DNA of 64,000 bases, taken from NCBI GenBank assembly GCA_030427825.1, contig JAUICO010000007.1:417-64416 (forward strand), in the 5' to 3' direction. The DNA comes from a bacterium. GTDB lineage: Bacteria > Myxococcota_A > Bradymonadia > REDH01. The position numbers were made by a program, and so were the translations under genes. The notes under the pieces are model-generated. The model ran no database searches. It had not been told where the DNA came from and saw only the letters and a list, made by a program, of their open reading frames with translations. Shown piece after piece: positions 1 to 64,000 of this stretch (the first letter of the stretch is position 1; each line of letters opens with the position of its first letter).

Positions 1-2
1 CA

Positions 3-1433
3 GGCTGTGGCGCCGCAGGCAGCCCCGGCGTTGCGCGTGATATCGCGAGCGCCGGCGTGTTCGTAGATCCCATCTTTGGAGACGACGGAAACAGCGGAAG
101 TGGCCTGGCGCCACTGGCCACGATTGAGGCCGCGTTTTCATCGCTGGGCGGCATCGTAAGTGAGGTGGTGCTGGCGCCCGGCGACTACCCCGGTCCGATC
201 AGCGTGCCTACAGGTGCTGCCGTGCTCGGCGGACGCTGCACCGCAGGGGCGTGCGAAGACCTGCGGGCACAACAGGCTAGAATTATCGGCGGGTCGCCGG
301 CTGTGCAGTTCGAAGGCAGTCACGCGCCGACGACATTGTCGCGCCTTACCGTCAGCGCGGATGACGCCCGAGTCGGTACGCTGGACTCTGTCGCAATTCT
401 GCTGGCCGGGCGCGACGCTGACCTCACGCTCCATGACGTGCGCGCGGCCTCGGGGGCGGCGCGCAGCGGGATCAACGGGGCTCCCGGCCTGGATGCAGGG
501 CCGGACGGTGTGGGCGGTGACGGTGGGATCGCCGCCGGCGGTGGCACCGGTCCTGCCAGTGGTCTGCCAGGTGCGACCGGGGTTTCGTCGTGCGGAGCCT
601 TCGGCGGCCACGGTGGTTACGGAGGCTTTGACGATGACGGGATGCCGGGTGCGTACGGAGCCTTCGGTTCGCCCGGCGGGGAGGGTGGTATCAGCCCTGA
701 CGACGAGTGCGGCATGTGCATCAGCAACATCGACCCCGAAGGGAACGGGCTCGACGGCGCCAACGGCTTCGCCGGGGTGGATGGCGACAAGGGCGGCGGC
801 GGCGCTCACGGCTGGTTCGATCGACACAACCGATGTTGGGTTTCGATCCCGGGCATGCGGGGCGCTGACGGCGCCCCCGGCGGTGGCGGTGGCGGTGGCG
901 GTGGCGGCGCTGGTAGCGGCGCGCCGTCGTTCGCACGCGATGCCCTGGAATGCTGCACGCAATACGCCGGTGGTGGCGGCGGCGGCGGCGGCGCTGCCGG
1001 TTGCGGCGGACAGGGTGGCGGTGGCGGTGGCGGCGGCGGCGCGTCCTTCGCGCTTGTCGCGCTCGACGGACACGTTCAGGTGATTGGCGGATCATACATC
1101 GCAGGTGTTGGTGGAGACGGCGGCGCAGGTGCCGCCGGCGGTGTTGGCGCGATCGGCGGCTACGGCAGCGAAGGCGGACCGGCACCCGGCCCGGCGGGAA
1201 TCGGCGGTCGGGGTGGTGATGGTGGCGACGGCGGTACCGGTGGCTGCGGCGGTGGTGGCGCGGGTGGGCCGGCGTTTCCCGTCGCTGTCGGTCCCGGTGT
1301 CCTGGTTGAGTTTGTGGATGAGCCGGTCCTGGTTCCGGGCACCGGCGGTCACGGCGGACGGGGTGGCTGTCCGCCGCTCAATGATGGAAGCGATGGTGGC
1401 ACAGGCGAGCGGCTGCTGCTTGAAATTCGCTGA
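3..1433 (+). CDS. Gly-rich PE-PGRS-like secreted protein (5'-partial)
   Basis: Frame is open from nt 3. 'FVD..GDD.NSG...PLATI' motif, then long GGxGG runs with scattered Cys, as in myxobacterial PGRS-like proteins. Confidence 0.7.
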   Translation, partial: GCGAAGSPGVARDIASAGVFVDPIFGDDGNSGSGLAPLATIEAAFSSLGGIVSEVVLAPGDYPGPISVPTGAAVLGGRCTAGACEDLRAQQARIIGGSPAVQFEGSHAPTTLSRLTVSADDARVGTLDSVAILLAGRDADLTLHDVRAASGAARSGINGAPGLDAGPDGVGGDGGIAAGGGTGPASGLPGATGVSSCGAFGGHGGYGGFDDDGMPGAYGAFGSPGGEGGISPDDECGMCISNIDPEGNGLDGANGFAGVDGDKGGGGAHGWFDRHNRCWVSIPGMRGADGAPGGGGGGGGGGAGSGAPSFARDALECCTQYAGGGGGGGGAAGCGGQGGGGGGGGGASFALVALDGHVQVIGGSYIAGVGGDGGAGAAGGVGAIGGYGSEGGPAPGPAGIGGRGGDGGDGGTGGCGGGGAGGPAFPVAVGPGVLVEFVDEPVLVPGTGGHGGRGGCPPLNDGSDGGTGERLLLEIR

Positions 1434-1497
1434 GCAGCCCGCTTGAAGAGCCGAGCTCGGCGCAGGGCGTCGTTCTGGTGCTACCCGGGGGTCAGTT

Positions 1498-3681
1498 GTG
1501 AATCGGATTCGGTTGAGCGCGATACTGGCGCTCGCGTCGTCGGCGCTCTTCGCCGCCTGCGTGTGTGCGAACAGAGTGGCGGATACGGCGTCGGACAACA
1601 GCTTCGTGACGCGCACCGGGCCGGGTCTTGAGGTCGACCGCGGCAGCGAGAGCATCGAATCGGCGCCGGATGCCGGCTCTGCATCCGGTACCATCGCATT
1701 CCGCGGCCGCGAGATTGACCTGGCGCCGCACATTCGTGGGTTTCCCTACCGTAGCCTTCACGTCGACGGCGAAGGTGGCAGGCTCTTCTATATTGAGAAG
1801 ACGGACGGCGGAGACATACTGAAGGTGCTTCCCCTGGCCGGCGACGTTGACCTGGCTGCGGGCCGGCAGCTCAACGATGTGGACTGGTCGACGCGCAATC
1901 TCTGGCACTACTGGTCGCATGTTGACGAAGCGTCAGGCCGCCTCTTCGCGATGGCGGACGAAGCGAACGAAGAGCGGATGAATGTGTACGCGATCTCGAT
2001 GTCGGACGGTTCTGTCGAACAGATCACCGACAACGACTACACCTATGGATTCAGCTTTTCGCCGGACGGCGGCCGCCTTGCGTACATCGCCCGCCGTGGA
2101 GTCACAGAGCCCTTCAACTCCTGTTTGATGCTGCGGGATCTACGTAGCGGCGACGAGCGCGAAGTGTGGTGCGATGGAGGCGGTGCAGATCGCTTTACCT
2201 GGTCGGACATTCACTTTCAGTATGAGCACTCCGATGACGCCGCGCACGACAATGTGGGGCTGACGCATGCTCTGTTGACGGTGCAGCACGACGGCGATCG
2301 CAACAAAGAGAACATCGCAAGAATCGACCTGCGCAGCGGCGAGCTCGAACTGCTGCTCGAACGCGGCGTCGACACATACAAGCTGTGGATTGCCGAGAAC
2401 GGAGTATTTGGCGATGCGGTGCACTTCGTGTCAGCGGCAGGCGGCGTCGATGCCGTGTATCGGTACAATGTCGCCGACGGCAGCGTTGTGGCTCTTGCGG
2501 AGTTTGAGCATCCCATCGACCACGCCGAGCTGGCTGTCATACCGCGGGGTCCGGCCGGGTCCGGTCAATCTACCGGGACGGAGCCTGCGCTTGTAGTGAT
2601 GACACAGGACAATCGGCGATCGGTGCTCAGCGTGCACGACGGACTGACGGGCGCAGAGCTGGAGAAAGCGACGATAGAGGCGATGGCCGGCGTGGCGGCG
2701 ATCAGCGGGGGAAGCATCTGGACCCGGGCGTCCAGCGCCCGGACGCCCTTCGAGATGTACCGTATCGATACGATGCTGCGTCGCAACGCAAACGGCAGCG
2801 TGGACTCCTTTGAGATGGACGATCGCCTTGTGGTGACGGTTCCAGATGAAGTCCTGGCTCGCATACAGCAATGCGAGGTCAGTGAGATGAGCTATCGCAG
2901 CTTCGACGGACGCGAGATCACCGGGCTCTACTACGCACCGAAGTCACCCCTTGAGGGCGCGGATCGTCGCGTCCGAATCACGGCCTTCTACGGAGGCGCC
3001 AATCATTGGAGCAACAGCTCGCAGATCATGTGCGAGGCCGGGATCGCGACACTGAGTCCCGCGCCTCGAGGCAGCAGCGGATTCGGGGCAGAGTTCAGCG
3101 CCCTCAATGACGGAGATCTGGGCGGAGACGAGATCATCGACCTTTTCTACGCGGCCCGATGGTTGGAGCAGGAGCAGGGCTTTTCGCCCGAACAGATCGG
3201 CGTCTACGGCGGGAGCCACGGCGGATACGCGACGATGCGCGCGCTGACCTTTCCGCCGGACACGAATGGTCGGGGCGAGGGCTACGACTTCGGCTTCGGG
3301 ATCAGCCACGCCGGGTTTTCGGACATCATCAGCTTCTACGAAGAGTGCAACATCCCGGACTGGGTTATCCTGGAGGCCGGCGACCCGGCAGACGAGGCAG
3401 AGAAGCTGCGCGATCGATCGCCGATCAGCCACGTCGAGCGGCTGCGCGCCCCGATTCTGCTGACGCACGGCGAAAACGATAGCCGGGTGCCGGTCGAAGA
3501 GAGCCGACGATTCGCGCGACGCGCTCGCGAGCTGGATCGTCCGGTGACCTACGTTGAGTTCGCCGGCCAGGGCCACGGCATCTCCGGCCTGGACAACGCC
3601 GAACGCTACTACCGGGCCGTGCTGGACTTCATGTCTGAGGTCATCGACAGCGCCGGTCAGGGAGCGTCACCGCCGCGGTGA
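1498..3681 (+). CDS. S9 family (prolyl oligopeptidase/acylaminoacyl) peptidase, exported
   Basis: N-terminal signal/lipobox-like LFAAC; propeller-like repeats (FSPDG); nucleophile GGSHGG; HGENDSRV Asp; GQGHG His. Confidence 0.88.
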   Translation: MNRIRLSAILALASSALFAACVCANRVADTASDNSFVTRTGPGLEVDRGSESIESAPDAGSASGTIAFRGREIDLAPHIRGFPYRSLHVDGEGGRLFYIEKTDGGDILKVLPLAGDVDLAAGRQLNDVDWSTRNLWHYWSHVDEASGRLFAMADEANEERMNVYAISMSDGSVEQITDNDYTYGFSFSPDGGRLAYIARRGVTEPFNSCLMLRDLRSGDEREVWCDGGGADRFTWSDIHFQYEHSDDAAHDNVGLTHALLTVQHDGDRNKENIARIDLRSGELELLLERGVDTYKLWIAENGVFGDAVHFVSAAGGVDAVYRYNVADGSVVALAEFEHPIDHAELAVIPRGPAGSGQSTGTEPALVVMTQDNRRSVLSVHDGLTGAELEKATIEAMAGVAAISGGSIWTRASSARTPFEMYRIDTMLRRNANGSVDSFEMDDRLVVTVPDEVLARIQQCEVSEMSYRSFDGREITGLYYAPKSPLEGADRRVRITAFYGGANHWSNSSQIMCEAGIATLSPAPRGSSGFGAEFSALNDGDLGGDEIIDLFYAARWLEQEQGFSPEQIGVYGGSHGGYATMRALTFPPDTNGRGEGYDFGFGISHAGFSDIISFYEECNIPDWVILEAGDPADEAEKLRDRSPISHVERLRAPILLTHGENDSRVPVEESRRFARRARELDRPVTYVEFAGQGHGISGLDNAERYYRAVLDFMSEVIDSAGQGASPPR

Positions 3682-3709
3682 GCTGCCTGGCGCGCGCGGA
3701 CAACCGCGC

Positions 3710-4624
3710 TCAGAGAAAGAGCAGCGCGGTCACACCGAAGTAACGGTCGTCGGCGGTATCGAGCAGCTGCCGGAAGGCCATGTCCAGGCCGAATGAGTCG
3801 CTGCGATAGCCGAATCCGACGGACATGCGGCTCTCCGTGTTGAAGGAGTCCCAGGTATAGCCTGCGCGAAAGGTTACGGACTGAAACATGAACTCCGCGC
3901 CGAGTCCGAGGGTGTGCTCGACGTCCGGGTGTGAGTCGACGTCGATATTCCAGACGGTCTCCAGGTGCAGGCTCGACAGGTAGAGGCCGAGCCCCATGGC
4001 GACTTCTCGGCCCTCCTGCGTGCGGCGAACGTGTACGATGTTGCGGGTGGTGATTCCGACCGCGAGGTTCTCAGAGAGGCGTCCCTGGATGCCGAGGTCA
4101 AAGGTGAAGCCCTTCGTGCGGTTCGGCTCATCCTCAGCGTTGCGTCCGTCTGTGTGGTGCAGGTAGCGCAGGGTGGTGCCGACCGTGAGCTTGTCCGCCA
4201 TCAGAGGGATCGCGGTGGAAAGCCGGATGTCGTGGTCGCGGCGGTCGTCGGAGCGCCCGTCTTCTTCGCCTCTGGAGAAGCTGTAGGAGTAGGCGAAGCC
4301 CGCCGCGATGGAGCTGTTTGTCAACGAATCGGCGATCGAGGCGCTGACCCGGCTGACCTTGTCCTGGAGGCCGATATCGTAGCCTGCCTCAATCGAGTAG
4401 AGGGGGACGGAAGCGAGCCCGGCGGGGTTCAGGAAGATCGCGCCGTTGGCGGTGGCTCCGCCGACGAAGACGCTGCCCATGCCGGCGGCGCGCATGCTGC
4501 CGATGCCGTCGTTGGCTGACGCTGTCGATGCCCCGAGAGAGGCGGCCGCTATGATGAGCACAGCGAGCACTGTAGCGGGTTTTCGCCTCGCAACCGGCGG
4601 AGCATTGGGCGTCGTTGTCGGCAT
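3710..4624 (-). CDS. Outer-membrane beta-barrel protein (PorV/FadL-like)
   Basis: Signal peptide ending ASA; RAAGMG and AIFLNPAGL motifs; alternating amphipathic strands; hydrophobic C-terminus. Start uncertain. Confidence 0.65.
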   Translation of the reverse strand: MPTTTPNAPPVARRKPATVLAVLIIAAASLGASTASANDGIGSMRAAGMGSVFVGGATANGAIFLNPAGLASVPLYSIEAGYDIGLQDKVSRVSASIADSLTNSSIAAGFAYSYSFSRGEEDGRSDDRRDHDIRLSTAIPLMADKLTVGTTLRYLHHTDGRNAEDEPNRTKGFTFDLGIQGRLSENLAVGITTRNIVHVRRTQEGREVAMGLGLYLSSLHLETVWNIDVDSHPDVEHTLGLGAEFMFQSVTFRAGYTWDSFNTESRMSVGFGYRSDSFGLDMAFRQLLDTADDRYFGVTALLFL

Positions 4625-4936
4625 GGTGGCCGGGTCCTGGAGGCGGGCGCAGTATCGAATCATCGGGATCGTTTTGCTGCTCGGAGGGCTGTTGTGCACA
4701 GTTTTGGCGGCAATGCCAGGTGAAGCCGGTCCGCGTGGCGATTATCGTCGTCGAAGTGGGCATTGCCGTCGACCCTGCCGGCGCTCTCAGAACCGGGACT
4801 CGCACGTTGACATTCCCGACGTGGTCCACCTAGTGTGCGGCGCGATTAAAGCCGCCTGATTCTGGCGCCGCTTCGGTTGCGATAAGACCGATGACGCCGA
4901 GCAGATCGACCGCATCGTAGTAGTGAGCAGGGTTGC

Positions 4937-7651
4937 ATGGCAGACAACGAGAATTCGCCCTCGATAGTGCCGGTTCGTATCGAAGACGAGATGCGTTCAT
5001 CGTATATGGACTACGCGATGAGTGTCATCGTCGGGCGCGCGCTTCCGGACGTCCGAGATGGGCTGAAGCCGGTGCATCGTCGCATCCTCTACGCGATGTA
5101 CGAACAGGGCAATTCGTACAATCGGGCGTACAAGAAATCTGCCCGTATCGTCGGCGACGTCATCGGCAAGTATCACCCGCATGGTGACTCGGCGGTATAT
5201 GACGCGCTGGTCCGCATGGCGCAGGACTTCTCAATGCGCATGCCGCTGGTCGACGGCCAGGGCAACTTCGGCTCGGTCGACGGCGATCCGGCGGCCGCGA
5301 TGCGTTACACCGAGGTACGCATGACGCGCGCCTGCGGTGATATTCTCGCAGATATTGAGAAAGAGACGGTCGACTTCGGGCCGAACTACGATGGCTCCGA
5401 GTCGGAGCCGCTGGTGATGCCGACGCGTATCCCAAACCTGCTGATCAACGGTTCCGAGGGCATCGCGGTCGGTATGGCGACACGCATTCCCCCGCACAAT
5501 CTCGGCGAGATTGTGGCGGCGACCATCGCGCTGATCGACAACCCCGCCATCACTCTCGACGAGTTGATGCAGATCGTGCCCGCGCCCGACTTCCCGACGC
5601 GCGGCTACCTCTACGGTCTCGACGGGATTCGCGAGGCCTATGAATCCGGCCGCGGTCGCCTGCGAATTCGCGCGCGCACCGAAATCGAACACAACGAGAA
5701 GAACGGTAAGGACACGATCGTTGTCACCGAGCTTCCCTACCAGGTGAACAAAGCGCGTCTTCTCGAGAAGATCGCCTACCTTGTGCGCGACAAGGCCATC
5801 GACGGCATCACTGACCTTCGCGATGAGTCGGACCGAACCGGCATGCGGATGGTGATCGAGCTTCGACGTGACGCCATGTCGCAGATCGTGCTGAATCACC
5901 TCTTTAAGAAGACCTCGATGGAGGTGACCTTCGGCATCAATATGCTCGCGATTGTGAGCGGCCAGCCCCGGGTACTTGGGCTGAAAGATGTGTTGAGCTA
6001 CTTCGTCGACTTCAGGCGTGACGTCGTCACCCGGCGCTGCATGTTCGAGCTGCGCAAGGCACAGGAGCGGCTTCACATCCTTGTGGCGCTGAAGAAAGCG
6101 CTCGACATGATCGACGAGGTCGTTCGCACGATCCGCGCGAGCAAGGACGCAGCTGAAGCCCGCGTCGGCCTGATGGATCTCCTTGAGATTGACGAGGTGC
6201 AGTCCTCGGCGATTCTCGACATGCGCCTGCACCGACTGACGAACCTCGAGATCAACAAGCTCGTCGAAGAGATTGACGAGATTGAGAGCCGTATCGCCCG
6301 GCTGCAGGAGATTCTCAACAATGAGAGCGAGCTGCTCGGCGTGATTCGCGGCGAGCTCCAGGAGATCTACGACGCCTACGCAGAGCCGCGACGCACCGAG
6401 ATTATTCATGCGTCGGGCAACCTGACCATCGAGGACCTGATCGCCGACGAAGACGAGGTCGTTACGATCAGCCACACCGGCTACATCAAGCGCACGCAGA
6501 TCGACGAGTATCGAACCCAGCGCCGCGGCGGCAAAGGCCTTAAGGGCATGGCCACGAAAGAAGAAGACGTGGTTGAAGACGTTTGGGTTACGAACACACA
6601 CGCCGCGCTGCTCGTGTTTACCAGCGCAGGCAAAGTGTACCGACTCAAGGTTCACGAGCTGCCTTCAGGCAGTCGGAGCGCCAGAGGCAAGCCGATCGTC
6701 AACCTGATCCCGGTGGCGGGTGACGAAAAGGTGCAGGCCATCGTGCCCTTCGAGGGCTTTGACGACGACGAGCGATTCATCCTGACCGCGACCCGCATGG
6801 GCACAGTCAAGAAGACCGCGCTGTCCCTGTTCAAGAACATCCATGCCGGAGGCATTATTGGCGTGAATCTCGTCGACGGAGACGAGCTGATCAACGCACG
6901 TCTGTGTGGTCCCGGCGACCACGTCGCCCTTGTGACTTCGATGGGCCAGTCGATTCGCTTTGATCAGGCCAATGTGCGCTCCATGGGCCGCAACACTACC
7001 GGTGTGCGCGGCATCAAGATGCGCGACGGCGACTTCGTGGTCTCGATGGCCATCATGACAGCGGAAGAGATCGCCAGGGCTGAGGCCGTGGACGGTGCTC
7101 CGCCGGTGGATGAAGGCGACGAAGAGGTCGTCGAGGTCGAGAGCGTTGAAGAAGCGGTCGACGGCGCTGAGGGAGACGGCGAGGGCGCCGCAGAGGGCGA
7201 GACAGCGACGAAGCTCCGTCACGTGGCTCACGCCGAGACGGTGCTGACGATCACCGAGAACGGCTACGGCAAGCGAACGCGCTTTTCTGAGTACCGCGTA
7301 CAGAATCGCGGCGGTCTCGGTATCATCACCATCAAGACGACGGACCGAAACGGCAACGTCGTGGCGAGTCGTCTTGTGAATGATGAAGACGAGCTGCTGA
7401 TGATCACCAACACCGGCAAGATCATCCGCACGCGGGCGTCGGATATCTCGATCCTCGGGCGCAACACTCAGGGCGTGCGCTTGATGCGACTGGATGACGG
7501 AGAGACCATCGTAGGCGTGGCTCGTTTCGCCGAACGCGAAGACGCAGAAGACAGCGCCGACGACGGCGAAGAGGGCAGCGACGATGTGAGCGTCGACGCA
7601 GGTGAAGAGGGCGCCGTTGACGAAGGCGGTGCGGAAGAAGGCGACGCCTGA
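4937..7651 (+). CDS. gyrA: DNA gyrase subunit A
   Basis: [22 protein letters not shown], catalytic AAAMRYTE, GyrA-box QRRGGKG, C-terminal pinwheel repeats, acidic tail. Confidence 0.98.
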
Positions 7652-7657
7652 GCGAGA

Positions 7658-7693
7658 CCTCACCCGCGGCCCTCTCCATGAATGGAGAGGGGG
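7658..7693. repeat. REP-like palindrome CCTCACCC-CCCTCTCCA-tgaa-TGGAGAGGG
   Basis: Perfect 9-bp stem at 7670-7691 just after the gyrA stop, preceded by CCTCACCC. Confidence 0.55.
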
Positions 7694-7767
7694 ACGTTGG
7701 ACTTTCCGAGGACGTTGGGCGTCGCTTTGTCTTGCAAACACACGATCGACTTCCAATCTTTCTCACA

Positions 7768-7841
7768 GGAAAGCGAAGCTTTCCGCCGGGAGTCCAGAGG
7801 GCGATAGCCCTTTGGCAGAAGCGCGAGGACGGAGTCCTCGC
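7768..7841 (+). repeat. Three consecutive short hairpins upstream of hemL (REP-like element or structured leader)
   Basis: GGAAAGC-gaa-GCTTTCC; CCAGAGGGC-gata-GCCCTTTGG; GCGAGGAC-gga-GTCCTCGC. Confidence 0.55.
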
Positions 7842-7862
7842 ATCACCGCAGGAGCGTGACGT

Positions 7863-9167
7863 ATGAACCGAAGTGAATCGTTGTTTGCTCGGGCGCAGGA
7901 GTTGATGCCGGGTGGCGTGAACAGCCCTGTGCGCGCCTTTCGCGGCGTGGGCGGCACGCCGGTGTTTGTGGAGCGCGCTGCGGGGCCGCATATCTTCGAC
8001 GCGGACGGCAAGCGGTACATTGACTACGTGCTGTCGTGGGGACCGATGATCCTGGGTCATGCGCATCCGGCGATCGTCGAGGCGGTGACGCGTGCGGCGC
8101 AGGACGGCACTTCGTTTGGGTGCCCGACTGCGAAGGAGAACGAGCTCGCTGAGCTGGTGATCGAGATGGTGCCGAGCATCGAGATGGTGCGGATGGTGAA
8201 CTCGGGCACAGAGGCGACGCTCTCTGCGATTCGACTCGCGCGCGGCGCGACGGGTCGGCCGAAGCTGCTGAAGTTTGAGGGCTGCTATCACGGACACGGC
8301 GACAGCCTCCTCGTGGCGGCCGGCAGCGGCGTGGCGACCCTGGGCATTCCGGGTACCCCCGGAGTGCTGCCTGAGGTGGCGCAGAATACGCTGACCGCGC
8401 CCTTCAATGACGTCGCAGCGTTGGAGCGCGTCTTTGAGGTCCACGGCGCAGACCTCGCGGCCGCGATTATCGAGCCGGTGGCCGGCAACATGGGCTGTGT
8501 GATGCCCCGCGCGGGGTATCTGGAGCGATTGCGGGAGCTGTGTACAAAGCATGGCGCCGTGTTGATTTTCGACGAGGTAATGACAGGCTTTCGAGTGGCG
8601 GCGGGCGGCGCGCAGGCGCGCTTCGGGATCACGCCGGATTTGACGACACTGGGTAAGGTGATTGGCGGTGGGCTTCCGGTAGGCGCGTACGGCGGCAGGC
8701 GTGATCTGATGGAACACATCGCGCCTGCCGGGCCGGTGTACCAGGCAGGTACGCTCAGCGGGAACCCATTGGCGATGTCCGCCGGCCTGGCTGCGCTGCG
8801 CATCCTGCACGGCACGGACGGGCTCTACGAAGACCTGGACGCGCGAACCCGACGGCTCTTCGACGGATTGCGTTCGGCGGCATCGTCGGAGGGTTTCGCG
8901 ACGACGGGTCATCACATCGGTGCGATGTTCGGGATCTTTTTCGCAGAACACGAAGTGTGGTCCTACGACGACGCCAAACGGGCGGACGCGGCCATGTTCG
9001 GGCGATTCTTCCACGAGATGCTTCAGCGCGGCGTGTATCTCGCGCCCAGCGCCTTTGAGGCCGGCTTCATGTCGACGATGCACTCGGATGAGGTGCTGGA
9101 AAGCACGATCACCGCTGCAAGATCGGCCTTTGGCGCGCTGCGTCAATTTGTGGCCGAAAGCGGTTGA
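7863..9167 (+). CDS. hemL: Glutamate-1-semialdehyde 2,1-aminomutase
   Basis: [31 protein letters not shown] Lys in [18 protein letters not shown]. Confidence 0.97.
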
Positions 9168-9250
9168 CCACCCCCAGGGCGCTGTGTATTGCCGCGCGCG
9201 TCGGCCCCCTTCGGACTGCGAAGGGCTGCGCAAGCCTCGAGAATTACGCT

Positions 9251-9532
9251 GTGTCTTCGACCATCGGAACAAAGCCCGAACGACGCTCCACGGTTGAGAG
9301 ATCCGTAGAGTCCGATCGGCAGTTGCGGCGCAAGAAGCTGGATGCTCGGTGGAGCGCGATCGGAATCCAGATCGCCGTGTCGGTTGCGATCGGCTGCTTC
9401 GGTGGTGTGTGGCTCGACAATCGGCTGGACACGACCCCGCTGTTTGTCCTCGTCGGCATCGTGGTGGGTCTCGGAGCCGTGAGCTGGGACATCTACAAGC
9501 TGCTCAAGCTTACACAGAAGATGGAGGACTGA
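9251..9532 (+). CDS. AtpZ/AtpI family small membrane protein
   Basis: G.WLD..L.T.PLF..VG..G motif, two TM helices, first gene of the F0 cluster. Start uncertain. Confidence 0.8.
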   Translation: MSSTIGTKPERRSTVERSVESDRQLRRKKLDARWSAIGIQIAVSVAIGCFGGVWLDNRLDTTPLFVLVGIVVGLGAVSWDIYKLLKLTQKMED

Positions 9533-9924
9533 TGGATTCAGCCTTCATGAAGCGCATTGTCATCGCCTCAGGCCTGCTCGGCCTGCTGGTCGCGAGCGCA
9601 TTCCTGGCGACGTCGGGTGTAGCTGCGGCGCTCTCGGCGCTGGCCGGGATCGCCATCGGCGTGCTCAACTTCGCAGCGATTCGATACGTGGTGTCGAACG
9701 TGGTGCGCCCTGAGGCAACAGAGTCGGGTTCCGGCGCTGTCGCGGTTCTGTACGTAGTGAAGTTCATGGCGATCGCAGGTGCAGTATACCTGCTGGTCGC
9801 TGTTGTAGGGATCGACGCGATGGCATTCGCTGCCGGATTCGGCGCGGTGATCATCGCAATGACTGTCGTCGGCGCGACGATGGTCTCAACCATTAACAAT
9901 GACGACGTAACCGAAATCGGTTGA
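9532..9924 (+). CDS. atpI: ATP synthase subunit I
   Basis: Four hydrophobic helices; TGATG overlap with previous gene; GGAGG RBS; directly upstream of atpB. Confidence 0.75.
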   Translation: MDSAFMKRIVIASGLLGLLVASAFLATSGVAAALSALAGIAIGVLNFAAIRYVVSNVVRPEATESGSGAVAVLYVVKFMAIAGAVYLLVAVVGIDAMAFAAGFGAVIIAMTVVGATMVSTINNDDVTEIG

Positions 9925-9934
9925 GGAGATTGTC

Positions 9935-10735
9935 ATGATCAATCGCCTGTTGGCAGCTGACTTTACCTGGTTCAATTGGATCCCGGGCTACAACGAGTGG
10001 AGCTCGGATACCGCACAGTCGATGGGCAAGGGCGTCATCAGCGGTGAGCTTGGTTACTCGATGACGAACATCGTCCTCGCGGGCGTTGTACTTCTGATCA
10101 TCATGGGGCTGGTGGCGATGACACGCGCGAGCTGGTCGAAGTCGGACAACCCGGCGATTCCGCAGACAGGCTTCGGGCCGCGCAACTTCCTCGAAGTCGT
10201 GATGGACTACGTCCTCTCGCAGGCCGAGACGGTTCTCGGCAGTAAGCAGGCGGCGCAGCGATTTCTGCCCCTCGTAGGCGCGCTTGCCATCTACATCTTC
10301 GTATCGAACGTACTTGGGCTCGTACCCGGATTTCTTCCGCCGACGGACGCGTTGAACGTGACCATCGGGCCGGCCATCGTCGTCTTCTTTGTGACGCACT
10401 ACGTGGGTCTCAAAGAAAACGGCATGCACTACCTTGAGCACTTTCTCGGACCGAAGATCGGTGGCTTCTGGTGGCTCTTCCCGCTCTTCGTTCCCCTCGA
10501 GATCATCTCGCACGTCGCGCGTCCGGTTTCTCTCGCGCTTCGTCTCATGGGCAACATGATCGGCGACCACCAGGTGCTCGCGCTCTTCAGCTCGCTGATT
10601 CCCTTTTCGATTCTGATCCCACTTCCTTTCTACATGCTCGGCCTGATCGTCTGCTCTGTGCAGACTCTGGTCTTCTGCATGCTCACCCTCGTTTACTTCG
10701 CAGTAGCTCTTGAACATTCGGAAGAAGGCCATTAA
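9935..10735 (+). CDS. atpB: F0F1 ATP synthase subunit a
   Basis: NVLGLVPG, RPVSLALRLMGNM (essential Arg), VQTLVFCML. Confidence 0.96.
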   Translation: MINRLLAADFTWFNWIPGYNEWSSDTAQSMGKGVISGELGYSMTNIVLAGVVLLIIMGLVAMTRASWSKSDNPAIPQTGFGPRNFLEVVMDYVLSQAETVLGSKQAAQRFLPLVGALAIYIFVSNVLGLVPGFLPPTDALNVTIGPAIVVFFVTHYVGLKENGMHYLEHFLGPKIGGFWWLFPLFVPLEIISHVARPVSLALRLMGNMIGDHQVLALFSSLIPFSILIPLPFYMLGLIVCSVQTLVFCMLTLVYFAVALEHSEEGH

Positions 10736-10846
10736 CCCGCCGCCCAACAGGGCGATGGCGCAGTGCGTCAAAGACTGAATTCGTCGATTGTTACTATTTC
10801 ACGCAAGGCCAGGAACGGCCGTTCGCCAACCGGAGGAATCCGAACA

Positions 10847-11182
10847 ATGAAGCGCAAGCTCGCAGCCATCAGCACCTTCCTTTTCACCTTTCTCTACTCC
10901 GCCATCGCGTTCGCACAGGACCATGGTGAGCACGCTGCAGAAGCTGCTTCCAGCGGTCGTGGCCTCGTCGCTCTGAGCGCCGGCCTCGCCATCGGCATCG
11001 CAGCAGCAGGCGGCGCAGCCGGTCAGGGTCGCGCAGCAGCAGCGGCTCTCGAAGGCATCAGCCGTAACCCCGGCGCGGCCGGTAAGGTGCAGACGCCGAT
11101 GATCCTCGCGCTCGCCTTCATGGAGTCGCTTGTCATCTTCGCATTCATCGTCGCTTTCGTCGCACTCGCCGGTAAGGTCTGA
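10847..11182 (+). CDS. atpE: F0F1 ATP synthase subunit c with N-terminal signal-like extension
   Basis: GLAIGIAAAGGAAGQG, RNP loop, AFMESL carboxylate; GGAGG RBS before ATG 10847. Confidence 0.95.
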   Translation: MKRKLAAISTFLFTFLYSAIAFAQDHGEHAAEAASSGRGLVALSAGLAIGIAAAGGAAGQGRAAAAALEGISRNPGAAGKVQTPMILALAFMESLVIFAFIVAFVALAGKV

Positions 11183-11208
11183 GTCGAACGAAGCGCTGAA
11201 GCGCGGTC

Positions 11209-11248
11209 GGGAGCGGATCTGCAAAGATCGGCTCCCTTCTTCGTTTTT
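11209..11248 (+). terminator. Intrinsic terminator after atpE
   Basis: GGGAGCGGATCT-gcaa-AGATCGGCTCCC hairpin followed by TTCTTCGTTTTT. Confidence 0.75.
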
Positions 11249-11296
11249 GGGGTCTCGATCCGGGCGCGAAGATCGGCTCCTGCGGGTGCCCGCAGA

Positions 11297-12331
11297 TCAG
11301 CTGCGTCGACGAACGAAGTCCACGGCGCAACGGTACGCGTACAGAAAGCTGTCCGGGCGCGCCATTCCGGTGCCGGCAATGTCGTAGGCGGTTCCATGAT
11401 CCACGCTGGTGCGGATGATCGGCAAGCCCAGGGTGATGTTCGCTGCGCTGCCAAAGTGAACTGACTTCAACGGTGCGAGTCCCTGGTCGTGGTACATCGC
11501 GATGATGCCATCCGTACGGCGTACGCCGTTGGCGACCAGAGGAAAGAGTGTGTCCGCCGGCCAGGGCCCGTCAGCGTCGATTCCAAGCGCACGAAGGCTC
11601 TCGATGGCCGGGGCGATGACGCGGGCCTCTTCGTCGCCGATTACGCCGCCTTCGCCGGCGTGAGGGTTCAGGCCACACACAGAGATGCGGGGCTGAGCGA
11701 TACCGTAGAGATCGCGGAGGCCGTCGGCCAGGGCCTGCCCGGTTGCGACGATGCCCTCAGAGTGTAGGCGGCCCGTCACCTGCGACAGGGGCACGTGCAC
11801 GGTCGCCAACGCCACGCGTAACACGTCGCCGGCAAGCAGCATCGTTGGGGTGTGCACGCCGCACTCCTGTGCGAGCACTTCGGTGTGGCCGGTCGGTGGA
11901 AGGTCCGCGTCGGCGAGCCTCGCCTTGTGCCAGGGCAGCGTCACGATGGCAGCACACCGTCCTGCACGGGTGTCGGCGACGGCTCGGACCAGCGCATGGT
12001 ACTGAATCGCTCCAAAAGCGGGCACTGCTCGGCCCCACGGGTATTCGCCGCCCGTCACGATGTCTCCGAGCACCTTGTCGCTGTCTGCTTCGACGTCGAT
12101 CACCCGTATCGCATCGTCGCCATCCGGCGTGCCGTCAGCGGCAACGATCGCAGGCGCCGACAAGATCACCTCGCGCGCAACCAGGTCAGCGGCCGCCGCT
12201 CGCAGCGCTCGGATCGAGCCGTAGGCGACGAAGGGGTGCAGCTCAGCAAGCTCTCGCCAGGTGCGGAGCAGCAGCTCCGGTCCAACGCCGGCGTAGTCCC
12301 CGACCGTTATCCCGATGGTCGGCGTCATCAC
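11297..12331 (-). CDS. pdxA: 4-hydroxythreonine-4-phosphate dehydrogenase
   Basis: GDYAGVGPE, GHTE, GLNPHAGE, AMYHDQGL, RTSVDHGTAYDIAG. Confidence 0.96.
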   Translation of the reverse strand: MMTPTIGITVGDYAGVGPELLLRTWRELAELHPFVAYGSIRALRAAAADLVAREVILSAPAIVAADGTPDGDDAIRVIDVEADSDKVLGDIVTGGEYPWGRAVPAFGAIQYHALVRAVADTRAGRCAAIVTLPWHKARLADADLPPTGHTEVLAQECGVHTPTMLLAGDVLRVALATVHVPLSQVTGRLHSEGIVATGQALADGLRDLYGIAQPRISVCGLNPHAGEGGVIGDEEARVIAPAIESLRALGIDADGPWPADTLFPLVANGVRRTDGIIAMYHDQGLAPLKSVHFGSAANITLGLPIIRTSVDHGTAYDIAGTGMARPDSFLYAYRCAVDFVRRRS

Positions 12332-12336
12332 ATCAC

Positions 12337-13341
12337 TCAGCGAAGATCAAACTCGGTGACCAGAATCTCGACGAAGGCGTCCTGGCGAAAGCGGTTGAGG
12401 TACAGGGCTTCCTGCCTGCGGGCCTCCGCTTCTTCGAGCTCGTACGCCACCATATCGCGAATGCGGGCCGCGTCGCCCACCGCCCGACGCTCGAGGTTGT
12501 CGAGACGGATCAGGTGCACGCCGAAGGGAGTGCGCACCGGCTCGCTGATGGTCCCAATCTCCAACGCCATCGCTTCACGAGTGTAGGTGGAATCGAGCTC
12601 GCCCACCGCAAAGGTACCGATACGGCCGCCGGTGTTGGCGCTCGCGTCCGGGTTGTTGGCGGACGCGATGTCTTCGAAGGTGCTCGTGCCGGCGGCGATC
12701 TCTGCGCGCCAGGTGGCGATCTGCGCCGTCGCTGCGTCGACCACCTCGGCCGGAGCACCCGCGGGCACCAGAACGAGGATGTGACTGGTTGTAATGTAGG
12801 TATCCTCAAGGCCGTCGGGGTAGCGCTCTGCCATCACCCGCTCGACCTCCTCATCGCTGATGTTGACGCTTCCCATCACCTCGGAGCGAATCATCTGGAT
12901 ACGAACCAGGTGCATCGCCATGAACTCGCGATAGTCGTCGAAGTTCACGCCCTCAGAGGCGAGGGCCTCCGAAAACTGCTGCCGAGTCATGCCCAGCGTC
13001 TCGATGTAGTTGTCCAGGTAGGCGTCGACCTCGGCGTCGCTCATACCCATCTGCTGCTCGCGGGCGTTTTCGACGACAAGCTTCGAGTCCACGAGGTAAT
13101 TGGCGATGTCGTTTGCCAGGCGGTTTCGCCCGTCGACGGTCTGCAGCGACGCGGTGTCCACCGTACCGATGATCTGCAGGTAGATCGGCACGAAACGAAT
13201 CACGTCGCTCAGAGTCACGATGTCTTCGTTTACGCGCGCGACGATGCGATCGACGACCACCGGCTCATCGTCCTGAGCGAAGGCAGGCGCCAGGGTACCC
13301 AGCACCGCCGCCACTACGATTCCGCAAATCACTCTCTTCAA
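12337..13341 (-). CDS. surA: SurA-like periplasmic peptidyl-prolyl isomerase/chaperone
   Basis: Signal peptide (AFA), VDRIVARVN..IVT, parvulin domain (SHILV, GGRIG, SEPVRTPFGVHLI); surA-pdxA synteny; TTG start with GAGGAG RBS. Confidence 0.85.
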   Translation of the reverse strand: MKRVICGIVVAAVLGTLAPAFAQDDEPVVVDRIVARVNEDIVTLSDVIRFVPIYLQIIGTVDTASLQTVDGRNRLANDIANYLVDSKLVVENAREQQMGMSDAEVDAYLDNYIETLGMTRQQFSEALASEGVNFDDYREFMAMHLVRIQMIRSEVMGSVNISDEEVERVMAERYPDGLEDTYITTSHILVLVPAGAPAEVVDAATAQIATWRAEIAAGTSTFEDIASANNPDASANTGGRIGTFAVGELDSTYTREAMALEIGTISEPVRTPFGVHLIRLDNLERRAVGDAARIRDMVAYELEEAEARRQEALYLNRFRQDAFVEILVTEFDLR

Positions 13342-13413
13342 CGCACTCTCCTCATCAGGCCGAAGCGCATACATCACAGCGGCCGACGATGAGCAACGTA
13401 TTAGGTGCGGCTG

Positions 13414-15333
13414 CTATTCGATGGGAGGCGCTTCGTCGGACCAGGCGCTGACCCAGGCGCCGTGGGCCTGCACGGCGTCGAGGAAGCTCGCGTAGAAGGG
13501 GTGGGCGCCGATGGTGCCGCTGTCGCCGATGACGATCAGCTGCGCCTGCGCCCGGGTCAGCGCGACATTCATGCGACGAACGTCCGTCAGGAAGCCCAGC
13601 GCCTGCTCGTCATTACTTCGCACGAGATCGACAAGCACCGCCGGGCTTTCCTGGCCCTGAAAGCCGTCGATCGACGAGACCCGAAGCCCCTCCGCGATCT
13701 CGTCTGTGAGCCATCGCGACAGGAGCTGCGCCTGTGCATCGTAGGGTGTGATGACGGCGACCTGTTCGGCGTTGAATCCTCTGCTGATAAGGCGCCTGGC
13801 CTCCGCAACTGTGCGGCGTCCCTGCTCGGGGTTGGCGGTTGAGGGGTCGTCAGCGTCGCGCACCTCGCCCCAACCCTTGCCCGCGGCGTCGATGAATACG
13901 AGTGGAGAGGGGCGCAGGGGGTCCTCGCCGGCGCCGAAACATGCCGCGCCGCGCGCTGCCACGGAGGCGTGTGCCTCGAGTTGTCCACCGTACATCGATG
14001 TGCTGGGGAATCGCATGATGTCTTCGTGCATCCGGTACTGTTCCCGGAGCATTGTGGACGGAGCGCCGCGCTCGATCAGCCGCTCGAAGATGGTGACGCC
14101 GAGGCCACCGCTTTCAGCTGCGGGGCTGAGCACCGTAGGCGGCAGCTGCTGGGGATCACCGGCGAGAACCACATGGGATGCGCGGGCGAGTACACCGAGG
14201 GCGATGGGGTCGACGAGCTGTGTCGCTTCGTCGATGACGACGACATCAAAGGGTTCGTCGTCGAGCAGTCGAGCGCCGGCGCCGGTGGCGGTTGCACATA
14301 CCAGTTGGGCTTCGCTGAGCACACGAGCGCGGGCCTGCGCGATGTATCGCCTGGCGTCGCGGGACAGCTCGCGGGCTTCGTCCCGGCGGCCACGATACTC
14401 GCGCCACTCGTCGGGATTCGACGGTCGCATCGCGGACACCCGCTTTCGCAGCTTGCGAGATTCTGCGTACCATTTCTGTGCGAGCGCCCACTCTTCGCTC
14501 TGCTCAAGAAGTGCATCGAGAGTTCGGTCCTCGAGCTCCGGTGCGACGCGAGCAGGGCTGCCGATACGCACCGGGAGCACACCGGTTTCGGCGCAGCGAA
14601 TGGCAACGTTGTCGACCGCCGCGTTGCTGGACGCGGTAGCCAGGACCCGTTGGCCGCGAGCCACGCACTGCCTGATCAACTCCACGACTGTGCGTGTCTT
14701 TCCGGTGCCCGGCGGACCGTGAATCAGCGCGAAGGGCGTCGTCACCAGGGCGAGGGCTACCGCAGCCCGCTGCAGCTCATTCAATCCGGCATCGAAGGGC
14801 ACGAGCTCGCCGAGGTCTGCGGCGGCCGATTCGGGCGCCACGAGGGCGCTCTTCATGGAAGCGACGGGCTCGGTGGTGCCGCTGCGCCTCCACATCGTGA
14901 TCGCCGCCGCGCCGCGCCTGTAGGTGGTCTCGCTTTCTTCGCGGTCGAGGCGAAATCCGGACACCTCAAGACGTTCTGCATCATCGGCAGCGACGTGAAT
15001 ACGTAGCGAGGTACGTCCGCGGCGGGCGACGGTGCCTGTGACCCGGTCCGCCTCGTCCGGGTCCTTCCACCACAGACGTACCGGGGCTCCGCGATCAATG
15101 CGCAGCGAGGCCAGGGAGTCGTTCTGGCGCGCGGTGATCTCGACTGCGATGCGGTCGCCGGGGGTTGTGTGCCAGCGCAGGACCTCCAGGTCGCGGAGGG
15201 CCACACCCCGGCGGATGCGTTCCGGTAGCGAGAGTTCTCGTCGTTCTGCCGCGAGTCGTTCGCGTTCCTCGGTGCGCTCGGTGCGCCAGAGATCTCCCAG
15301 GCGGGACAGCCACTGTTCAAACTCGTCAGCCAT
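13414..15333 (-). CDS. Upf1/IGHMBP2-like superfamily 1 helicase
   Basis: LNELQ Q-motif, HGPPGTGKT, DEATQ, GDPQQLPP, QYRM, ITPY, DGFQGQE, RRMNVALTRA. Confidence 0.92.
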   Translation of the reverse strand: MADEFEQWLSRLGDLWRTERTEERERLAAERRELSLPERIRRGVALRDLEVLRWHTTPGDRIAVEITARQNDSLASLRIDRGAPVRLWWKDPDEADRVTGTVARRGRTSLRIHVAADDAERLEVSGFRLDREESETTYRRGAAAITMWRRSGTTEPVASMKSALVAPESAAADLGELVPFDAGLNELQRAAVALALVTTPFALIHGPPGTGKTRTVVELIRQCVARGQRVLATASSNAAVDNVAIRCAETGVLPVRIGSPARVAPELEDRTLDALLEQSEEWALAQKWYAESRKLRKRVSAMRPSNPDEWREYRGRRDEARELSRDARRYIAQARARVLSEAQLVCATATGAGARLLDDEPFDVVVIDEATQLVDPIALGVLARASHVVLAGDPQQLPPTVLSPAAESGGLGVTIFERLIERGAPSTMLREQYRMHEDIMRFPSTSMYGGQLEAHASVAARGAACFGAGEDPLRPSPLVFIDAAGKGWGEVRDADDPSTANPEQGRRTVAEARRLISRGFNAEQVAVITPYDAQAQLLSRWLTDEIAEGLRVSSIDGFQGQESPAVLVDLVRSNDEQALGFLTDVRRMNVALTRAQAQLIVIGDSGTIGAHPFYASFLDAVQAHGAWVSAWSDEAPPIE

Positions 15334-15373
15334 CGGTCCCGTCAGCTGTCATGGAATGCCTGTGCTGAGATGC

Positions 15374-15982
15374 TCAGTCCTTCACGACCGTGGCGCCAAT
15401 GCCCAGCCCCAGCTGGAAGAAGGCTGCGATCAGCGCGAGCGTAAAGCCACCACGCCGGTCCGTATCCAACTCGACGCTGCCGGCCATGGGGTTGAAGTCC
15501 ATGCCCGAGTCCCCGGTCTCGGCCATGCCCGCCTGTATCTCTTCGTTCTGCTCTTCGACGAACTTGTCCACGGGTAGCTTGCCGAAGAAGGCGATCAGCA
15601 GCACCACCAGCGCTACGCCGGATAAGCCCGCCGCGATCGGTGCCGTCTTCGCGCCGCCCATGATCGTGAAGCCGAGAAGTGCCGCAAGTCCGACCGCGAA
15701 AATCGGGATCAGAAGGAAGAGCGCGCCTGACATGCGTTCGACCTCAGACTCTTCCTCCTCCGCTTCCCCGGCGGCGGTTCCGCCCATGCCTTCGCCGAGT
15801 CCGCCCATGGGGGAGTCTCCCATGGCGTCGCTCATGTCCATCTCGCTGCCGAACACAACGCCCAGCCCTTTCTGGTGCCCCAGATCCCGCCCGCCGCAGG
15901 TAATCGCAACCCATGGCATGAACAGTGAGATGAGGAACAGAACGCCCATACCCGATATGCCACCGCCAAAGATCTTCTTCAT
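15374..15982 (-). CDS. Hypothetical membrane protein
   Basis: Four hydrophobic segments, FMPWVAITCGG motif, GGGAG RBS. Confidence 0.7.
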   Translation of the reverse strand: MKKIFGGGISGMGVLFLISLFMPWVAITCGGRDLGHQKGLGVVFGSEMDMSDAMGDSPMGGLGEGMGGTAAGEAEEEESEVERMSGALFLLIPIFAVGLAALLGFTIMGGAKTAPIAAGLSGVALVVLLIAFFGKLPVDKFVEEQNEEIQAGMAETGDSGMDFNPMAGSVELDTDRRGGFTLALIAAFFQLGLGIGATVVKD

Positions 15983-16306
15983 TACCGCACTCCCAAGTTG
16001 GTCTGGTCTGTCCGCGCGCAGTCAGTCCGGTGTGCACTTACGCATCAGTGTCGGAGTGGCGCTGCCCGCGGTACAGGAACACGTCCGGCTACCTTTGGCC
16101 CAGGTGCGCCCACGAAGTCCAGTGGCACGGCAGGCCTCCGAATCCACGTCGCTGCCCGGAAATACACCGGGACCGGGTCGTCGATTTTTTGCGGAGCTGA
16201 TCGTGTGAGGATATCACTGTCTCGCGCCTCGACCTGCCGCGCGTTGCGGAGCGAAGCGGTGCAGCACCGTGCGCAGCGGTGATTGTCGTCGAAAGGAGAT
16301 TCTCTG

Positions 16307-16990
16307 ATGGACAGCGTTTGGATGGATACGACAGTGTGGGCCGGCCTCGCCGGTGCGACGGCACTCACAGCGAGTTGGGCGACCTCTTACCTGGTTTCGA
16401 CCCGCGAGCGGCGAAAGTGGTCGGCGTACCTCGCCGGCGAGCGCGCCAAATACGCCCGCGAAGGCATTGTCGCGATGCAGGAGCAACACAGCGCCCTCGT
16501 CGCGAAGTATCAGCCCCTGGTAGAAGAGGGCGCGCGCCTTCGCGCTGTGCGAACCTCGCTGCTGACCCGCGTTCAGAAACTGGTCAAGCTGACGGACCAG
16601 CAGTCGCGCGAGCTGCTTTCGATGAACCAGATGGTCAACTCTCTGTGCCGAGAGATGGGCAATCAGGCATCCCTGCTCCATCGCTCACAGCAGGCTGTGC
16701 TGCGAAGCGGCATCGAGATCGGTAAGCTGCGCATGGAAGTCACAGAGGCACACGCCCTGGCAGCGCGGGAGACGGAGAAGATTGTCGACCTGCATGAGCG
16801 GGTGATTTCGTTCATTGACGCGACCGGCATTCATCACGATGACACACAGGACCTGGACGGGCGCCTGGTGTCGATCGAGGCTGCGGTGCGCATGCGTGAG
16901 ATCGAGCTCGAAGATCTGCAGGCAACCAAACAGCGCCTGGAATCCTTCCTCTGTGAAGTCACCGAAATCGACCACGCGATCGCTGTTTGA
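16307..16990 (+). CDS. Hypothetical membrane-anchored coiled-coil protein
   Basis: AAGGAG RBS, N-terminal hydrophobic anchor, helical L/E/Q/R-rich body. Confidence 0.7.
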   Translation: MDSVWMDTTVWAGLAGATALTASWATSYLVSTRERRKWSAYLAGERAKYAREGIVAMQEQHSALVAKYQPLVEEGARLRAVRTSLLTRVQKLVKLTDQQSRELLSMNQMVNSLCREMGNQASLLHRSQQAVLRSGIEIGKLRMEVTEAHALAARETEKIVDLHERVISFIDATGIHHDDTQDLDGRLVSIEAAVRMREIELEDLQATKQRLESFLCEVTEIDHAIAV

Positions 16991-17041
16991 GCCGGTTGGC
17001 GCTGCCGGCGGCTTGTCCCGCCCTACCGACAAGCGATTCGC

Positions 17042-18721
17042 TTAGCCGACCTGCGGCAACGAACGCTCGATAATCGCGTCGAAGTCGACGTCGCGGCCCA
17101 GCGTTCCGTAGGCTCGTCCACGCTCACCGACGAGTCGCGAAGCGACGAACGCGTCTGAGACGGCCGCCGGCGCGTGGCGAACCAGCAGCGACGCCTGCAG
17201 GCCGGTGGCGAGCTCTTCGACCACACGGCGGGCGCGGAGCTCGAGATCACTCGGGTCTGAGAGCCTGTCCTTGAGCGCGTCGAGCCAGCCGTCGTAACGG
17301 GCGTCTCCGCCGCGGGCCTCGTCGAGCTCTGCAACAAACAGGGAGAGTGTTTCGGGATCGCGTTGCGCGGCGCGAAGCACATCCAAACACTGCACGTTTC
17401 CTGAGCCCTCCCAGATCGAGTTCAGCGGAGACTCGCGGAAGAGGCGCGCTATTGGTGCTTCTTCGACGTACCCGTTGCCGCCATGGCACTCCATCGCTTC
17501 GCGAGCAACGTCAGTCTCCTTCTTCGTCACCTGGTACTTGGCGATCGCGGTCGCGATGCGCGCAAATCGCGCCGCGTCCTCACTGTGCTGTGCGGCGTCA
17601 AAGGCGGCTGCGAGGCGGAAGCCGGCTGCGGTGGCGGCCTCGGATTCCAGGCAGAGGTCAGCGAGCACGTTCTTCATGAGCGGCTGTTCGATGAGCCGCC
17701 GCCCGAAGGCGTACCGATATGCGGTGTGGTGACAGGCTTCTGCCACACATCGGCGAATCAGAGACGCAGCGCCGAGTGTACAGTCGAGGCGCGTATGGCG
17801 CACCATCTCGATGATGGTAGCAACGCCGCGGCCTTCTTCTCCGACCATCTGCGCCCACGTGTCATCGAAGACGATTTCGCTGGATGCGTTGGAACGGTTG
17901 CCGAGTTTGCTCTTGAGGCGCTGAATCTGAAAGGGGTTACGCTCATCGTCCGGCGTGAAGCGAGGCACGAGAAAGCACGAGAGCCCGCCTTCGCTCTGCG
18001 CGAGCACGAGAAAGGCGTCGCACATCGGCGCCGAACAGAACCACTTGTGTCCCCGAAGCAGGTATTCGTTGCCCGGGCCGCGTGTGCCGATGGCCCGCGC
18101 CCGGGTGGTGTTTGCGCGTACGTCAGACCCGCCCTGTCTCTCTGTCATCGCCATGCCGAAGAGGACCCCGGTCTTCTGATGAGCGGGGATGAGGCGAGGG
18201 TCGTACTGGCGGGACATGGCCCGCGGCTCCCATACGGAGGCGATCTCGGGCTGGATACGTAGTGAGGGCACGACAGCAAAGGTCATCGTGACCGGGCAGC
18301 TGGTTCCCTGCTCTACCTGATGCTTGAGGTGACTCATGGCGGCGCGGCGAACGTGCGCCCCTGAGTCCGCTGATGTCCACGGCGTTGAGTGAATCCCGGC
18401 TTCGATGGACAGGGACATAAGCCGGTGCCAGCTCTCGTGAAACTCTACCTCGTCGATGCGGTGGCCGAAGCGATCGTAGGTCCGCAGCTCGGGTTCGTAC
18501 CTGTTCGCCAGCTCGCCCAGCCGTAGCACCTCAGCTCGGCCGAGGCGGGCTCCGTAGGAGAGGGTTTCGGTGTCGGCCTGTGCGCCGCTGTTGTCGTCGC
18601 AATAGAGCGCCAGCGCATCGCGAGCCGGCCGGTCGAATTCCCAGAGGTTGTAGTCCTCGAGGGGTGGCGGCTGGTTTTGAACGTCGAAGGGGTCGTTGGC
18701 GGCGAAGTCGCGTGCCTTCAT
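17042..18721 (-). CDS. AidB-like acyl-CoA dehydrogenase
   Basis: VQNQPPPLEDYNL, CPVTMTFA, GMAMTERQGGSDV, GHKWFCSAPMCD, KLGNRSNASSE, ECHGGNGYVEE, IWEGSGN; GAGGAGCAGGAG RBS. Confidence 0.92.
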   Translation of the reverse strand: MKARDFAANDPFDVQNQPPPLEDYNLWEFDRPARDALALYCDDNSGAQADTETLSYGARLGRAEVLRLGELANRYEPELRTYDRFGHRIDEVEFHESWHRLMSLSIEAGIHSTPWTSADSGAHVRRAAMSHLKHQVEQGTSCPVTMTFAVVPSLRIQPEIASVWEPRAMSRQYDPRLIPAHQKTGVLFGMAMTERQGGSDVRANTTRARAIGTRGPGNEYLLRGHKWFCSAPMCDAFLVLAQSEGGLSCFLVPRFTPDDERNPFQIQRLKSKLGNRSNASSEIVFDDTWAQMVGEEGRGVATIIEMVRHTRLDCTLGAASLIRRCVAEACHHTAYRYAFGRRLIEQPLMKNVLADLCLESEAATAAGFRLAAAFDAAQHSEDAARFARIATAIAKYQVTKKETDVAREAMECHGGNGYVEEAPIARLFRESPLNSIWEGSGNVQCLDVLRAAQRDPETLSLFVAELDEARGGDARYDGWLDALKDRLSDPSDLELRARRVVEELATGLQASLLVRHAPAAVSDAFVASRLVGERGRAYGTLGRDVDFDAIIERSLPQVG

Positions 18722-18731
18722 CTCCTGCTCC

Positions 18732-19769
18732 TCAGGTCTGGGGGACGAGGACGAGTCGCCCTCGGATGCCGCCGGCAAGCACCCGCCGCTGTGCGGCGTC
18801 CGCCTCGCGAAGGGGCACCTCTTCGTCGACGAAGAACTCGAACGGCTGCGCCTCGTGCAGCGCCAGCAGGCGGGCGAGGTCGGTGGGCGTGGCGCCGGTG
18901 CTCCCGACGATTCGAATGTCACGAACCACGATACTGCCGAGGTTCACTTCGGCGCGTTTGTCGCTGACATTGCCGACAACCGCGAGGCCACCGCCGATGA
19001 CCGCGGCGCGCAGCGAGGCGTTGAAGGTCGGTTGCCCGACACAGTCGAGGACGACGTCTGCGGCGCCAAAGGGCAGCTTCTTATGAAAGCCGCCACCCTC
19101 ATCGACGATCACATGGTCGGCGCCGGCAGCGAGAACGAACTCTGCGAGCTCCGGGCGGCGGACCACACCGGCGACTTCGCAGCCCATGCGCTTTGCGATC
19201 TGCACACCACCGATGCCGACGCCACCGTTGGCGCCGGTGATGATCACCCGCTGACCGGCCTTGAGGCCGCCGAAGCGATTGAGGGCGCGGTACGCGGTTC
19301 CGAAGGTCGAATTCAGCACGGCCGCGTGTGCCGGCTTCATCGAGGCCGGCACCCGATACAGAGCCCTCGCCGGAGCGGTCATGTAGCGCTGATAGCCGCC
19401 GTCGATTGTGATTCCGAAGACGCGCCCCGCGTTGAGGCAGAGGGAGGTCTCGCCGACTTCGCAGCGCTCACAGCTTCCGCAGGAGTCCCGATGCAGAGTG
19501 CCGACGTGGTCCCCTTTCTTCCAGACGCTCACCTCGTCGCCGGCAGCGATAATCCGGCCCGCCACTTCATGACCCTGCACGATGGGTGTCATCAGGAAAG
19601 GCAGGCGTCCGGCTCGATCGATCAGGTCACGGTACGCCACGCCACAGGCACCGACCTCGACCAACACCTCGTCGGCGCCCGGGGTCGGCAGCTCAATTTC
19701 GAGTTCCTCGTATTCAAGATCCCTGTCCCAACCGGTCTCGATCAGGCGTGCGCGTTGCTGGGTTGCCAT
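18732..19769 (-). CDS. Zn-dependent alcohol dehydrogenase (MDR family)
   Basis: GHE motif, structural Zn CxxCxxC(x7)C, TGANGGVG nucleotide-binding loop. Confidence 0.9.
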   Translation of the reverse strand: MATQQRARLIETGWDRDLEYEELEIELPTPGADEVLVEVGACGVAYRDLIDRAGRLPFLMTPIVQGHEVAGRIIAAGDEVSVWKKGDHVGTLHRDSCGSCERCEVGETSLCLNAGRVFGITIDGGYQRYMTAPARALYRVPASMKPAHAAVLNSTFGTAYRALNRFGGLKAGQRVIITGANGGVGIGGVQIAKRMGCEVAGVVRRPELAEFVLAAGADHVIVDEGGGFHKKLPFGAADVVLDCVGQPTFNASLRAAVIGGGLAVVGNVSDKRAEVNLGSIVVRDIRIVGSTGATPTDLARLLALHEAQPFEFFVDEEVPLREADAAQRRVLAGGIRGRLVLVPQT

Positions 19770-19948
19770 GAGCGTCCTTCTATCGGGAGTGAGCGCGCGG
19801 ATTCTGCGCTGCACGGGGCATTGAGCGTCGGCCGCAGCGGGAAGCGCCGCGGGTCTGCCACGTACGCCTACAACTCGCCCGTGCAGGTTGGCAATCGAGG
19901 CGTTCGCGTGGCAGGATGCGGCTGGTTTGGGATGTGCAGCGGACCTGA

Positions 19949-22174
19949 ATGCCTGTTATCGCCCTCGACAATGGAACCTTTCTTCGCCCGGACAAGGACG
20001 GTCGCTTTCGCTACAAAGTGCACCAGGTGCTTGGCAGTGGCGGCTTCGGGATCACCTATCTGGCCCACGATCGCGACCTTGATGGCGCAGTGGTCATCAA
20101 GGAGCTCGCCTTTGAGGGCGCCTGCTACCGTGAGACGACGGCGATCCAGATCTTTGCGTTGCCCGGCAAAGAGGCCATCCACAACCGCCTGCTTGAGAAG
20201 TTCCAGGACGAAGCTCGAAAGCTGAACCGCTTCCGCAGTCCCTACATCGTGCGCGTGACCGATGTGTGGCTCGAACGCGGGACCGCGTACTACGCGATGG
20301 ACTTCGTCGAGTCCTCCCGATTTCTCGGCGACGGAAAGATGCCGCGGCCGGTTCCCTGGCCTGACGCCGAGCAGTGGGCATTGCAGCTGCTCGAGGCCCT
20401 CGAAGAGGTCCACTCTGCGGGGCTGGTACACGGCGACATCAAACCCGAAAACGTCCTGCTCAATGAGCGCGAGCAGGTAGTACTGATCGACTTCGGCACG
20501 GCCCGCGAAGAAAACGAGTTCAAGCGTACGGTGACTTCGGCGGCCTATACTCCGGGCTACGCGCCGCCGGAGCTGATGCTGCCGACGAAGACGCGGCCGC
20601 CAGGCCCCTGGACTGACCTCTATTCCTGGGCGATGCTCGTCTACGGGCTTGTGCGCCCTCACTACGGCCCGGGCGGCACGCCGCTGGACGCGATGGTGCG
20701 TACCGGCAGCCTGATGCAGGGCGGCCAGCCTGATCCCTACAACAACGCCGCGGCGGACCTGCTCGCGGCAGGCCTGCCGCCGAACTGGGCAAACCTTCTC
20801 GGTGCGTGCCTCAACCTGGATGCGGATCGGCGTCCGCGCAGCGTCGCTGACGTTCGCAGCCATCTGCACTCCCCGTCGACCAGCCCCCTGCAGGCCTCCG
20901 GTCCGACAGTGCACGATCAGCAGGCCATGCTGGCCGCGTCTGCGGATACCCAGATTCCTACGGATCCGGGATTTCGCACGGGTAGCAACACGACGCCATC
21001 CTCGGGACGTAACGGCCTCATGATCGCCCTCGCGGTCTTTGTCTTTCTCCTGGTCGCGGCGGGTGCGGTCGGGCTCTTCTTCCTGATCAGCGGGATGAAC
21101 AAGAAGGCAAACGACGACGCAGGCGCCGAGGTTGCAACGATCGATGTGGGGTCCAGACCTGCAGCAGATGCGGGATCGGGCACGGAGGCGACGTCGGATA
21201 CATCCGGCACGGCGCCCGTACCGGACGTCGCGGTGGTCGATACGAGCGCCGGCGCAGATACCGCGCTCGCCGCAGCGGCTGATACCGGCAGCGAGCAGGC
21301 AAAGGCCTACGGAGCGAGCTGCGAAGCGGGCGATGATTGCGCGTCCGCCGTCTGCTCCCGCGGCGTGTGCGTAGCCGAGGGCTTCGCGCACATTCCCGGC
21401 GGCACCTTTACGATGGGCTCACCGGCTTCGGAGCCCGGGCGCGACCGAGATGAAGCAGCGCACCCGGTCACGATCAGCGCCTTCTCGTTGATGGAGACAG
21501 AGGTCACACAGGGGCAGTGGGAGGCCGTCATGGGCACCACTCCGTCGCGCTTTCGCAGCTGCGGCGACAACTGTCCGGTCGAGCGCGTGAGCTGGTTCGA
21601 TGCCGTCGCCTATCTGAACGCGTTGTCGCGAAGCAACGGCCTGCAGGAATGCTACGTGATGTCGGGCTGCCGCGGCCGCGCCGGCGGTGGCTGCCGCAGC
21701 ACGCGGGCCGACGAGTGCGTAGGTGACTACCGCTGCCGAAGTGTCAGCTTCGTCGGCACCCGATGCACCGGCTACCGGCTGCCCACCGAAGCGGAGTGGG
21801 AATACGCCGCGCGGGCGGGAACGCAGAGCGCACGCTACTGCGGTGATGACTCATGCATCCCTTCGATCGCGTGGCATGAACAGAACGCCGACGGCTCGTC
21901 GCACCCGATAGGGACAAAGGCGCCCAACGCCTGGGGACTGAATGACATGTTCGGCAACGTCTGGGAGTGGACCTGGGACTGGTACTCTCCCTACGCGACG
22001 GCGCCGTCGACGGACCCCACCGGCCCCCGCGAGGGCGAGTATCGCTCTCGCCGCGGAGCCAGCTGGCAGGACGCATCCACGCGTATTCGCGCGGCCTACC
22101 GAAACGGCACCGATCCTACCGATCGCCGCTCCTTCATCGGCTTCCGCGCCGCCAGGTCCCTGCCGCCCCGCTGA
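19949..22174 (+). CDS. Ser/Thr protein kinase - TM - FGE-sulfatase (SUMF1) domain protein
   Basis: LGSGGFG, VVIKE, HGDIKPEN, DFG, GYAPPE; one TM helix; FTMGS, PVERVSW, RLPTEAEWEYAAR, GNVWEW, GFR. Confidence 0.92.
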   Translation: MPVIALDNGTFLRPDKDGRFRYKVHQVLGSGGFGITYLAHDRDLDGAVVIKELAFEGACYRETTAIQIFALPGKEAIHNRLLEKFQDEARKLNRFRSPYIVRVTDVWLERGTAYYAMDFVESSRFLGDGKMPRPVPWPDAEQWALQLLEALEEVHSAGLVHGDIKPENVLLNEREQVVLIDFGTAREENEFKRTVTSAAYTPGYAPPELMLPTKTRPPGPWTDLYSWAMLVYGLVRPHYGPGGTPLDAMVRTGSLMQGGQPDPYNNAAADLLAAGLPPNWANLLGACLNLDADRRPRSVADVRSHLHSPSTSPLQASGPTVHDQQAMLAASADTQIPTDPGFRTGSNTTPSSGRNGLMIALAVFVFLLVAAGAVGLFFLISGMNKKANDDAGAEVATIDVGSRPAADAGSGTEATSDTSGTAPVPDVAVVDTSAGADTALAAAADTGSEQAKAYGASCEAGDDCASAVCSRGVCVAEGFAHIPGGTFTMGSPASEPGRDRDEAAHPVTISAFSLMETEVTQGQWEAVMGTTPSRFRSCGDNCPVERVSWFDAVAYLNALSRSNGLQECYVMSGCRGRAGGGCRSTRADECVGDYRCRSVSFVGTRCTGYRLPTEAEWEYAARAGTQSARYCGDDSCIPSIAWHEQNADGSSHPIGTKAPNAWGLNDMFGNVWEWTWDWYSPYATAPSTDPTGPREGEYRSRRGASWQDASTRIRAAYRNGTDPTDRRSFIGFRAARSLPPR

Positions 22175-22291
22175 CCGGGGGCAGCGCAGGCCAATTTCGC
22201 TCCTTGCATTGTGGCCCTTTCTTTGTAGCGTGTCAGCAGCGCGGATGGCGCTGTGAGGACTTCCCCGTCCGTCATCACCGAAAGGAAAGAG

Positions 22292-24076
22292 ATGAAAGGG
22301 ATCGTATTGGGCTGCATGTTGGCAGCTCTGGTAGTGCCGGCGGTGGGTCATGCGGAATCGATGGCACCGCAGCCCGGTGCTGCCGCTACGTACGCCGAGT
22401 CCATTGAGCTGGCACAGATTCAGCTGAACGCATGCTCGGCGCCGGGCCGCATGCAGACGTACGGCTCCGCCAGCGGTGCGACGAGCAACCTCGGCAACAA
22501 CTACACCGGCTCGTGTGCCGGTGCCGGCGCAGAGACCGTGTACGCGTGGACGGCGCCCGAATCGGGGATCGTATGCGCGGACACGTACGGGTCCGCTTTC
22601 GATACGGTGCTCTACGTTCGGGGCAACTGCGCGTCGGACAGCAGCGAAATCGCCTGCAACGACGATGAGCAGGATCTGCTCTCACAGGTGCAGTTCTCGG
22701 CACAGGCGGGTCAGACGTACTATCTCTTCGTCGATGCGTACGACATCTCCGAATCCGGCGCCTTTACCCTGAATATTCGGGCGGGCGCCTGCGGGACCAA
22801 CACCCCGAGCCTGCCCCAGGTAGCGGGCGTTTGTCCGAGTGTTCGCGGCAACCTGTCTGTGGGTGCGACCCGCGGCTCGACGAACGCCGGCGGAACGGCC
22901 GGCACCACCGGCAGCTGCGCCGCTTCGTCCGACGCGCCCGCCCACGTGTACACGTATCGACCTTCCACATCGTCACAGGTCTGCATCAACACCGTCGGTT
23001 CCGGCTTCGACACCGCGTTGTACGTGCGCTCTGCCTGTGGAGACCCGTCGAGTGAGCTGGCGTGCAACGACGACACGCAGGGACTGCAGTCCGAGGTCGG
23101 CTTCTACGCGCAGGCCGGACAGACCTACTATGTGTTTGTCGACGGCTACGGATCAAACTCGGGCGACTACACGGTGAATCTTCGACAGGGCGCCTGCGGT
23201 GGCAGCACAGAGATCTGCACAAACGGGGTCGACGACGACGCGGACGGATCCGTGGACTGCCGCGACTCGGACTGCACGGCGAACGCTGCCTGCACCAACA
23301 GCATGGGCAGCTGCTCGAACCCGATGTTCATCAACCCGACCGGAGCGCCGGCGAGCGGAAACACAGCCGGTCTTGTCTCTCAGAATTCAGGCACCTGCGG
23401 CGGACGGGACGCCCCCGAAGCGGTCTACACCTTTACCCTGTGGGAGAACTCACAGGTGTGCCTCAATACCGTGGGATCGCAATACGACACGGTGCTGTAT
23501 GTACGGCAGGGAGTCTGCACCCAGCAGCCCGCAGAGATAGCGTGCAACGATGACATGGAAGGTGGGGGCCTCGACTCGCAGGTGCAGTTCAACGCGATCG
23601 CAAACCAGACCTACTATGTCTTCGTCGACGGCTACGGTTCGAACGCAGGAGCACACAACCTGCATCTGCGCCTGGGACCCTGTCAGACGCAGGGACCGCA
23701 GGGACAGCAGGCTACCTTCGCGCGAATCACAAACATCGACGTGCACAGCCGCGACGGAAGCTTCGCCTACTGCCGCGATGCGCTCGAAGCGACGATCACC
23801 ACAGACCGCGCCACGGTCATCTACGCGCAGGTCGGAGAGCGGGTTCGCCAGCTGCAGCTGATGCCCGGTGCAAACCGAGTAACGCTGATCGCGGACCGTG
23901 AAGGGCGCGAGATGGCAGAGACCTATCGCGGCCCGATCAACATCGCGCCCTACGACCCGAACAGCGGAAACATCGGTCAGCCGGTGAGCTCCAACCGCGA
24001 AGTTGTTGTGGGACCCGGCGCATGTGGCAGCGGACGGAGCGGCCCCTCGTCGTCGGGCGACGCGAAAGAAGACTGA
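22292..24076 (+). CDS. Secreted Cys-rich protein with three PPC-like repeats
   Basis: Signal peptide; three copies of 'GS.FDTVLYVR..C...E.ACNDD...S.V.F...A.QTYY.FVD.Y'; one EICTNGVDDDADGSVDCRDSDC motif; AAGGAA RBS. Confidence 0.8.
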   Translation: MKGIVLGCMLAALVVPAVGHAESMAPQPGAAATYAESIELAQIQLNACSAPGRMQTYGSASGATSNLGNNYTGSCAGAGAETVYAWTAPESGIVCADTYGSAFDTVLYVRGNCASDSSEIACNDDEQDLLSQVQFSAQAGQTYYLFVDAYDISESGAFTLNIRAGACGTNTPSLPQVAGVCPSVRGNLSVGATRGSTNAGGTAGTTGSCAASSDAPAHVYTYRPSTSSQVCINTVGSGFDTALYVRSACGDPSSELACNDDTQGLQSEVGFYAQAGQTYYVFVDGYGSNSGDYTVNLRQGACGGSTEICTNGVDDDADGSVDCRDSDCTANAACTNSMGSCSNPMFINPTGAPASGNTAGLVSQNSGTCGGRDAPEAVYTFTLWENSQVCLNTVGSQYDTVLYVRQGVCTQQPAEIACNDDMEGGGLDSQVQFNAIANQTYYVFVDGYGSNAGAHNLHLRLGPCQTQGPQGQQATFARITNIDVHSRDGSFAYCRDALEATITTDRATVIYAQVGERVRQLQLMPGANRVTLIADREGREMAETYRGPINIAPYDPNSGNIGQPVSSNREVVVGPGACGSGRSGPSSSGDAKED

Positions 24077-24133
24077 GTTGAGTCCGGACGTGCCCCTGCG
24101 CTCGGAATCCACACCCTGCTCCAAGGAGGCAGC

Positions 24134-25348
24134 GTGACAGTATTGAGTCAGGCAGACCTGGTGCGTATTCGGCGGGATCTTCACCAACACCCCGAACTGT
24201 CTCACGAAGAACAGCGGACCGCGGGTGTTGTTGTCGAGACACTCTCTGCGATGGGAGTTGAGAGTGTAGGCGGCATCGCCGGCCACGGTGTTGTCGCGGT
24301 GATTGAGGGAAGCCGTCCCGGTCCGACACTGCTGTACCGCGCGGACATGGATGCGTTGCCGATTCTCGAAGAAAACACACACGGCTTTGAGAGCGCCAAC
24401 CCGGGTGTCATGCACGCCTGCGGTCATGATGTACACACAACGATCGGGCTCGGCGTCGCTTCGCAGATCGTCGCGCGGCGAGACGAACTCTGCGGGCGCG
24501 TGAAGTTTGTCTTTCAGCCGGCCGAAGAAGCAGCGCCGCCGCCCGGGCGTGCGATCGGTGCAGAGAAGATGGTCGAAGAGGGTGTTCTGGAGAACCCGCA
24601 CGTAGACGCCGCGTTTGCGCTGCATGTCATGCCCCTGCTTGATGCTGGGAAGATCGGCTATACGGGCGGCGCAGTGTGGGCGGCCAGCGACCTCTTCGAC
24701 ATTCGCATTCGCGGAAAGATGGCCCATGGCGCGTATCCGCACGAAGGGCGGGATCCGATTCTGGCCGGTGCGCAGATCACAAACATGCTGCAGCAGATCG
24801 TGTCTCGCAATCTGGACGCGCGGGATGCCTGTGTGGTGAGTGTATGCCGATTCGACGCGGGCACCGCGTACAACGTGATTCCGCAGCACGCCCACCTCCA
24901 GGGATTGGTTCGGACTCTGGATGCGGGCATCCGCGAGCAGGCGCTGCGTCGTCTGGAAGAGATCGCAAAAGCCACCGCGGAGTCCTGCGGCTGCACCGCC
25001 GAGGTGCAGGTGGTTCGGGGCACTGTACTCACTGCCAATCAGCCGGCTCTGGAGGCTTTCGCGACAGAGACCATCGCCATGGCGGGTTCTGCTGAGGTGG
25101 TGCCATTTCGACCCCAGATGGGCGCGGAAGACTTCGCTGCCTTCTCACGACGTGTGCCCGGCTGTTACCTCTTTCTGGGTGTACGAAACGAGGAGCGCGG
25201 AATCACTCACATGATTCACACGCCGCGGTTCGATGTCGACGAGTCCTGCCTGGAGCCGGGCGCGCACTCAATGACAGAGGTGTTGCTGCGAGCGGGACGG
25301 GAGTGGCACACCCTGGCGCCCGGGATCGCCGACATACCGCCGGTCTGA
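24134..25348 (+). CDS. M20 family amidohydrolase
   Basis: LHQHPELS, RADMDAL, HACGHD, FQPAEE, AEDF; AAGGAGG RBS. Confidence 0.93.
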   Translation: MTVLSQADLVRIRRDLHQHPELSHEEQRTAGVVVETLSAMGVESVGGIAGHGVVAVIEGSRPGPTLLYRADMDALPILEENTHGFESANPGVMHACGHDVHTTIGLGVASQIVARRDELCGRVKFVFQPAEEAAPPPGRAIGAEKMVEEGVLENPHVDAAFALHVMPLLDAGKIGYTGGAVWAASDLFDIRIRGKMAHGAYPHEGRDPILAGAQITNMLQQIVSRNLDARDACVVSVCRFDAGTAYNVIPQHAHLQGLVRTLDAGIREQALRRLEEIAKATAESCGCTAEVQVVRGTVLTANQPALEAFATETIAMAGSAEVVPFRPQMGAEDFAAFSRRVPGCYLFLGVRNEERGITHMIHTPRFDVDESCLEPGAHSMTEVLLRAGREWHTLAPGIADIPPV

Positions 25349-25428
25349 GCAGCGGCGACGGAACCGACTGACCGTTCATGGGCGGGCGCAACGGCGCTGA
25401 TCGCAGCGACACCGGTGAAGAGGGAGCC

Positions 25429-26400
25429 GTGGCAAAGAGAGAGGACATCCAGGCGCTCGCACAGGAGCTGATGCGCGAGACCGGCGTCGACTTCGAGACC
25501 TTCAACCCGAAGGCCGTGGCCGACGATGTGTTGAAGATCACCGACCCCTTTCGCATCGCGTTGCCCCTGCTATTCGGCCTTGTCGCCGGCCTCGCGATGG
25601 GCATCACAGGCGCATTCATCTTCGCCGGCGACATCGCCTCGGAGCCGCTCCGAGCCCTCGCCTATGTCGCCTATGCGGTGTTTGGGATGGTTGCCGGCAT
25701 GCTCGCCGGTGTGTTCCTGCTGGCGGGCTCACTGCTCAGGAACGTCGAGCACCTCGCATCGTCGGTGGTTCGCGCAACGCTGGACGTGGTCGGCGAGATC
25801 TCTGGCCGCGCGGATCACGCCAGAGAGCTGGGCTTCGCGGAGCTGATGCGCGGCAGCACCTGGCTGGTGTTTGTTCCCCTCGTAGAGCGGGTCATGGACC
25901 GCCGCTTCAAGTTGAAGCTGCTGACGACCCCGGCGAAGGGCGCGTTTCGTTTGCTGCTTGGGCGTATCGTGCCGCTCAAGGCCAAAGTGAGCGAAGACGA
26001 CAGGGTCAGCCTCGCGTCCGTCGACGGCGCGATCCCCGAGATCGCCGGCCCCGGAATGCTCACGAAGGACGGCTCGTCGTTGGGGGTCGCCGAGGGCTCG
26101 CTGGCATCCCGCGCCGGACAGTTTGCGAAGTCAGTCGCGGACGGCGATGTCCCGGATCCGGCGGAATTCGAATTCAAAGTCACCGAAGCCGAGAAGCGCA
26201 GCGCCGACGAACGAATCCTTGCGGTACGCAGTAATGAGAAGTTCGCGCCGCTTGTACGCAGGTTGGACACTTTCGAGTCGGCCGCGAAGAAGACCACAGG
26301 TCGCCTCCGCGTGTTTGTGCAGCTGCCGGTCGCTATCGCGTTTGCGATCATCGCGACCAGCCTTTTCGCCATCGCACTCGGCCTGCGAGCCCTGGTCTGA
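25429..26400 (+). CDS. Hypothetical membrane protein
   Basis: Two N-terminal and one C-terminal TM segments; GTG start after GAGGGAG. Confidence 0.65.
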   Translation: MAKREDIQALAQELMRETGVDFETFNPKAVADDVLKITDPFRIALPLLFGLVAGLAMGITGAFIFAGDIASEPLRALAYVAYAVFGMVAGMLAGVFLLAGSLLRNVEHLASSVVRATLDVVGEISGRADHARELGFAELMRGSTWLVFVPLVERVMDRRFKLKLLTTPAKGAFRLLLGRIVPLKAKVSEDDRVSLASVDGAIPEIAGPGMLTKDGSSLGVAEGSLASRAGQFAKSVADGDVPDPAEFEFKVTEAEKRSADERILAVRSNEKFAPLVRRLDTFESAAKKTTGRLRVFVQLPVAIAFAIIATSLFAIALGLRALV

Positions 26401-26406
26401 CCGGCC

Positions 26407-26868
26407 CTAAGTGAAGATGATCTGGGCGCCCTCGGAGAGGTCGTAGAAGTCGCCGGCGGTAATCACGTCCTGTACCTGCGGCACGAGGTCTTCGGCAGTG
26501 CGCTCAAACATCTCCATCGCGAGCTGACACGCGTAGAGGCCGGCGCCGGAATCAGAAAGCAATTCGATGAACTCGCGAACGTTCGGCAGGTCCAATGCCG
26601 TCATTCGTTTCATCATCATCTTCGCTGTAAGGGCCTCCATCCCCGGAAGACCCGCGAGCATGGTGGGCATCGGACTCGTCGGGTTGCCGGCCATATTCAC
26701 GTGCAGGTGGTCCACCTTCTCTTCGGTGATCGCATCGAGTCCGTAGAATGTGAAGAAGACGAAGGCGTCGATTCCGGACATGCGCGCAGAGTTTGCCAGG
26801 ATCAGCGCCGGATACACTTCATCCAGTCCACCCTTCGAGACGATGATTGCGACCTTTCGATTTGCCAT
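26407..26868 (-). CDS. DsrE/DsrF/DrsH-like (DsrE2-type) sulfur carrier protein
   Basis: KVAIIVSKG.LD..YP.LILA, FFTFYGL, LYACQLAM, C-terminal QIIFT. Confidence 0.88.
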   Translation of the reverse strand: MANRKVAIIVSKGGLDEVYPALILANSARMSGIDAFVFFTFYGLDAITEEKVDHLHVNMAGNPTSPMPTMLAGLPGMEALTAKMMMKRMTALDLPNVREFIELLSDSGAGLYACQLAMEMFERTAEDLVPQVQDVITAGDFYDLSEGAQIIFT

Positions 26869-26930
26869 GATTCTCTCTCCCTTTGTGTGTGTTTTGAACC
26901 GCTGTGATTCGGAGCTTCAGGTTGTGGGCG

Positions 26931-27902
26931 TCAGACGCAGCCCACGGGTTTTGGCAGCCCGGCCAGGCGGGCGGCCTCCATCGCCGGCGCGCTCGGGAAC
27001 ATCGTGTACAGCTGCTTTGTCGCGACCGGAGACGCGACGCCGATGCGTCGCACGTTCGGCGATGCACCGCTCGCGGCGTACTCGCTCTGCAACCACTCAA
27101 TGAGCTGCCAGTGAGCGTCGCTCAACTCGTAGCCGACTTCGGCGGCGATGGCTGCGGCGAACTCCCGAGTCCACGTGCCGGCGTCGACGAGGAAGCCCTC
27201 GGAGCTCATCTCGTAGCCGGGAATCGAGAGGGTCTTCGCGCCCCCGGCCGGCGTGGGTGCGGCGGCGGCTGTGCCCGCCGCATGGTCCTGCTCTGCGTCG
27301 GCTCGTGGCCGCGTCGGCCTCGGTGGCGCGTTACCGGCGGGCGGAAGCGCCCGCCGCCGAAGTGAGGGCGCCAGGCGACTCTCAAGACGCTTCGCACGAC
27401 TCTTTGATGCGTGGGTCTTCGCGCTGGTTCTGCCTACATGGCGCAGCATGTTGAGAACGAGCGCCAGTCCGCGGCGGGTGTCCGGATTTCGCGCTGCTTT
27501 CAACATCCCCAGCAGCGACTTCGGCTTCTTGCCCGGGTCGTCTTTCACAGCTTCGGCGGCCTCGCGCGCCAGCTCGACCATGTCGGGTTGGGTGAATTCC
27601 CTCAGGGTGTCGATCAGGTAGACGATGTTGTCGCCAAGCTGTTCGAGGTCTTCGTCGTCGTAGGAGGTCACAACCGTGTCGACGATGCGTTGTGTGTGCT
27701 TCGCGAATCGAAAGTAGCCGCGCTCCTCGACCTCTGCGAGCCGCTCAGAACCAACCCCCATCATCTTTCGGAGGATCGGCGAAAACTCGTCGATCACATC
27801 GCGGTATGCCTGCTCGCGTCGCGTCAGCACTTCAAGCTGCGCGCTGATCGCGTCGAGGCGTGCTTCGATCGATTCAATGTTTGCTTCGTTGTTGTTGCTC
27901 AT
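26931..27902 (-). CDS. DUF1641-like domain fused to a TusE/DsrC-family sulfur relay domain
   Basis: N-part 'SLLGMLKAARNPDTRRGL' (DUF1641-like); C-part EGFL...W...A, L...HW..I, LY..FP..P..AARLAGLPKPVGCV. Confidence 0.82.
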   Translation of the reverse strand: MSNNNEANIESIEARLDAISAQLEVLTRREQAYRDVIDEFSPILRKMMGVGSERLAEVEERGYFRFAKHTQRIVDTVVTSYDDEDLEQLGDNIVYLIDTLREFTQPDMVELAREAAEAVKDDPGKKPKSLLGMLKAARNPDTRRGLALVLNMLRHVGRTSAKTHASKSRAKRLESRLAPSLRRRALPPAGNAPPRPTRPRADAEQDHAAGTAAAAPTPAGGAKTLSIPGYEMSSEGFLVDAGTWTREFAAAIAAEVGYELSDAHWQLIEWLQSEYAASGASPNVRRIGVASPVATKQLYTMFPSAPAMEAARLAGLPKPVGCV

Positions 27903-27906
27903 GTGC

Positions 27907-29136
27907 TCAGCTCCACTTTCCGGCTGTCGCCATGCGGTGATCGATCGGGAGCTCTTCGCCCTTGATCAGCAGATTCCAGTACACCCAGCGAAACCCGAGC
28001 TTTCCCCAATGGTTCACGTGGCTCTCCTCCAGGAGGGTAAAGGGACCGACGCCGGGCAGCGGAAAGCGACCCGGCAGGGGTTCCGTCGTGTAGTTGAAGT
28101 CGATCAGCATTCCCCTGCCGCCACCGGTCTCGATAAAGCAGTTCGCGTGGCCATCGAAGTCAGGCAGCAGCGGGCGATCCGCGATGTAGCGGAGTACGTT
28201 TTCGACCAGAACCTCTGCCTGGAAGTGAGCGACACTGCCCGCCTTTGAGGTAGGCAGGTCCGTACAGTCACCGAGTGCGAAGATGTTGTCGAAGGCCCTG
28301 GTCTGAAGGGTGTGTTTGTCCGTAGGGACAAAGGCGAAGTCATCGCCGATCTCGGAACGCTCGATGGCTTCACTGCCACTGTGCAGGGGAACCGTAACGA
28401 GCAGGTCATATTCTTCGCTGCGCCCATCGTAGCTGCGGAGCGTGCGCTGCTCGCCGTCCACCGCAGAAGTCGCCCAGTTTGCGTGCACCGTGATGCCGCG
28501 CTCTTCGAGCAGGCCGCCGAGGGCGGCGCTCGCGCGTGGCTTGGTGAAAGCGCCCGAAAGCGGCGTCGCGTAGATGAGCTCGGTCTGCTCTCGCAGTCCC
28601 TTCTTCCGCAGAAAATCATCTGCGAGAAAGAGAAACTCCAGCGGCGCTACCGGGCACTTGATGGGCATATCGACGACGTTGAGGACCATCCTGCCGCCCG
28701 CCCATCCATACAGAAAATCCCGTAGCTTCAGTGCGCCATCCAGTGTGTAGAAGTCGAACGCGGTGTCCTGCCAGCCGGCATCGGTCATTCCCTCGGTCTG
28801 TTCGGGCACGATCCGGGCGCCCGTGGACAGAATCAGCAGGTCGTATGCCAGCATCGTGCCGTCAGCGAGGGCGACAACGCGGGCTTCCGGATCCACCCGG
28901 TCTACTTCGCTGATCACGAAGTCGACGCCCCCGGGGAGGAAGTTCTGTCGGGGTCTGGTGATGCTGGCGGGATCGTAGAGTCCGAAGGGCAGAAAGAGGA
29001 GCCCGGGCTGGTAGAGGTGGGTCCCGTCCCGGTCGACGACGGTGATGCCCCACTCTCGCTCGGACAGCTCTTTGCGGAGCTTGTTCGCCATCATCGTCCC
29101 GGCGGTTCCCGCGCCGAGAATTACAATTTTCTTCAC
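27907..29136 (-). CDS. sqr: Sulfide:quinone oxidoreductase (type III-like)
   Basis: GAGTAG FAD motif, HLYQPG, IKCPVAPLE, GDCTDLPTSKAG, FDGHANCFIE; GTG start. Confidence 0.88.
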   Translation of the reverse strand: MKKIVILGAGTAGTMMANKLRKELSEREWGITVVDRDGTHLYQPGLLFLPFGLYDPASITRPRQNFLPGGVDFVISEVDRVDPEARVVALADGTMLAYDLLILSTGARIVPEQTEGMTDAGWQDTAFDFYTLDGALKLRDFLYGWAGGRMVLNVVDMPIKCPVAPLEFLFLADDFLRKKGLREQTELIYATPLSGAFTKPRASAALGGLLEERGITVHANWATSAVDGEQRTLRSYDGRSEEYDLLVTVPLHSGSEAIERSEIGDDFAFVPTDKHTLQTRAFDNIFALGDCTDLPTSKAGSVAHFQAEVLVENVLRYIADRPLLPDFDGHANCFIETGGGRGMLIDFNYTTEPLPGRFPLPGVGPFTLLEESHVNHWGKLGFRWVYWNLLIKGEELPIDHRMATAGKWS

Positions 29137-29303
29137 GCCCCAACCTCGCTTTGTGGCGCGCGCATCCGAACCCGCGCGCGCGATTCAGTGTGGAGCAGTC
29201 GGCCCACCATGTGACCGCGTCCCACAAAGGACCCGTAATCGCCACGACCTGCGAGGCAAGGCGCTGAAGCCGACAAAAACGAATCTATAGCAGATATCCT
29301 GGT

Positions 29304-29353
29304 CCGCAGAGGTGCGACGCGGTGACCCTACCGTCGCACCTGCGTCTCTGCGG
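29304..29353. other. Extended imperfect hairpin between methyltransferase gene and sqr
   Basis: CCGCAGAG/CTCTGCGG and GGTGCGACG/CGTCGCACC arms. Confidence 0.45.
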
Positions 29354-29361
29354 CGCCCTTT

Positions 29362-30144
29362 TCAGCGCGGGATCCCTGAGAAGTATACGCCGTGGCTGCC
29401 CATGGCGGTCGGGTACGTGCCCCATTCGAAGTCGTAGTCTTCGCGCTCTCCGATCATCGCTCGCAGGTCTCGCTCTTCGTAGATGCGCATGGTGCTGACC
29501 AGGCCGTCCCAGACGGCGACTGAGATTGCGACCGGAGTAAACCAGGTCAGCACGGCGCGCAGAACTCGGCGGTCCTTCGCGAGAATGGGTCCGGCCATCA
29601 GCGCCCGTAGACCGACCGGTCCGAAAGCCGCAAAGCCGAGCGGGTTTCGGGGGAAGGACTCGACAACAAGGAAGGGCGCGCGGGCCTGTACCGCGTCCAC
29701 GAGCAGCCCACGTGCGATGGCCGGCGGAAAGTGGTGCAGGGCGTTTATGATGACGCGCGCGCGATCCCGGGCCAGGTCCGGGGGAATCGCGGTGGCATCG
29801 ACGATCTCGGAGACAAACTCGATTGCGCCTGCGTGGCGCGCGGAAAGCTCGCGCCAGGCCTCGGGGCGGGGCTGCAGATCGGTGAGAATCATTCGCGGAG
29901 GCGAGACGCCCGCCTCTTTCATTGCCCCTACCAGGATTTCAGCCGGACCACCGGCGCCTGCGGCGAGATCCAGGACTTCGTCGGCCCCCGATTCGTCAAT
30001 GAAGCGCTGAAATACAGGCACGAGCCCGTCCATCAGGCCGCCCCACTTCAAGCTGCGGCTCAGGGCGTCGATCACCGACTCCTTGAGAATCTTCGGCGCA
30101 CGAGGGTGGTCGTTAAATTCGAAGAGTTGAAGTCGGGGCAGCAT
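29362..30144 (-). CDS. Class I SAM-dependent methyltransferase-like protein
   Basis: VLDLAAGAGGP motif I, LTDL, VDAT, NALHHF; AAGGAG RBS. Confidence 0.8.
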   Translation of the reverse strand: MLPRLQLFEFNDHPRAPKILKESVIDALSRSLKWGGLMDGLVPVFQRFIDESGADEVLDLAAGAGGPAEILVGAMKEAGVSPPRMILTDLQPRPEAWRELSARHAGAIEFVSEIVDATAIPPDLARDRARVIINALHHFPPAIARGLLVDAVQARAPFLVVESFPRNPLGFAAFGPVGLRALMAGPILAKDRRVLRAVLTWFTPVAISVAVWDGLVSTMRIYEERDLRAMIGEREDYDFEWGTYPTAMGSHGVYFSGIPR

Positions 30145-30176
30145 CAGGTCTCCTTGTATGCGTGGGGAAGATCCCC

Positions 30177-31115
30177 TCAGGTTGTGTTCGAGTCAGCGGG
30201 GAGCGTCGCTACACGGCGCACAATCGAGTGGTTCTCGCGAGTCAGCACCGTCACCGTCTGGATTCCGTTGCTCTGAAGATACCTCCGACTCTCGTCCAGA
30301 CCCGCGCCGACGTCGGCGGGTCCGTGGCTGTCGTCGCCGAGACAGAAGGGCACGCTGTGGTCCTTTGCCACTTCCAGCAGCCACGGAGCGGGGTACGGTA
30401 TGCCCTGGCCTTTGCGCAGGCCGGCGGTGTTGAGGTCCAGGATGCAGCCTGCTTCGGCCGCGGCCTGCATCGCGTCCGTGGCCGCGTCGTGCACACGCTG
30501 CGTGAGGGGGGCGTCGATCGCCAGGCCGTAGTGGACGCCGTTTTTTCGTATCAGGTCGAAGTGTCCGACGACCTCGGGCCTCAAGTCGCGAATCATCTGC
30601 GCGAGGGCGGCGTAGTAGTCGACGGCCAGCGACTCGATGCTCCCGGCCTCCTTGAGCGCAGCCTCGAAGTCGCTGCGCGGCCCGTCGATGATCGAATCAT
30701 GCACATGGTGGACCGAACCGACGATATAGTCGACACGGTACTGTTCGCGCCAACGCATGGTCAGCTCCGCATAGGACGCAGGCACCACCTCAGCTTCAAA
30801 GCCGCGGAGCACGACGAGTCGGTCCGAGAACTCGTCGATGAGCGGCACCAGTGTCTCGAAGTATGCGTCGAACATCGCCTCGAGCTTCGCTACATCCCAG
30901 CCACGGCGCAGCTCTTCCTCGTAGAGGTATCGGGCACCGATTCGCGGGGCGTGCTCGCTGACTCCGAAGGTGTGGTAGCCCGCGTCTACGGCCGCCTGCA
31001 GCACATCGCGCAGGGTGCCGACCGCGTGATCACAGAAGTCCCCGCTGTGCCCGCCGTGGAGGGAGACGCGCCACAGAGGCGGGGCGCCGGTTTCGTTGTC
31101 GGTGGTGCTGTCCAA
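30177..31115 (-). CDS. PHP-family histidinol-phosphatase (HisJ-like)
   Basis: HGGH, SEH, GFE, GSVH, GHFD, DLNTAG, GDDSH; TTG start after AGGAG. Confidence 0.85.
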   Translation of the reverse strand: MDSTTDNETGAPPLWRVSLHGGHSGDFCDHAVGTLRDVLQAAVDAGYHTFGVSEHAPRIGARYLYEEELRRGWDVAKLEAMFDAYFETLVPLIDEFSDRLVVLRGFEAEVVPASYAELTMRWREQYRVDYIVGSVHHVHDSIIDGPRSDFEAALKEAGSIESLAVDYYAALAQMIRDLRPEVVGHFDLIRKNGVHYGLAIDAPLTQRVHDAATDAMQAAAEAGCILDLNTAGLRKGQGIPYPAPWLLEVAKDHSVPFCLGDDSHGPADVGAGLDESRRYLQSNGIQTVTVLTRENHSIVRRVATLPADSNTT

Positions 31116-31308
31116 GCGGGCTCCTCTCCGGTCTACGGGGTCAGCAGGTTTCGTCAGTATGCGGTCAGCGATGCGCGGCCGCCGTCCTGCGAGATCCATC
31201 ATTGTGCGGCACCGCCCCGCTGTCCACCGTGCAACACGGCGAAAATTTTGCAGCCGCAGCTTTCTGTGGCACGCAGGAGGGGTACCGCACCAGGACCGGA
31301 GGGTCATC

Positions 31309-31548
31309 ATGGAGCTTCAAACCGGCGAATTCGCAACCACGCAGGGAATCCCCTGCAACCGATACGGACGCCCGGATATGCGTTATGGCGACCGTGTCTG
31401 GTTTCGAGAGGAGATGTTCTACATCGAATCGATTGAGCTGCACGGCGAGACGTGGACCGCTGCAGTGGTTCGGCCCCGCGAGTTCGGTGGCGCGGAATGC
31501 CGCTGCACCTTCGTGCCATGCGCACGTCTCGAGGTGGACCGCGACTAA
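31309..31548 (+). CDS. Small hypothetical protein (79 aa)
   Basis: GGAGG RBS plus ATG; natural-looking composition; fills an intergenic gap. Confidence 0.55.
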   Translation: MELQTGEFATTQGIPCNRYGRPDMRYGDRVWFREEMFYIESIELHGETWTAAVVRPREFGGAECRCTFVPCARLEVDRD

Positions 31549-31691
31549 ATGACTCACGGCACGACTCGGCCGCGAAGCGATGATGGTCTTCGCGTCGAGG
31601 GCAGGCGAATCTACAACCCCGAGAGCAGACGCTCACACTATCGCGAGCCCGACATCCAGGGCGCATGTCATGCGCATGGGGAGGCTCGAAC

Positions 31692-32393
31692 GTGATAACC
31701 AAACTTCCGCGTTGGGTTGAGGTCGGTGGGTTTTCGCTGGCATGCATTGCTGGAGCCACCAATGCAATCGGCGTGTTGGGCTTTAAGCATCAGGCAGTTT
31801 CGCATCTTACGGGAACGTCAACCCTGCTTGGCATCGCCGTTGCTGAACTACGTCCTGCCGATGCAGCTCACCTGCTGGGCATCATTCTGTCCTTTGTCCT
31901 GGGCGCAGCATTTGCCGGTGCGTTGGTCGGCGGAGCCGCATTACAGCTTGGTAGACGTTATGGCGTTGCCCTCGTTATTGAGTCGCTGCTCCTGATGGGC
32001 GCAATGTATCTGTTGTTGGCGGATTCCACATTCGGTCACTACCTCTCATCAGCAGCGTGTGGGCTGCAAAATGGCATGGTCAGCACATACAGCGGGGCGA
32101 TTGTTCGCACGACGCATATGTCCGGGTTGTTCACCGATCTCGGCACAATGTTTGGAGCATGGTTGCGCGGGCATCCGTTCAACTCTCGTCGGGCAGTGCT
32201 GTATCTGCTGCTCATCCTGGGTTTCGTTCTTGGCGGTAGCATCAGCGCAGTGCTCTTTGACAAGATTCAGTTTCATGCCATGCTTTTTCCAGCGTGCGGG
32301 GCTGCGGCACTGGCCGCGATCTACTGGGGTATTCTGGCCGCAAGAACGTATCGGAAGCGCCTGAGCGACCGTCCGGACAGGTCGAGCACATAG
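31692..32393 (+). CDS. YoaK (DUF1275) family membrane protein
   Basis: LA.IAG..NA, VSHLTG, ACGLQN, RTTHMSG..TDLG; GTG start after GGGGAGG. Confidence 0.9.
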   Translation: MITKLPRWVEVGGFSLACIAGATNAIGVLGFKHQAVSHLTGTSTLLGIAVAELRPADAAHLLGIILSFVLGAAFAGALVGGAALQLGRRYGVALVIESLLLMGAMYLLLADSTFGHYLSSAACGLQNGMVSTYSGAIVRTTHMSGLFTDLGTMFGAWLRGHPFNSRRAVLYLLLILGFVLGGSISAVLFDKIQFHAMLFPACGAAALAAIYWGILAARTYRKRLSDRPDRSST

Positions 32394-32436
32394 CATTGCG
32401 CCGAACGATGCGTGACGTGTTGAGCCGACCGGTCGC

Positions 32437-33732
32437 CTACAACACCGCTTTGACCGCACTCGTCAGCTGCGACAGGTCATCCGCCGCGATGACGTAGGGC
32501 GGCATGATGTAGACCAGGTTGCGAAAGGGGCGAATCCAAACACCCTGTTCGACGAAGCTTCGCTGCAACGCCGCCACGTCGCACGCGTTCTCAAGCTCGA
32601 CGACGCCGATCGCGCCGAGCACTCGGACGTCAGCTACGCCTGGCGTGTTCGCGCAGGGTATGAGCTCGCGTCGCAGCTGGGCTTCTATTGCAGCGACCTG
32701 TGCCGCCGAGTCATCGCGCCGAAGGAGGTCGAGCGAAGCCGCGGCAACAGCGCAGGCGAGGGGGTTCGCCATGAAGGTCGGGCCGTGCATGAACACGCCG
32801 GCTTCGCCCCGTGAGATGGTCTCTGCGACCTCAGCCGTTGTCAGCGTCGCGGCCAGGGTCATGTATCCGCCGGTCAGCGCCTTGCCGAGGCAGAGGATGT
32901 CGGGGCTGATGTCCGCGTGCTCACAGGCGAAGGTCTGTCCGGTGCGACCGAAACCGGTGGCAATCTCATCGGCGATGAGCAGCACGTCGTAGCGGGTGCA
33001 GAGCGCGCGTGCGGCACCGAGAAAGTCCGCTGAATAAAACCACATTCCGCCGGCGCCCTGTACGATGGGCTCAAGGATCAGCGCGGCGATCTCATCGGCC
33101 TTCGACATCAGCAGCGCCTCAAGCGCGTTGATGTCCGAGTCTGCGCTACCCGGCGAGGCGCCGAAACGCGCCGCCGGCTTCGGCGCAAAGAGCTGCGTAG
33201 GCAGCGACTCGCCGAAGAGGTGGTGCATGCCGCCGACCGGGTCACACACACTCATCGCTGCGAATGTGTCTCCATGGTAGCCGCCGCGAATCGTCGCCAG
33301 TCGCCGCTTGGAAGGCCGACCGCACGCGTGCCAGTACTGCAGCGCCATCTTGTGCGCGACTTCGACGCTAACCGAACCCGAGTCGCAGAAGAACACACGA
33401 TCCAGGCCGGTGGGCGTGATGTCTACGAGCGCACGACCGAGCGCGACGGCCGGTTCGTGTGTGATTCCACCAAACATGACGTGCGCCATATTGCCCAGCT
33501 GTCGGGTCACGGCGTCGTTCAACTCGGGCACGTTGTAGCCGTGGATCGCGGCCCACCAGGAGGACATGCCGTCGATCAGCTCGCGGCCGTCGGTCAGGCG
33601 CAGGCGCACGCCGGTCGCGCCCTCTACCGGATACACCGGCAGCGGATTGATCATGGAAGTGTAGGGGTGCCAGAGGTGCTCCCGATCCCAACGAAGCAGC
33701 TCGGCGCTCGGGTCCTCGGTTACCCCGCTCAT
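32437..33732 (-). CDS. bioA: Adenosylmethionine-8-amino-7-oxononanoate aminotransferase
   Basis: HLWHPYTS, DGMSSWW, DSGSVSVEVA, YHGDTF, ADEIATGFGRTG, GKALTGG, HGPTFMANP. Confidence 0.97.
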   Translation of the reverse strand: MSGVTEDPSAELLRWDREHLWHPYTSMINPLPVYPVEGATGVRLRLTDGRELIDGMSSWWAAIHGYNVPELNDAVTRQLGNMAHVMFGGITHEPAVALGRALVDITPTGLDRVFFCDSGSVSVEVAHKMALQYWHACGRPSKRRLATIRGGYHGDTFAAMSVCDPVGGMHHLFGESLPTQLFAPKPAARFGASPGSADSDINALEALLMSKADEIAALILEPIVQGAGGMWFYSADFLGAARALCTRYDVLLIADEIATGFGRTGQTFACEHADISPDILCLGKALTGGYMTLAATLTTAEVAETISRGEAGVFMHGPTFMANPLACAVAAASLDLLRRDDSAAQVAAIEAQLRRELIPCANTPGVADVRVLGAIGVVELENACDVAALQRSFVEQGVWIRPFRNLVYIMPPYVIAADDLSQLTSAVKAVL

Positions 33733-35159
33733 GGGAACACCAGGATCTGGTCTTCGCCGTACTCTTCGATCAGACCGTCGACGTACTCCAGGAAGCTCGC
33801 GCGGCGGTTCTCGAAGCCTTCAAAACGGTCCACCTCGTCGTCATGCCAGGGCGAGGGTGGGAACAGGAACTGGGACACACGCTCAAGGTCCATCCAACGG
33901 ATCGCGTTGACGGTCCTGCGCGAGAAGAGCTGTACCCGCTGAAGTCGGCGGAAGGTGCGGGTGGGTGCACCCCATCGGCTCAGCTGCATCGTCGCGCCAT
34001 TGTCGATAGAAAGAAAGCGCCCGTTATCGAACTGACAGTTCACCCCGAAGAACGCATCTGAGTAGCGGTCCCAGTTGTTCAGCAGGAAATCAAACACGTG
34101 AAGGTTTGAGAGCTGATGAACAAACTCGAATCCCGATGTTCCCGCTGCGCGATCCATCATGCCCCGGTGATTGTTTCGGTACTGCCCGCGCATGCCCTGG
34201 ATGGCTTCGTAGAAGGTCAGATTCTCGATGGTCTCGCGAGGCGTGCGGACGCTGAGCAGAGCGCGCCAGCCGCCATGGTGTTCGAGGGGAAACGTGGTAA
34301 ATCCGGGGACCCACTCTTTCATCGTGCCGTGCAGCCAGTGCACACCGTCGGCGTCTTCGAACCAGATGAGATCCGAGAAGTTGTTTGAGTAGCCGGAGGT
34401 CGCCTCAAGGCTTGAGAGGCCGTAGAGCTCCAGGAAGTCCTCTTCACGAATCCGCACTTCGCGATTGTAGGGCACATCAAACTCGCAGTGAATCAGCGCG
34501 CACAGGCGGTACGCAGCAATCTCGGCGCGGTAATTTGATTGCTCGCGGGTTTGCATCGGCTTGAAAGCGGCGACGGTCTCCCCGTTGAGGCGAAACTTCA
34601 GCGTCACAGTGCTTCCACCGCCGAGTCGCTGAATCTCGTCGATGTGTTCGCCGGGTACGATGGTCAGTACATCCGGTGGCAGAAACACTTCGTCGTACAT
34701 GAAGGAGTCGTACCAGAGCTCAACAAACTCGGCTCGCCGGTCGGCGAACGTCTCTGCGCATGCCCAGGCGATGGTCCGGGCGTACTCGAGGTCTCCGGCT
34801 TCGATGGCCAGGGTCACTACCGCGATGTATGCGTCCCGATCGTCGGGATCGGGCTGCCAGACTTCGAGCATGGACACCGCGGATTCCACACGGTGGGTTG
34901 ATACGAGGTGAACGAAGAGGGTGCGTTCAACGTCGCTGTCGCTGGCGCCCACGGTGAACAGCGCGTCTCGCACAGCGCTCCGTGCAGTGCGTGTTGCGTC
35001 AGTGACCGCAGCGGCAAGCTGTGCGCTTTCCGCAGCTTCCTGAGCCTGCTCCAGGGTTGTGTCGATGAGGTCGCCGCCGCCCACGGTGGGGTTCGGCTGC
35101 TGCGCTCCGCCACACGCGGTGACCAGGCACAGCGCCAGAAGCATCGAAATTCGTTTCAC
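33729..35159 (-). CDS. Lipoprotein with a FAM20C/Four-jointed-like atypical kinase domain
   Basis: Lipobox LVTAC; GGGST loop, AAFKP, AEIAAYRL, FDFLLNNWDR, SIDNG in the order and spacing of FAM20/Fj kinases. Confidence 0.75.
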   Translation of the reverse strand: MKRISMLLALCLVTACGGAQQPNPTVGGGDLIDTTLEQAQEAAESAQLAAAVTDATRTARSAVRDALFTVGASDSDVERTLFVHLVSTHRVESAVSMLEVWQPDPDDRDAYIAVVTLAIEAGDLEYARTIAWACAETFADRRAEFVELWYDSFMYDEVFLPPDVLTIVPGEHIDEIQRLGGGSTVTLKFRLNGETVAAFKPMQTREQSNYRAEIAAYRLCALIHCEFDVPYNREVRIREEDFLELYGLSSLEATSGYSNNFSDLIWFEDADGVHWLHGTMKEWVPGFTTFPLEHHGGWRALLSVRTPRETIENLTFYEAIQGMRGQYRNNHRGMMDRAAGTSGFEFVHQLSNLHVFDFLLNNWDRYSDAFFGVNCQFDNGRFLSIDNGATMQLSRWGAPTRTFRRLQRVQLFSRRTVNAIRWMDLERVSQFLFPPSPWHDDEVDRFEGFENRRASFLEYVDGLIEEYGEDQILVFP

Positions 35160-35165
35160 GTGGAG

Positions 35166-37130
35166 TCAGGGGTTGAGTGTAAAGTCGTCAAGCAGGTCGC
35201 CGTCGATCGCGATCGCACGCAGGCGCAGCTGTTCGGGGGTAACGTCCACCACGCAATAGTGGTGTTCACGCACACAGATCCGATTGATCTCGTCAGGCTC
35301 TGCGGGATACGACGGCGCGCCGCCGCCGCCGGAGATCACGTAGGTGACGCCATTGCGCTCGTTGGAACGGCCATACAAATGGTCGTGCCCCAGGATAACA
35401 AGCTGCACACCGTGTTCTTCGAAGAGCGGCACAAGGTGGTTCTGCACATTGAGGTCGCCGGGCTTGCGACTCGGTGTGCATGCGTAGGGCGGGTGATGAA
35501 AGAAGGCGACCTTCCAGATTGCGGTCGAGCTACGGAGCGCCTGTTCCAGCCACACATATTGGGGAGAGCCGGGTTCGTAGTTGTTGCTTGAATTGATGCC
35601 AAAGAAGTCGACATCGCCGTGCTGAAAACCGTACCAGGCTTCGATGCCGGGAAGTGACATGTAGTGGTAGTAGCGAAGGTGATTGCCTTCGTGGTTCCCG
35701 ATCGTGGTGTAGTAGGGGAGTGTACTCATCAGTGGTAACGCCGGCCCGAAGAATTCGTCCTGATACTCGTGCCAGGAGCCTCCGGTCGTCACCAGGTCAC
35801 CGGTAGAGAGGACAAAGCGCGCGTCGTTCTCGTGGGCCGCCGTCCACATCTCGGACACGACCTGCCGGTGCACATCGATCTGCGTTCGGTTGTCGCCATA
35901 CGCGATGAACGTGAACGGCGTACCGGCTTCGACAGAGCTGCGAAAGGACGAGACCGGCGAAGCGAACCCGTCCGGTGCAGTGCCGCCAACGTGGTAGGGC
36001 ACAGGGACCGTGTTTGCGCGATAGTAGTAGCGTGTGTTTGGCTCCAGGTCGGGCAGGACCACTTCGTGCAGCGCCGAGGCCGTCTCGGGCGCCGCCGCGA
36101 TACGATGCAGTCCGTTGGGTGTCGTTCCGTATTCGACGAAACCGTAGCCGGGCACGTTCGACTCCCAGCTCACGGTCACCCGGTCATGTTCCAGCTGCTG
36201 CAGGTAGGGCGTCTTCAAGAATCCCTGCGAAGCGTAGGACATCAGCTCGAAGTCGAAGAACAGTGGTCTTCGGCCCGCATTGCTTCGTTTGAAGATGGCG
36301 ACCGAGATTTGGTTTTCGCCCTCGCGCAGCATGCCGGGGTCCAGAGGAAGAATGCTCATCTGCCATCGGTTCGCCGATGTTTGGTTGACGTGGTCTTCGA
36401 GCCAGATCGGAGTCGCGTGGGCACCATGCAGACCGGCGCCGGGCGCTACGTTCGCGCGAAAAATCTCCCTGCCGTTCAGGTACGCGATGGCGGCGCCGGA
36501 GAACTCGATCTCTGCGTGGAGGGCGGCGATAGAGTCGGGGTCGGCCTGGAAGCTGCGGGTGGCGTAGAGTGTGGAGAACCCGGACTCGACCGCGTTCGGG
36601 TCGCTCTCGTCGAAGTCAGCATCGTAGACAATGGTGGTTCGCGTCGGCCGGTCACGTCCATGGCGTCGCCGTCGAGCGTCTTCGACTTCACGCACACCCG
36701 AAAGTGCCTCCCAGGTGCGAATGCTGCGGCCGATGATCGGCGCCGAGACGCGGACGAAACGATCGAGCGGCGAAGGGGCATCGACGGTATCGACGAAGAT
36801 GCAGCGATCCGGTGGGTTGTCGCAGTCCTCGTGAGCGACGGTGTCGAAATCAGCGCGCTCTCCCGCCGTGGCGTCTGCTCCGTTGGGCCAGTTCGGTGGT
36901 GCCCCGTTGTGGCTCAGCCAGATGTCCCACTCTGAACCGGTCGCGATGATCGTCTGCGACTCGACGATGTTGAGGGCGGGGATCGGGGGCACGACGGTGC
37001 TCGCAGGCGCGTTGGCGCGCTGCGCCGTCGCATCCGTGCCGATAGCGAGCACGCAGAAAAGCACACATACGCGGACCGCGCACCCAGAGAGCGCGCGATG
37101 GCCTGCCGTGGCCGGTAGGGGTACGCTCAC
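35166..37130 (-). CDS. Exported purple acid phosphatase-like metallophosphoesterase with FN3 and jelly-roll domains
   Basis: Signal peptide; AYLNGREI..N / GENQISV / FFDFEL accessory domain; HEVVLPDLEPNTRYYY FN3; YGD, GDLV, GNHE, FFHHP, GHDH motifs. Confidence 0.9.
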   Translation of the reverse strand: MSVPLPATAGHRALSGCAVRVCVLFCVLAIGTDATAQRANAPASTVVPPIPALNIVESQTIIATGSEWDIWLSHNGAPPNWPNGADATAGERADFDTVAHEDCDNPPDRCIFVDTVDAPSPLDRFVRVSAPIIGRSIRTWEALSGVREVEDARRRRHGRDRPTRTTIVYDADFDESDPNAVESGFSTLYATRSFQADPDSIAALHAEIEFSGAAIAYLNGREIFRANVAPGAGLHGAHATPIWLEDHVNQTSANRWQMSILPLDPGMLREGENQISVAIFKRSNAGRRPLFFDFELMSYASQGFLKTPYLQQLEHDRVTVSWESNVPGYGFVEYGTTPNGLHRIAAAPETASALHEVVLPDLEPNTRYYYRANTVPVPYHVGGTAPDGFASPVSSFRSSVEAGTPFTFIAYGDNRTQIDVHRQVVSEMWTAAHENDARFVLSTGDLVTTGGSWHEYQDEFFGPALPLMSTLPYYTTIGNHEGNHLRYYHYMSLPGIEAWYGFQHGDVDFFGINSSNNYEPGSPQYVWLEQALRSSTAIWKVAFFHHPPYACTPSRKPGDLNVQNHLVPLFEEHGVQLVILGHDHLYGRSNERNGVTYVISGGGGAPSYPAEPDEINRICVREHHYCVVDVTPEQLRLRAIAIDGDLLDDFTLNP

Positions 37131-37135
37131 GAGAC

Positions 37136-37915
37136 TCAGCTGCCGGTGAAGCGCGGCGTACGCTTCTCTGCGAAGGCAGCCAGCGCTTCGACGCGGTCCT
37201 GTGTCGGTATGGTCCGCTGATACGCATCGCGCTCGATCACCAGGCCGGTCGCAAGATCGTGGTCCATGCCGCGATCCAGAGCGAGCTTCGCCTGCTCGAC
37301 CGCCACCGGGCCGCCTTCAGCGATCAGGCCGGCGATCTCCCCTGCGCGCGCCATCAACCGGCTGCCCTGCACGGACTCCGTAATCAGGCCGATGCGCAGC
37401 GCCTCTTCGGCATCCACGGAGCGGCCGGTGAATATCATCTCCTTGGCTCGCGCCAGCCCGACAATTCGGGGCAGACGCTGGGTGCCGCCGGCGCCGGGGA
37501 TGATCGCGAGGCGCGTCTCCGGCAGGCCCATTTTCGCCGTTGTTGAGGCGATGCGAATGTCGGACGCCAGGGCGAGCTCGAGGCCGCCACCCAGAGCGTG
37601 GCCGTTGATGGCCGCGATCACCGGGCGCGGAAAGCCGGCGATGGCGTTCATCAGCTTCTGCAGGTCCGCGACGGTCTCGCGCACCTGCGTTTCGTCCATG
37701 CCGCTACGCTCTTTCAGGTCCGCGCCGGCGCAGAACGCCCGATCGCCGGCACCCGAAACGATGAGAACGCGCACATCGTCACGCGCTCCCAGCGCGTTCA
37801 ACGTCTCGTTCAGCGCATCCACAAGCTGCCTGTTCAACGCGTTCATGCGCTGGGGGCGGTTCAACACACAGGTCGCCACGCCGTCGTCGATGCTAAAGGT
37901 CAGCGGTCCGCTCAT
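37136..37915 (-). CDS. Enoyl-CoA hydratase (methylglutaconyl-CoA hydratase-like)
   Basis: LNRP..MNAL, AFCAGADLKE, GGGLELALA.D, PE..LAIIPGAGGTQRL; next to HMG-CoA lyase. Confidence 0.92.
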   Translation of the reverse strand: MSGPLTFSIDDGVATCVLNRPQRMNALNRQLVDALNETLNALGARDDVRVLIVSGAGDRAFCAGADLKERSGMDETQVRETVADLQKLMNAIAGFPRPVIAAINGHALGGGLELALASDIRIASTTAKMGLPETRLAIIPGAGGTQRLPRIVGLARAKEMIFTGRSVDAEEALRIGLITESVQGSRLMARAGEIAGLIAEGGPVAVEQAKLALDRGMDHDLATGLVIERDAYQRTIPTQDRVEALAAFAEKRTPRFTGS

Positions 37916-37918
37916 CGC

Positions 37919-38836
37919 TCAAACTGCTCCTGCCTGAGAGTACCGGTAGTATCGTGAATTCAACGTCGCGCCGCAGTCGAGCTCCAGCTGCCGCGAGATA
38001 CGCAGCAACGCCGCGATGTCGATGCCCGTCTCTACCCCGGAGGCGTCCAACATGTTCACGACGTCCTCGGTCCCGACGTTGCCCGAAGCGCCGGGAGCGT
38101 AGGGACAGCCGCCCATGCCGCCGATGGAGGCATCGAGAACGGTTACCCCGACCTCCAGGGCCATCAGCGCGTTGGCAAGCGCGAGGCCGCGCGTGTCGTG
38201 CAGGTGCAGGGCCAGAGCTTCGGTCCCGAACTCTTCGATCGCGCGTGCGCACCCGTCTCGTACCTGCAGCGGGGTGCCCATACCGGTCGTGTCACCGATG
38301 CTCAGCTGGCTGACTCCCATGTCGAGGAGGCTCGCGCCGATGCTGAGCACTCGATCGAAGTCCACGTCGCCTTCGTATGGGCAACCAAACACGGTCGAGA
38401 TATAGCCGCGAACCGTGCAGCCCTCGCTGCGCGCCGCGTCCACGACTTCGCGAATGATCTCTGTGCTCTCAGCGATCGTCCGGTTGATGTTGCGCATGTT
38501 GTGCGTTTCGCTGGACGAAAGAAACACCGCCACGTGAGATACGGTACTTGCGAGCGCGCTCTCCAGTCCGCGCATGTTTGGCACCAGGGCCCAGTAGTTC
38601 ACGTCCGGGTCGCGTCGGATCGAGTCGAATACCGCTGCGGTGTCCGCCATCTGGGGAATCCACTTTGGATGCACGAAGCTGCCGACCTCGATGTCACGGA
38701 TTCCGGCCGCCGTCAGGTCATCGACGAGGCGTACCTTCTGGGCGACGGTCAGTCGAACACGTTCGTTCTGCAACCCATCGCGAGGCCCCACCTCGACGAT
38801 GTTCACATGTTTCGGAAGCTGTGCCGCTGCGCCCAA
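37919..38836 (-). CDS. Hydroxymethylglutaryl-CoA lyase
   Basis: EVGPRDGLQN, FGCPYEG, GDTTG, HLHDTRG, GGCPYAPGASGN. Confidence 0.95.
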   Translation of the reverse strand: MGAAAQLPKHVNIVEVGPRDGLQNERVRLTVAQKVRLVDDLTAAGIRDIEVGSFVHPKWIPQMADTAAVFDSIRRDPDVNYWALVPNMRGLESALASTVSHVAVFLSSSETHNMRNINRTIAESTEIIREVVDAARSEGCTVRGYISTVFGCPYEGDVDFDRVLSIGASLLDMGVSQLSIGDTTGMGTPLQVRDGCARAIEEFGTEALALHLHDTRGLALANALMALEVGVTVLDASIGGMGGCPYAPGASGNVGTEDVVNMLDASGVETGIDIAALLRISRQLELDCGATLNSRYYRYSQAGAV

Positions 38837-38993
38837 TCACACCTCTGCCAAATTCGACGTCCCGGATGTAGCGAGCGTGAGATCACAGTGTCAAGGCGAG
38901 GCGCCGCCTACGCCGGGCACACAGCCCCGTCATCGCGTAGCCTTCGGTTGACGCGGCCACGACGATCCTTAGTGATGCCGGTGAGGAACGCCA

Positions 38994-39407
38994 GTGACCG
39001 AACGTCGGGAAACAGACCGTCCGCTGCTGCTCTTTGATGGAGTCTGCAACCTCTGTCACAGCTCGGTGAACTTCGTGATCGATCGTGATCCGGACGAAGT
39101 CTTCGACTTTGCGTCGCTGCAATCGGAACACGCTCGCGAAGTGCTCGCCGGCTTTGGGGTCACGCCGAAGATCGACACCATTTACCTCGTGGAGGGCGGG
39201 CGCCTGTACGAGCGTTCGACAGCCGCGCTTCGGATCGCCCGGCGGCTGCGCGGCGCCTGGCCGCTGATGGCGGCGTTTCTCATCGTGCCGCGCCCGATTC
39301 GCGACGGCGTCTACCGCTTCATCGCGAATCGACGTTATCGCTGGTTCGGTAAAGAAGAGGCGTGCCGGATTCCCACGCCTGAGCTACAAGCGCGATTCCT
39401 CGGCTGA
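38994..39407 (+). CDS. DCC1-like thiol-disulfide oxidoreductase (DUF393)
   Basis: FDGVCNLC, FASLQS, RD.VY.FIA.RRY.WFG. Confidence 0.92.
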   Translation: MTERRETDRPLLLFDGVCNLCHSSVNFVIDRDPDEVFDFASLQSEHAREVLAGFGVTPKIDTIYLVEGGRLYERSTAALRIARRLRGAWPLMAAFLIVPRPIRDGVYRFIANRRYRWFGKEEACRIPTPELQARFLG

Positions 39408-39462
39408 TCGCCGACAGATCTGCGCCTTCGCACGCACCTGACCATCCCATGAGCTCCCTGCC

Positions 39463-40212
39463 ATGAACTCCCTTCACAGCGGCTGCGGCCCACGACCAAC
39501 CGCACGACGCGCCTTCTTCGACTACTGCACCTGCTGCGAGATCTTCGAAGTCTCCCGCGAGCCCATGCGCGCCGCGACCCTCGCTGAGCTGCGCGCGACG
39601 GCGCCTGAGGGGTTCATTTATACGACCTTCGCGGACCGATGGATTGGGTTGGATCCGCTGGACCAGCGCGGACCGGCGCCTCTGGACCTGCCGAAGTCTG
39701 AGCTGGGCATGATGCGACCTACAGCCGCCAACGCGACGCTCTGGGAGCGGACTCGCCGGCAGGCAGAGGCCGTCGCTGCAGATTACGTCTACTTCAGGCC
39801 CGCGCCCTCATTCTCGCCGTCGACAGCCAATCGGGACGCTCTGCGAGCCTTTCGACGGGACATCATCGGCGACGTTCCCTTCGGAATCGTGTGGGAGGTC
39901 CGCGGCCTCTGGGACCTCGAAGATGCCCGTGAGCTAGCCGCAGAGCTCGACATCCAGGTCGCATGCGACCCCTACGTGGACGACGAGTTTCCCGAGATTG
40001 GCGAAGGCAACGCCTACTACATTCTTGACCGCCCCAGAGGCCGGCGCGTCTTCGAGGACGACGACTGCGAGGACCTCTTCGACTACTTCGAGCAGCATCC
40101 GGCCGGCGTCATCGCCGTCTTTCGGGGCCCCGAGCGAGCACGCAACGCCTTGATGTTCAATCGGCATCGACAGCGCTACGAGACCATCAACGGAGCGATC
40201 GGCGGCGCTTGA
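39463..40212 (+). CDS. DUF72-like protein (divergent)
   Basis: 'P.SF.P...N', 'WE.RG.W' and 'CDP' segments resemble DUF72 TIM-barrel proteins. Confidence 0.55.
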   Translation: MNSLHSGCGPRPTARRAFFDYCTCCEIFEVSREPMRAATLAELRATAPEGFIYTTFADRWIGLDPLDQRGPAPLDLPKSELGMMRPTAANATLWERTRRQAEAVAADYVYFRPAPSFSPSTANRDALRAFRRDIIGDVPFGIVWEVRGLWDLEDARELAAELDIQVACDPYVDDEFPEIGEGNAYYILDRPRGRRVFEDDDCEDLFDYFEQHPAGVIAVFRGPERARNALMFNRHRQRYETINGAIGGA

Positions 40213-40229
40213 GGGTATAGTGGTCGGCG

Positions 40230-40820
40230 ATGCGTGATGACGATGCCATGGTGCGCCGGCTGAAGAAGCGCGACGAGCGGGCGTTCGCCGAGATGGTGGG
40301 CCTCTATCAGTCGCGTGTCTTCGCGGTTGTATATCGAATGCTCGGTGACAGGGCCGAAGCGGAGGATGTCGCGCAGGAGGTCTTCGTGACCGTGTTCAAG
40401 TCTGTGGATCGCTTCCGCGGCGAGGCTGCGTTCTCTACGTGGCTCTTTCGCATTGCCACGAATCATGCGCGCAATCGCATCAAGTACCACTCTCGGCGGC
40501 ACCGTAAGAAGCAGGAGTCGATCGACGAGAGCTACGAAGTCGAGTTCACCCGGACCCTCAGCGATCGGCAGGCGCGACCCGACGCCGTCGCAGAGGCGAT
40601 GCAAACTGAGGTCGCCATCCAGGAGGCGCTGCGCGCGCTCGACGATTCACACCGCGAGGTGATCGTTCTGCGCGACCTGGAGCGCCTCCCGTACCACGAG
40701 ATAGCGGCGGTTCTGAACGTCGCAGAGGGGACAGTGAAGTCCCGACTTTTTCGCGCGCGTGCTGCGCTTCGGCAGGAACTGATTAAGCGGTGTGGCGATG
40801 ACATTATCGGCGAAAAATAG
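40230..40820 (+). CDS. ECF sigma-70 factor
   Basis: AEDVAQEVF, FSTWLFRIATN, region 4 Y.EIA..L....GTVKSRL.RAR. Confidence 0.95.
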   Translation: MRDDDAMVRRLKKRDERAFAEMVGLYQSRVFAVVYRMLGDRAEAEDVAQEVFVTVFKSVDRFRGEAAFSTWLFRIATNHARNRIKYHSRRHRKKQESIDESYEVEFTRTLSDRQARPDAVAEAMQTEVAIQEALRALDDSHREVIVLRDLERLPYHEIAAVLNVAEGTVKSRLFRARAALRQELIKRCGDDIIGEK

Positions 40821-41625
40821 CGCCCGCTTCGACGCGTACCTCGGTGGGACGATGAGCGAGGCGGAGCAGGCTGCTTTCGAGGCGGAGCTGTTGTCTGACG
40901 AGAGCCTCGCGGCGGCCTTCGAGAGTTACAGTGATCCCAGCGCCGTGCTGAGCGGCCTGAAGACCCCGGCGCCGGAACACGACCTGGTAGGCGCCGTCGA
41001 AGCACGAATTCGCCAGCGCTCGCGGGGACGCTTCTTTCATCCGGAGCTGGGCGATCGCATGCAGCTGCAGATGAACATCTTCATCGCGTCGGCGGTGCTC
41101 CTGCTGATCGGGATCGCCGTGATCGCCTCGCCGATCCGCTTCTGGTCGATCGAGGACACGAGCGTTGAAGATCTGCTGCCCGACGCGGGAGACGACGACA
41201 GCGAAGGCAGCACGAGTGCAGGGTCGGCGGCGGATGAGGCGGCAGCCGAGATGGGCAGGTCACCGGCCCCGGCGGGTGTCGACGACAACCCCTTCGCCAA
41301 CGTCGACATGAGGGCGGCCCCGCCGCGGCAGGGCGCAGTGTCCGACGACCCGGTACGGGTGATGCGGCATATTGAGCCCTTTTATGATGTCGAGATTTCG
41401 ATGAACCCCGATGACGCCGAACGACGCCTCGGGCTGATGTTCGGCCCGAGCGTGGTCGTCCCGCAGGGAGGCGGACACTACGATGTTCGCGTTCCGCGCA
41501 TAGAGATGTCAGGGGCACTACAACGATTGATTGACGCAGGCGGGCGCGTTGCCATCGAGCGTCGAGCCCGGGAATCTCAGGACGACGCCGTTCTGACCGT
41601 AACTGTAGTTCCACCCACGGAGTAG
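40798..41625 (+). CDS. Putative membrane anti-sigma factor
   Basis: Overlaps the sigma gene stop; 'AYL.G.MS..E..AFE..L' N-terminus; single TM helix. Confidence 0.65.
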   Translation: MTLSAKNSARFDAYLGGTMSEAEQAAFEAELLSDESLAAAFESYSDPSAVLSGLKTPAPEHDLVGAVEARIRQRSRGRFFHPELGDRMQLQMNIFIASAVLLLIGIAVIASPIRFWSIEDTSVEDLLPDAGDDDSEGSTSAGSAADEAAAEMGRSPAPAGVDDNPFANVDMRAAPPRQGAVSDDPVRVMRHIEPFYDVEISMNPDDAERRLGLMFGPSVVVPQGGGHYDVRVPRIEMSGALQRLIDAGGRVAIERRARESQDDAVLTVTVVPPTE

Positions 41626-41634
41626 ACAGAGATC

Positions 41635-41994
41635 ATGGAAGGACTCGAACGCCACCTGCGCGCAATGCGCACACGATTCATAGGCAGCATCGCGACCTTC
41701 ACTGCGTTTGCTCTGCTGTGCATATTCGTCGTCGCCACCGGCAACACCGGTGACACGAACATCATGAGCGTGCAGCTTGTGCTGCTCATCGCCTCTATTC
41801 TCGTGATGCCGCGCAACATGACGCCGGCCCGCTATCCGAGCGGCGAGACCATGGCGGATACAGATCGCGTCGAGATGATCAAAGCCGATCTGAACAAGCT
41901 GCAGATGCAGTCCACCTTCGCCCGCCTGGGCTACATCCTCGTTGCGGTCGTTCTGCTGGTGCTTGTGCCCTTTGCCCAGAAGGGCACTCTGTGA
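41635..41994 (+). CDS. Hypothetical membrane protein
   Basis: Three hydrophobic segments; GTGA overlap with the next gene. Confidence 0.7.
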   Translation: MEGLERHLRAMRTRFIGSIATFTAFALLCIFVVATGNTGDTNIMSVQLVLLIASILVMPRNMTPARYPSGETMADTDRVEMIKADLNKLQMQSTFARLGYILVAVVLLVLVPFAQKGTL

Positions 41995-43184
41995 GAATCG
42001 GGGTTATCGGTGGGGGCCCGGTCGGCGTCGAGTGCGCCCTGCGGCTGCGCATGCTTGGCCACACCGTTAGCGTGTACGAGGCAGGCAGAATCGGACAGAA
42101 CGTGCGCGAATGGGGCCACGTGCGAATGTTCAGCCCGTGGTCGCTGAACCGCTCTGAAGCGGGCAGTTCTCTGCTCCGCGACGCCGGCGTTGCGCTCGCC
42201 GATGGTGAGCAGTTTCCCAGCGGCGCGGACTATGTCTCGGCGTATCTGATGCCGCTGGTGCGGGAGATGCGCGGCGACGTGCGGATGTGCGAGCACACCC
42301 GTGTCGTGTCCGTGGCACGGAGCGGCATCCTGAAGAGCGAAGAGATCGGCGGCGGCGCAAGGCACGGCTCGGAGTTTCGCCTGTTGGTCGAGCACGAGGG
42401 CAACGAGCGGAATGAGACCGCCGATGCGGTGATTGACGCCGGCGGGGTCTGGTCGCAGGCAAACTGGGCCGGGATCGGTGGGGCTCCTGTGCCCGGTGAA
42501 CGGGCGATGGGAGAACGTATCGAGCGCCGTGTCCCAGACCTCGGTCAGTGTCGAGAGCGATACGCGCAGAAGCGGGTGCTGGTGGTCGGCGCCGGCTACT
42601 CTGCCATCACGAACCTGGCGGGACTGCTCGCGCTTCGGGGAGAGGACGCGCCGACGCAGCTGCACTGGGTGACGCTCACACCGAACATGCCGTATCAGCT
42701 GATCGAAGATGACCCGCTGCCCGCGCGGGCCGCCCTGGCCGCCCTCGGCAACACGCTGGCCGGAGACGACGCCCGGGTGGTTTTTCACGGAGGCGTGGGC
42801 GTGAGCGCTTTCGAAGAGCGCCGAGACGCTGTTCGTGTGCGGGTTGAGCCCGTGTGCGCCGAAGGTGTGGCCTCGGAGATTGTTGTCGACGAGGTGCTCT
42901 CAAACACAGGCTTCAGGCCGGACACCGAAGTGACGCGGGAGCTGCAGGTGCACCACTGCTACGCCACCGAAGGTCCGATGAAGCAGGCGGCGTATCTGCT
43001 CGCGGGCAGTGGCGACAGCGCCGATTGCCTCGCACAGGTAGCCGGTGGTGCCGCGGTGCTGCGAAATCCGGAGCCGGATTTCTACATTGTCGGCGCGAAG
43101 AGCTACGGGCGCAGCTCTGCGTTCCTGATCCGCCTGGGGCTGGAGCAGGTGGACGCGTTGAGTGAGCTCGTCGGGCCGGGCTGA
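41991..43184 (+). CDS. FAD-dependent oxidoreductase/flavin monooxygenase-like protein
   Basis: GGGPVG, WGHVRMFSPW, GAGYSA, NTGFRPD, EPDFYIVGAKSYGR. Confidence 0.85.
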   Translation: MRIGVIGGGPVGVECALRLRMLGHTVSVYEAGRIGQNVREWGHVRMFSPWSLNRSEAGSSLLRDAGVALADGEQFPSGADYVSAYLMPLVREMRGDVRMCEHTRVVSVARSGILKSEEIGGGARHGSEFRLLVEHEGNERNETADAVIDAGGVWSQANWAGIGGAPVPGERAMGERIERRVPDLGQCRERYAQKRVLVVGAGYSAITNLAGLLALRGEDAPTQLHWVTLTPNMPYQLIEDDPLPARAALAALGNTLAGDDARVVFHGGVGVSAFEERRDAVRVRVEPVCAEGVASEIVVDEVLSNTGFRPDTEVTRELQVHHCYATEGPMKQAAYLLAGSGDSADCLAQVAGGAAVLRNPEPDFYIVGAKSYGRSSAFLIRLGLEQVDALSELVGPG

Positions 43185-43205
43185 GGGTATCAGCCGGGGT
43201 GAGGC

Positions 43206-43700
43206 TCAGTCGTCGAGTGTGACTTCCGACACGCGGCGAGACTGCTCTTCGCGGAACGCGATCCAGGCTCGTTGAATCTCCGGGTACTTCAGTCCCAGGA
43301 TAGAAGCCGAGAGAAGGGCGGCGTTCTTTGCCCCGGACTTTCCGATCGCGAGCGTACCGACGGGAACGCCGCCGGGCATCTGCACAATCGACAGAAGTGA
43401 GTCGAGTCCATTCAGTGCCCGGCTCTGCACGGGCACGCCCAGGACGGGCAGGTGCGTGAAAGCGGCGCAGACACCGGGCAGGTGAGCCGCAGCGCCGGCG
43501 CCGGCGATGATGACTTCCATGCCCGCGTCAGCAGCGCCGCTGATCCAGTCCTTCAGCCGGCCCGGAGTGCGGTGCGCGCTGAGAACCCTGGCCTCGTAGG
43601 GGATACCGAGAGCGTCGAGGGTAGAAGCGGCCGCATCCATGCAACCCTTCCAATCCGACTTCGAGCCCATCACGATTCCAACAAGTGGTTTGTCTGCCAT
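43206..43700 (-). CDS. purE: N5-carboxyaminoimidazole ribonucleotide mutase
   Basis: [36 protein letters not shown]. Confidence 0.97.
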
Positions 43701-43747
43701 TATCGTCTATCTCTCTGTTCGTGGGTGTGGGGAACGCCAAATCCCGC

Positions 43748-43782
43748 AAAACGAAGAAACGGCAGGCGTTGGCCTGCCGTTT
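43748..43782 (-). terminator. Intrinsic terminator after rpsD
   Basis: Minus strand AAACGGCAGGC-caac-GCCTGCCGTTT then CTTCGTTTT. Confidence 0.8.
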
Positions 43783-43799
43783 GCAGCGATTCCGAAGAC

Positions 43800-44414
43800 T
43801 CAGAGTCGCTTGGCGTAGTACTCAATCACGAGCTGGATCTCCAACTCGAAAGGCACAGAATCCGAAGTCGGCAGGCCCGTGATTTTTGCGGTCAACTTGG
43901 GTGTATCAAACTCGATCCAGTCCGGGCGGATCAGCGAGACGTTCTCGACAGAGTCCTTCACAGCCTGAAGGTTTCGGCTCTTCTCGCGAAGCTGAATGAT
44001 GTCGCCTTCGTTGATTCGAGCCGAGGGCACGTCGCAGCGACTGCCGTTGATCAGGATATGACCGTGGTTGATCAGCTGGCGTGCAGCTGGAATCGTCGGT
44101 GCGAGTCCGGCCCGGAAGACCGCGTTGTCCAGACGACGCTCAACCAGCTCAATGAGCTTCTGGCCTGCAGCCATCTTGCCGCTGCGCGCTTCCGCGACGA
44201 GGCGGCGAAGCTGTCGCTCGCTGATGCCGTAGTTGAGGCGAAGCTTCTGCTTCTCCTTAAGCTGGCGACCAAAGTCGGAGAGTTTCTTGCGACGCGCCTG
44301 GCCGTGCTGGCCGGGCGGGTAGGGGCGGCGGTCTGCGCTCTTGCGCGAAAGCCCGGGCAGGTCAGTGCCAAGGGCGCGCATGATCTTTACACGTGGTCCG
44401 GTATGCCTCGACAT
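43800..44414 (-). CDS. rpsD: 30S ribosomal protein S4 (stand-alone, Zn-ribbon-less)
   Basis: PPGQHG, QLKEKQK, ERRLDN.VFR.G, ARQLI.HGH, LVIEYY. Confidence 0.96.
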   Translation of the reverse strand: MSRHTGPRVKIMRALGTDLPGLSRKSADRRPYPPGQHGQARRKKLSDFGRQLKEKQKLRLNYGISERQLRRLVAEARSGKMAAGQKLIELVERRLDNAVFRAGLAPTIPAARQLINHGHILINGSRCDVPSARINEGDIIQLREKSRNLQAVKDSVENVSLIRPDWIEFDTPKLTAKITGLPTSDSVPFELEIQLVIEYYAKRL

Positions 44415-44549
44415 GGTCGGGGTCTCCTCCGTTTGGGGCGAACAACAGGTTTTACAAAGATTTCCGGAGCTTAGGCGACATCAGCGCTGCACGCTGTGTT
44501 CACCCCGACTCGCGGGAGCGCGCTTGCTATCAGATCAACCGGGGCGGGG

Positions 44550-44583
44550 AAAGAAGAAACCGGCCCCGATCTGTCCGGGCCGG
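44550..44583 (-). terminator. Intrinsic terminator after the 44601-46142 gene
   Basis: Minus strand CCGGCCC..GGGCCGG stem then TTTCTTCTTT. Confidence 0.7.
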
Positions 44584-44600
44584 GAAGCTTCCTCACCAAC

Positions 44601-46142
44601 TCAGCGACAGCGGCCTCGCAGCTCGCCCGCCAGCTCTTCGGCTTCACGCCCCGGGCCTTCTTCACGTTCCGCTACGTGCCAGCGCATGGCGTCGCCGATG
44701 TGCGAGCAGCCGCTGTCATCGCCCTGTTCGAGCATCCACTCGACCGCGGCGAGGCGGCCTTCAGGGTGCTCGCTGTCGTCCGCCGCGATGCGACGAATAC
44801 GCGCGTCGAAGCGATCTGCACAGGCGCCCGAGATGCGTGCGACTTCGACAACGCCGCGCCCCGTCATGGGAACGTTCGTTGTTCGCGAGTTGTAGGCGAT
44901 GTCTGCCAGGCCTTCGAAGTCGGCGCAGCTCCCGTCAGCGGTTTCCTCGGCGAGTCGGGCCCGAATCTCCGCCCTGAACGACGGGGTCACATTCAGTCGC
45001 GAGCCCGCGGCCAGCGCCATCGCCATATCCGCAGGCGCCCAGTGCTGCTCAAAGCAGGTTCGAATGTAGGTGGGCCATACCCCGGTCGCCGTGCGCGTGC
45101 CGTCGAAGCCGCGTGCCCGCGAGCGCTGATACAGGTCACGAACGCGGCCATAGTCACACATCGCTGCGCTCGCAGCGTTCGCGATCGCCATACGGTCAGC
45201 GAGTTCCTTACCCGGGTCCGTCATGTCCAGCATGATCGAGTTGATGATGCCGGCGCGATTCGGATAGTCCGCCGATGAGATCCACGTGGTCAGGGCGCGG
45301 ATCGTGTCCGGGTCATGGCTGTCATTTCGCATGATCGCCACAACGTCCGACGCATCACGGCTGTCTGCGCTGGGCACGTTCGGGTTGGCGAGCAACAACA
45401 GCGGCGAGCCACCGTCCCAGTCTTCGCAGCCGCTCTGCTCCCGCTGGTAGCAGGCGACAACGTTCGCCGCGGTCCAGCGCCCGGCGGTGGCGAGGGCCCA
45501 TCGCTGCGTCTCATTGAGCGGCTCCCCGCTGTCGACGTCGATCAGGCGCGCGTAGCTGGCGACCGCCGGATCATCCGCGTCGAGCAGGCCCACGTGCTCC
45601 CCACAGAAGGGCAGCAGCCCGGCCATGCGATACGACAGCGCCGTGCCGACAATCGCACGTTGTGCGCCGGTGGTGAGGTCATCGAGAACACGCCCCAGAG
45701 CGATCTGCGCTTCCGTGGTGAGGGACGCCGCAAAGGAGTTTCCGTGCAGGCCGCGATCGAAGTGAGGATCAAAGCCGTTGGCGATTGCGCGTACTTTGGC
45801 GGCCTCGTCCTGCACCAGCATCAGGGCGGCGGCGACTTCAGCGCCGTCACTGCGTTCGCCGGCAGCCAGCGTGCAGGACACGGCTTCCTGAAGCGCGTCC
45901 GGTGGCAGCGATGCAGCCCGACCCAGTGTCGCGCGGCAGAGGGCGGCGCCATCCGTGACCGGCATCTGCGCGTAGCACGAGATCGCGCCGGCGACAGCGT
46001 TGCCGGACATGCTCTCGCGCAGGCTCGGACAGCCGTCTCCGCCCCCATTCTGGCGGCCGCCACAGGCCATGATGGTCGCTGCGAGCGTGACGAGGATTGC
46101 GGAGGCCAGGGTATGCCTGACGTGGGGCGCGAGAGCATTCAT
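44601..46142 (-). CDS. Hypothetical Cys-containing helical lipoprotein
   Basis: AAGGAG RBS, lipobox IMAC-G, Ala-rich helical body with many Cys. Confidence 0.75.
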   Translation of the reverse strand: MNALAPHVRHTLASAILVTLAATIMACGGRQNGGGDGCPSLRESMSGNAVAGAISCYAQMPVTDGAALCRATLGRAASLPPDALQEAVSCTLAAGERSDGAEVAAALMLVQDEAAKVRAIANGFDPHFDRGLHGNSFAASLTTEAQIALGRVLDDLTTGAQRAIVGTALSYRMAGLLPFCGEHVGLLDADDPAVASYARLIDVDSGEPLNETQRWALATAGRWTAANVVACYQREQSGCEDWDGGSPLLLLANPNVPSADSRDASDVVAIMRNDSHDPDTIRALTTWISSADYPNRAGIINSIMLDMTDPGKELADRMAIANAASAAMCDYGRVRDLYQRSRARGFDGTRTATGVWPTYIRTCFEQHWAPADMAMALAAGSRLNVTPSFRAEIRARLAEETADGSCADFEGLADIAYNSRTTNVPMTGRGVVEVARISGACADRFDARIRRIAADDSEHPEGRLAAVEWMLEQGDDSGCSHIGDAMRWHVAEREEGPGREAEELAGELRGRCR

Positions 46143-46194
46143 CGGTTGTTCTCCTTCGACAGGCGCGCAGCCTTTTGGGTCGTCGCGGGTATGG

Positions 46195-46590
46195 TCAACG
46201 CCCGCGATACTCGAGGTATTCGAGCAGACCCTCGTAAGCAACGGTCAGGTCCTGGCTGAGTTTCGTCGCCAGCGCTTCGGTCTCACGACTGTGGGTGAAG
46301 CGATCCGGGTGGTAGCGGCGCATCATCCCACGGTATGCGCGGCGCACTGCCTCGGTGTCGGAGCCGTACTCGATCTCAAGGCGCGCATACCAGACGCGCA
46401 CTTCTGCCTGATAGTCCGGGTTCAGCGGATGCCGCCCGGAGGCGAGGCGCTCCTGCTCGACGCGCAGGCGCTCCGCGAAGCGTTCGGTTACGGCCTCGAA
46501 GCCACCGTCGCGTTCGAATTCCACGACCCGGTCCTGGACAGAGTTCAATCCCTGTCGTGCGGCTTGTAGGATGCGGTCTCTTAGTGACAT
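46195..46590 (-). CDS. J-domain (DnaJ-like) protein
   Basis: Y..LE......E.VRRAYR.MM..YHPDR...L..AYE.L. Confidence 0.88.
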   Translation of the reverse strand: MSLRDRILQAARQGLNSVQDRVVEFERDGGFEAVTERFAERLRVEQERLASGRHPLNPDYQAEVRVWYARLEIEYGSDTEAVRRAYRGMMRRYHPDRFTHSRETEALATKLSQDLTVAYEGLLEYLEYRGR

Positions 46591-46656
46591 GGCGGCGCTC
46601 CTTACGCAGCATACGCTGCCCGTCAACCCGCGGTTCGGACCTGGTGAGGCTACTCA

Positions 46657-47073
46657 TTGCGCGAGCTCTTTCGAATTGAAGACGAGAAGTTGCAGCCGGG
46701 TTCGGCGCGGACCTTTTCCTGGGATGTCCACGGCCATCGGCGCGGAGGCTTCATCGCACGCCACGCAACAGGGGTCTGCGCCTTTGTGAACCGTTGTCCG
46801 CACTGGAACCTTCCACTCAACGACAGAGACGGCCGGATATACGACCCTGCGACGCGATCGTTGCGCTGTAGCGTGCACGGCGCGCTTTTTGATCCGGACA
46901 GCGGCGTCTGCACCAGCGGCCCCTGCGAAGGCGGCTCGCTGCCGCCTCTGCGGGTCTCACGCGAAGGCAGCGCGTGGGTGGTACGGGAATCTCTGCTAGG
47001 TGATGGGCGGTTGGAGCTGTCACAGCGAGCAGAAATCGCGGTCGTCGCAGACAGCGACAGGGAGTCAGAATGA
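46657..47073 (+). CDS. Rieske [2Fe-2S] ferredoxin
   Basis: NRCPH and CSVHGA.F...G.C..GPC motifs; TTG start. Confidence 0.88.
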   Translation: MRELFRIEDEKLQPGSARTFSWDVHGHRRGGFIARHATGVCAFVNRCPHWNLPLNDRDGRIYDPATRSLRCSVHGALFDPDSGVCTSGPCEGGSLPPLRVSREGSAWVVRESLLGDGRLELSQRAEIAVVADSDRESE

Positions 47074-47699
47074 CAGCATCACGGACCCGGACCACTGCGC
47101 TCGTCGCGCTCACCGCGCTGCTCCTCTGCGGCGGTTGCCGTTCGGCGGAGGTGAACGACGGAGACAACGATGCGGTCGGGCCGAGCACGGGCTCTGTCGC
47201 GGAGGGCTCGGAGTCGGGCGGCGCGGAGGCGGCGGCTGATGTCCCCGGCGAGTCGGGAGCTGCGGCCGGCGCCGCCGACGCGGCTCCGGAGCCGCACATT
47301 GCGCCGACGATGGCCGAACTGGTGGCGGCGATGCAAAGGCACGGATTCGCGCGGGGCGAAGAGCTGGAAGCGGAGTCTTTTGCTCCGGTTCCGCCAAGCG
47401 CGAGCTGGACCGCGCTGAGTTTCCAGGCGGGCGCTGAGACCGTTGATGTGGCCGTGTTCAGCTATGAATCCAGGGGATTCGCCGTGCCACACTCCGAGGA
47501 TGTTCACCGTCGGGCGCAGTCCGGAAGTATCGGTGAGGCGGCGCGGGTACATGCCAACGCGTTGATTCACGCGAGGGCCGCGACAAACGAGCGCGCCGAA
47601 GAGGTTGTGGCGCAGCTGGCAGAGGCGTTCGGCTGGCCCGCGGCGCCCGCCGTTGTGAGCGACGGCGTGCGGGCTGAGGAGCCGGCTGCGGCGGAGTAG
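47070..47699 (+). CDS. Hypothetical lipoprotein
   Basis: ATGA overlap with Rieske gene; lipobox-like CGGC; low-complexity linker. Confidence 0.7.
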   Translation: MTASRTRTTALVALTALLLCGGCRSAEVNDGDNDAVGPSTGSVAEGSESGGAEAAADVPGESGAAAGAADAAPEPHIAPTMAELVAAMQRHGFARGEELEAESFAPVPPSASWTALSFQAGAETVDVAVFSYESRGFAVPHSEDVHRRAQSGSIGEAARVHANALIHARAATNERAEEVVAQLAEAFGWPAAPAVVSDGVRAEEPAAAE

Positions 47700-47741
47700 T
47701 GGGTCGTCGGTGCGCCGGGCGGCATGTGTCGCGTCGTCGCT

Positions 47742-47852
47742 GTCGGGCGAAGGCTCATGGCTGTCGGGCGAACGCTGTCAATGCGGCCGAGCGAAGGCTC
47801 ACGGCTGCCGAGCGAAGGCTCACGGCTGCCGAGCGAAGGCTCACGGCTGCCG
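47742..47852. repeat. 21-bp tandem repeat GCCGAGCGAAGGCTCACGGCT (3 exact and 2 degenerate units)
   Basis: Exact units at 47786, 47807 and 47828; degenerate units at 47742 and 47763; between convergent genes. Confidence 0.9.
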
Positions 47853-47862
47853 CCGGGAGTGC

Positions 47863-48189
47863 TCAGGCGGTCGGTACAGCGTCGTCGTCGACGAGCTTCT
47901 CGAGCACTGCTCGCGAGTGGTCGGTCAGCTTGGTGAAGCGCACGCCCATGCCGCCAATCTCGGGGTCGTCGATGCTTCGCATGACTTCGCCTTCGCCTTC
48001 GATCAGCTCGAAGTCATCGAGGATGACCGTGAACTTCAGGTTGACGGTGGTCCCGACCGGCAGGGGAGAGCGTGAGCGAATGAAGACCCCTCCGCGCGAG
48101 ATGTTGGTCACATACTCGGAGATGAACTCCTCGATGGACTCAAACTCCTTGTTGATGTCTCGTCGCTCGAAGTTTCGTTGTTCGTTCAT
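47863..48189 (-). CDS. Single PilZ-domain protein (TIGR02266-like)
   Basis: RxxxR (RNFER), NISRGG, GMGVRF. Confidence 0.88.
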   Translation of the reverse strand: MNEQRNFERRDINKEFESIEEFISEYVTNISRGGVFIRSRSPLPVGTTVNLKFTVILDDFELIEGEGEVMRSIDDPEIGGMGVRFTKLTDHSRAVLEKLVDDDAVPTA

Positions 48190-48434
48190 GAGCTCGGCCA
48201 GCGTGAGTGCCTGCCGCGAGTCTTCGGAAGATCTCGGAGAAACGGGCTCAACTACCGAGATTGGCAGAGAGCAGCTCGCACCGACTATCTTGATCGCGTG
48301 CGGGCAGAATGTCGCCGCGATCGGTTCTTGTCAAGCGGAGAGCGTGACGTGGACTCCGATCAAGACTGCAATTGCGCCATGTCCGCTGAGATCTGAGACG
48401 CGCTCTCGTCCGGCTCCGTGGCCCCGAAACCCGC

Positions 48435-50000
48435 TCAGCCGGCCTTCGCGTTTCGTGTCGCCCCACCGCCGGGTTTTTCTGTGACGATATCGACCTGCTC
48501 AATGTGACGGGAGCGATCGGTGACCACGCGCAGCTTCTTGTTGAAGCGCAGCTCCAGGTTGCGGATGGACTGCTTCTCATCCCGCTGCAGAATGCGAGCC
48601 ACCGTCGGGTGCGCCACGATTCTGATGTCGAAAGCGTCGATCACCTCGAGTCGGCGCCGAAGTCGCCGCAGCGTGTCATATGCGAGGGTCTGGGCGGACA
48701 GCGTCACGCCGCGGCCTTCGCAGTGTTCGCAGGGCTCGCACATCATGCGCTCCAGGCTCTCGCTGGTGCGCTTTCGCGTCATCGTGCACAGGCCAAAGCC
48801 GCTGATCTCGGACACCTTCACACGACTGCGGTCGCCGCCCATAGCGCGCCTCAGCCTCTCGACCACCTTTCGACGGTCGCGCTCGCTGTTCATGTCGATG
48901 AAGTCGATGACAACGAGCCCGCCCAGGTTGCGCAGGCGCAGCTGGTAGGCAATCTCGTCGGCTGCTTCGAGGTTGGTCTGTACGATCGTCTCTTCCAGAT
49001 TTGACTCACCGACGAAGCGCCCCGTGTTGATGTCGATGGCGGTAAGCGCTTCGGTCTGCTCGATCACCAGCGACCCGCCGCTGGGAAGGTTCGCGTTCTT
49101 GTTGAGCGCACGCCTCAGCTCGTCCTCGATGCCAAAAGCGTCGAATATCGGCTCTGTACCGACGTAGAGTTCGACGCGATTCGCGAAGCGCGGCATGAAG
49201 CGCTCGACGAAGTCCATGATGCGCTCGTATTCGTCGCGGGAGTCGACAACCAGGCGATCCAGGTTGGCCGCGGCCAGGTCCCGGGTACATCGGAGCGTCA
49301 TGTCGAGGTCGGTGTGCAGGCACGTCGGCGGCTTCGACTTGCGCGAGCGTTTGTAGATGTCGTTCCAGAGGTTGATCAGCACCTCCATGTCGCGACGCAG
49401 GAGCGCGTTGCGGACATCTTTGCTCGCGGTGCGCACGATAAAACCGCTACCCTTTGGCAACATCTCGTGGGCGATGCGACGCAGCCTGCGTCGGTCCTTG
49501 TCGGACTCGATCTGCTTGGAGATACCGATGTGATCGACGGTCGGCATGTAGACGAGATAGCGACCGGCGAGGGAGATATGGCAGGTCAGGCGCGCACCCT
49601 TCGTGCTGATCGGGTCTTTGGTGACCTGGACCAGGATGTCCTGACCCTCTTTCAGCTGGTCTTCGATCGGCGCGTGCTTGCGGTTGCGGCGCATACGGCC
49701 ACCGCCACGGCTGTCGCTCTCTTCATCCGGCGGGTCTTCGCCGCTGCGATCGGGCATCTCCAGGATGGAGTGGTCCTGGTAGATGTCAGCGACGTAGAGA
49801 AACGCGGCCTTCTCAAGGCCGATATCGACAAACGCGGCCTGCATCCCGGGCAGAACCCGCACGACGCGGCCGTGATAGATGTTGCCGACGACGCCCGCAG
49901 CGTCTCGGCGTTCCTGGTGAAAGTCGGCGATAACGCCGTCCTCAAGCACCGCGATTCGCGCTTCCTGGGCGGTGGCGTTGATCACCATTGAATTGGACAT
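48435..50000 (-). CDS. rng: Rne/Rng family ribonuclease (RNase G-sized)
   Basis: GNIY.GRV.RVLPGMQAAFVDIG, KGARLT, LPSGGSLVIE.TEAL.AIDINTG, LRNLGGLVVIDFIDM, CxxC Zn-link. Confidence 0.92.
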   Translation of the reverse strand: MSNSMVINATAQEARIAVLEDGVIADFHQERRDAAGVVGNIYHGRVVRVLPGMQAAFVDIGLEKAAFLYVADIYQDHSILEMPDRSGEDPPDEESDSRGGGRMRRNRKHAPIEDQLKEGQDILVQVTKDPISTKGARLTCHISLAGRYLVYMPTVDHIGISKQIESDKDRRRLRRIAHEMLPKGSGFIVRTASKDVRNALLRRDMEVLINLWNDIYKRSRKSKPPTCLHTDLDMTLRCTRDLAAANLDRLVVDSRDEYERIMDFVERFMPRFANRVELYVGTEPIFDAFGIEDELRRALNKNANLPSGGSLVIEQTEALTAIDINTGRFVGESNLEETIVQTNLEAADEIAYQLRLRNLGGLVVIDFIDMNSERDRRKVVERLRRAMGGDRSRVKVSEISGFGLCTMTRKRTSESLERMMCEPCEHCEGRGVTLSAQTLAYDTLRRLRRRLEVIDAFDIRIVAHPTVARILQRDEKQSIRNLELRFNKKLRVVTDRSRHIEQVDIVTEKPGGGATRNAKAG

Positions 50001-50770
50001 AACAACCTCTCAAATTCTGGAGAGGCCGTCTCAGCAATTTCCTCGATGTCGGACGTCGTGGTGCCGGGTCGCCGGCGGCGATTGCGATGCTCGATCTCGC
50101 CGCTGTCTCGCGGCCTGGCGGGGAACTCTCTGTGCCCTCACCGGGCGCACGCGAGCAGGCGTTCCTGACTCCGCGTCCTGAATAACTCCGGGAATCTGCC
50201 GCCGGACTCTGCCGGCGTGTTCAGACGGTCTCTGGGTAAAAATCTCTGGCGTGTGAGCGGTGCGCTCGCAAGCTGACGAATCAGCTCTCATTGTGTGTGC
50301 CGGAGAGGCTCTGCCTGCCCCGCACAAAGGGTAAACGTGAACAAAGGGAGAATTCATTTCAAAGTCTTTGCGGCGGTGCAGCGCAGGCGCGCGCAACTCA
50401 CCATCTTCAGGAATCACAGTAACAACACGGATCCCGCTTCACAAGTGAAGGGCGAAAAGAGCCCGGCGGCGGTCGTGAATGCGGGTCTGCTCGCTGCGCG
50501 ATCAGGACTGCCGCTTTCGCGCGGTTGCCACCGGCAACGGCGCTCAATTGCTTCTCGCGCTCCTTTCCGGCGGCTTTCGTCCTTCGAAACCCCGGCGGAA
50601 AGCTGCGCTTTCCTTTGGGATGTCTTTTTTGGACGGCGGCTGACGCGCACCCGCGTGCCGTGACCCGGCGGAGATTGACCGGTATACGTGGCGAACACCT
50701 CGCATCTCACCCGCCTTCGACCTCGCCATCAGCGCGACGGGTCGGGCGCCTCACTCCCACGGTGACACCC

Positions 50771-52102
50771 ATGAAGAAGCAGATTGCGGCCGCGCGCAGC
50801 GCCGGCATTACAACGCAGTTCGCCACCGACACCGGCGAACACGAGCTTCTCTCCCTTACCGCCCTCCGACGACTCGGCAGCGCCGAGCTGGGCGCGCTGC
50901 TCAAGGAGCTCGGCGGGACCGGCGTCCAGGCCATGCGCCGGCAGGACCAGGTGCTGGCGGTGGCGCGGGCGCTTGAAGATGACGCGATTCAGCACACCGG
51001 CAGCGGCGTGCTCGAAGTGCACAGCGACGGCTACGGCTTCCTGCGTGCTCCCGAGCACAGCTACCTGCCATGTCCCTACGACATCTACGTCTCGCCGGCC
51101 CAGATACGCCGATTCAACCTGCGCACCGGGGATCTCGTTGCCGGCCGCGTCCGTCCACCCAAAGCGAAAGAGCGCTACTACGCGCTGCTCGCGGTCGAGT
51201 CGATCAATGACGTCGACCCCGACATCGCCGCCGACAAGCCCCTCTTCGACAATCTCACCCCGTTGTACCCGGACGAACAGCTCACCCTGGAAGGCGAGGG
51301 CGACGCCGACATCTCGAATCGCGTACTCGACCTCTTCGCACCCATCGGAAAAGGCCAGCGCGCCCTCATCGTAGCGCCGCCACGCACCGGAAAGACCGTC
51401 CTGCTGCAGGGCATCGCCAACGCCATCAGCCGAAACCATCCGGACGTCGACCTGATCGTGCTCCTCATCGACGAGCGTCCCGAAGAAGTGACCGACATGG
51501 AGCGATCCGTGCGCGGCGAGGTCGTCAGCTCCACCTTCGACGAGCCCCCCGAGCGCCACGTCGCCGTCGCCGAGATCGTGCTCGAGCGCGCTCGGCGCCT
51601 CGTAGAACACGGGCGCGACGTGGTGATTCTCCTCGACTCGATCACCCGCCTGGCCCGCGCCTACAACACCGTGGTCCCACCCTCAGGAAAGATCCTCTCC
51701 GGCGGCGTGGACAGCAACGCGCTGCACAAACCCAAGCGATTCTTCGGCGCCGCCCGCAACATCGAAGACGGCGGCTCACTTACCATCATCGCGACCGCCC
51801 TGATCGACACCGGCAGCCGCATGGATGAAGTGATCTTCGAGGAATTCAAAGGGACCGGCAACTCCGAGCTGCATCTGGACCGCAAGCTCATGGAAAAGCG
51901 CCTCTTTCCCTGCCTCAACCTCCACAAGTCCGGCACCCGCCGCGAAGATCTGCTCCTTGCGCCCGAGGCCCTGCAACGTATGCACGTCCTGCGACAGCAC
52001 TTTCTGTCGCAGCTGAACGGCATTGACGCGATGACCACAGTTCATGACTGGCTCACAAAGACGAAGGACAACGCGGAGTTCCTCTCCTCGATGAATCAGT
52101 AG
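50771..52102 (+). CDS. rho: Transcription termination factor Rho
   Basis: [60 protein letters not shown]. Start uncertain. Confidence 0.97.
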
Positions 52103-52192
52103 CCGACACCCGGTAACTGCGGGCGAAGCTCGCATTGACAAGGCGCGGTCGTTTCTTTAGACGCCCGCCTCCGCTTTCACGGTGGTTGAGAT

Positions 52193-52429
52193 ATGAAGCC
52201 TGAAGTCCATCCTGAGTACAATTCTGTCGTTTTCGTCGATGGGGACCACGAGTTCGTGACCCGCTCCACGATGAAGAGCAACAAAACACGCGAAATCGAC
52301 GGCACGGAACACTACGTGATCGACATCGCGATCTCGTCGGCGAGCCATCCTTTCTGGACGGGCAGCCAGAAGATCATCGATACCGCCGGCCGCGTCGAAC
52401 GCTTCAATCGCAAGTACGGCCGCCAGTAA
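52193..52429 (+). CDS. rpmE: 50S ribosomal protein L31 (type B, Cys-less)
   Basis: [29 protein letters not shown]; rho-rpmE-prfA synteny. Confidence 0.95.
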
Positions 52430-52453
52430 TCCTCCTGCGCGCCGCGCGAGCCT

Positions 52454-53521
52454 ATGTTCAGCCAGCTCGCAGAAGTCGAAGCGCGTTACGAAGAGCTTGA
52501 GCACCAGCTCTCGGATCCCGCGATCGCGGGCGATCACGTCGCCTACACGCGGGTGCACAAAGAGCTCACGTCGCTCGCCGAGCTGGTCACAGCCTGGCGA
52601 CGCTATCGTGCCGTCGAGTCAGAGATCGCTGACAGCCGCGAGCTGATTCGAGGCGATGACGCGGACATGCGCGAGCTGGCCCGGGAGGAGCTCCCGGGTC
52701 TGGAGAGCGAGCACGCGTCCCTCGCTGAACGGCTCAGGCTGCTCATGCTGCCCACAGATCCCCTCGACGAGAAGAACATCATCCTCGAGATTCGCGCCGG
52801 CACCGGTGGCGACGAATCCGCGCTCTTCGCAGGCGACCTCTTCGATATGTACGCCCGCTTCGCATCCGGTCAGAAGTGGAGCGTCGAGATGATCTCGGCC
52901 AGCGCCGGCACGCAGGGCGGCTACAAGGAGGTCATCGCGATGATCTCCGGCACTCGCGTCTACAGCAACCTCAAATGGGAATCCGGCGTGCACCGCGTCC
53001 AACGCGTACCCGCCACCGAAACCCAGGGCCGCATTCACACCTCGGCCTGTACCGTCGCGATCCTGCCCGAAGCCGAAGACGTGGAAGTGAACATCGACCC
53101 GCAGGAACTGCGTATCGACACCTACCGGGCCTCCGGCGCCGGCGGACAGCACGTAAACCGCACAGACTCGGCGATTCGTATCACGCACCTGCCTACAGGT
53201 CTCATCGTGACCTGCCAGGACGAGAAGTCACAGCATCGCAACAAAGAGAAGGCGATGAAGGTGCTCGCGTCGCGCCTCCTCGACATCGAAACCCAGCGAA
53301 TGCACGACGAGCGCGCAGACTCGCGGCGCACACAGGTAGGCTCCGGTGACCGCTCCGAGCGCATACGCACCTACAACTTTCCACAGAACAGGCTCACCGA
53401 CCATCGCATCGGGCTGACACTCTACAAACTCGACAGCGTCATCGCCGGCGAGCTGGGCGAAGTCATCGATGCGCTGACGACCTACCATCAGGCAGAGCTG
53501 CTCAAGGCGCAGGAATCGTAG
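52454..53521 (+). CDS. prfA: Peptide chain release factor 1
   Basis: [20 protein letters not shown] (PxT), [20 protein letters not shown]. Confidence 0.98.
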
Positions 53522-53641
53522 GGCAGGGGCGCTGCCCCTGCACCCCGGCAGGGCTCTGCCCTGCACCCCGGCAGGGCTCTGCCCCTGCACCCCGGCAGGG
53601 CTCTGCCCTGCACCCGCAAGGGGCTTTCGCCCCTTGACCCC
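53522..53641. repeat. Tandem palindromic REP-like array: 4 x GGCAGGGCTCTGCCCTGCACCCC plus a CAAGGGGC-tttc-GCCCCTTG hairpin
   Basis: Units at 53522, 53547, 53570 and 53594 (22-25 nt), each a hairpin; between convergent prfA and dusB. Confidence 0.9.
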
Positions 53642-53657
53642 ATGTTGGGGGAGGGTT

Positions 53658-54674
53658 TCAGGCGGTGAGATGTTGTCGGGCTGTTTGGATCAAGCTGCGA
53701 AGTGTTTGTTCGGAGGTGAGGCTGCGGAGGTGCTTGCGGATGTAGGGTTCTGCTGGGGTGCCGCGGTAATACCAGAGGGCGTGTTTGCGAAATTCCAAAC
53801 AGGTTCGCCGTTCGCCGAAGCAATCGAGGTAGAGGTCGAGATGGCGGAGTACCATCGCTGTACGGGCGTCGGGTCCGCGGTCCGCGTTGTGTGTTTCGCC
53901 GTGAAAAGCGGCTCGCAGCTCCGCGAATATCCATGGGTTTCCGTAGGCGCCGCGACCGACCATGACGGCGTCGCAGCCTGTCGCTGAGACCATCTTCAGA
54001 GCGCTCTCTGCGTCCCGAACGTCGCCGTTGCCGATGACCGGAATCTGCACAGCCCGCTTCGCCTCTGCGATCAGATCCAGGTCCGCGTGGTGCCCGTAGA
54101 AGTCGCTGCGCGTGCGGCCGTGAATGGTCACCGCGGCGCCGCCTCCGTTCTCAATGGCTCGCACGATCTCCGATACATTCGACTGCTCCCAGCCCGCGCG
54201 AATCTTTCCGGTTACCGGAACATCCACCGCCGCGCTCATCGCTGCAAACATCTTCTCGATGCGCACCGGGTCGTTGAGCAGGGCGGCGCCGTAGCCGGAA
54301 CGCACAATCTTCCGCATCGGGCAGCCCATGTTCAGGTCCACCATGTCAGCGCCCGCCTCGGCGACCAGAGCAGCCGCGTGCGCCAGCGGCTCCGGTGCGC
54401 ACGCGTACAGTTGCACAGCGATAGGGTGCTCCCCCGCCTGCAGGTCGACGAGACGCCAGGTGCGCTCATTGCCGGCGATCAACCCTGTTGCAAGCGCGGC
54501 CTCGGTGACGACCAACCCCGCCCCCTGTTCCCGGCAGAGCCGGCGAAAGGCCGGGTTGGTAACGCCGGCCATCGGCGCCAGAACCACCGGCGGATCGATG
54601 AAGACACCGCCGATCGAGAGCGCGCCGCCATCGTCAATGTTTGTTTGCTCCGGCATCAACGGTTGCGCAGCCAT
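53658..54674 (-). CDS. dusB: tRNA-dihydrouridine synthase B
   Basis: LAPMAGVT, DLNMGCP, GAALL, KIRAGW, HGRT, GNGDV, MVGRGA.GNPW. Confidence 0.93.
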   Translation of the reverse strand: MAAQPLMPEQTNIDDGGALSIGGVFIDPPVVLAPMAGVTNPAFRRLCREQGAGLVVTEAALATGLIAGNERTWRLVDLQAGEHPIAVQLYACAPEPLAHAAALVAEAGADMVDLNMGCPMRKIVRSGYGAALLNDPVRIEKMFAAMSAAVDVPVTGKIRAGWEQSNVSEIVRAIENGGGAAVTIHGRTRSDFYGHHADLDLIAEAKRAVQIPVIGNGDVRDAESALKMVSATGCDAVMVGRGAYGNPWIFAELRAAFHGETHNADRGPDARTAMVLRHLDLYLDCFGERRTCLEFRKHALWYYRGTPAEPYIRKHLRSLTSEQTLRSLIQTARQHLTA

Positions 54675-55801
54675 CGTTCCACGTTCTCGTTGTGTTCCGC
54701 CAGAGTGGCGGCAAACTCGTGGCGCCGACTGCCATCTCCGCGCGTTACAAAGTACAGAATGTCCGCTTCGTCACTCGGGGCAAGGACCGCAGCGAGGCTG
54801 GAGCGCCCCGGCGCCGCGATGGGAGTCGGCGGCAGGCCGTCGATCACGTACGTCGAATACCGACTCTCGGGGTCGCGACACAGAGATCGAGTGGGCCGCT
54901 CGCGCCACAGCTCAGGACCATAGACGCAGGTCGGGTCGCACTGCAGGCGCATACCCCGCGCGATGCGGTTGTATATCACCCGAGCGATACGGGGGCGCTC
55001 GTCGGCGACCACCGCCTCCTTCTCGACGATGCTGGCGACGATCACCGCTTCGTACGGCGAGATATCCCATTCGCGTTCGAGGCGCGCAAGGGCCCCCGGG
55101 TGGGCCACCAGCAGCTCATTCCATACCGCCTTGTGTCGTTCCGCCATCCGCCCGACGACGGTCTCCGCTCCGATGTTCTGCGCAAAATCCCAGGTGTCGG
55201 GAAAGAGCAGCCCCTCGGCGGATGGCGCATCGATGCCCGCGCCGGCGAGGCGATCCCGGCTGGTAGCGGCGTCAACGAATTCCGACGCTGTCACCACCCC
55301 CGCCTCCTCAAGGCGCTCGCCTATCTGCCAGATATTGTAGCCCTCCGGCACCGTGACTCGGACTCCGCTGCCTGAGACCGGCGAGCACAGGGCTTCGAGC
55401 AGCTCGGCAGCCGTCATCGGTGCAGACACCGTGTGCCGGCCCGCCTGAAGACAACGCGGGCGATGCATCACGAACCAGATCCACGCACCCGGAGTCGATC
55501 GCAGCGTGTCTTCGCGCTTCAACCGACGCCACAGTGCAAAACTCGACTCCGACTGTCGCACGTACACCTCAGCTACCGCCGGACGCACGACGTTGTTCCG
55601 TCCGAAGGTCCACACGTCGACCACAAGAAGGACAAGGGCGAGCAGGGCTATCCCGACGGTGACTCGCCGCGCGCGCCCAGATAGCTTTGAAGTATCAGCG
55701 TTGCGGCGACCTGATCGACCACGCCCTTTCGCTTTTCCCTTCGGACGCCGCTTTCGATCAGCGCTCGCTCGGCCACCACGCTTGTCATTCGTTCGTCCCA
55801 C
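54656..55801 (-). CDS. mltG: Endolytic transglycosylase MltG
   Basis: TM helix, VTVPEG, EGLLFPDT, ASIVEKE, NRI..GM.LQCDPT, YSTY...GLPPTPI, LYFV. Start lies inside ruvX. Confidence 0.92.
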   Translation of the reverse strand: MGRTNDKRGGRASADRKRRPKGKAKGRGRSGRRNADTSKLSGRARRVTVGIALLALVLLVVDVWTFGRNNVVRPAVAEVYVRQSESSFALWRRLKREDTLRSTPGAWIWFVMHRPRCLQAGRHTVSAPMTAAELLEALCSPVSGSGVRVTVPEGYNIWQIGERLEEAGVVTASEFVDAATSRDRLAGAGIDAPSAEGLLFPDTWDFAQNIGAETVVGRMAERHKAVWNELLVAHPGALARLEREWDISPYEAVIVASIVEKEAVVADERPRIARVIYNRIARGMRLQCDPTCVYGPELWRERPTRSLCRDPESRYSTYVIDGLPPTPIAAPGRSSLAAVLAPSDEADILYFVTRGDGSRRHEFAATLAEHNENVERWLRNR

Positions 55802-56073
55802 TCGACGATATCTCCTGCGAATTGCCCGGCAAGCTCTGCGACAACCGCGCGCGTTCGTCGAGCGGCTCGGCCGACGCGTCCGTCCAGGTCCAGCGGCAGT
55901 CCGACTACCACGACATCAACGTTGTAGCTTTCGATGTGGTCCACAATGCGCTCGATCGCTTCGCCCCGCGGCTTCGCCGATACCGTCTCGAGCGGCGTCG
56001 CGATGACTCCCCGTTCGTCGCTGACGGCGACGCCGATGCGAACCGTTCCGATGTCCAGGCAAAGAATTCTCAT
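55648..56073 (-). CDS. ruvX: Pre-16S rRNA nuclease / RuvX (YqgF)
   Basis: LDIG..RIGVAVSD, VVGLP, DERMTS..A, VDQVAA.LILQ.YL. Confidence 0.95.
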   Translation of the reverse strand: MRILCLDIGTVRIGVAVSDERGVIATPLETVSAKPRGEAIERIVDHIESYNVDVVVVGLPLDLDGRVGRAARRTRAVVAELAGQFAGDIVEWDERMTSVVAERALIESGVRREKRKGVVDQVAATLILQSYLGARGESPSG

Positions 56074-56140
56074 GCATGGCCCCCATGACACATCGCGTCG
56101 GCTCGCCCCAGCACGCTTTTTCGTCTCCGCGATTTTGCTT

Positions 56141-56168
56141 CGGAGATCCCACCGTGCGATGATCTCCG
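56141..56168. promoter_or_regulatory. Inverted repeat with two GATC sites in the divergent ruvX/methylase promoter region
   Basis: CGGAGATC-N12-GATCTCCG; an AT-rich stretch follows at about 56190-56250. Confidence 0.3.
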
Positions 56169-56284
56169 GTTACTCATCAGTGAGCACTCCATAAGTGGTT
56201 GAAAAATAAGGGCGATTTTTTGCCTACATGTAGGTTTCCGGAATACATCTGCGTCATCCACCACCCATTGGTTGAGGTGCCCAG

Positions 56285-57145
56285 ATGGCCAAAGCTCCCG
56301 ATTCAGCTCACGACCTGCTCTCGACTTCCACAGTCGCTCCCAGCCCTTTCCTGAAGTGGGCCGGTGGGAAAGCGCGCCTGATGGCGCAGTTTCAGCCGTG
56401 GATGCCGGAAGACTTCAACCACTACTTCGAGCCTTTTGTCGGCGGTGGCGCGGTGTACTTCACGATGCGACCGCCCGAGGCGACGCTCACCGACGTCAAT
56501 CCCCGCCTGATCGAGTGCTACACGGCGATTCGCGATGAGCCGATCGCGCTCATGGACGAGCTCGCGAAGCACCGCAGCCGCCACTGCAAAGACCACTACT
56601 ATCGCTGCCGCACGCGCATGAATGCGCCCCGCGGGCTCAACGCAGTGTCCCGTGCCGCGCTGATGATCTATCTCAACAAGACCTGCTTCAACGGCCTGTA
56701 TCGGGAGAATTCGCGGGGCGAGTTCAATGTACCGATGGGCAGCTACAAGTCGCCGAACATCTTCAACCCCGACCACATCTTCGCGGTGTCTGCACAGCTG
56801 CAGAGCACGAACCTTCGGGTGGCCTCGTTCGAACACGTGCTGGAATCTGCCGAGCCCGGCGATTTTGTCTACTTCGACCCGCCGTACGTGCCGCTGACCG
56901 AGACCAGCTCGTTCACCAACTACTCGAAGGGTGGATTCGACATGTCGATGCAGCACAAGCTCGCGCGAATCTTCGACGAGCTCTCCCGTCGCGGCTGCTA
57001 CGTCATGCTCAGCAACAGCGATACACCGGCGGTTCGCGAACTCTTCGAGGGCTGGCGCATCATCGGCATCCAGGCATCGCGGGCGATCAACTCCCGCGCT
57101 TCGGCTCGCGGGCCTGTCGGCGAGGTCCTCGTCCGCAGCTGGTGA
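56285..57145 (+). CDS. Dam-family (D12 class) N6-adenine DNA methyltransferase, orphan
   Basis: FLKWAGGK, EPFVGGG, YLNKTCFNGLYR.N..GEFNVP, DPPY, MLSNS. Confidence 0.93.
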   Translation: MAKAPDSAHDLLSTSTVAPSPFLKWAGGKARLMAQFQPWMPEDFNHYFEPFVGGGAVYFTMRPPEATLTDVNPRLIECYTAIRDEPIALMDELAKHRSRHCKDHYYRCRTRMNAPRGLNAVSRAALMIYLNKTCFNGLYRENSRGEFNVPMGSYKSPNIFNPDHIFAVSAQLQSTNLRVASFEHVLESAEPGDFVYFDPPYVPLTETSSFTNYSKGGFDMSMQHKLARIFDELSRRGCYVMLSNSDTPAVRELFEGWRIIGIQASRAINSRASARGPVGEVLVRSW

Positions 57146-57380
57146 GTTCGATCCATCCGGCCGCACGGCCCGGAAGGGGATGACCCACGCGCTTGCATCC
57201 GCGCCGATTGTCGCGCGTTTGTCATGATGGCCGCCCCAATTGTAATCGGACTGTAATAAGAGACCGCCCGGTTGGTTTGATCCTTGATCTGCCGCCAAAG
57301 CCCCGTATTCTGTCACACGACTGATGAGTCGGAACTTCTCGGCAGTCCCGAGAAAGCAGCCCCGACCTCTGGGAGGTGTC

Positions 57381-57947
57381 ATGACCGCAGCTTTGGTGAA
57401 CCCCGCAGCCGAACGAGAGGCGATGGCCGCCGCAGAGCAGCACCGCTGGCACCTCGGTCACACCTCGCGACGCATCATCGAAGAGATCGCCGAGGTCGTG
57501 CTCCCGGCAGACGGACGCAGCCGCCGCGTGATCGAACACTGTGTGCGCTACGTTGACGGCTATGTGCCGCACCTGCCGGCCCTCGCGCGCACTTTCTTTC
57601 CCCTCGGCCTGCGCCTCATCCAATGGGGAACCATCCTCACATTCTCGGCGTTCAAGCCCTTCACGTTGATCGCCCGTGCCGCGAGGCGCAACAAGTACCT
57701 TGAGACCTGGTCGACGAGCCGTTTCGCTCTCTTTCGTGCTCTGATGATGGGCGTCCGCGGCCTCATCCTGAGCGGCTACTACGCGATGCCTGTCGTGTAC
57801 CGGAAGATCGGCTACACCCCGGACGAGCACCTCGCGACCTGCCGGAAACAGCGGGCGGCGCTGATCGCCGCGACGGGCGACCGCGACCACCACACCCGAG
57901 CAATGCTCTTCTCTGAAATCGGTCATCCGGAGATGTCAGACGGATGA
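57381..57947 (+). CDS. GMC oxidoreductase partner subunit (gluconate 2-dehydrogenase subunit 3-like)
   Basis: GGAGG RBS; 'F..L....R..YL..W' and 'L..SGYY.......IGY' pattern; ATGA overlap with the GMC gene. Confidence 0.65.
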   Translation: MTAALVNPAAEREAMAAAEQHRWHLGHTSRRIIEEIAEVVLPADGRSRRVIEHCVRYVDGYVPHLPALARTFFPLGLRLIQWGTILTFSAFKPFTLIARAARRNKYLETWSTSRFALFRALMMGVRGLILSGYYAMPVVYRKIGYTPDEHLATCRKQRAALIAATGDRDHHTRAMLFSEIGHPEMSDG

Positions 57948-59464
57948 CGATTATTCAGGGCCGGCACGTTGAGGCCGGCAGCCCGAAACAGGTCTTCGAG
58001 ACCGAAGTCGTGGTCGTCGGAACCGGCGCCGGTGGCGGCCCCTTCGCCGCGGAGCTCGCAGAAGCAGGTGTGGACGTCATCCTCGTTGAAGAGGGCGGCT
58101 ACTACCAGACCAGCGACTTCACGACCGACGCCGCGAAGATGGTTAAGATGCTCTATCGCAGCGCCGGCGCGACGATGGCGATGGGCAAGCCCAATGTGAA
58201 CTTCATGGAGGGGCGTTGCGTTGGTGGTTCGACGGTCATCAACGCCGGCATTTCCTGGCGCACCCCCGCCCGCATCCTGAAGCGTTGGCATTGGGAGCAC
58301 GGCGTCGACGATTGCGAAGAAGAGCACATGAAGCCCTTCTTCGAGAAGGTCGAAGAACGTGTGCACGTCGCTCCCCAGTCCGAAGAATCGTACGGCGGCG
58401 ACTCCGAAGTGTTCATGACGGGCTCGGAAAAGCTCGGGTACCGCTGGCTGCCGGTGCGGCGAAACCAGAAGCACTGCGTAGGTACGAACAACTGCATCCT
58501 CGGCTGCCCCACGGGAGCCAAGCAGTCGGTGCTGATCACCTACATACCGCGGGCCCTGGTCGCCGGAGCGCGCCTGCTCTCAGATTGTCGGGTTACGCGA
58601 ATCAACCACGACGGAAAGCGTGCGACTGGCATCACCGCAGAGTTTATCGACGAGAACCTGAAGACGCGTGCGAAAGTTGAGATTCGCGCTCAGCACGTCG
58701 TGATGGCAGCCGGCGCGGTGCAGACGCCGACCCTGTTGAAAAAGTCGAAAGTCGCCGACCCCCATCGCAACTTCGGCGAGAACCTCAACCTGCACCCGAA
58801 CTCCAAAGTCGTCGGCATCTTCGATCGCAAACTGGAGGCCTGGAAAGGAGCGATTCAGGGCATCCAGATCACGGAGTTCATGGAAGAAGGGCTCATGTTC
58901 GGCACGACATTCGTGCCACCTTCGGTGCACGCCATCACGCTGCCCTACTGGGGCAACAAAGCCGCCGAGACCATGGAGCACCTCAACCAGATGGTCACCG
59001 GTGCGGTCCTTGTCGAAGACGTAGATAGCGTCGGCCGTGTACGCCCCGGGTTCGGCGGTGAGGCCACGATGACCTATGCGCTCGGCAAGCATGACTACCA
59101 TCAGCTGCGCCGCGGAATCGCCCTGCTCGCCGAGATCTATTTTGCAGCCGGCGCCACCGAAGTGCACCTGCCGTACCACAACCTGGGGCGCATCCATTCG
59201 CCGGACGAGATACCGAAGATATTTGACCCGAAGCTCAAGGCCGTAGACCTCGAGGTGCTCACCGTGCACGCCATGTGCACCGCGCGAATGGGCAGAGACC
59301 CGAAGAGCTCGTCCGTCGACAGCTTTGGCAGAGTCCACGGGTACGACAACCTCTACGTCTCGGACGCGTCGCTCTTTCCCTCGCCGATCGGCGTCAATCC
59401 GATGATCTCGATCATGTCCCTCGCGACCCGAAACGCGGCCCACTGGCTCGAAGTCAACCGCTGA
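57944..59464 (+). CDS. GMC family oxidoreductase (long-chain alcohol oxidase-like)
   Basis: VVGTGAGG, EEG, GRCVGGSTVIN, C...NNC..GCP.GAKQS, H.M.TARMG, D.SLFPS..GVNP. Confidence 0.9.
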   Translation: MTIIQGRHVEAGSPKQVFETEVVVVGTGAGGGPFAAELAEAGVDVILVEEGGYYQTSDFTTDAAKMVKMLYRSAGATMAMGKPNVNFMEGRCVGGSTVINAGISWRTPARILKRWHWEHGVDDCEEEHMKPFFEKVEERVHVAPQSEESYGGDSEVFMTGSEKLGYRWLPVRRNQKHCVGTNNCILGCPTGAKQSVLITYIPRALVAGARLLSDCRVTRINHDGKRATGITAEFIDENLKTRAKVEIRAQHVVMAAGAVQTPTLLKKSKVADPHRNFGENLNLHPNSKVVGIFDRKLEAWKGAIQGIQITEFMEEGLMFGTTFVPPSVHAITLPYWGNKAAETMEHLNQMVTGAVLVEDVDSVGRVRPGFGGEATMTYALGKHDYHQLRRGIALLAEIYFAAGATEVHLPYHNLGRIHSPDEIPKIFDPKLKAVDLEVLTVHAMCTARMGRDPKSSSVDSFGRVHGYDNLYVSDASLFPSPIGVNPMISIMSLATRNAAHWLEVNR

Positions 59465-59655
59465 CCTGAGGCCCTTCGTTACAGGCTTTCTTCCGACCTG
59501 AACGAAGGTTTTTGCGCCCCAGAATTGCGTTGACGCACCGCGTCGCCCTCGGCAGGCTCCCGCCCCGATTGGCCGCTCACCGCCGCACGATTGGGTGCGC
59601 ATTGCACCCGCGAGAAGCCGGTAGCGGGCGTAGAAGCAGGGAAGAGAGTTTACAC

Positions 59656-60765
59656 ATGGCAGTACCCTTCACGTTGACGGATCCGCGCTACGAGAAGCCG
59701 GACTCCCATGGACCCATCGACCGCTTCTTTTTGCGCTACATCAAAGACGAGCGCGACCTGCCCTTTATCTATCTGAACCTGCAGGCCAGCCTCGTCCTCT
59801 TTCCCTTTGCGGTCTTTCTCTTCTGGCCCGGCAACTTCCGCTGGTGGCTGGGTCTGATCTACTTCGTGGTGCTCTACGTCGGTTTCGTCGACCGCTTCAT
59901 TTTGATGCTGCACAACACCAGCCACCGCGCATTATTCAAGCGCAGGTACCGGCTGCTGAACCTCTACATCCCCTGGGTGTTGGGGCCCTTCTGCGGCGAA
60001 ACCCCTGACACCTACTACGTGCATCACGTGCTGATGCATCACTCTGAGAACAATCTGGACAAGGACCTGAGCTGCACGATTCGCTACCAGCGAGACCGCT
60101 TCTCCCACTTCATGATGTACTTTCTGCGCTTCTTCTTTGCAGGCATCTTCGAGCTCGCCGCCTACCAGTTCAAGAAAGGCCGCGGGAACTACATCGCTCG
60201 GATGCTGGCCGGCGAGTTGGGGTTCTATGCGCTTGTCATCGGGCTCTGTTTCGTGAGCTGGCAGGCGACGCTGGTCGTCTTCATCATCCCCTTCGTGCTG
60301 ACACGATTCCTGATGATGGCCGGAAACTGGGGGCAGCACGCCTTCATCGACCCGACGGACCCGGGCAACTCCTGGCGAAACAGCATCACCTGCATCAACT
60401 CCCGCTACAATCGACGTTGCTTCAATGACGGCTACCACATCAGCCACCACGTGCGTCCGACGCGCCATTGGACGGACCACCCCGCCGAGCTTGAGAAGAA
60501 CATCGAGCGCTATCGCAGCGAAGGCAGCGTAATCTTCGAAGGCACCGACTTCTTCGAGGTGTGGCTGATGCTGATGCTCAAACGATACGACAAGCTGGCG
60601 GACCACTTCGTCGACCTCTCCGAGACGCCTCGCAGCAAAGAACAGATCGTCGAGTTCCTCCGCTCGCGCACGCGCCGAGTCAGCTACGAGCAGGTTCCGA
60701 AGGGCATGCCGCTGGGCGAGAAGCCGCCCGCGACCGGTGCTCAGCCCGCCGCGGCCGGCGCCTGA
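59656..60765 (+). CDS. Membrane fatty acid desaturase-family protein
   Basis: His boxes HNTSH, HHVLMHH, QH and HISHH; TM helices. Confidence 0.85.
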   Translation: MAVPFTLTDPRYEKPDSHGPIDRFFLRYIKDERDLPFIYLNLQASLVLFPFAVFLFWPGNFRWWLGLIYFVVLYVGFVDRFILMLHNTSHRALFKRRYRLLNLYIPWVLGPFCGETPDTYYVHHVLMHHSENNLDKDLSCTIRYQRDRFSHFMMYFLRFFFAGIFELAAYQFKKGRGNYIARMLAGELGFYALVIGLCFVSWQATLVVFIIPFVLTRFLMMAGNWGQHAFIDPTDPGNSWRNSITCINSRYNRRCFNDGYHISHHVRPTRHWTDHPAELEKNIERYRSEGSVIFEGTDFFEVWLMLMLKRYDKLADHFVDLSETPRSKEQIVEFLRSRTRRVSYEQVPKGMPLGEKPPATGAQPAAAGA

Positions 60766-61469
60766 TCGAAGACCGCTGTCGGATCCCCGGCGTATCCGAA
60801 AAGCGAGCGGATGGGCTCGGCAAGGTCGTCCGGGATGGGCGCTCGAATCAGCAGTCGTGTGTCGGCGTCGATGGACAGCTCGACGGCTGCGAGGTGCAGC
60901 GCCAGTCGCGACAGGCCCCACCGCGCCCGTGCATGGCGATTGATCTCGCCGCGCCCCCAGGTCGAGTCCCCAACGATAGGGTGCGAGATATGCTTGCAGT
61001 GGCGCCGCGCCTGGTGCTTGCGTCCGGTTGCGAGCTGCAGCGCGATCAGGCTCATTCGCTCGACCAGCGACGAACAGATGGGCCGCATGTGCGTGTGCGC
61101 AGCCTTCGCTACGCCGTCGATCTTGATGTCGCGGTTGATCATCATGGCCGTCTTCGGGTGTCCGCGCACGATCGCGACATAGGTCTTCGTCGTCGCGGGC
61201 GAAGACAGGGCGGTCTGCCACCGGGCTGCGTGCTCGCGTTCGCTCGCGAAGAGCACCACGCCGCCGGCTCCGCGGTCGATGCGGTGTACGGGAAACACGC
61301 GGCGTCCACAGATGCGACCCAGCTCCTGGCGCAGGCTACGCTCCTTACTGCCGGCGTAGTGGCTGTTGTGGACCAGCACTCCCGACGGCTTGTTGACCGC
61401 GATCAGCGTGTCCGACCGGTATAGCAGCGAGTCTTCGGACAGCTGCCAGTCGCACGGGTCTTCGATCAC
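60741..61469 (-). CDS. RluA/TruC-family pseudouridine synthase
   Basis: VNKPSG.LVH, VHRIDR, K.Y.A.V.G, TGRKHQ.R.H....HPIVGD. Confidence 0.9.
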   Translation of the reverse strand: MIEDPCDWQLSEDSLLYRSDTLIAVNKPSGVLVHNSHYAGSKERSLRQELGRICGRRVFPVHRIDRGAGGVVLFASEREHAARWQTALSSPATTKTYVAIVRGHPKTAMMINRDIKIDGVAKAAHTHMRPICSSLVERMSLIALQLATGRKHQARRHCKHISHPIVGDSTWGRGEINRHARARWGLSRLALHLAAVELSIDADTRLLIRAPIPDDLAEPIRSLFGYAGDPTAVFDQAPAAAG

Positions 61470-62125
61470 GCGGTAGCGCTCTCATCGGTGCCGGCGCGCA
61501 GCGACGACAGAGCGATGCCGAGCAGGCCGAGCCAGTACAGCGCGATGATGAAGTAGCGGGCTGAGGCGAACGGTGTGTGAAAGCGGGAAATCGCGATCAA
61601 AGAATCGCTCACGCCAAAGCTCAGTGCGCCCAGGGCTCCTACTACGGCGGAGCCGGCGCCCGGCGGCAGCGCGTTGGATGCCGCGCGCCACATCATCGTG
61701 CAGATCACACACACATAGACGCCAACCGGTACGGCAAGCGCGCCGAGATTCGGCAACACCTGGGAGTAGAGGAGGGCGCCCCACAGGACGAATGGAATCG
61801 CGAGAGCCGGTCTCATCGTGCGGTCACGGCGGACGAATGCAACGATGAAGAAGAGGTGTCCGACCAGAAAGGCGCCCACACCGAAGACAAACCAGTCCGG
61901 CGACAGCTCCAAGAGGAGGTCCCCAAGGGCGCAGAACACCAGCCCGACCACGGTCGCGCCGCGACCCGGCTCCGCCGCCCCGAAGCTGCATGTAACCGCG
62001 AGAACAAGCGCCGGAATCGTCTTCACCGCGACGCGCAGCCCGTGAAGGTCCAACGCGAGGCCGACATAAAACGCCAACACCGCACAGATGGCCAGAGCCC
62101 ACAGCGGACGCAGCGTCGCTTTCAT
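61466..62125 (-). CDS. Lysoplasmalogenase (YhhN/TMEM86 family)
   Basis: VK..P, GL.FCA.GD.LL, F..G..AFL.GH, VY..VI..M...A, GA..F.VSDS.IA..RF, Y. Confidence 0.9.
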   Translation of the reverse strand: MKATLRPLWALAICAVLAFYVGLALDLHGLRVAVKTIPALVLAVTCSFGAAEPGRGATVVGLVFCALGDLLLELSPDWFVFGVGAFLVGHLFFIVAFVRRDRTMRPALAIPFVLWGALLYSQVLPNLGALAVPVGVYVCVICTMMWRAASNALPPGAGSAVVGALGALSFGVSDSLIAISRFHTPFASARYFIIALYWLGLLGIALSSLRAGTDESATA

Positions 62126-62207
62126 GTTTTCACTCCCGCCCATGGACCCGCCACTACCAGCGGAGTGGCGCCGCGACGAGAGACATCGCGGGAGGCGCGC
62201 GCTCCGA

Positions 62208-62948
62208 TCACAATGTGCGAAAGGCCAGCACGCGCCGGACGAACTCTGCCGGTGCCTCCCGATGGATGTTGTGTCCCGCGCCGGGCACCACCTCAACGCG
62301 GGCCTGCGTCGCACGTCGGCTGATCTCGACGCCGAGCGCACAGTACTTCGGGTCCAGGGCGCCGCTCAGGAACTGAAGCCGATGTCCCATCGCGGCCAAC
62401 CTGTCCCATCGCGGCTCGGTGACGCCGGGAGAACAGCCGCGCAGAATCGCCGACCACCGCAACGCGTCCGCCTCGCTCCGCCGCTCCAACACCGCAGCGT
62501 ACACTGCCGGGTCTGCGCGCAGAGACGCGAAGAGTGGCAGCGCGTACCAGGTCTCGACAAATGCGGCGCTGCCGAGCTCTCTGAGTTCGACGGCGCGCGC
62601 GGCATCGAGTCGACGTCGCGCAGCGCGCTCCGCTTCGCCGTCGAGCCCGGGATGTGCGCTTTCGAGGGTGATTCGGTCGACCGCGCCTTCGGCAAGAGAG
62701 TGCATCGCCAACGCAACTCTGCCGCCCATCGAGTAGCCTACGAGATGCCACGGCGGCGCCACTTCGGCCGCGCGCAGGTAGCCGAGCGCCGCCTGCGCCA
62801 GGTCAGCGATCGTCGAGGGCCTGCCGGCGCCAATCAAGGCGAGGGGAATCGCGACCGGCGCACTGCCGACAGTGAGGTCCGCGGTGACGCCGGCCCAGTC
62901 GTCGACGTCGCCCAGAAACCCGTGCATGAGGATGATTCGCGAACTCAT
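62208..62948 (-). CDS. MenH-like alpha/beta hydrolase (SHCHC synthase-like)
   Basis: HGFLG, GYSMGGR, ESA.PG, R...D, WY..PLF, G..D.K, AGHN.H.E.P. Confidence 0.82.
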   Translation of the reverse strand: MSSRIILMHGFLGDVDDWAGVTADLTVGSAPVAIPLALIGAGRPSTIADLAQAALGYLRAAEVAPPWHLVGYSMGGRVALAMHSLAEGAVDRITLESAHPGLDGEAERAARRRLDAARAVELRELGSAAFVETWYALPLFASLRADPAVYAAVLERRSEADALRWSAILRGCSPGVTEPRWDRLAAMGHRLQFLSGALDPKYCALGVEISRRATQARVEVVPGAGHNIHREAPAEFVRRVLAFRTL

Positions 62949-63212
62949 GCCCGCTCACTCGCCTGAATCGCCCGCCCGCACAACGATGCTCGAGCCCGCG
63001 GGCTTGCGAGCGTCGCGCCTCGAGGGGGATCCGGCCGGGCGAGACCCGAGAAACCGACCGGTCAGTCCGACCGACCGGCCGGATTCTTCTGTATTTTCCG
63101 TGAGTTCCGTCATTGTAATCCCTCAAAACGTCCGGTAGCGAGCCGCCGTCGCGTGCCTTTTGTCAGACACCGCAGGGCACCGACGCTTCGTACCGATACC
63201 GACGCAGCAGGC

Positions 63213-64000
63213 ATGAACGACACCGCGGAACACGCGACACAGCTTGAGGACGCCCAGCTTGTGCGCGCCACTCGACGCTTCGCCGTGGAAGACCGGAGGC
63301 GAAGCTGGTGGGCGTTGACGACCACCGTCATTGCCATCGCATCGTGCATCGCCATCATCGTTGGTGCGGAGCCGCTTCTCGCCGGCGCGGGCCTGCACCC
63401 CGCTGCCATCTGGGCGATGCGCATCGGAGCCTCGGGCCTGCTCGCCCTCGTCTACGTCCGTCTCTTCATCATGTTTCATGACTACGTGCATGGCGCGATG
63501 TTCAGGAAGTCGGCGCTCGGCAGGGTGCTCATGGAGGCGGTCGGGCTCTTCATGATGACTGCGAGCTCGGTCTGGCGCGAAACCCACGACTACCACCATC
63601 GAAACAACGCGCGCATGATCGGCTCTGCGATCGGCTCCTACCCCGTCGTTTCAACGCGTGTGTGGAAGCGAATGCCTGCCGCGCAACGCCGAAGCTACCG
63701 AATCGTTCGCCATCCGCTGAACATGCTCTTCGGCTACATCACGGTGTTCGCGATCGGCATGTGCATTGCGCCCTTCAAGAGAAACCCGCGCATGCACTGG
63801 CCTGCGCTGCTCTCGCTGCTTCTTCATATCGCCCTGGTCAGCGTGCTTTGGGTCTTCGCCGGCTGGGACATCGCGCTTCTGACCGTCATCGCGCCTTTCG
63901 CAATCTCCCTCGCCGCCGGTTCCTATCTTTTTTACGCGCAGCACAACTTTCCCGAGGCGCGGTACACCTCTCGCAAGGATTGGACCTTCGCCGGCGCGGC
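63213..64000 (+). CDS. Fatty acid desaturase (3'-partial; not in the ORF track)
   Basis: Manual translation MNDTAEHATQLEDAQLVRATRRFA...; RLFIMFHDYVHG, WRETHDYHH, YLFYAQHNF; runs off the window end. Confidence 0.88.
   Translation, partial: MNDTAEHATQLEDAQLVRATRRFAVEDRRRSWWALTTTVIAIASCIAIIVGAEPLLAGAGLHPAAIWAMRIGASGLLALVYVRLFIMFHDYVHGAMFRKSALGRVLMEAVGLFMMTASSVWRETHDYHHRNNARMIGSAIGSYPVVSTRVWKRMPAAQRRSYRIVRHPLNMLFGYITVFAIGMCIAPFKRNPRMHWPALLSLLLHIALVSVLWVFAGWDIALLTVIAPFAISLAAGSYLFYAQHNFPEARYTSRKDWTFAGA

Follow-up and report, generated by a model that had tools for sequence, protein, structure and literature searches.

The stretch of DNA that was analysed (the window, 64,000 nucleotides) carries a row of five genes on its minus strand, to which all coordinates below refer. 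In reading order these encode an HMG-CoA lyase (37919-38836, Pfam HMGL-like), an enoyl-CoA hydratase (37136-37915, Pfam ECH_1), an exported metallophosphoesterase of purple-acid-phosphatase architecture with 654 residues (PAP, 35166-37130), a 476-residue lipoprotein that joins a helical N-terminal domain to a FAM20-like kinase domain (KIN, 33729-35159), and, at the downstream end of the row, a BioA-like class-III aminotransferase (32437-33732, Pfam Aminotran_3, E = 4.6e-120). PAP and KIN were delimited by their open reading frames together with an AF2 model each, and further by Pfam matches for the former and by homologues for the latter. The initial annotation had singled out this pair as an exported purple-acid-phosphatase-like gene ending 6 nt before a FAM20-like kinase lipoprotein gene on the same strand, and both coordinates and spacing are confirmed: the PAP stop codon TGA occupies 35166-35168, and a spacer of 6 nt read from the sequence (35160-35165) separates it from the GTG start of KIN at 35159. 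The database version of KIN, with 471 aa, begins instead at the ATG of codon 6; from that start the gap to PAP would be 21 nt.

The remaining junctions of the row measure 3 nt (lyase to hydratase) and 5 nt (hydratase to PAP), and the stop codon of KIN overlaps the BioA start as ATGA. Because the row is tightly packed throughout, unrelated metabolic genes included, the 6-nt gap between PAP and KIN is not specific to the pair. The five genes are probably co-transcribed; a promoter and terminator scan of positions 32000-39500 found no excess over shuffled sequence (1 vs 1.2 and 6 vs 5.1), and at this level it is uninformative on the limits of the operon. Among nine sequencing runs, none of RNA was listed as containing the stretch, and five of DNA contain it in full or in part.

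The exported phosphatase

The N-terminus of PAP shows on inspection a charged and then a hydrophobic stretch (residues 13-31), with similar N-termini in the orthologues, and a signal peptide is predicted over about residues 1-36 (37023-37130); residues 1-44 have pLDDT below 50 in an AF2 model with an overall pLDDT of 86.1. The C-terminal part, residues 311-654 (35169-36200), comprises an FN3-like N-domain and a dimetal catalytic domain, assigned from Pfam, conserved blocks and purple acid phosphatase structures. It matches Pfam Metallophos (E = 9.6e-16, 59.2 bits) and Pur_ac_phosph_N (E = 6.6e-9, 36.7 bits), both above cut-off, with envelopes at residues 311-373 and 428-585. The alignment retains the blocks GD, GDL, GNHE, HH and GHDH, and the metal-ligand positions D413, D445, N479, H480, H545/H546, H582 and H584 are conserved. 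In VIA comparisons, the model superposes on kidney-bean purple acid phosphatase with Z = 41.5 (337 residues, rmsd 2.1), on wheat phytase with Z = 37-38, and on PhoD with Z = 27.9. The residue three positions after D445 is Thr in the PAP orthologues (GDLVT) and Tyr in two distant homologues, and it lies outside the phmmer alignment to purple acid phosphatase chains. We take this to be the position in the GDxxY block at which purple acid phosphatases carry their iron-binding, colour-giving Tyr, so the enzyme may not be 'purple'.

Between the signal peptide and the catalytic part lies a beta-rich module (residues 164-299, 36234-36641), recognized from model strands and conservation, to which the motifs listed in the initial annotation (YLNGREI..N, GENQISV and FDFEL) can be mapped. 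It forms seven strands in the AF2 model, and N219, G220 and G271 are invariant among 20 sequences. Searched against Pfam, the module gave no match at E≤1, nor did the N-terminal 261 residues; one distant homologue gave a weak match to BetaGal_ABD2 (E = 0.082), which was disregarded. Taken together, sequence and model predict that PAP is a Sec-type exported dimetal phosphomonoesterase of purple-acid-phosphatase architecture with an extra beta-rich N-terminal module, and the architecture first proposed for it is supported by the Pfam matches and by the fold. Enzymes of this type hydrolyse a broad range of phosphomonoesters and often serve in phosphate scavenging.

A FAM20-like kinase family

At its N-terminus KIN carries K/R residues, then hydrophobic ones, then a lipobox whose last residue is Cys16 (35112-35159); this Cys is at least 90% conserved among 49 homologues, with Gly next in the consensus. 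Inspection of the N-termini thus agrees with the export signals that had been noted on both proteins. A helical, TPR-like domain follows (residues 28-155, 34695-35078), identified from model helices and from a match between the KIN family profile and the TPR protein PA4667 (E = 9e-4), and the kinase domain occupies residues 160-476 (33732-34682), as delimited by Foldseek, VIA, invariant residues and the profile. Searched against Pfam up to E = 10, KIN matches none of the kinase families and has TetR_C_31 (0.39) as its sole hit, and NCBIfam gave nothing relevant; among the 99 homologues found, Pfam domains are absent except for one TPR.

With the AF2 model (pLDDT 91.3) as Foldseek query, the best hit is to Fam20C (E = 2.4e-8) and the top 27 rows are all FAM20. 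In VIA, FAM20 entries take ranks 1-9 (Z = 17.5-18.8, 263-286 residues, rmsd 3.7-5.0), followed by PI4KII as the next group (15.4), CtkA (14.7), CotH (12.1) and HipA/HipT (about 11). Ten residues are invariant in the alignment of 49 sequences (K200, E213, D357, N361, N362, D364, R365, N374, D386 and N387), of which the Lys-Glu pair K200 and E213, the catalytic-loop D364 and the metal-binding D386-N387 align to FAM20C motifs; we assume for them the roles of the corresponding FAM20C residues (Lys-Glu pair, catalytic-loop Asp, and DNG metal-binding Asp). A profile of the 49 homologues reaches FAM20C chains at E = 0.008-0.08 through the catalytic-loop and DNG motifs. Cys220 and Cys225, also invariant in these 49 sequences, are consistent with a disulfide. 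By its model, the kinase domain (C-terminal 320 residues) folds like the FAM20 kinases, and the initial assignment of KIN to a FAM20-like type is borne out by this fold and by the intact catalytic residues.

The family extends well beyond the locus. It comprises 539 clusters at 50% identity, with 1-4 matches per genome that has any. Twenty long or mid-length homologues were scanned; in 17 of them the kinase domain is preceded by a single membrane helix, and three have an N-terminal zinc-ribbon match. Complete genomes of family f5 contain kinases of the long form. The long forms are laid out like receptors, with a cytoplasmic zinc ribbon, one membrane helix, and TPR and kinase domains outside. 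The kinase domain of the family is accordingly predicted to be extracytoplasmic, where it follows a lipobox or, in other members, a single membrane helix preceded by a cytoplasmic zinc ribbon.

The same comparisons leave some room for KIN not being a protein kinase, a reading that we consider improbable. Its substrate would then be an envelope polymer, with KIN phosphorylating a glycan or lipid as Fam20B does xylose and PI4KII lipid, or else KIN would be a nucleotide-binding sensor; in either case PAP would do no more than trim or recycle. A Fam20 xylose kinase from hydra matches the KIN model as well as Fam20C does (Z = 18.5 vs 18.8), PI4KII comes next, the long forms are laid out like a transmembrane receptor, and the basal animal Fam20s are reported to be sugar kinases (PMC5865150). 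However, the invariant catalytic and metal-binding Asp residues speak against a pure sensor, no glycan-synthesis genes are adjacent within the window, and protein and sugar substrates are inseparable by fold comparison.

Still less credit, and in fact very little, is given to the idea that KIN is an exported effector directed against other cells, surface- or vesicle-borne in the manner of CtkA, with PAP as a separate digestive enzyme. The secreted Helicobacter kinase CtkA is among its structural neighbours, damaged target cells could supply external ATP, and the homologues come, as named, from Bradymonadia and from Myxococcales MAGs, both of them predatory groups. On the other hand, 1-4 conserved matches per genome in housekeeping contexts (KIN paralogues lie near RNase G, RNase II and prepilin peptidase genes) are unlike the patchy and mobile pattern typical of effectors, and many forms have a membrane helix as anchor along with a cytoplasmic domain.

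Gene order in relatives and the intervening gene

An orthologue of PAP was found in 11 of 113 genomes of the class, and five of these have KIN on the same strand, no more than 2.1 kb downstream. The five genomes belong to three families, and the flanks differ in two of these families: in family f1 and at loci L097 and L098, PAP, KIN or both are preceded by the conserved lyase and hydratase genes, which are absent from G015 (family f4) and G028 (family f6), where a BamA-like gene or a Hanks kinase stands upstream instead. The order PAP, then KIN, therefore survives where the surroundings differ. BioA had no match in any relative's locus examined, and in G007 the ORF after KIN runs in the opposite direction.

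In the relatives the order is PAP, X, KIN, where X is a membrane protein. It combines a GYF-like domain on the cytoplasmic side with an acidic linker, a single membrane helix and, on the outside, a short tail. The label 'GYF-like' is tentative because the match to GYF_2 (E = 0.0075) is below cut-off and was obtained for one of five X proteins. The outer tails of X, which are acidic, were also seen to contain S-x-E-like triplets; for want of a chance baseline these are given no weight. With one X protein as query, the source genome (97.6% complete) returned no match at E≤0.01, and it is judged from this search to have lost X, which brought PAP and KIN together. Direct adjacency of the two is otherwise seen in G028, where a long-form kinase of another clade follows PAP 68 nt downstream. 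This kinase has a Cys-rich N-terminus that is zinc-ribbon-like by sequence and has no Pfam match; its interpretation as an X-kinase fusion was rejected, as X queries miss it.

Each gene is also found without the other. KIN occurs without PAP in two genomes with the order X-KIN and, directly after the hydratase, at L097 and L098. In the kinase tree the KIN of the window groups with these last two loci (SH-aLRT 89), and its two closest relatives (56% and 40% identity) lie directly after the hydratase without PAP, while the PAP-linked kinases fall in four separate clades. PAP and X occur without KIN in four genomes, and also in G008, which has its KIN on another contig. No KIN was found anywhere in the five genomes of genus g4 that have a PAP orthologue (5/5, 77-93% complete), and in three genomes of 95-99% completeness (G016, G020 and G032) KIN is matched twice per genome, with nothing PAP-like detected at E≤0.001. 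Overall, a PAP-like gene is near KIN at five of 59 KIN places in 41 genomes. Among 106 same-strand neighbour ORFs of KIN paralogues (42 metagenome loci) none has a phosphatase Pfam domain, and none of 80 loci used as a control, with distant PAP-like genes of other phyla (36% identity or less, contigs scanned with the PAP alignment) has a KIN homologue. With members in 25 of 41 genomes, the KIN family reaches much further than the group of PAP orthologues.

These observations bear on the possibility that shared ancestry of the locus is the only reason for PAP and KIN being neighbours, which we hold to be a real one, if somewhat doubtful. PAP would be a general extracytoplasmic phosphomonoesterase (phosphate scavenging, phytate or nucleotide turnover), KIN would have an unrelated envelope role, and their adjacency would have arisen merely from deletion of X in an old gene row. 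Behind the same lyase-hydratase anchor, family f1 shows every combination of presence and absence of PAP, X and KIN; genus g4 keeps PAP without any KIN, the paralogues of KIN sit in other housekeeping contexts with the absence of phosphatase neighbours just described, and phytase and PhoD are among the structural neighbours of PAP. Against this, the order of PAP and then KIN persists in families f4 and f6 despite their other flanks, and it is kept at 44-48% protein identity, a level at which gene order is rarely kept outside operons. Furthermore, no Pho-regulon gene was seen among the 48 ORFs of the window.

As to whether the adjacency is conserved in relatives, a check put forward in the initial annotation, the answer is divided: the order recurs in three families, but each gene often stands alone. 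PAP and KIN are not obligate partners, because each also occurs without the other, and on the gene distribution PAP would be at most a facultative partner of KIN.

A possible phosphorylation cycle and its known counterparts

The reading that we favour is that PAP and KIN are the remnant of a three-gene envelope module, PAP-X-KIN, embedded in the five-gene row. KIN would be catalytically active and would phosphorylate an extracytoplasmic protein or glycan, and PAP would remove the phosphate that KIN adds, so that the two would share a phosphorylation cycle. We regard this cycle as plausible and unproven, with a probability of about 0.4. Counted in its favour are the predicted export of both proteins, the fold and residues of KIN, the fold of PAP, their linkage, and the animal precedent described below; counted against it are the separate occurrence of the genes, the tight spacing along the whole row, an ATP-free periplasm, and the broad substrates of PAP-type enzymes. 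Of the reversible module first proposed for this locus, the predicted extracytoplasmic location of both proteins, their folds and the recurring order have held up, but the separate occurrence and the wider KIN family weigh against it. As to the phosphate donor, ATP has been stated to be absent from the periplasm (PMC7391070). On that view, one possibility is that KIN is exposed at the cell surface and uses external ATP, for example from lysed neighbours.

The unannotated, predicted extracytoplasmic FAM20-like family of KIN is a more solid finding than the pairing of KIN with PAP. To our knowledge, phosphorylation outside the cytoplasm is established in animals (Fam20C) and has no accepted counterpart in Gram-negative bacteria. 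The KIN family is broad, folds like FAM20, keeps its catalytic residues and is predicted to lie outside the cytoplasm, which makes such phosphorylation in bacteria directly testable, and the linkage to PAP offers a first candidate for the reverse reaction; it is rare in bacteria to see an exported acid-phosphatase-type enzyme beside a FAM20-like lipoprotein. The family is also relevant to the origin of the animal secretory kinases, and a 2026 preprint names FAM20B among possible Myxococcota contributions. It is conceivable, though we think it unlikely, that Bradymonadia-like bacteria run an extracytoplasmic cycle mirroring that of Fam20C and acid phosphatase, in which KIN uses external ATP to phosphorylate proteins or glycans that are secreted or belong to the envelope, PAP reverses this, and X, in those genomes that have it, couples the cycle to the cytoplasm. 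If true, the KIN family would be a prokaryotic relative, and possibly the source, of the secretory-pathway kinases of animals.

Among known systems, the animal FAM20 kinases (Fam20C, Fam20B and Fam20A) are the best structural match of KIN; they share its catalytic-loop and DNG motifs and are likewise extracytoplasmic, as KIN is by predicted location. They differ from it in sequence (14-17% identity, with KIN lacking a match to any Pfam kinase model), and in that members of the KIN family are anchored as lipoproteins or by a single membrane pass and carry a TPR-like domain in addition at the N-terminus. According to one survey, the FAM20 cluster is specific to eukaryotes or to Metazoa (PMC9758233). 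CotH, CtkA, HipA/HipT and PI4KII belong to the same branch of the kinase-like fold as KIN and all score below FAM20, including CotH, for which sequence similarity with Fam20C has been reported (PMC12189002); CotH and HipA act inside the (mother) cell, unlike the predicted extracytoplasmic KIN. Plant and bacterial purple acid phosphatases, phytases and PhoD resemble PAP in their FN3-like N-domain, dimetal domain and conserved metal-binding blocks, and PAP differs from them by its extra N-terminal module of ~250 residues without a Pfam match.

For the pair as a whole, two precedents can be compared. In operons of Hanks kinases and PP2C phosphatases, such as that of the writer/eraser couple StkP/PhpP (PMC7011611), the kinase and phosphatase genes lie side by side as KIN and PAP do, but the catalytic domains are cytoplasmic, use cytoplasmic ATP and have other folds. 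The closer one in fold is found in animals, where FAM20C phosphorylates osteopontin and casein (PMC5865150), and tartrate-resistant acid phosphatase, a purple acid phosphatase, dephosphorylates osteopontin (PMC5486932). There the genes are unlinked and the link is biochemical, whereas KIN and PAP are linked by gene order only and are non-obligate partners; the folds are the same in the two cases, a FAM20-fold kinase and a purple-acid-phosphatase-fold enzyme, which in animals act on one secreted substrate.

Gene row and phosphatase

The window carries a row of five genes on the minus strand, in which an HMG-CoA lyase (37919-38836) is followed by an enoyl-CoA hydratase (37136-37915), an exported purple-acid-phosphatase-type metallophosphoesterase (PAP; 35166-37130, ORF of 654 aa), a FAM20-like lipoprotein kinase (KIN; 33729-35159, ORF of 476 aa) and finally a BioA-like aminotransferase (32437-33732). 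PAP and KIN, both predicted to be exported, thus have genes of leucine catabolism on one side, the lyase and the hydratase (37136-38836), and the aminotransferase on the other. The gap between the PAP stop codon and the GTG of KIN is 6 nt, or 21 nt with an alternative in-frame ATG five codons past the GTG, which is the start of the database copy (471 aa). The GTG appears to suit a signal peptide better, as the predicted N-terminus then bears Lys/Arg. The 6-nt, same-strand adjacency that the initial annotation pointed out is real but not specific to the pair, since the gaps along the row are 3, 5, and 6 nt and the final junction between KIN and the BioA-like gene is an ATGA overlap; tight spacing thus belongs to the whole row. 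A consensus scan for promoter-like and terminator-like sites gave no more hits than in shuffled sequence. Two fusions are found elsewhere in the window: a 741-aa ORF (19949-22174, plus strand) in which an FGE-sulfatase (SUMF1-like) domain is joined to a Ser/Thr kinase domain of Hanks type, and, in the minus-strand interval 26931-29136, a 323-aa DsrC-like domain plus DUF1641 protein adjoining a pyridine nucleotide-disulfide oxidoreductase.

The phosphatase was rightly described as purple-acid-like. Pfam finds in it a Metallophos domain (E = 9.6e-16) and the N-domain of purple acid phosphatases (E = 6.6e-9), each above the family cut-off, and its predicted structure (pLDDT 86.1, input of 20 sequences) aligns best with kidney-bean purple acid phosphatase (Z = 41.5 over 337 residues, rmsd 2.1), followed by wheat purple acid phytase (Z = 37-38), the mammalian enzymes (Z about 31), and PhoD (Z = 27.9). 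In the homologue alignment, conservation extends to the metal-binding blocks. At the position in the GDxxY block which we take to be the iron-binding Tyr of purple acid phosphatases, the orthologue group has Thr and two distant homologues have Tyr, the phmmer alignment to PAP chains stopping short of this block. The motifs quoted in the initial annotation fall in a conserved beta-rich module, residues 164-299, which has no Pfam match. Residues 1-44 are modeled with low confidence, positions 13-31 being hydrophobic; as orthologue N-termini are similar, we read this region as a predicted signal peptide.

Kinase fold and location

KIN has no kinase match in Pfam or NCBIfam, even at E ≤ 10. A word-based search returned 99 homologues, nearly all unnamed, with the named ones coming from Bradymonadia, Myxococcales, or Myxococcota MAGs, and an exhaustive search returned 539 clusters (50% identity, E ≤ 0.001). 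Twelve residues are invariant across 49 aligned homologues (K200, E213, C220, C225, D357, N361, N362, D364, R365, N374, D386, and N387), and Cys16 is conserved in at least 90% of them. The profile built from these 49 picks up FAM20C, Fam20A, and the Golgi casein kinase of the worm at E = 0.008-0.08 over the catalytic loop and DNG motif, and its N-terminal part matches TPR proteins. For the KIN model (pLDDT 91.3), the top Foldseek hits are FAM20 structures (E = 2.4e-8), and VIA-align gives Z = 17.5-18.8 for the FAM20 family (263-286 residues, rmsd 3.7-5.0), 15.4 for PI4K type II, 14.7 for Helicobacter CtkA, 12.1 for CotH, and about 11 for HipA/HipT. The FAM20-like assignment is therefore correct for fold and active site, with no curated family sequence model matched.

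Export signals can be recognized on both proteins, as proposed: the predicted signal peptide of PAP, with its charged/hydrophobic N-terminus, and a lipobox on KIN. In 17 of 20 long or mid-length KIN homologues scanned (592-1261 aa), a single strongly hydrophobic helix precedes the helical-plus-kinase part, and three of the 20 have an N-terminal zinc-ribbon match (Pfam). With the zinc ribbon in the cytoplasm and a single membrane helix behind it, the kinase domain would lie on the far side of the membrane, which agrees with the lipobox, and by these predicted features the family is consistently extracytoplasmic. This location is surprising because the periplasm is stated to contain no ATP (PMC7391070). 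The long forms (up to 1261 aa) have a transmembrane-receptor layout, in which an N-terminal zinc ribbon is followed by several hundred residues of low complexity, a single membrane helix, TPR-like helices, and the kinase domain (eg, L006:6757-10008, P0175, P0204, P0256).

Literature searches (bacterial or periplasmic Fam20, Fam20 in Myxococc-, “Fam20-like” bacterial) returned no paper that describes FAM20-like proteins of bacteria as an extracytoplasmic family; supplementary family lists could contain relatives. In a survey of the Legionella kinome, the FAM20 cluster is described as specific to eukaryotes or Metazoa (PMC9758233), and the texts of a Fam20 review and a Fam20 evolution paper leave bacteria unmentioned. 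A 2026 preprint names FAM20B, with caveats, as one of five contributions that Myxococcota may have made to eukaryotes (10.64898/2026.05.08.723234).

A second, paralogous kinase lies on another contig of the same genome (G000:C15:38495-39415, locus L002; open frame of 600 aa) with 40% identity to KIN over residues 162-475. That contig has no phosphatase-like match.

Linkage in related genomes

KIN-like matches occur at 59 places in 25 of 41 related genomes (by family, f1 5/12, f2 0/9, f3 8/8, f4 2/2, f5 8/8, f6 1/1). For PAP orthologues (E ≤ 1e-60) the figure is 11 of the 113 genomes in the class; nine of these belong to f1, the window's own (G000) among them, and f4 and f6 contribute one each. 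When the places in the 41 genomes were matched up by eye, a same-strand PAP-like match lay no more than 2.1 kb away at 5/59 KIN places (G000, G001, G007, G015, G028), in every case the orthologous PAP; one more pair shares a contig at a distance of about 944 kb.

The lyase-hydratase anchor is kept across f1, and the genes behind it differ. In G000 it is followed by PAP-KIN, in G001 and G007 by PAP-X-KIN, X being a membrane-protein gene, in G004 by X-KIN, and in G008 by PAP-X and an opposite-strand gene, with a related KIN on another contig. In genus g4, G010 and G012 have the anchor followed by PAP-X, G003 and G009 have PAP-X on shorter contigs, and G011 has a PAP fragment only; no KIN was detected in any of the five g4 genomes (77-93% complete). 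Outside f1 we see BamA-like-PAP-short X-KIN (G015, f4), X-KIN (G019, f4), and Hanks kinase-PAP-long-form KIN with a PAP-KIN gap of 68 nt (G028, f6). Three genomes of 95-99% completeness (G016, G020, G032) have two KIN matches apiece and no PAP-like match. The two kinases nearest to the window's KIN, L097 (56% identity) and L098 (40%), stand straight behind the hydratase, which leaves no space for PAP or X, and they cluster with the window's KIN (SH-aLRT 89) in a quick-search, arbitrarily rooted tree of 66 kinase domains, where PAP-linked kinases spread over four clades, each containing unlinked neighbors.

X follows PAP in 8 loci and precedes KIN in 5, which makes it the most constant of the three: its linkage to either gene is steadier than that of PAP to KIN. 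Copies lie at L003:7379-8725, L004:1616-2872 (minus), L007:7400-9016, L013:6881-8431 (minus), and L005:6869-7435, and in L008-L011 and L015. The protein has a conserved N-terminal domain, tentatively GYF-like from a weak GYF_2 match (E = 0.0075) in one of five copies, a low-complexity stretch rich in acidic residues, a single membrane helix close to the C-terminus (lacking in the short G015 copy), and a short Pro/Ala/Glu-rich tail. As a search of the window's genome returned no X, direct PAP-KIN contact there is most simply explained by a deletion of X.

PAP is present in 3/65 metagenome loci with a KIN relative, all near-copies of the G007 and G028 loci and hence not independent. No KIN relative occurs in 80 loci around distant PAP-like genes of other phyla. 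From 59 distinct metagenome KIN loci, 169 same-strand neighbor ORFs were listed and 106 (42 loci) scanned; near-duplicates of other loci, part of the more distant ORFs, and genes already recognized as lyase, hydratase, PAP, or X were omitted. Phosphatase families were found in none of the 106. Two housekeeping contexts recur around metagenome KIN genes: RNase II, KIN, prepilin peptidase (L109, L119, L128, L129, L134, L137, L149), and RNase G, long-form KIN, two unnamed genes (L103, L105, L107, L113, L114, L145). The latter two, of about 420 and 500 aa without Pfam match, may be partners of the long forms.

Phosphorylation cycle or mere neighbors

The reversible periplasmic or surface phosphorylation module of the initial annotation survives in part, and conserved adjacency is likewise only partial. 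We give a probability of about 0.4 to PAP and KIN sharing a facultative phosphorylation cycle, counting in its favor the predicted export of both enzymes and the PAP-(X)-KIN order in five genomes of three families, at 44%-48% PAP identity. Each gene also occurs alone: all presence/absence combinations, a kinase family far broader than the phosphatase orthologue group, and a gap not particular to the two genes argue against an obligate pair. The reading of PAP and KIN as mere neighbors is only slightly less probable than a shared cycle; counted against it is an order that outlasts changed flanks in two of the three families. Smaller odds go to KIN being a glycan or lipid kinase or a sensor, or an exported effector.

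A shared cycle has a parallel in animals, where the same two folds act on one substrate: Fam20C is described as phosphorylating osteopontin (PMC5865150), and a purple acid phosphatase as dephosphorylating it (PMC5486932).
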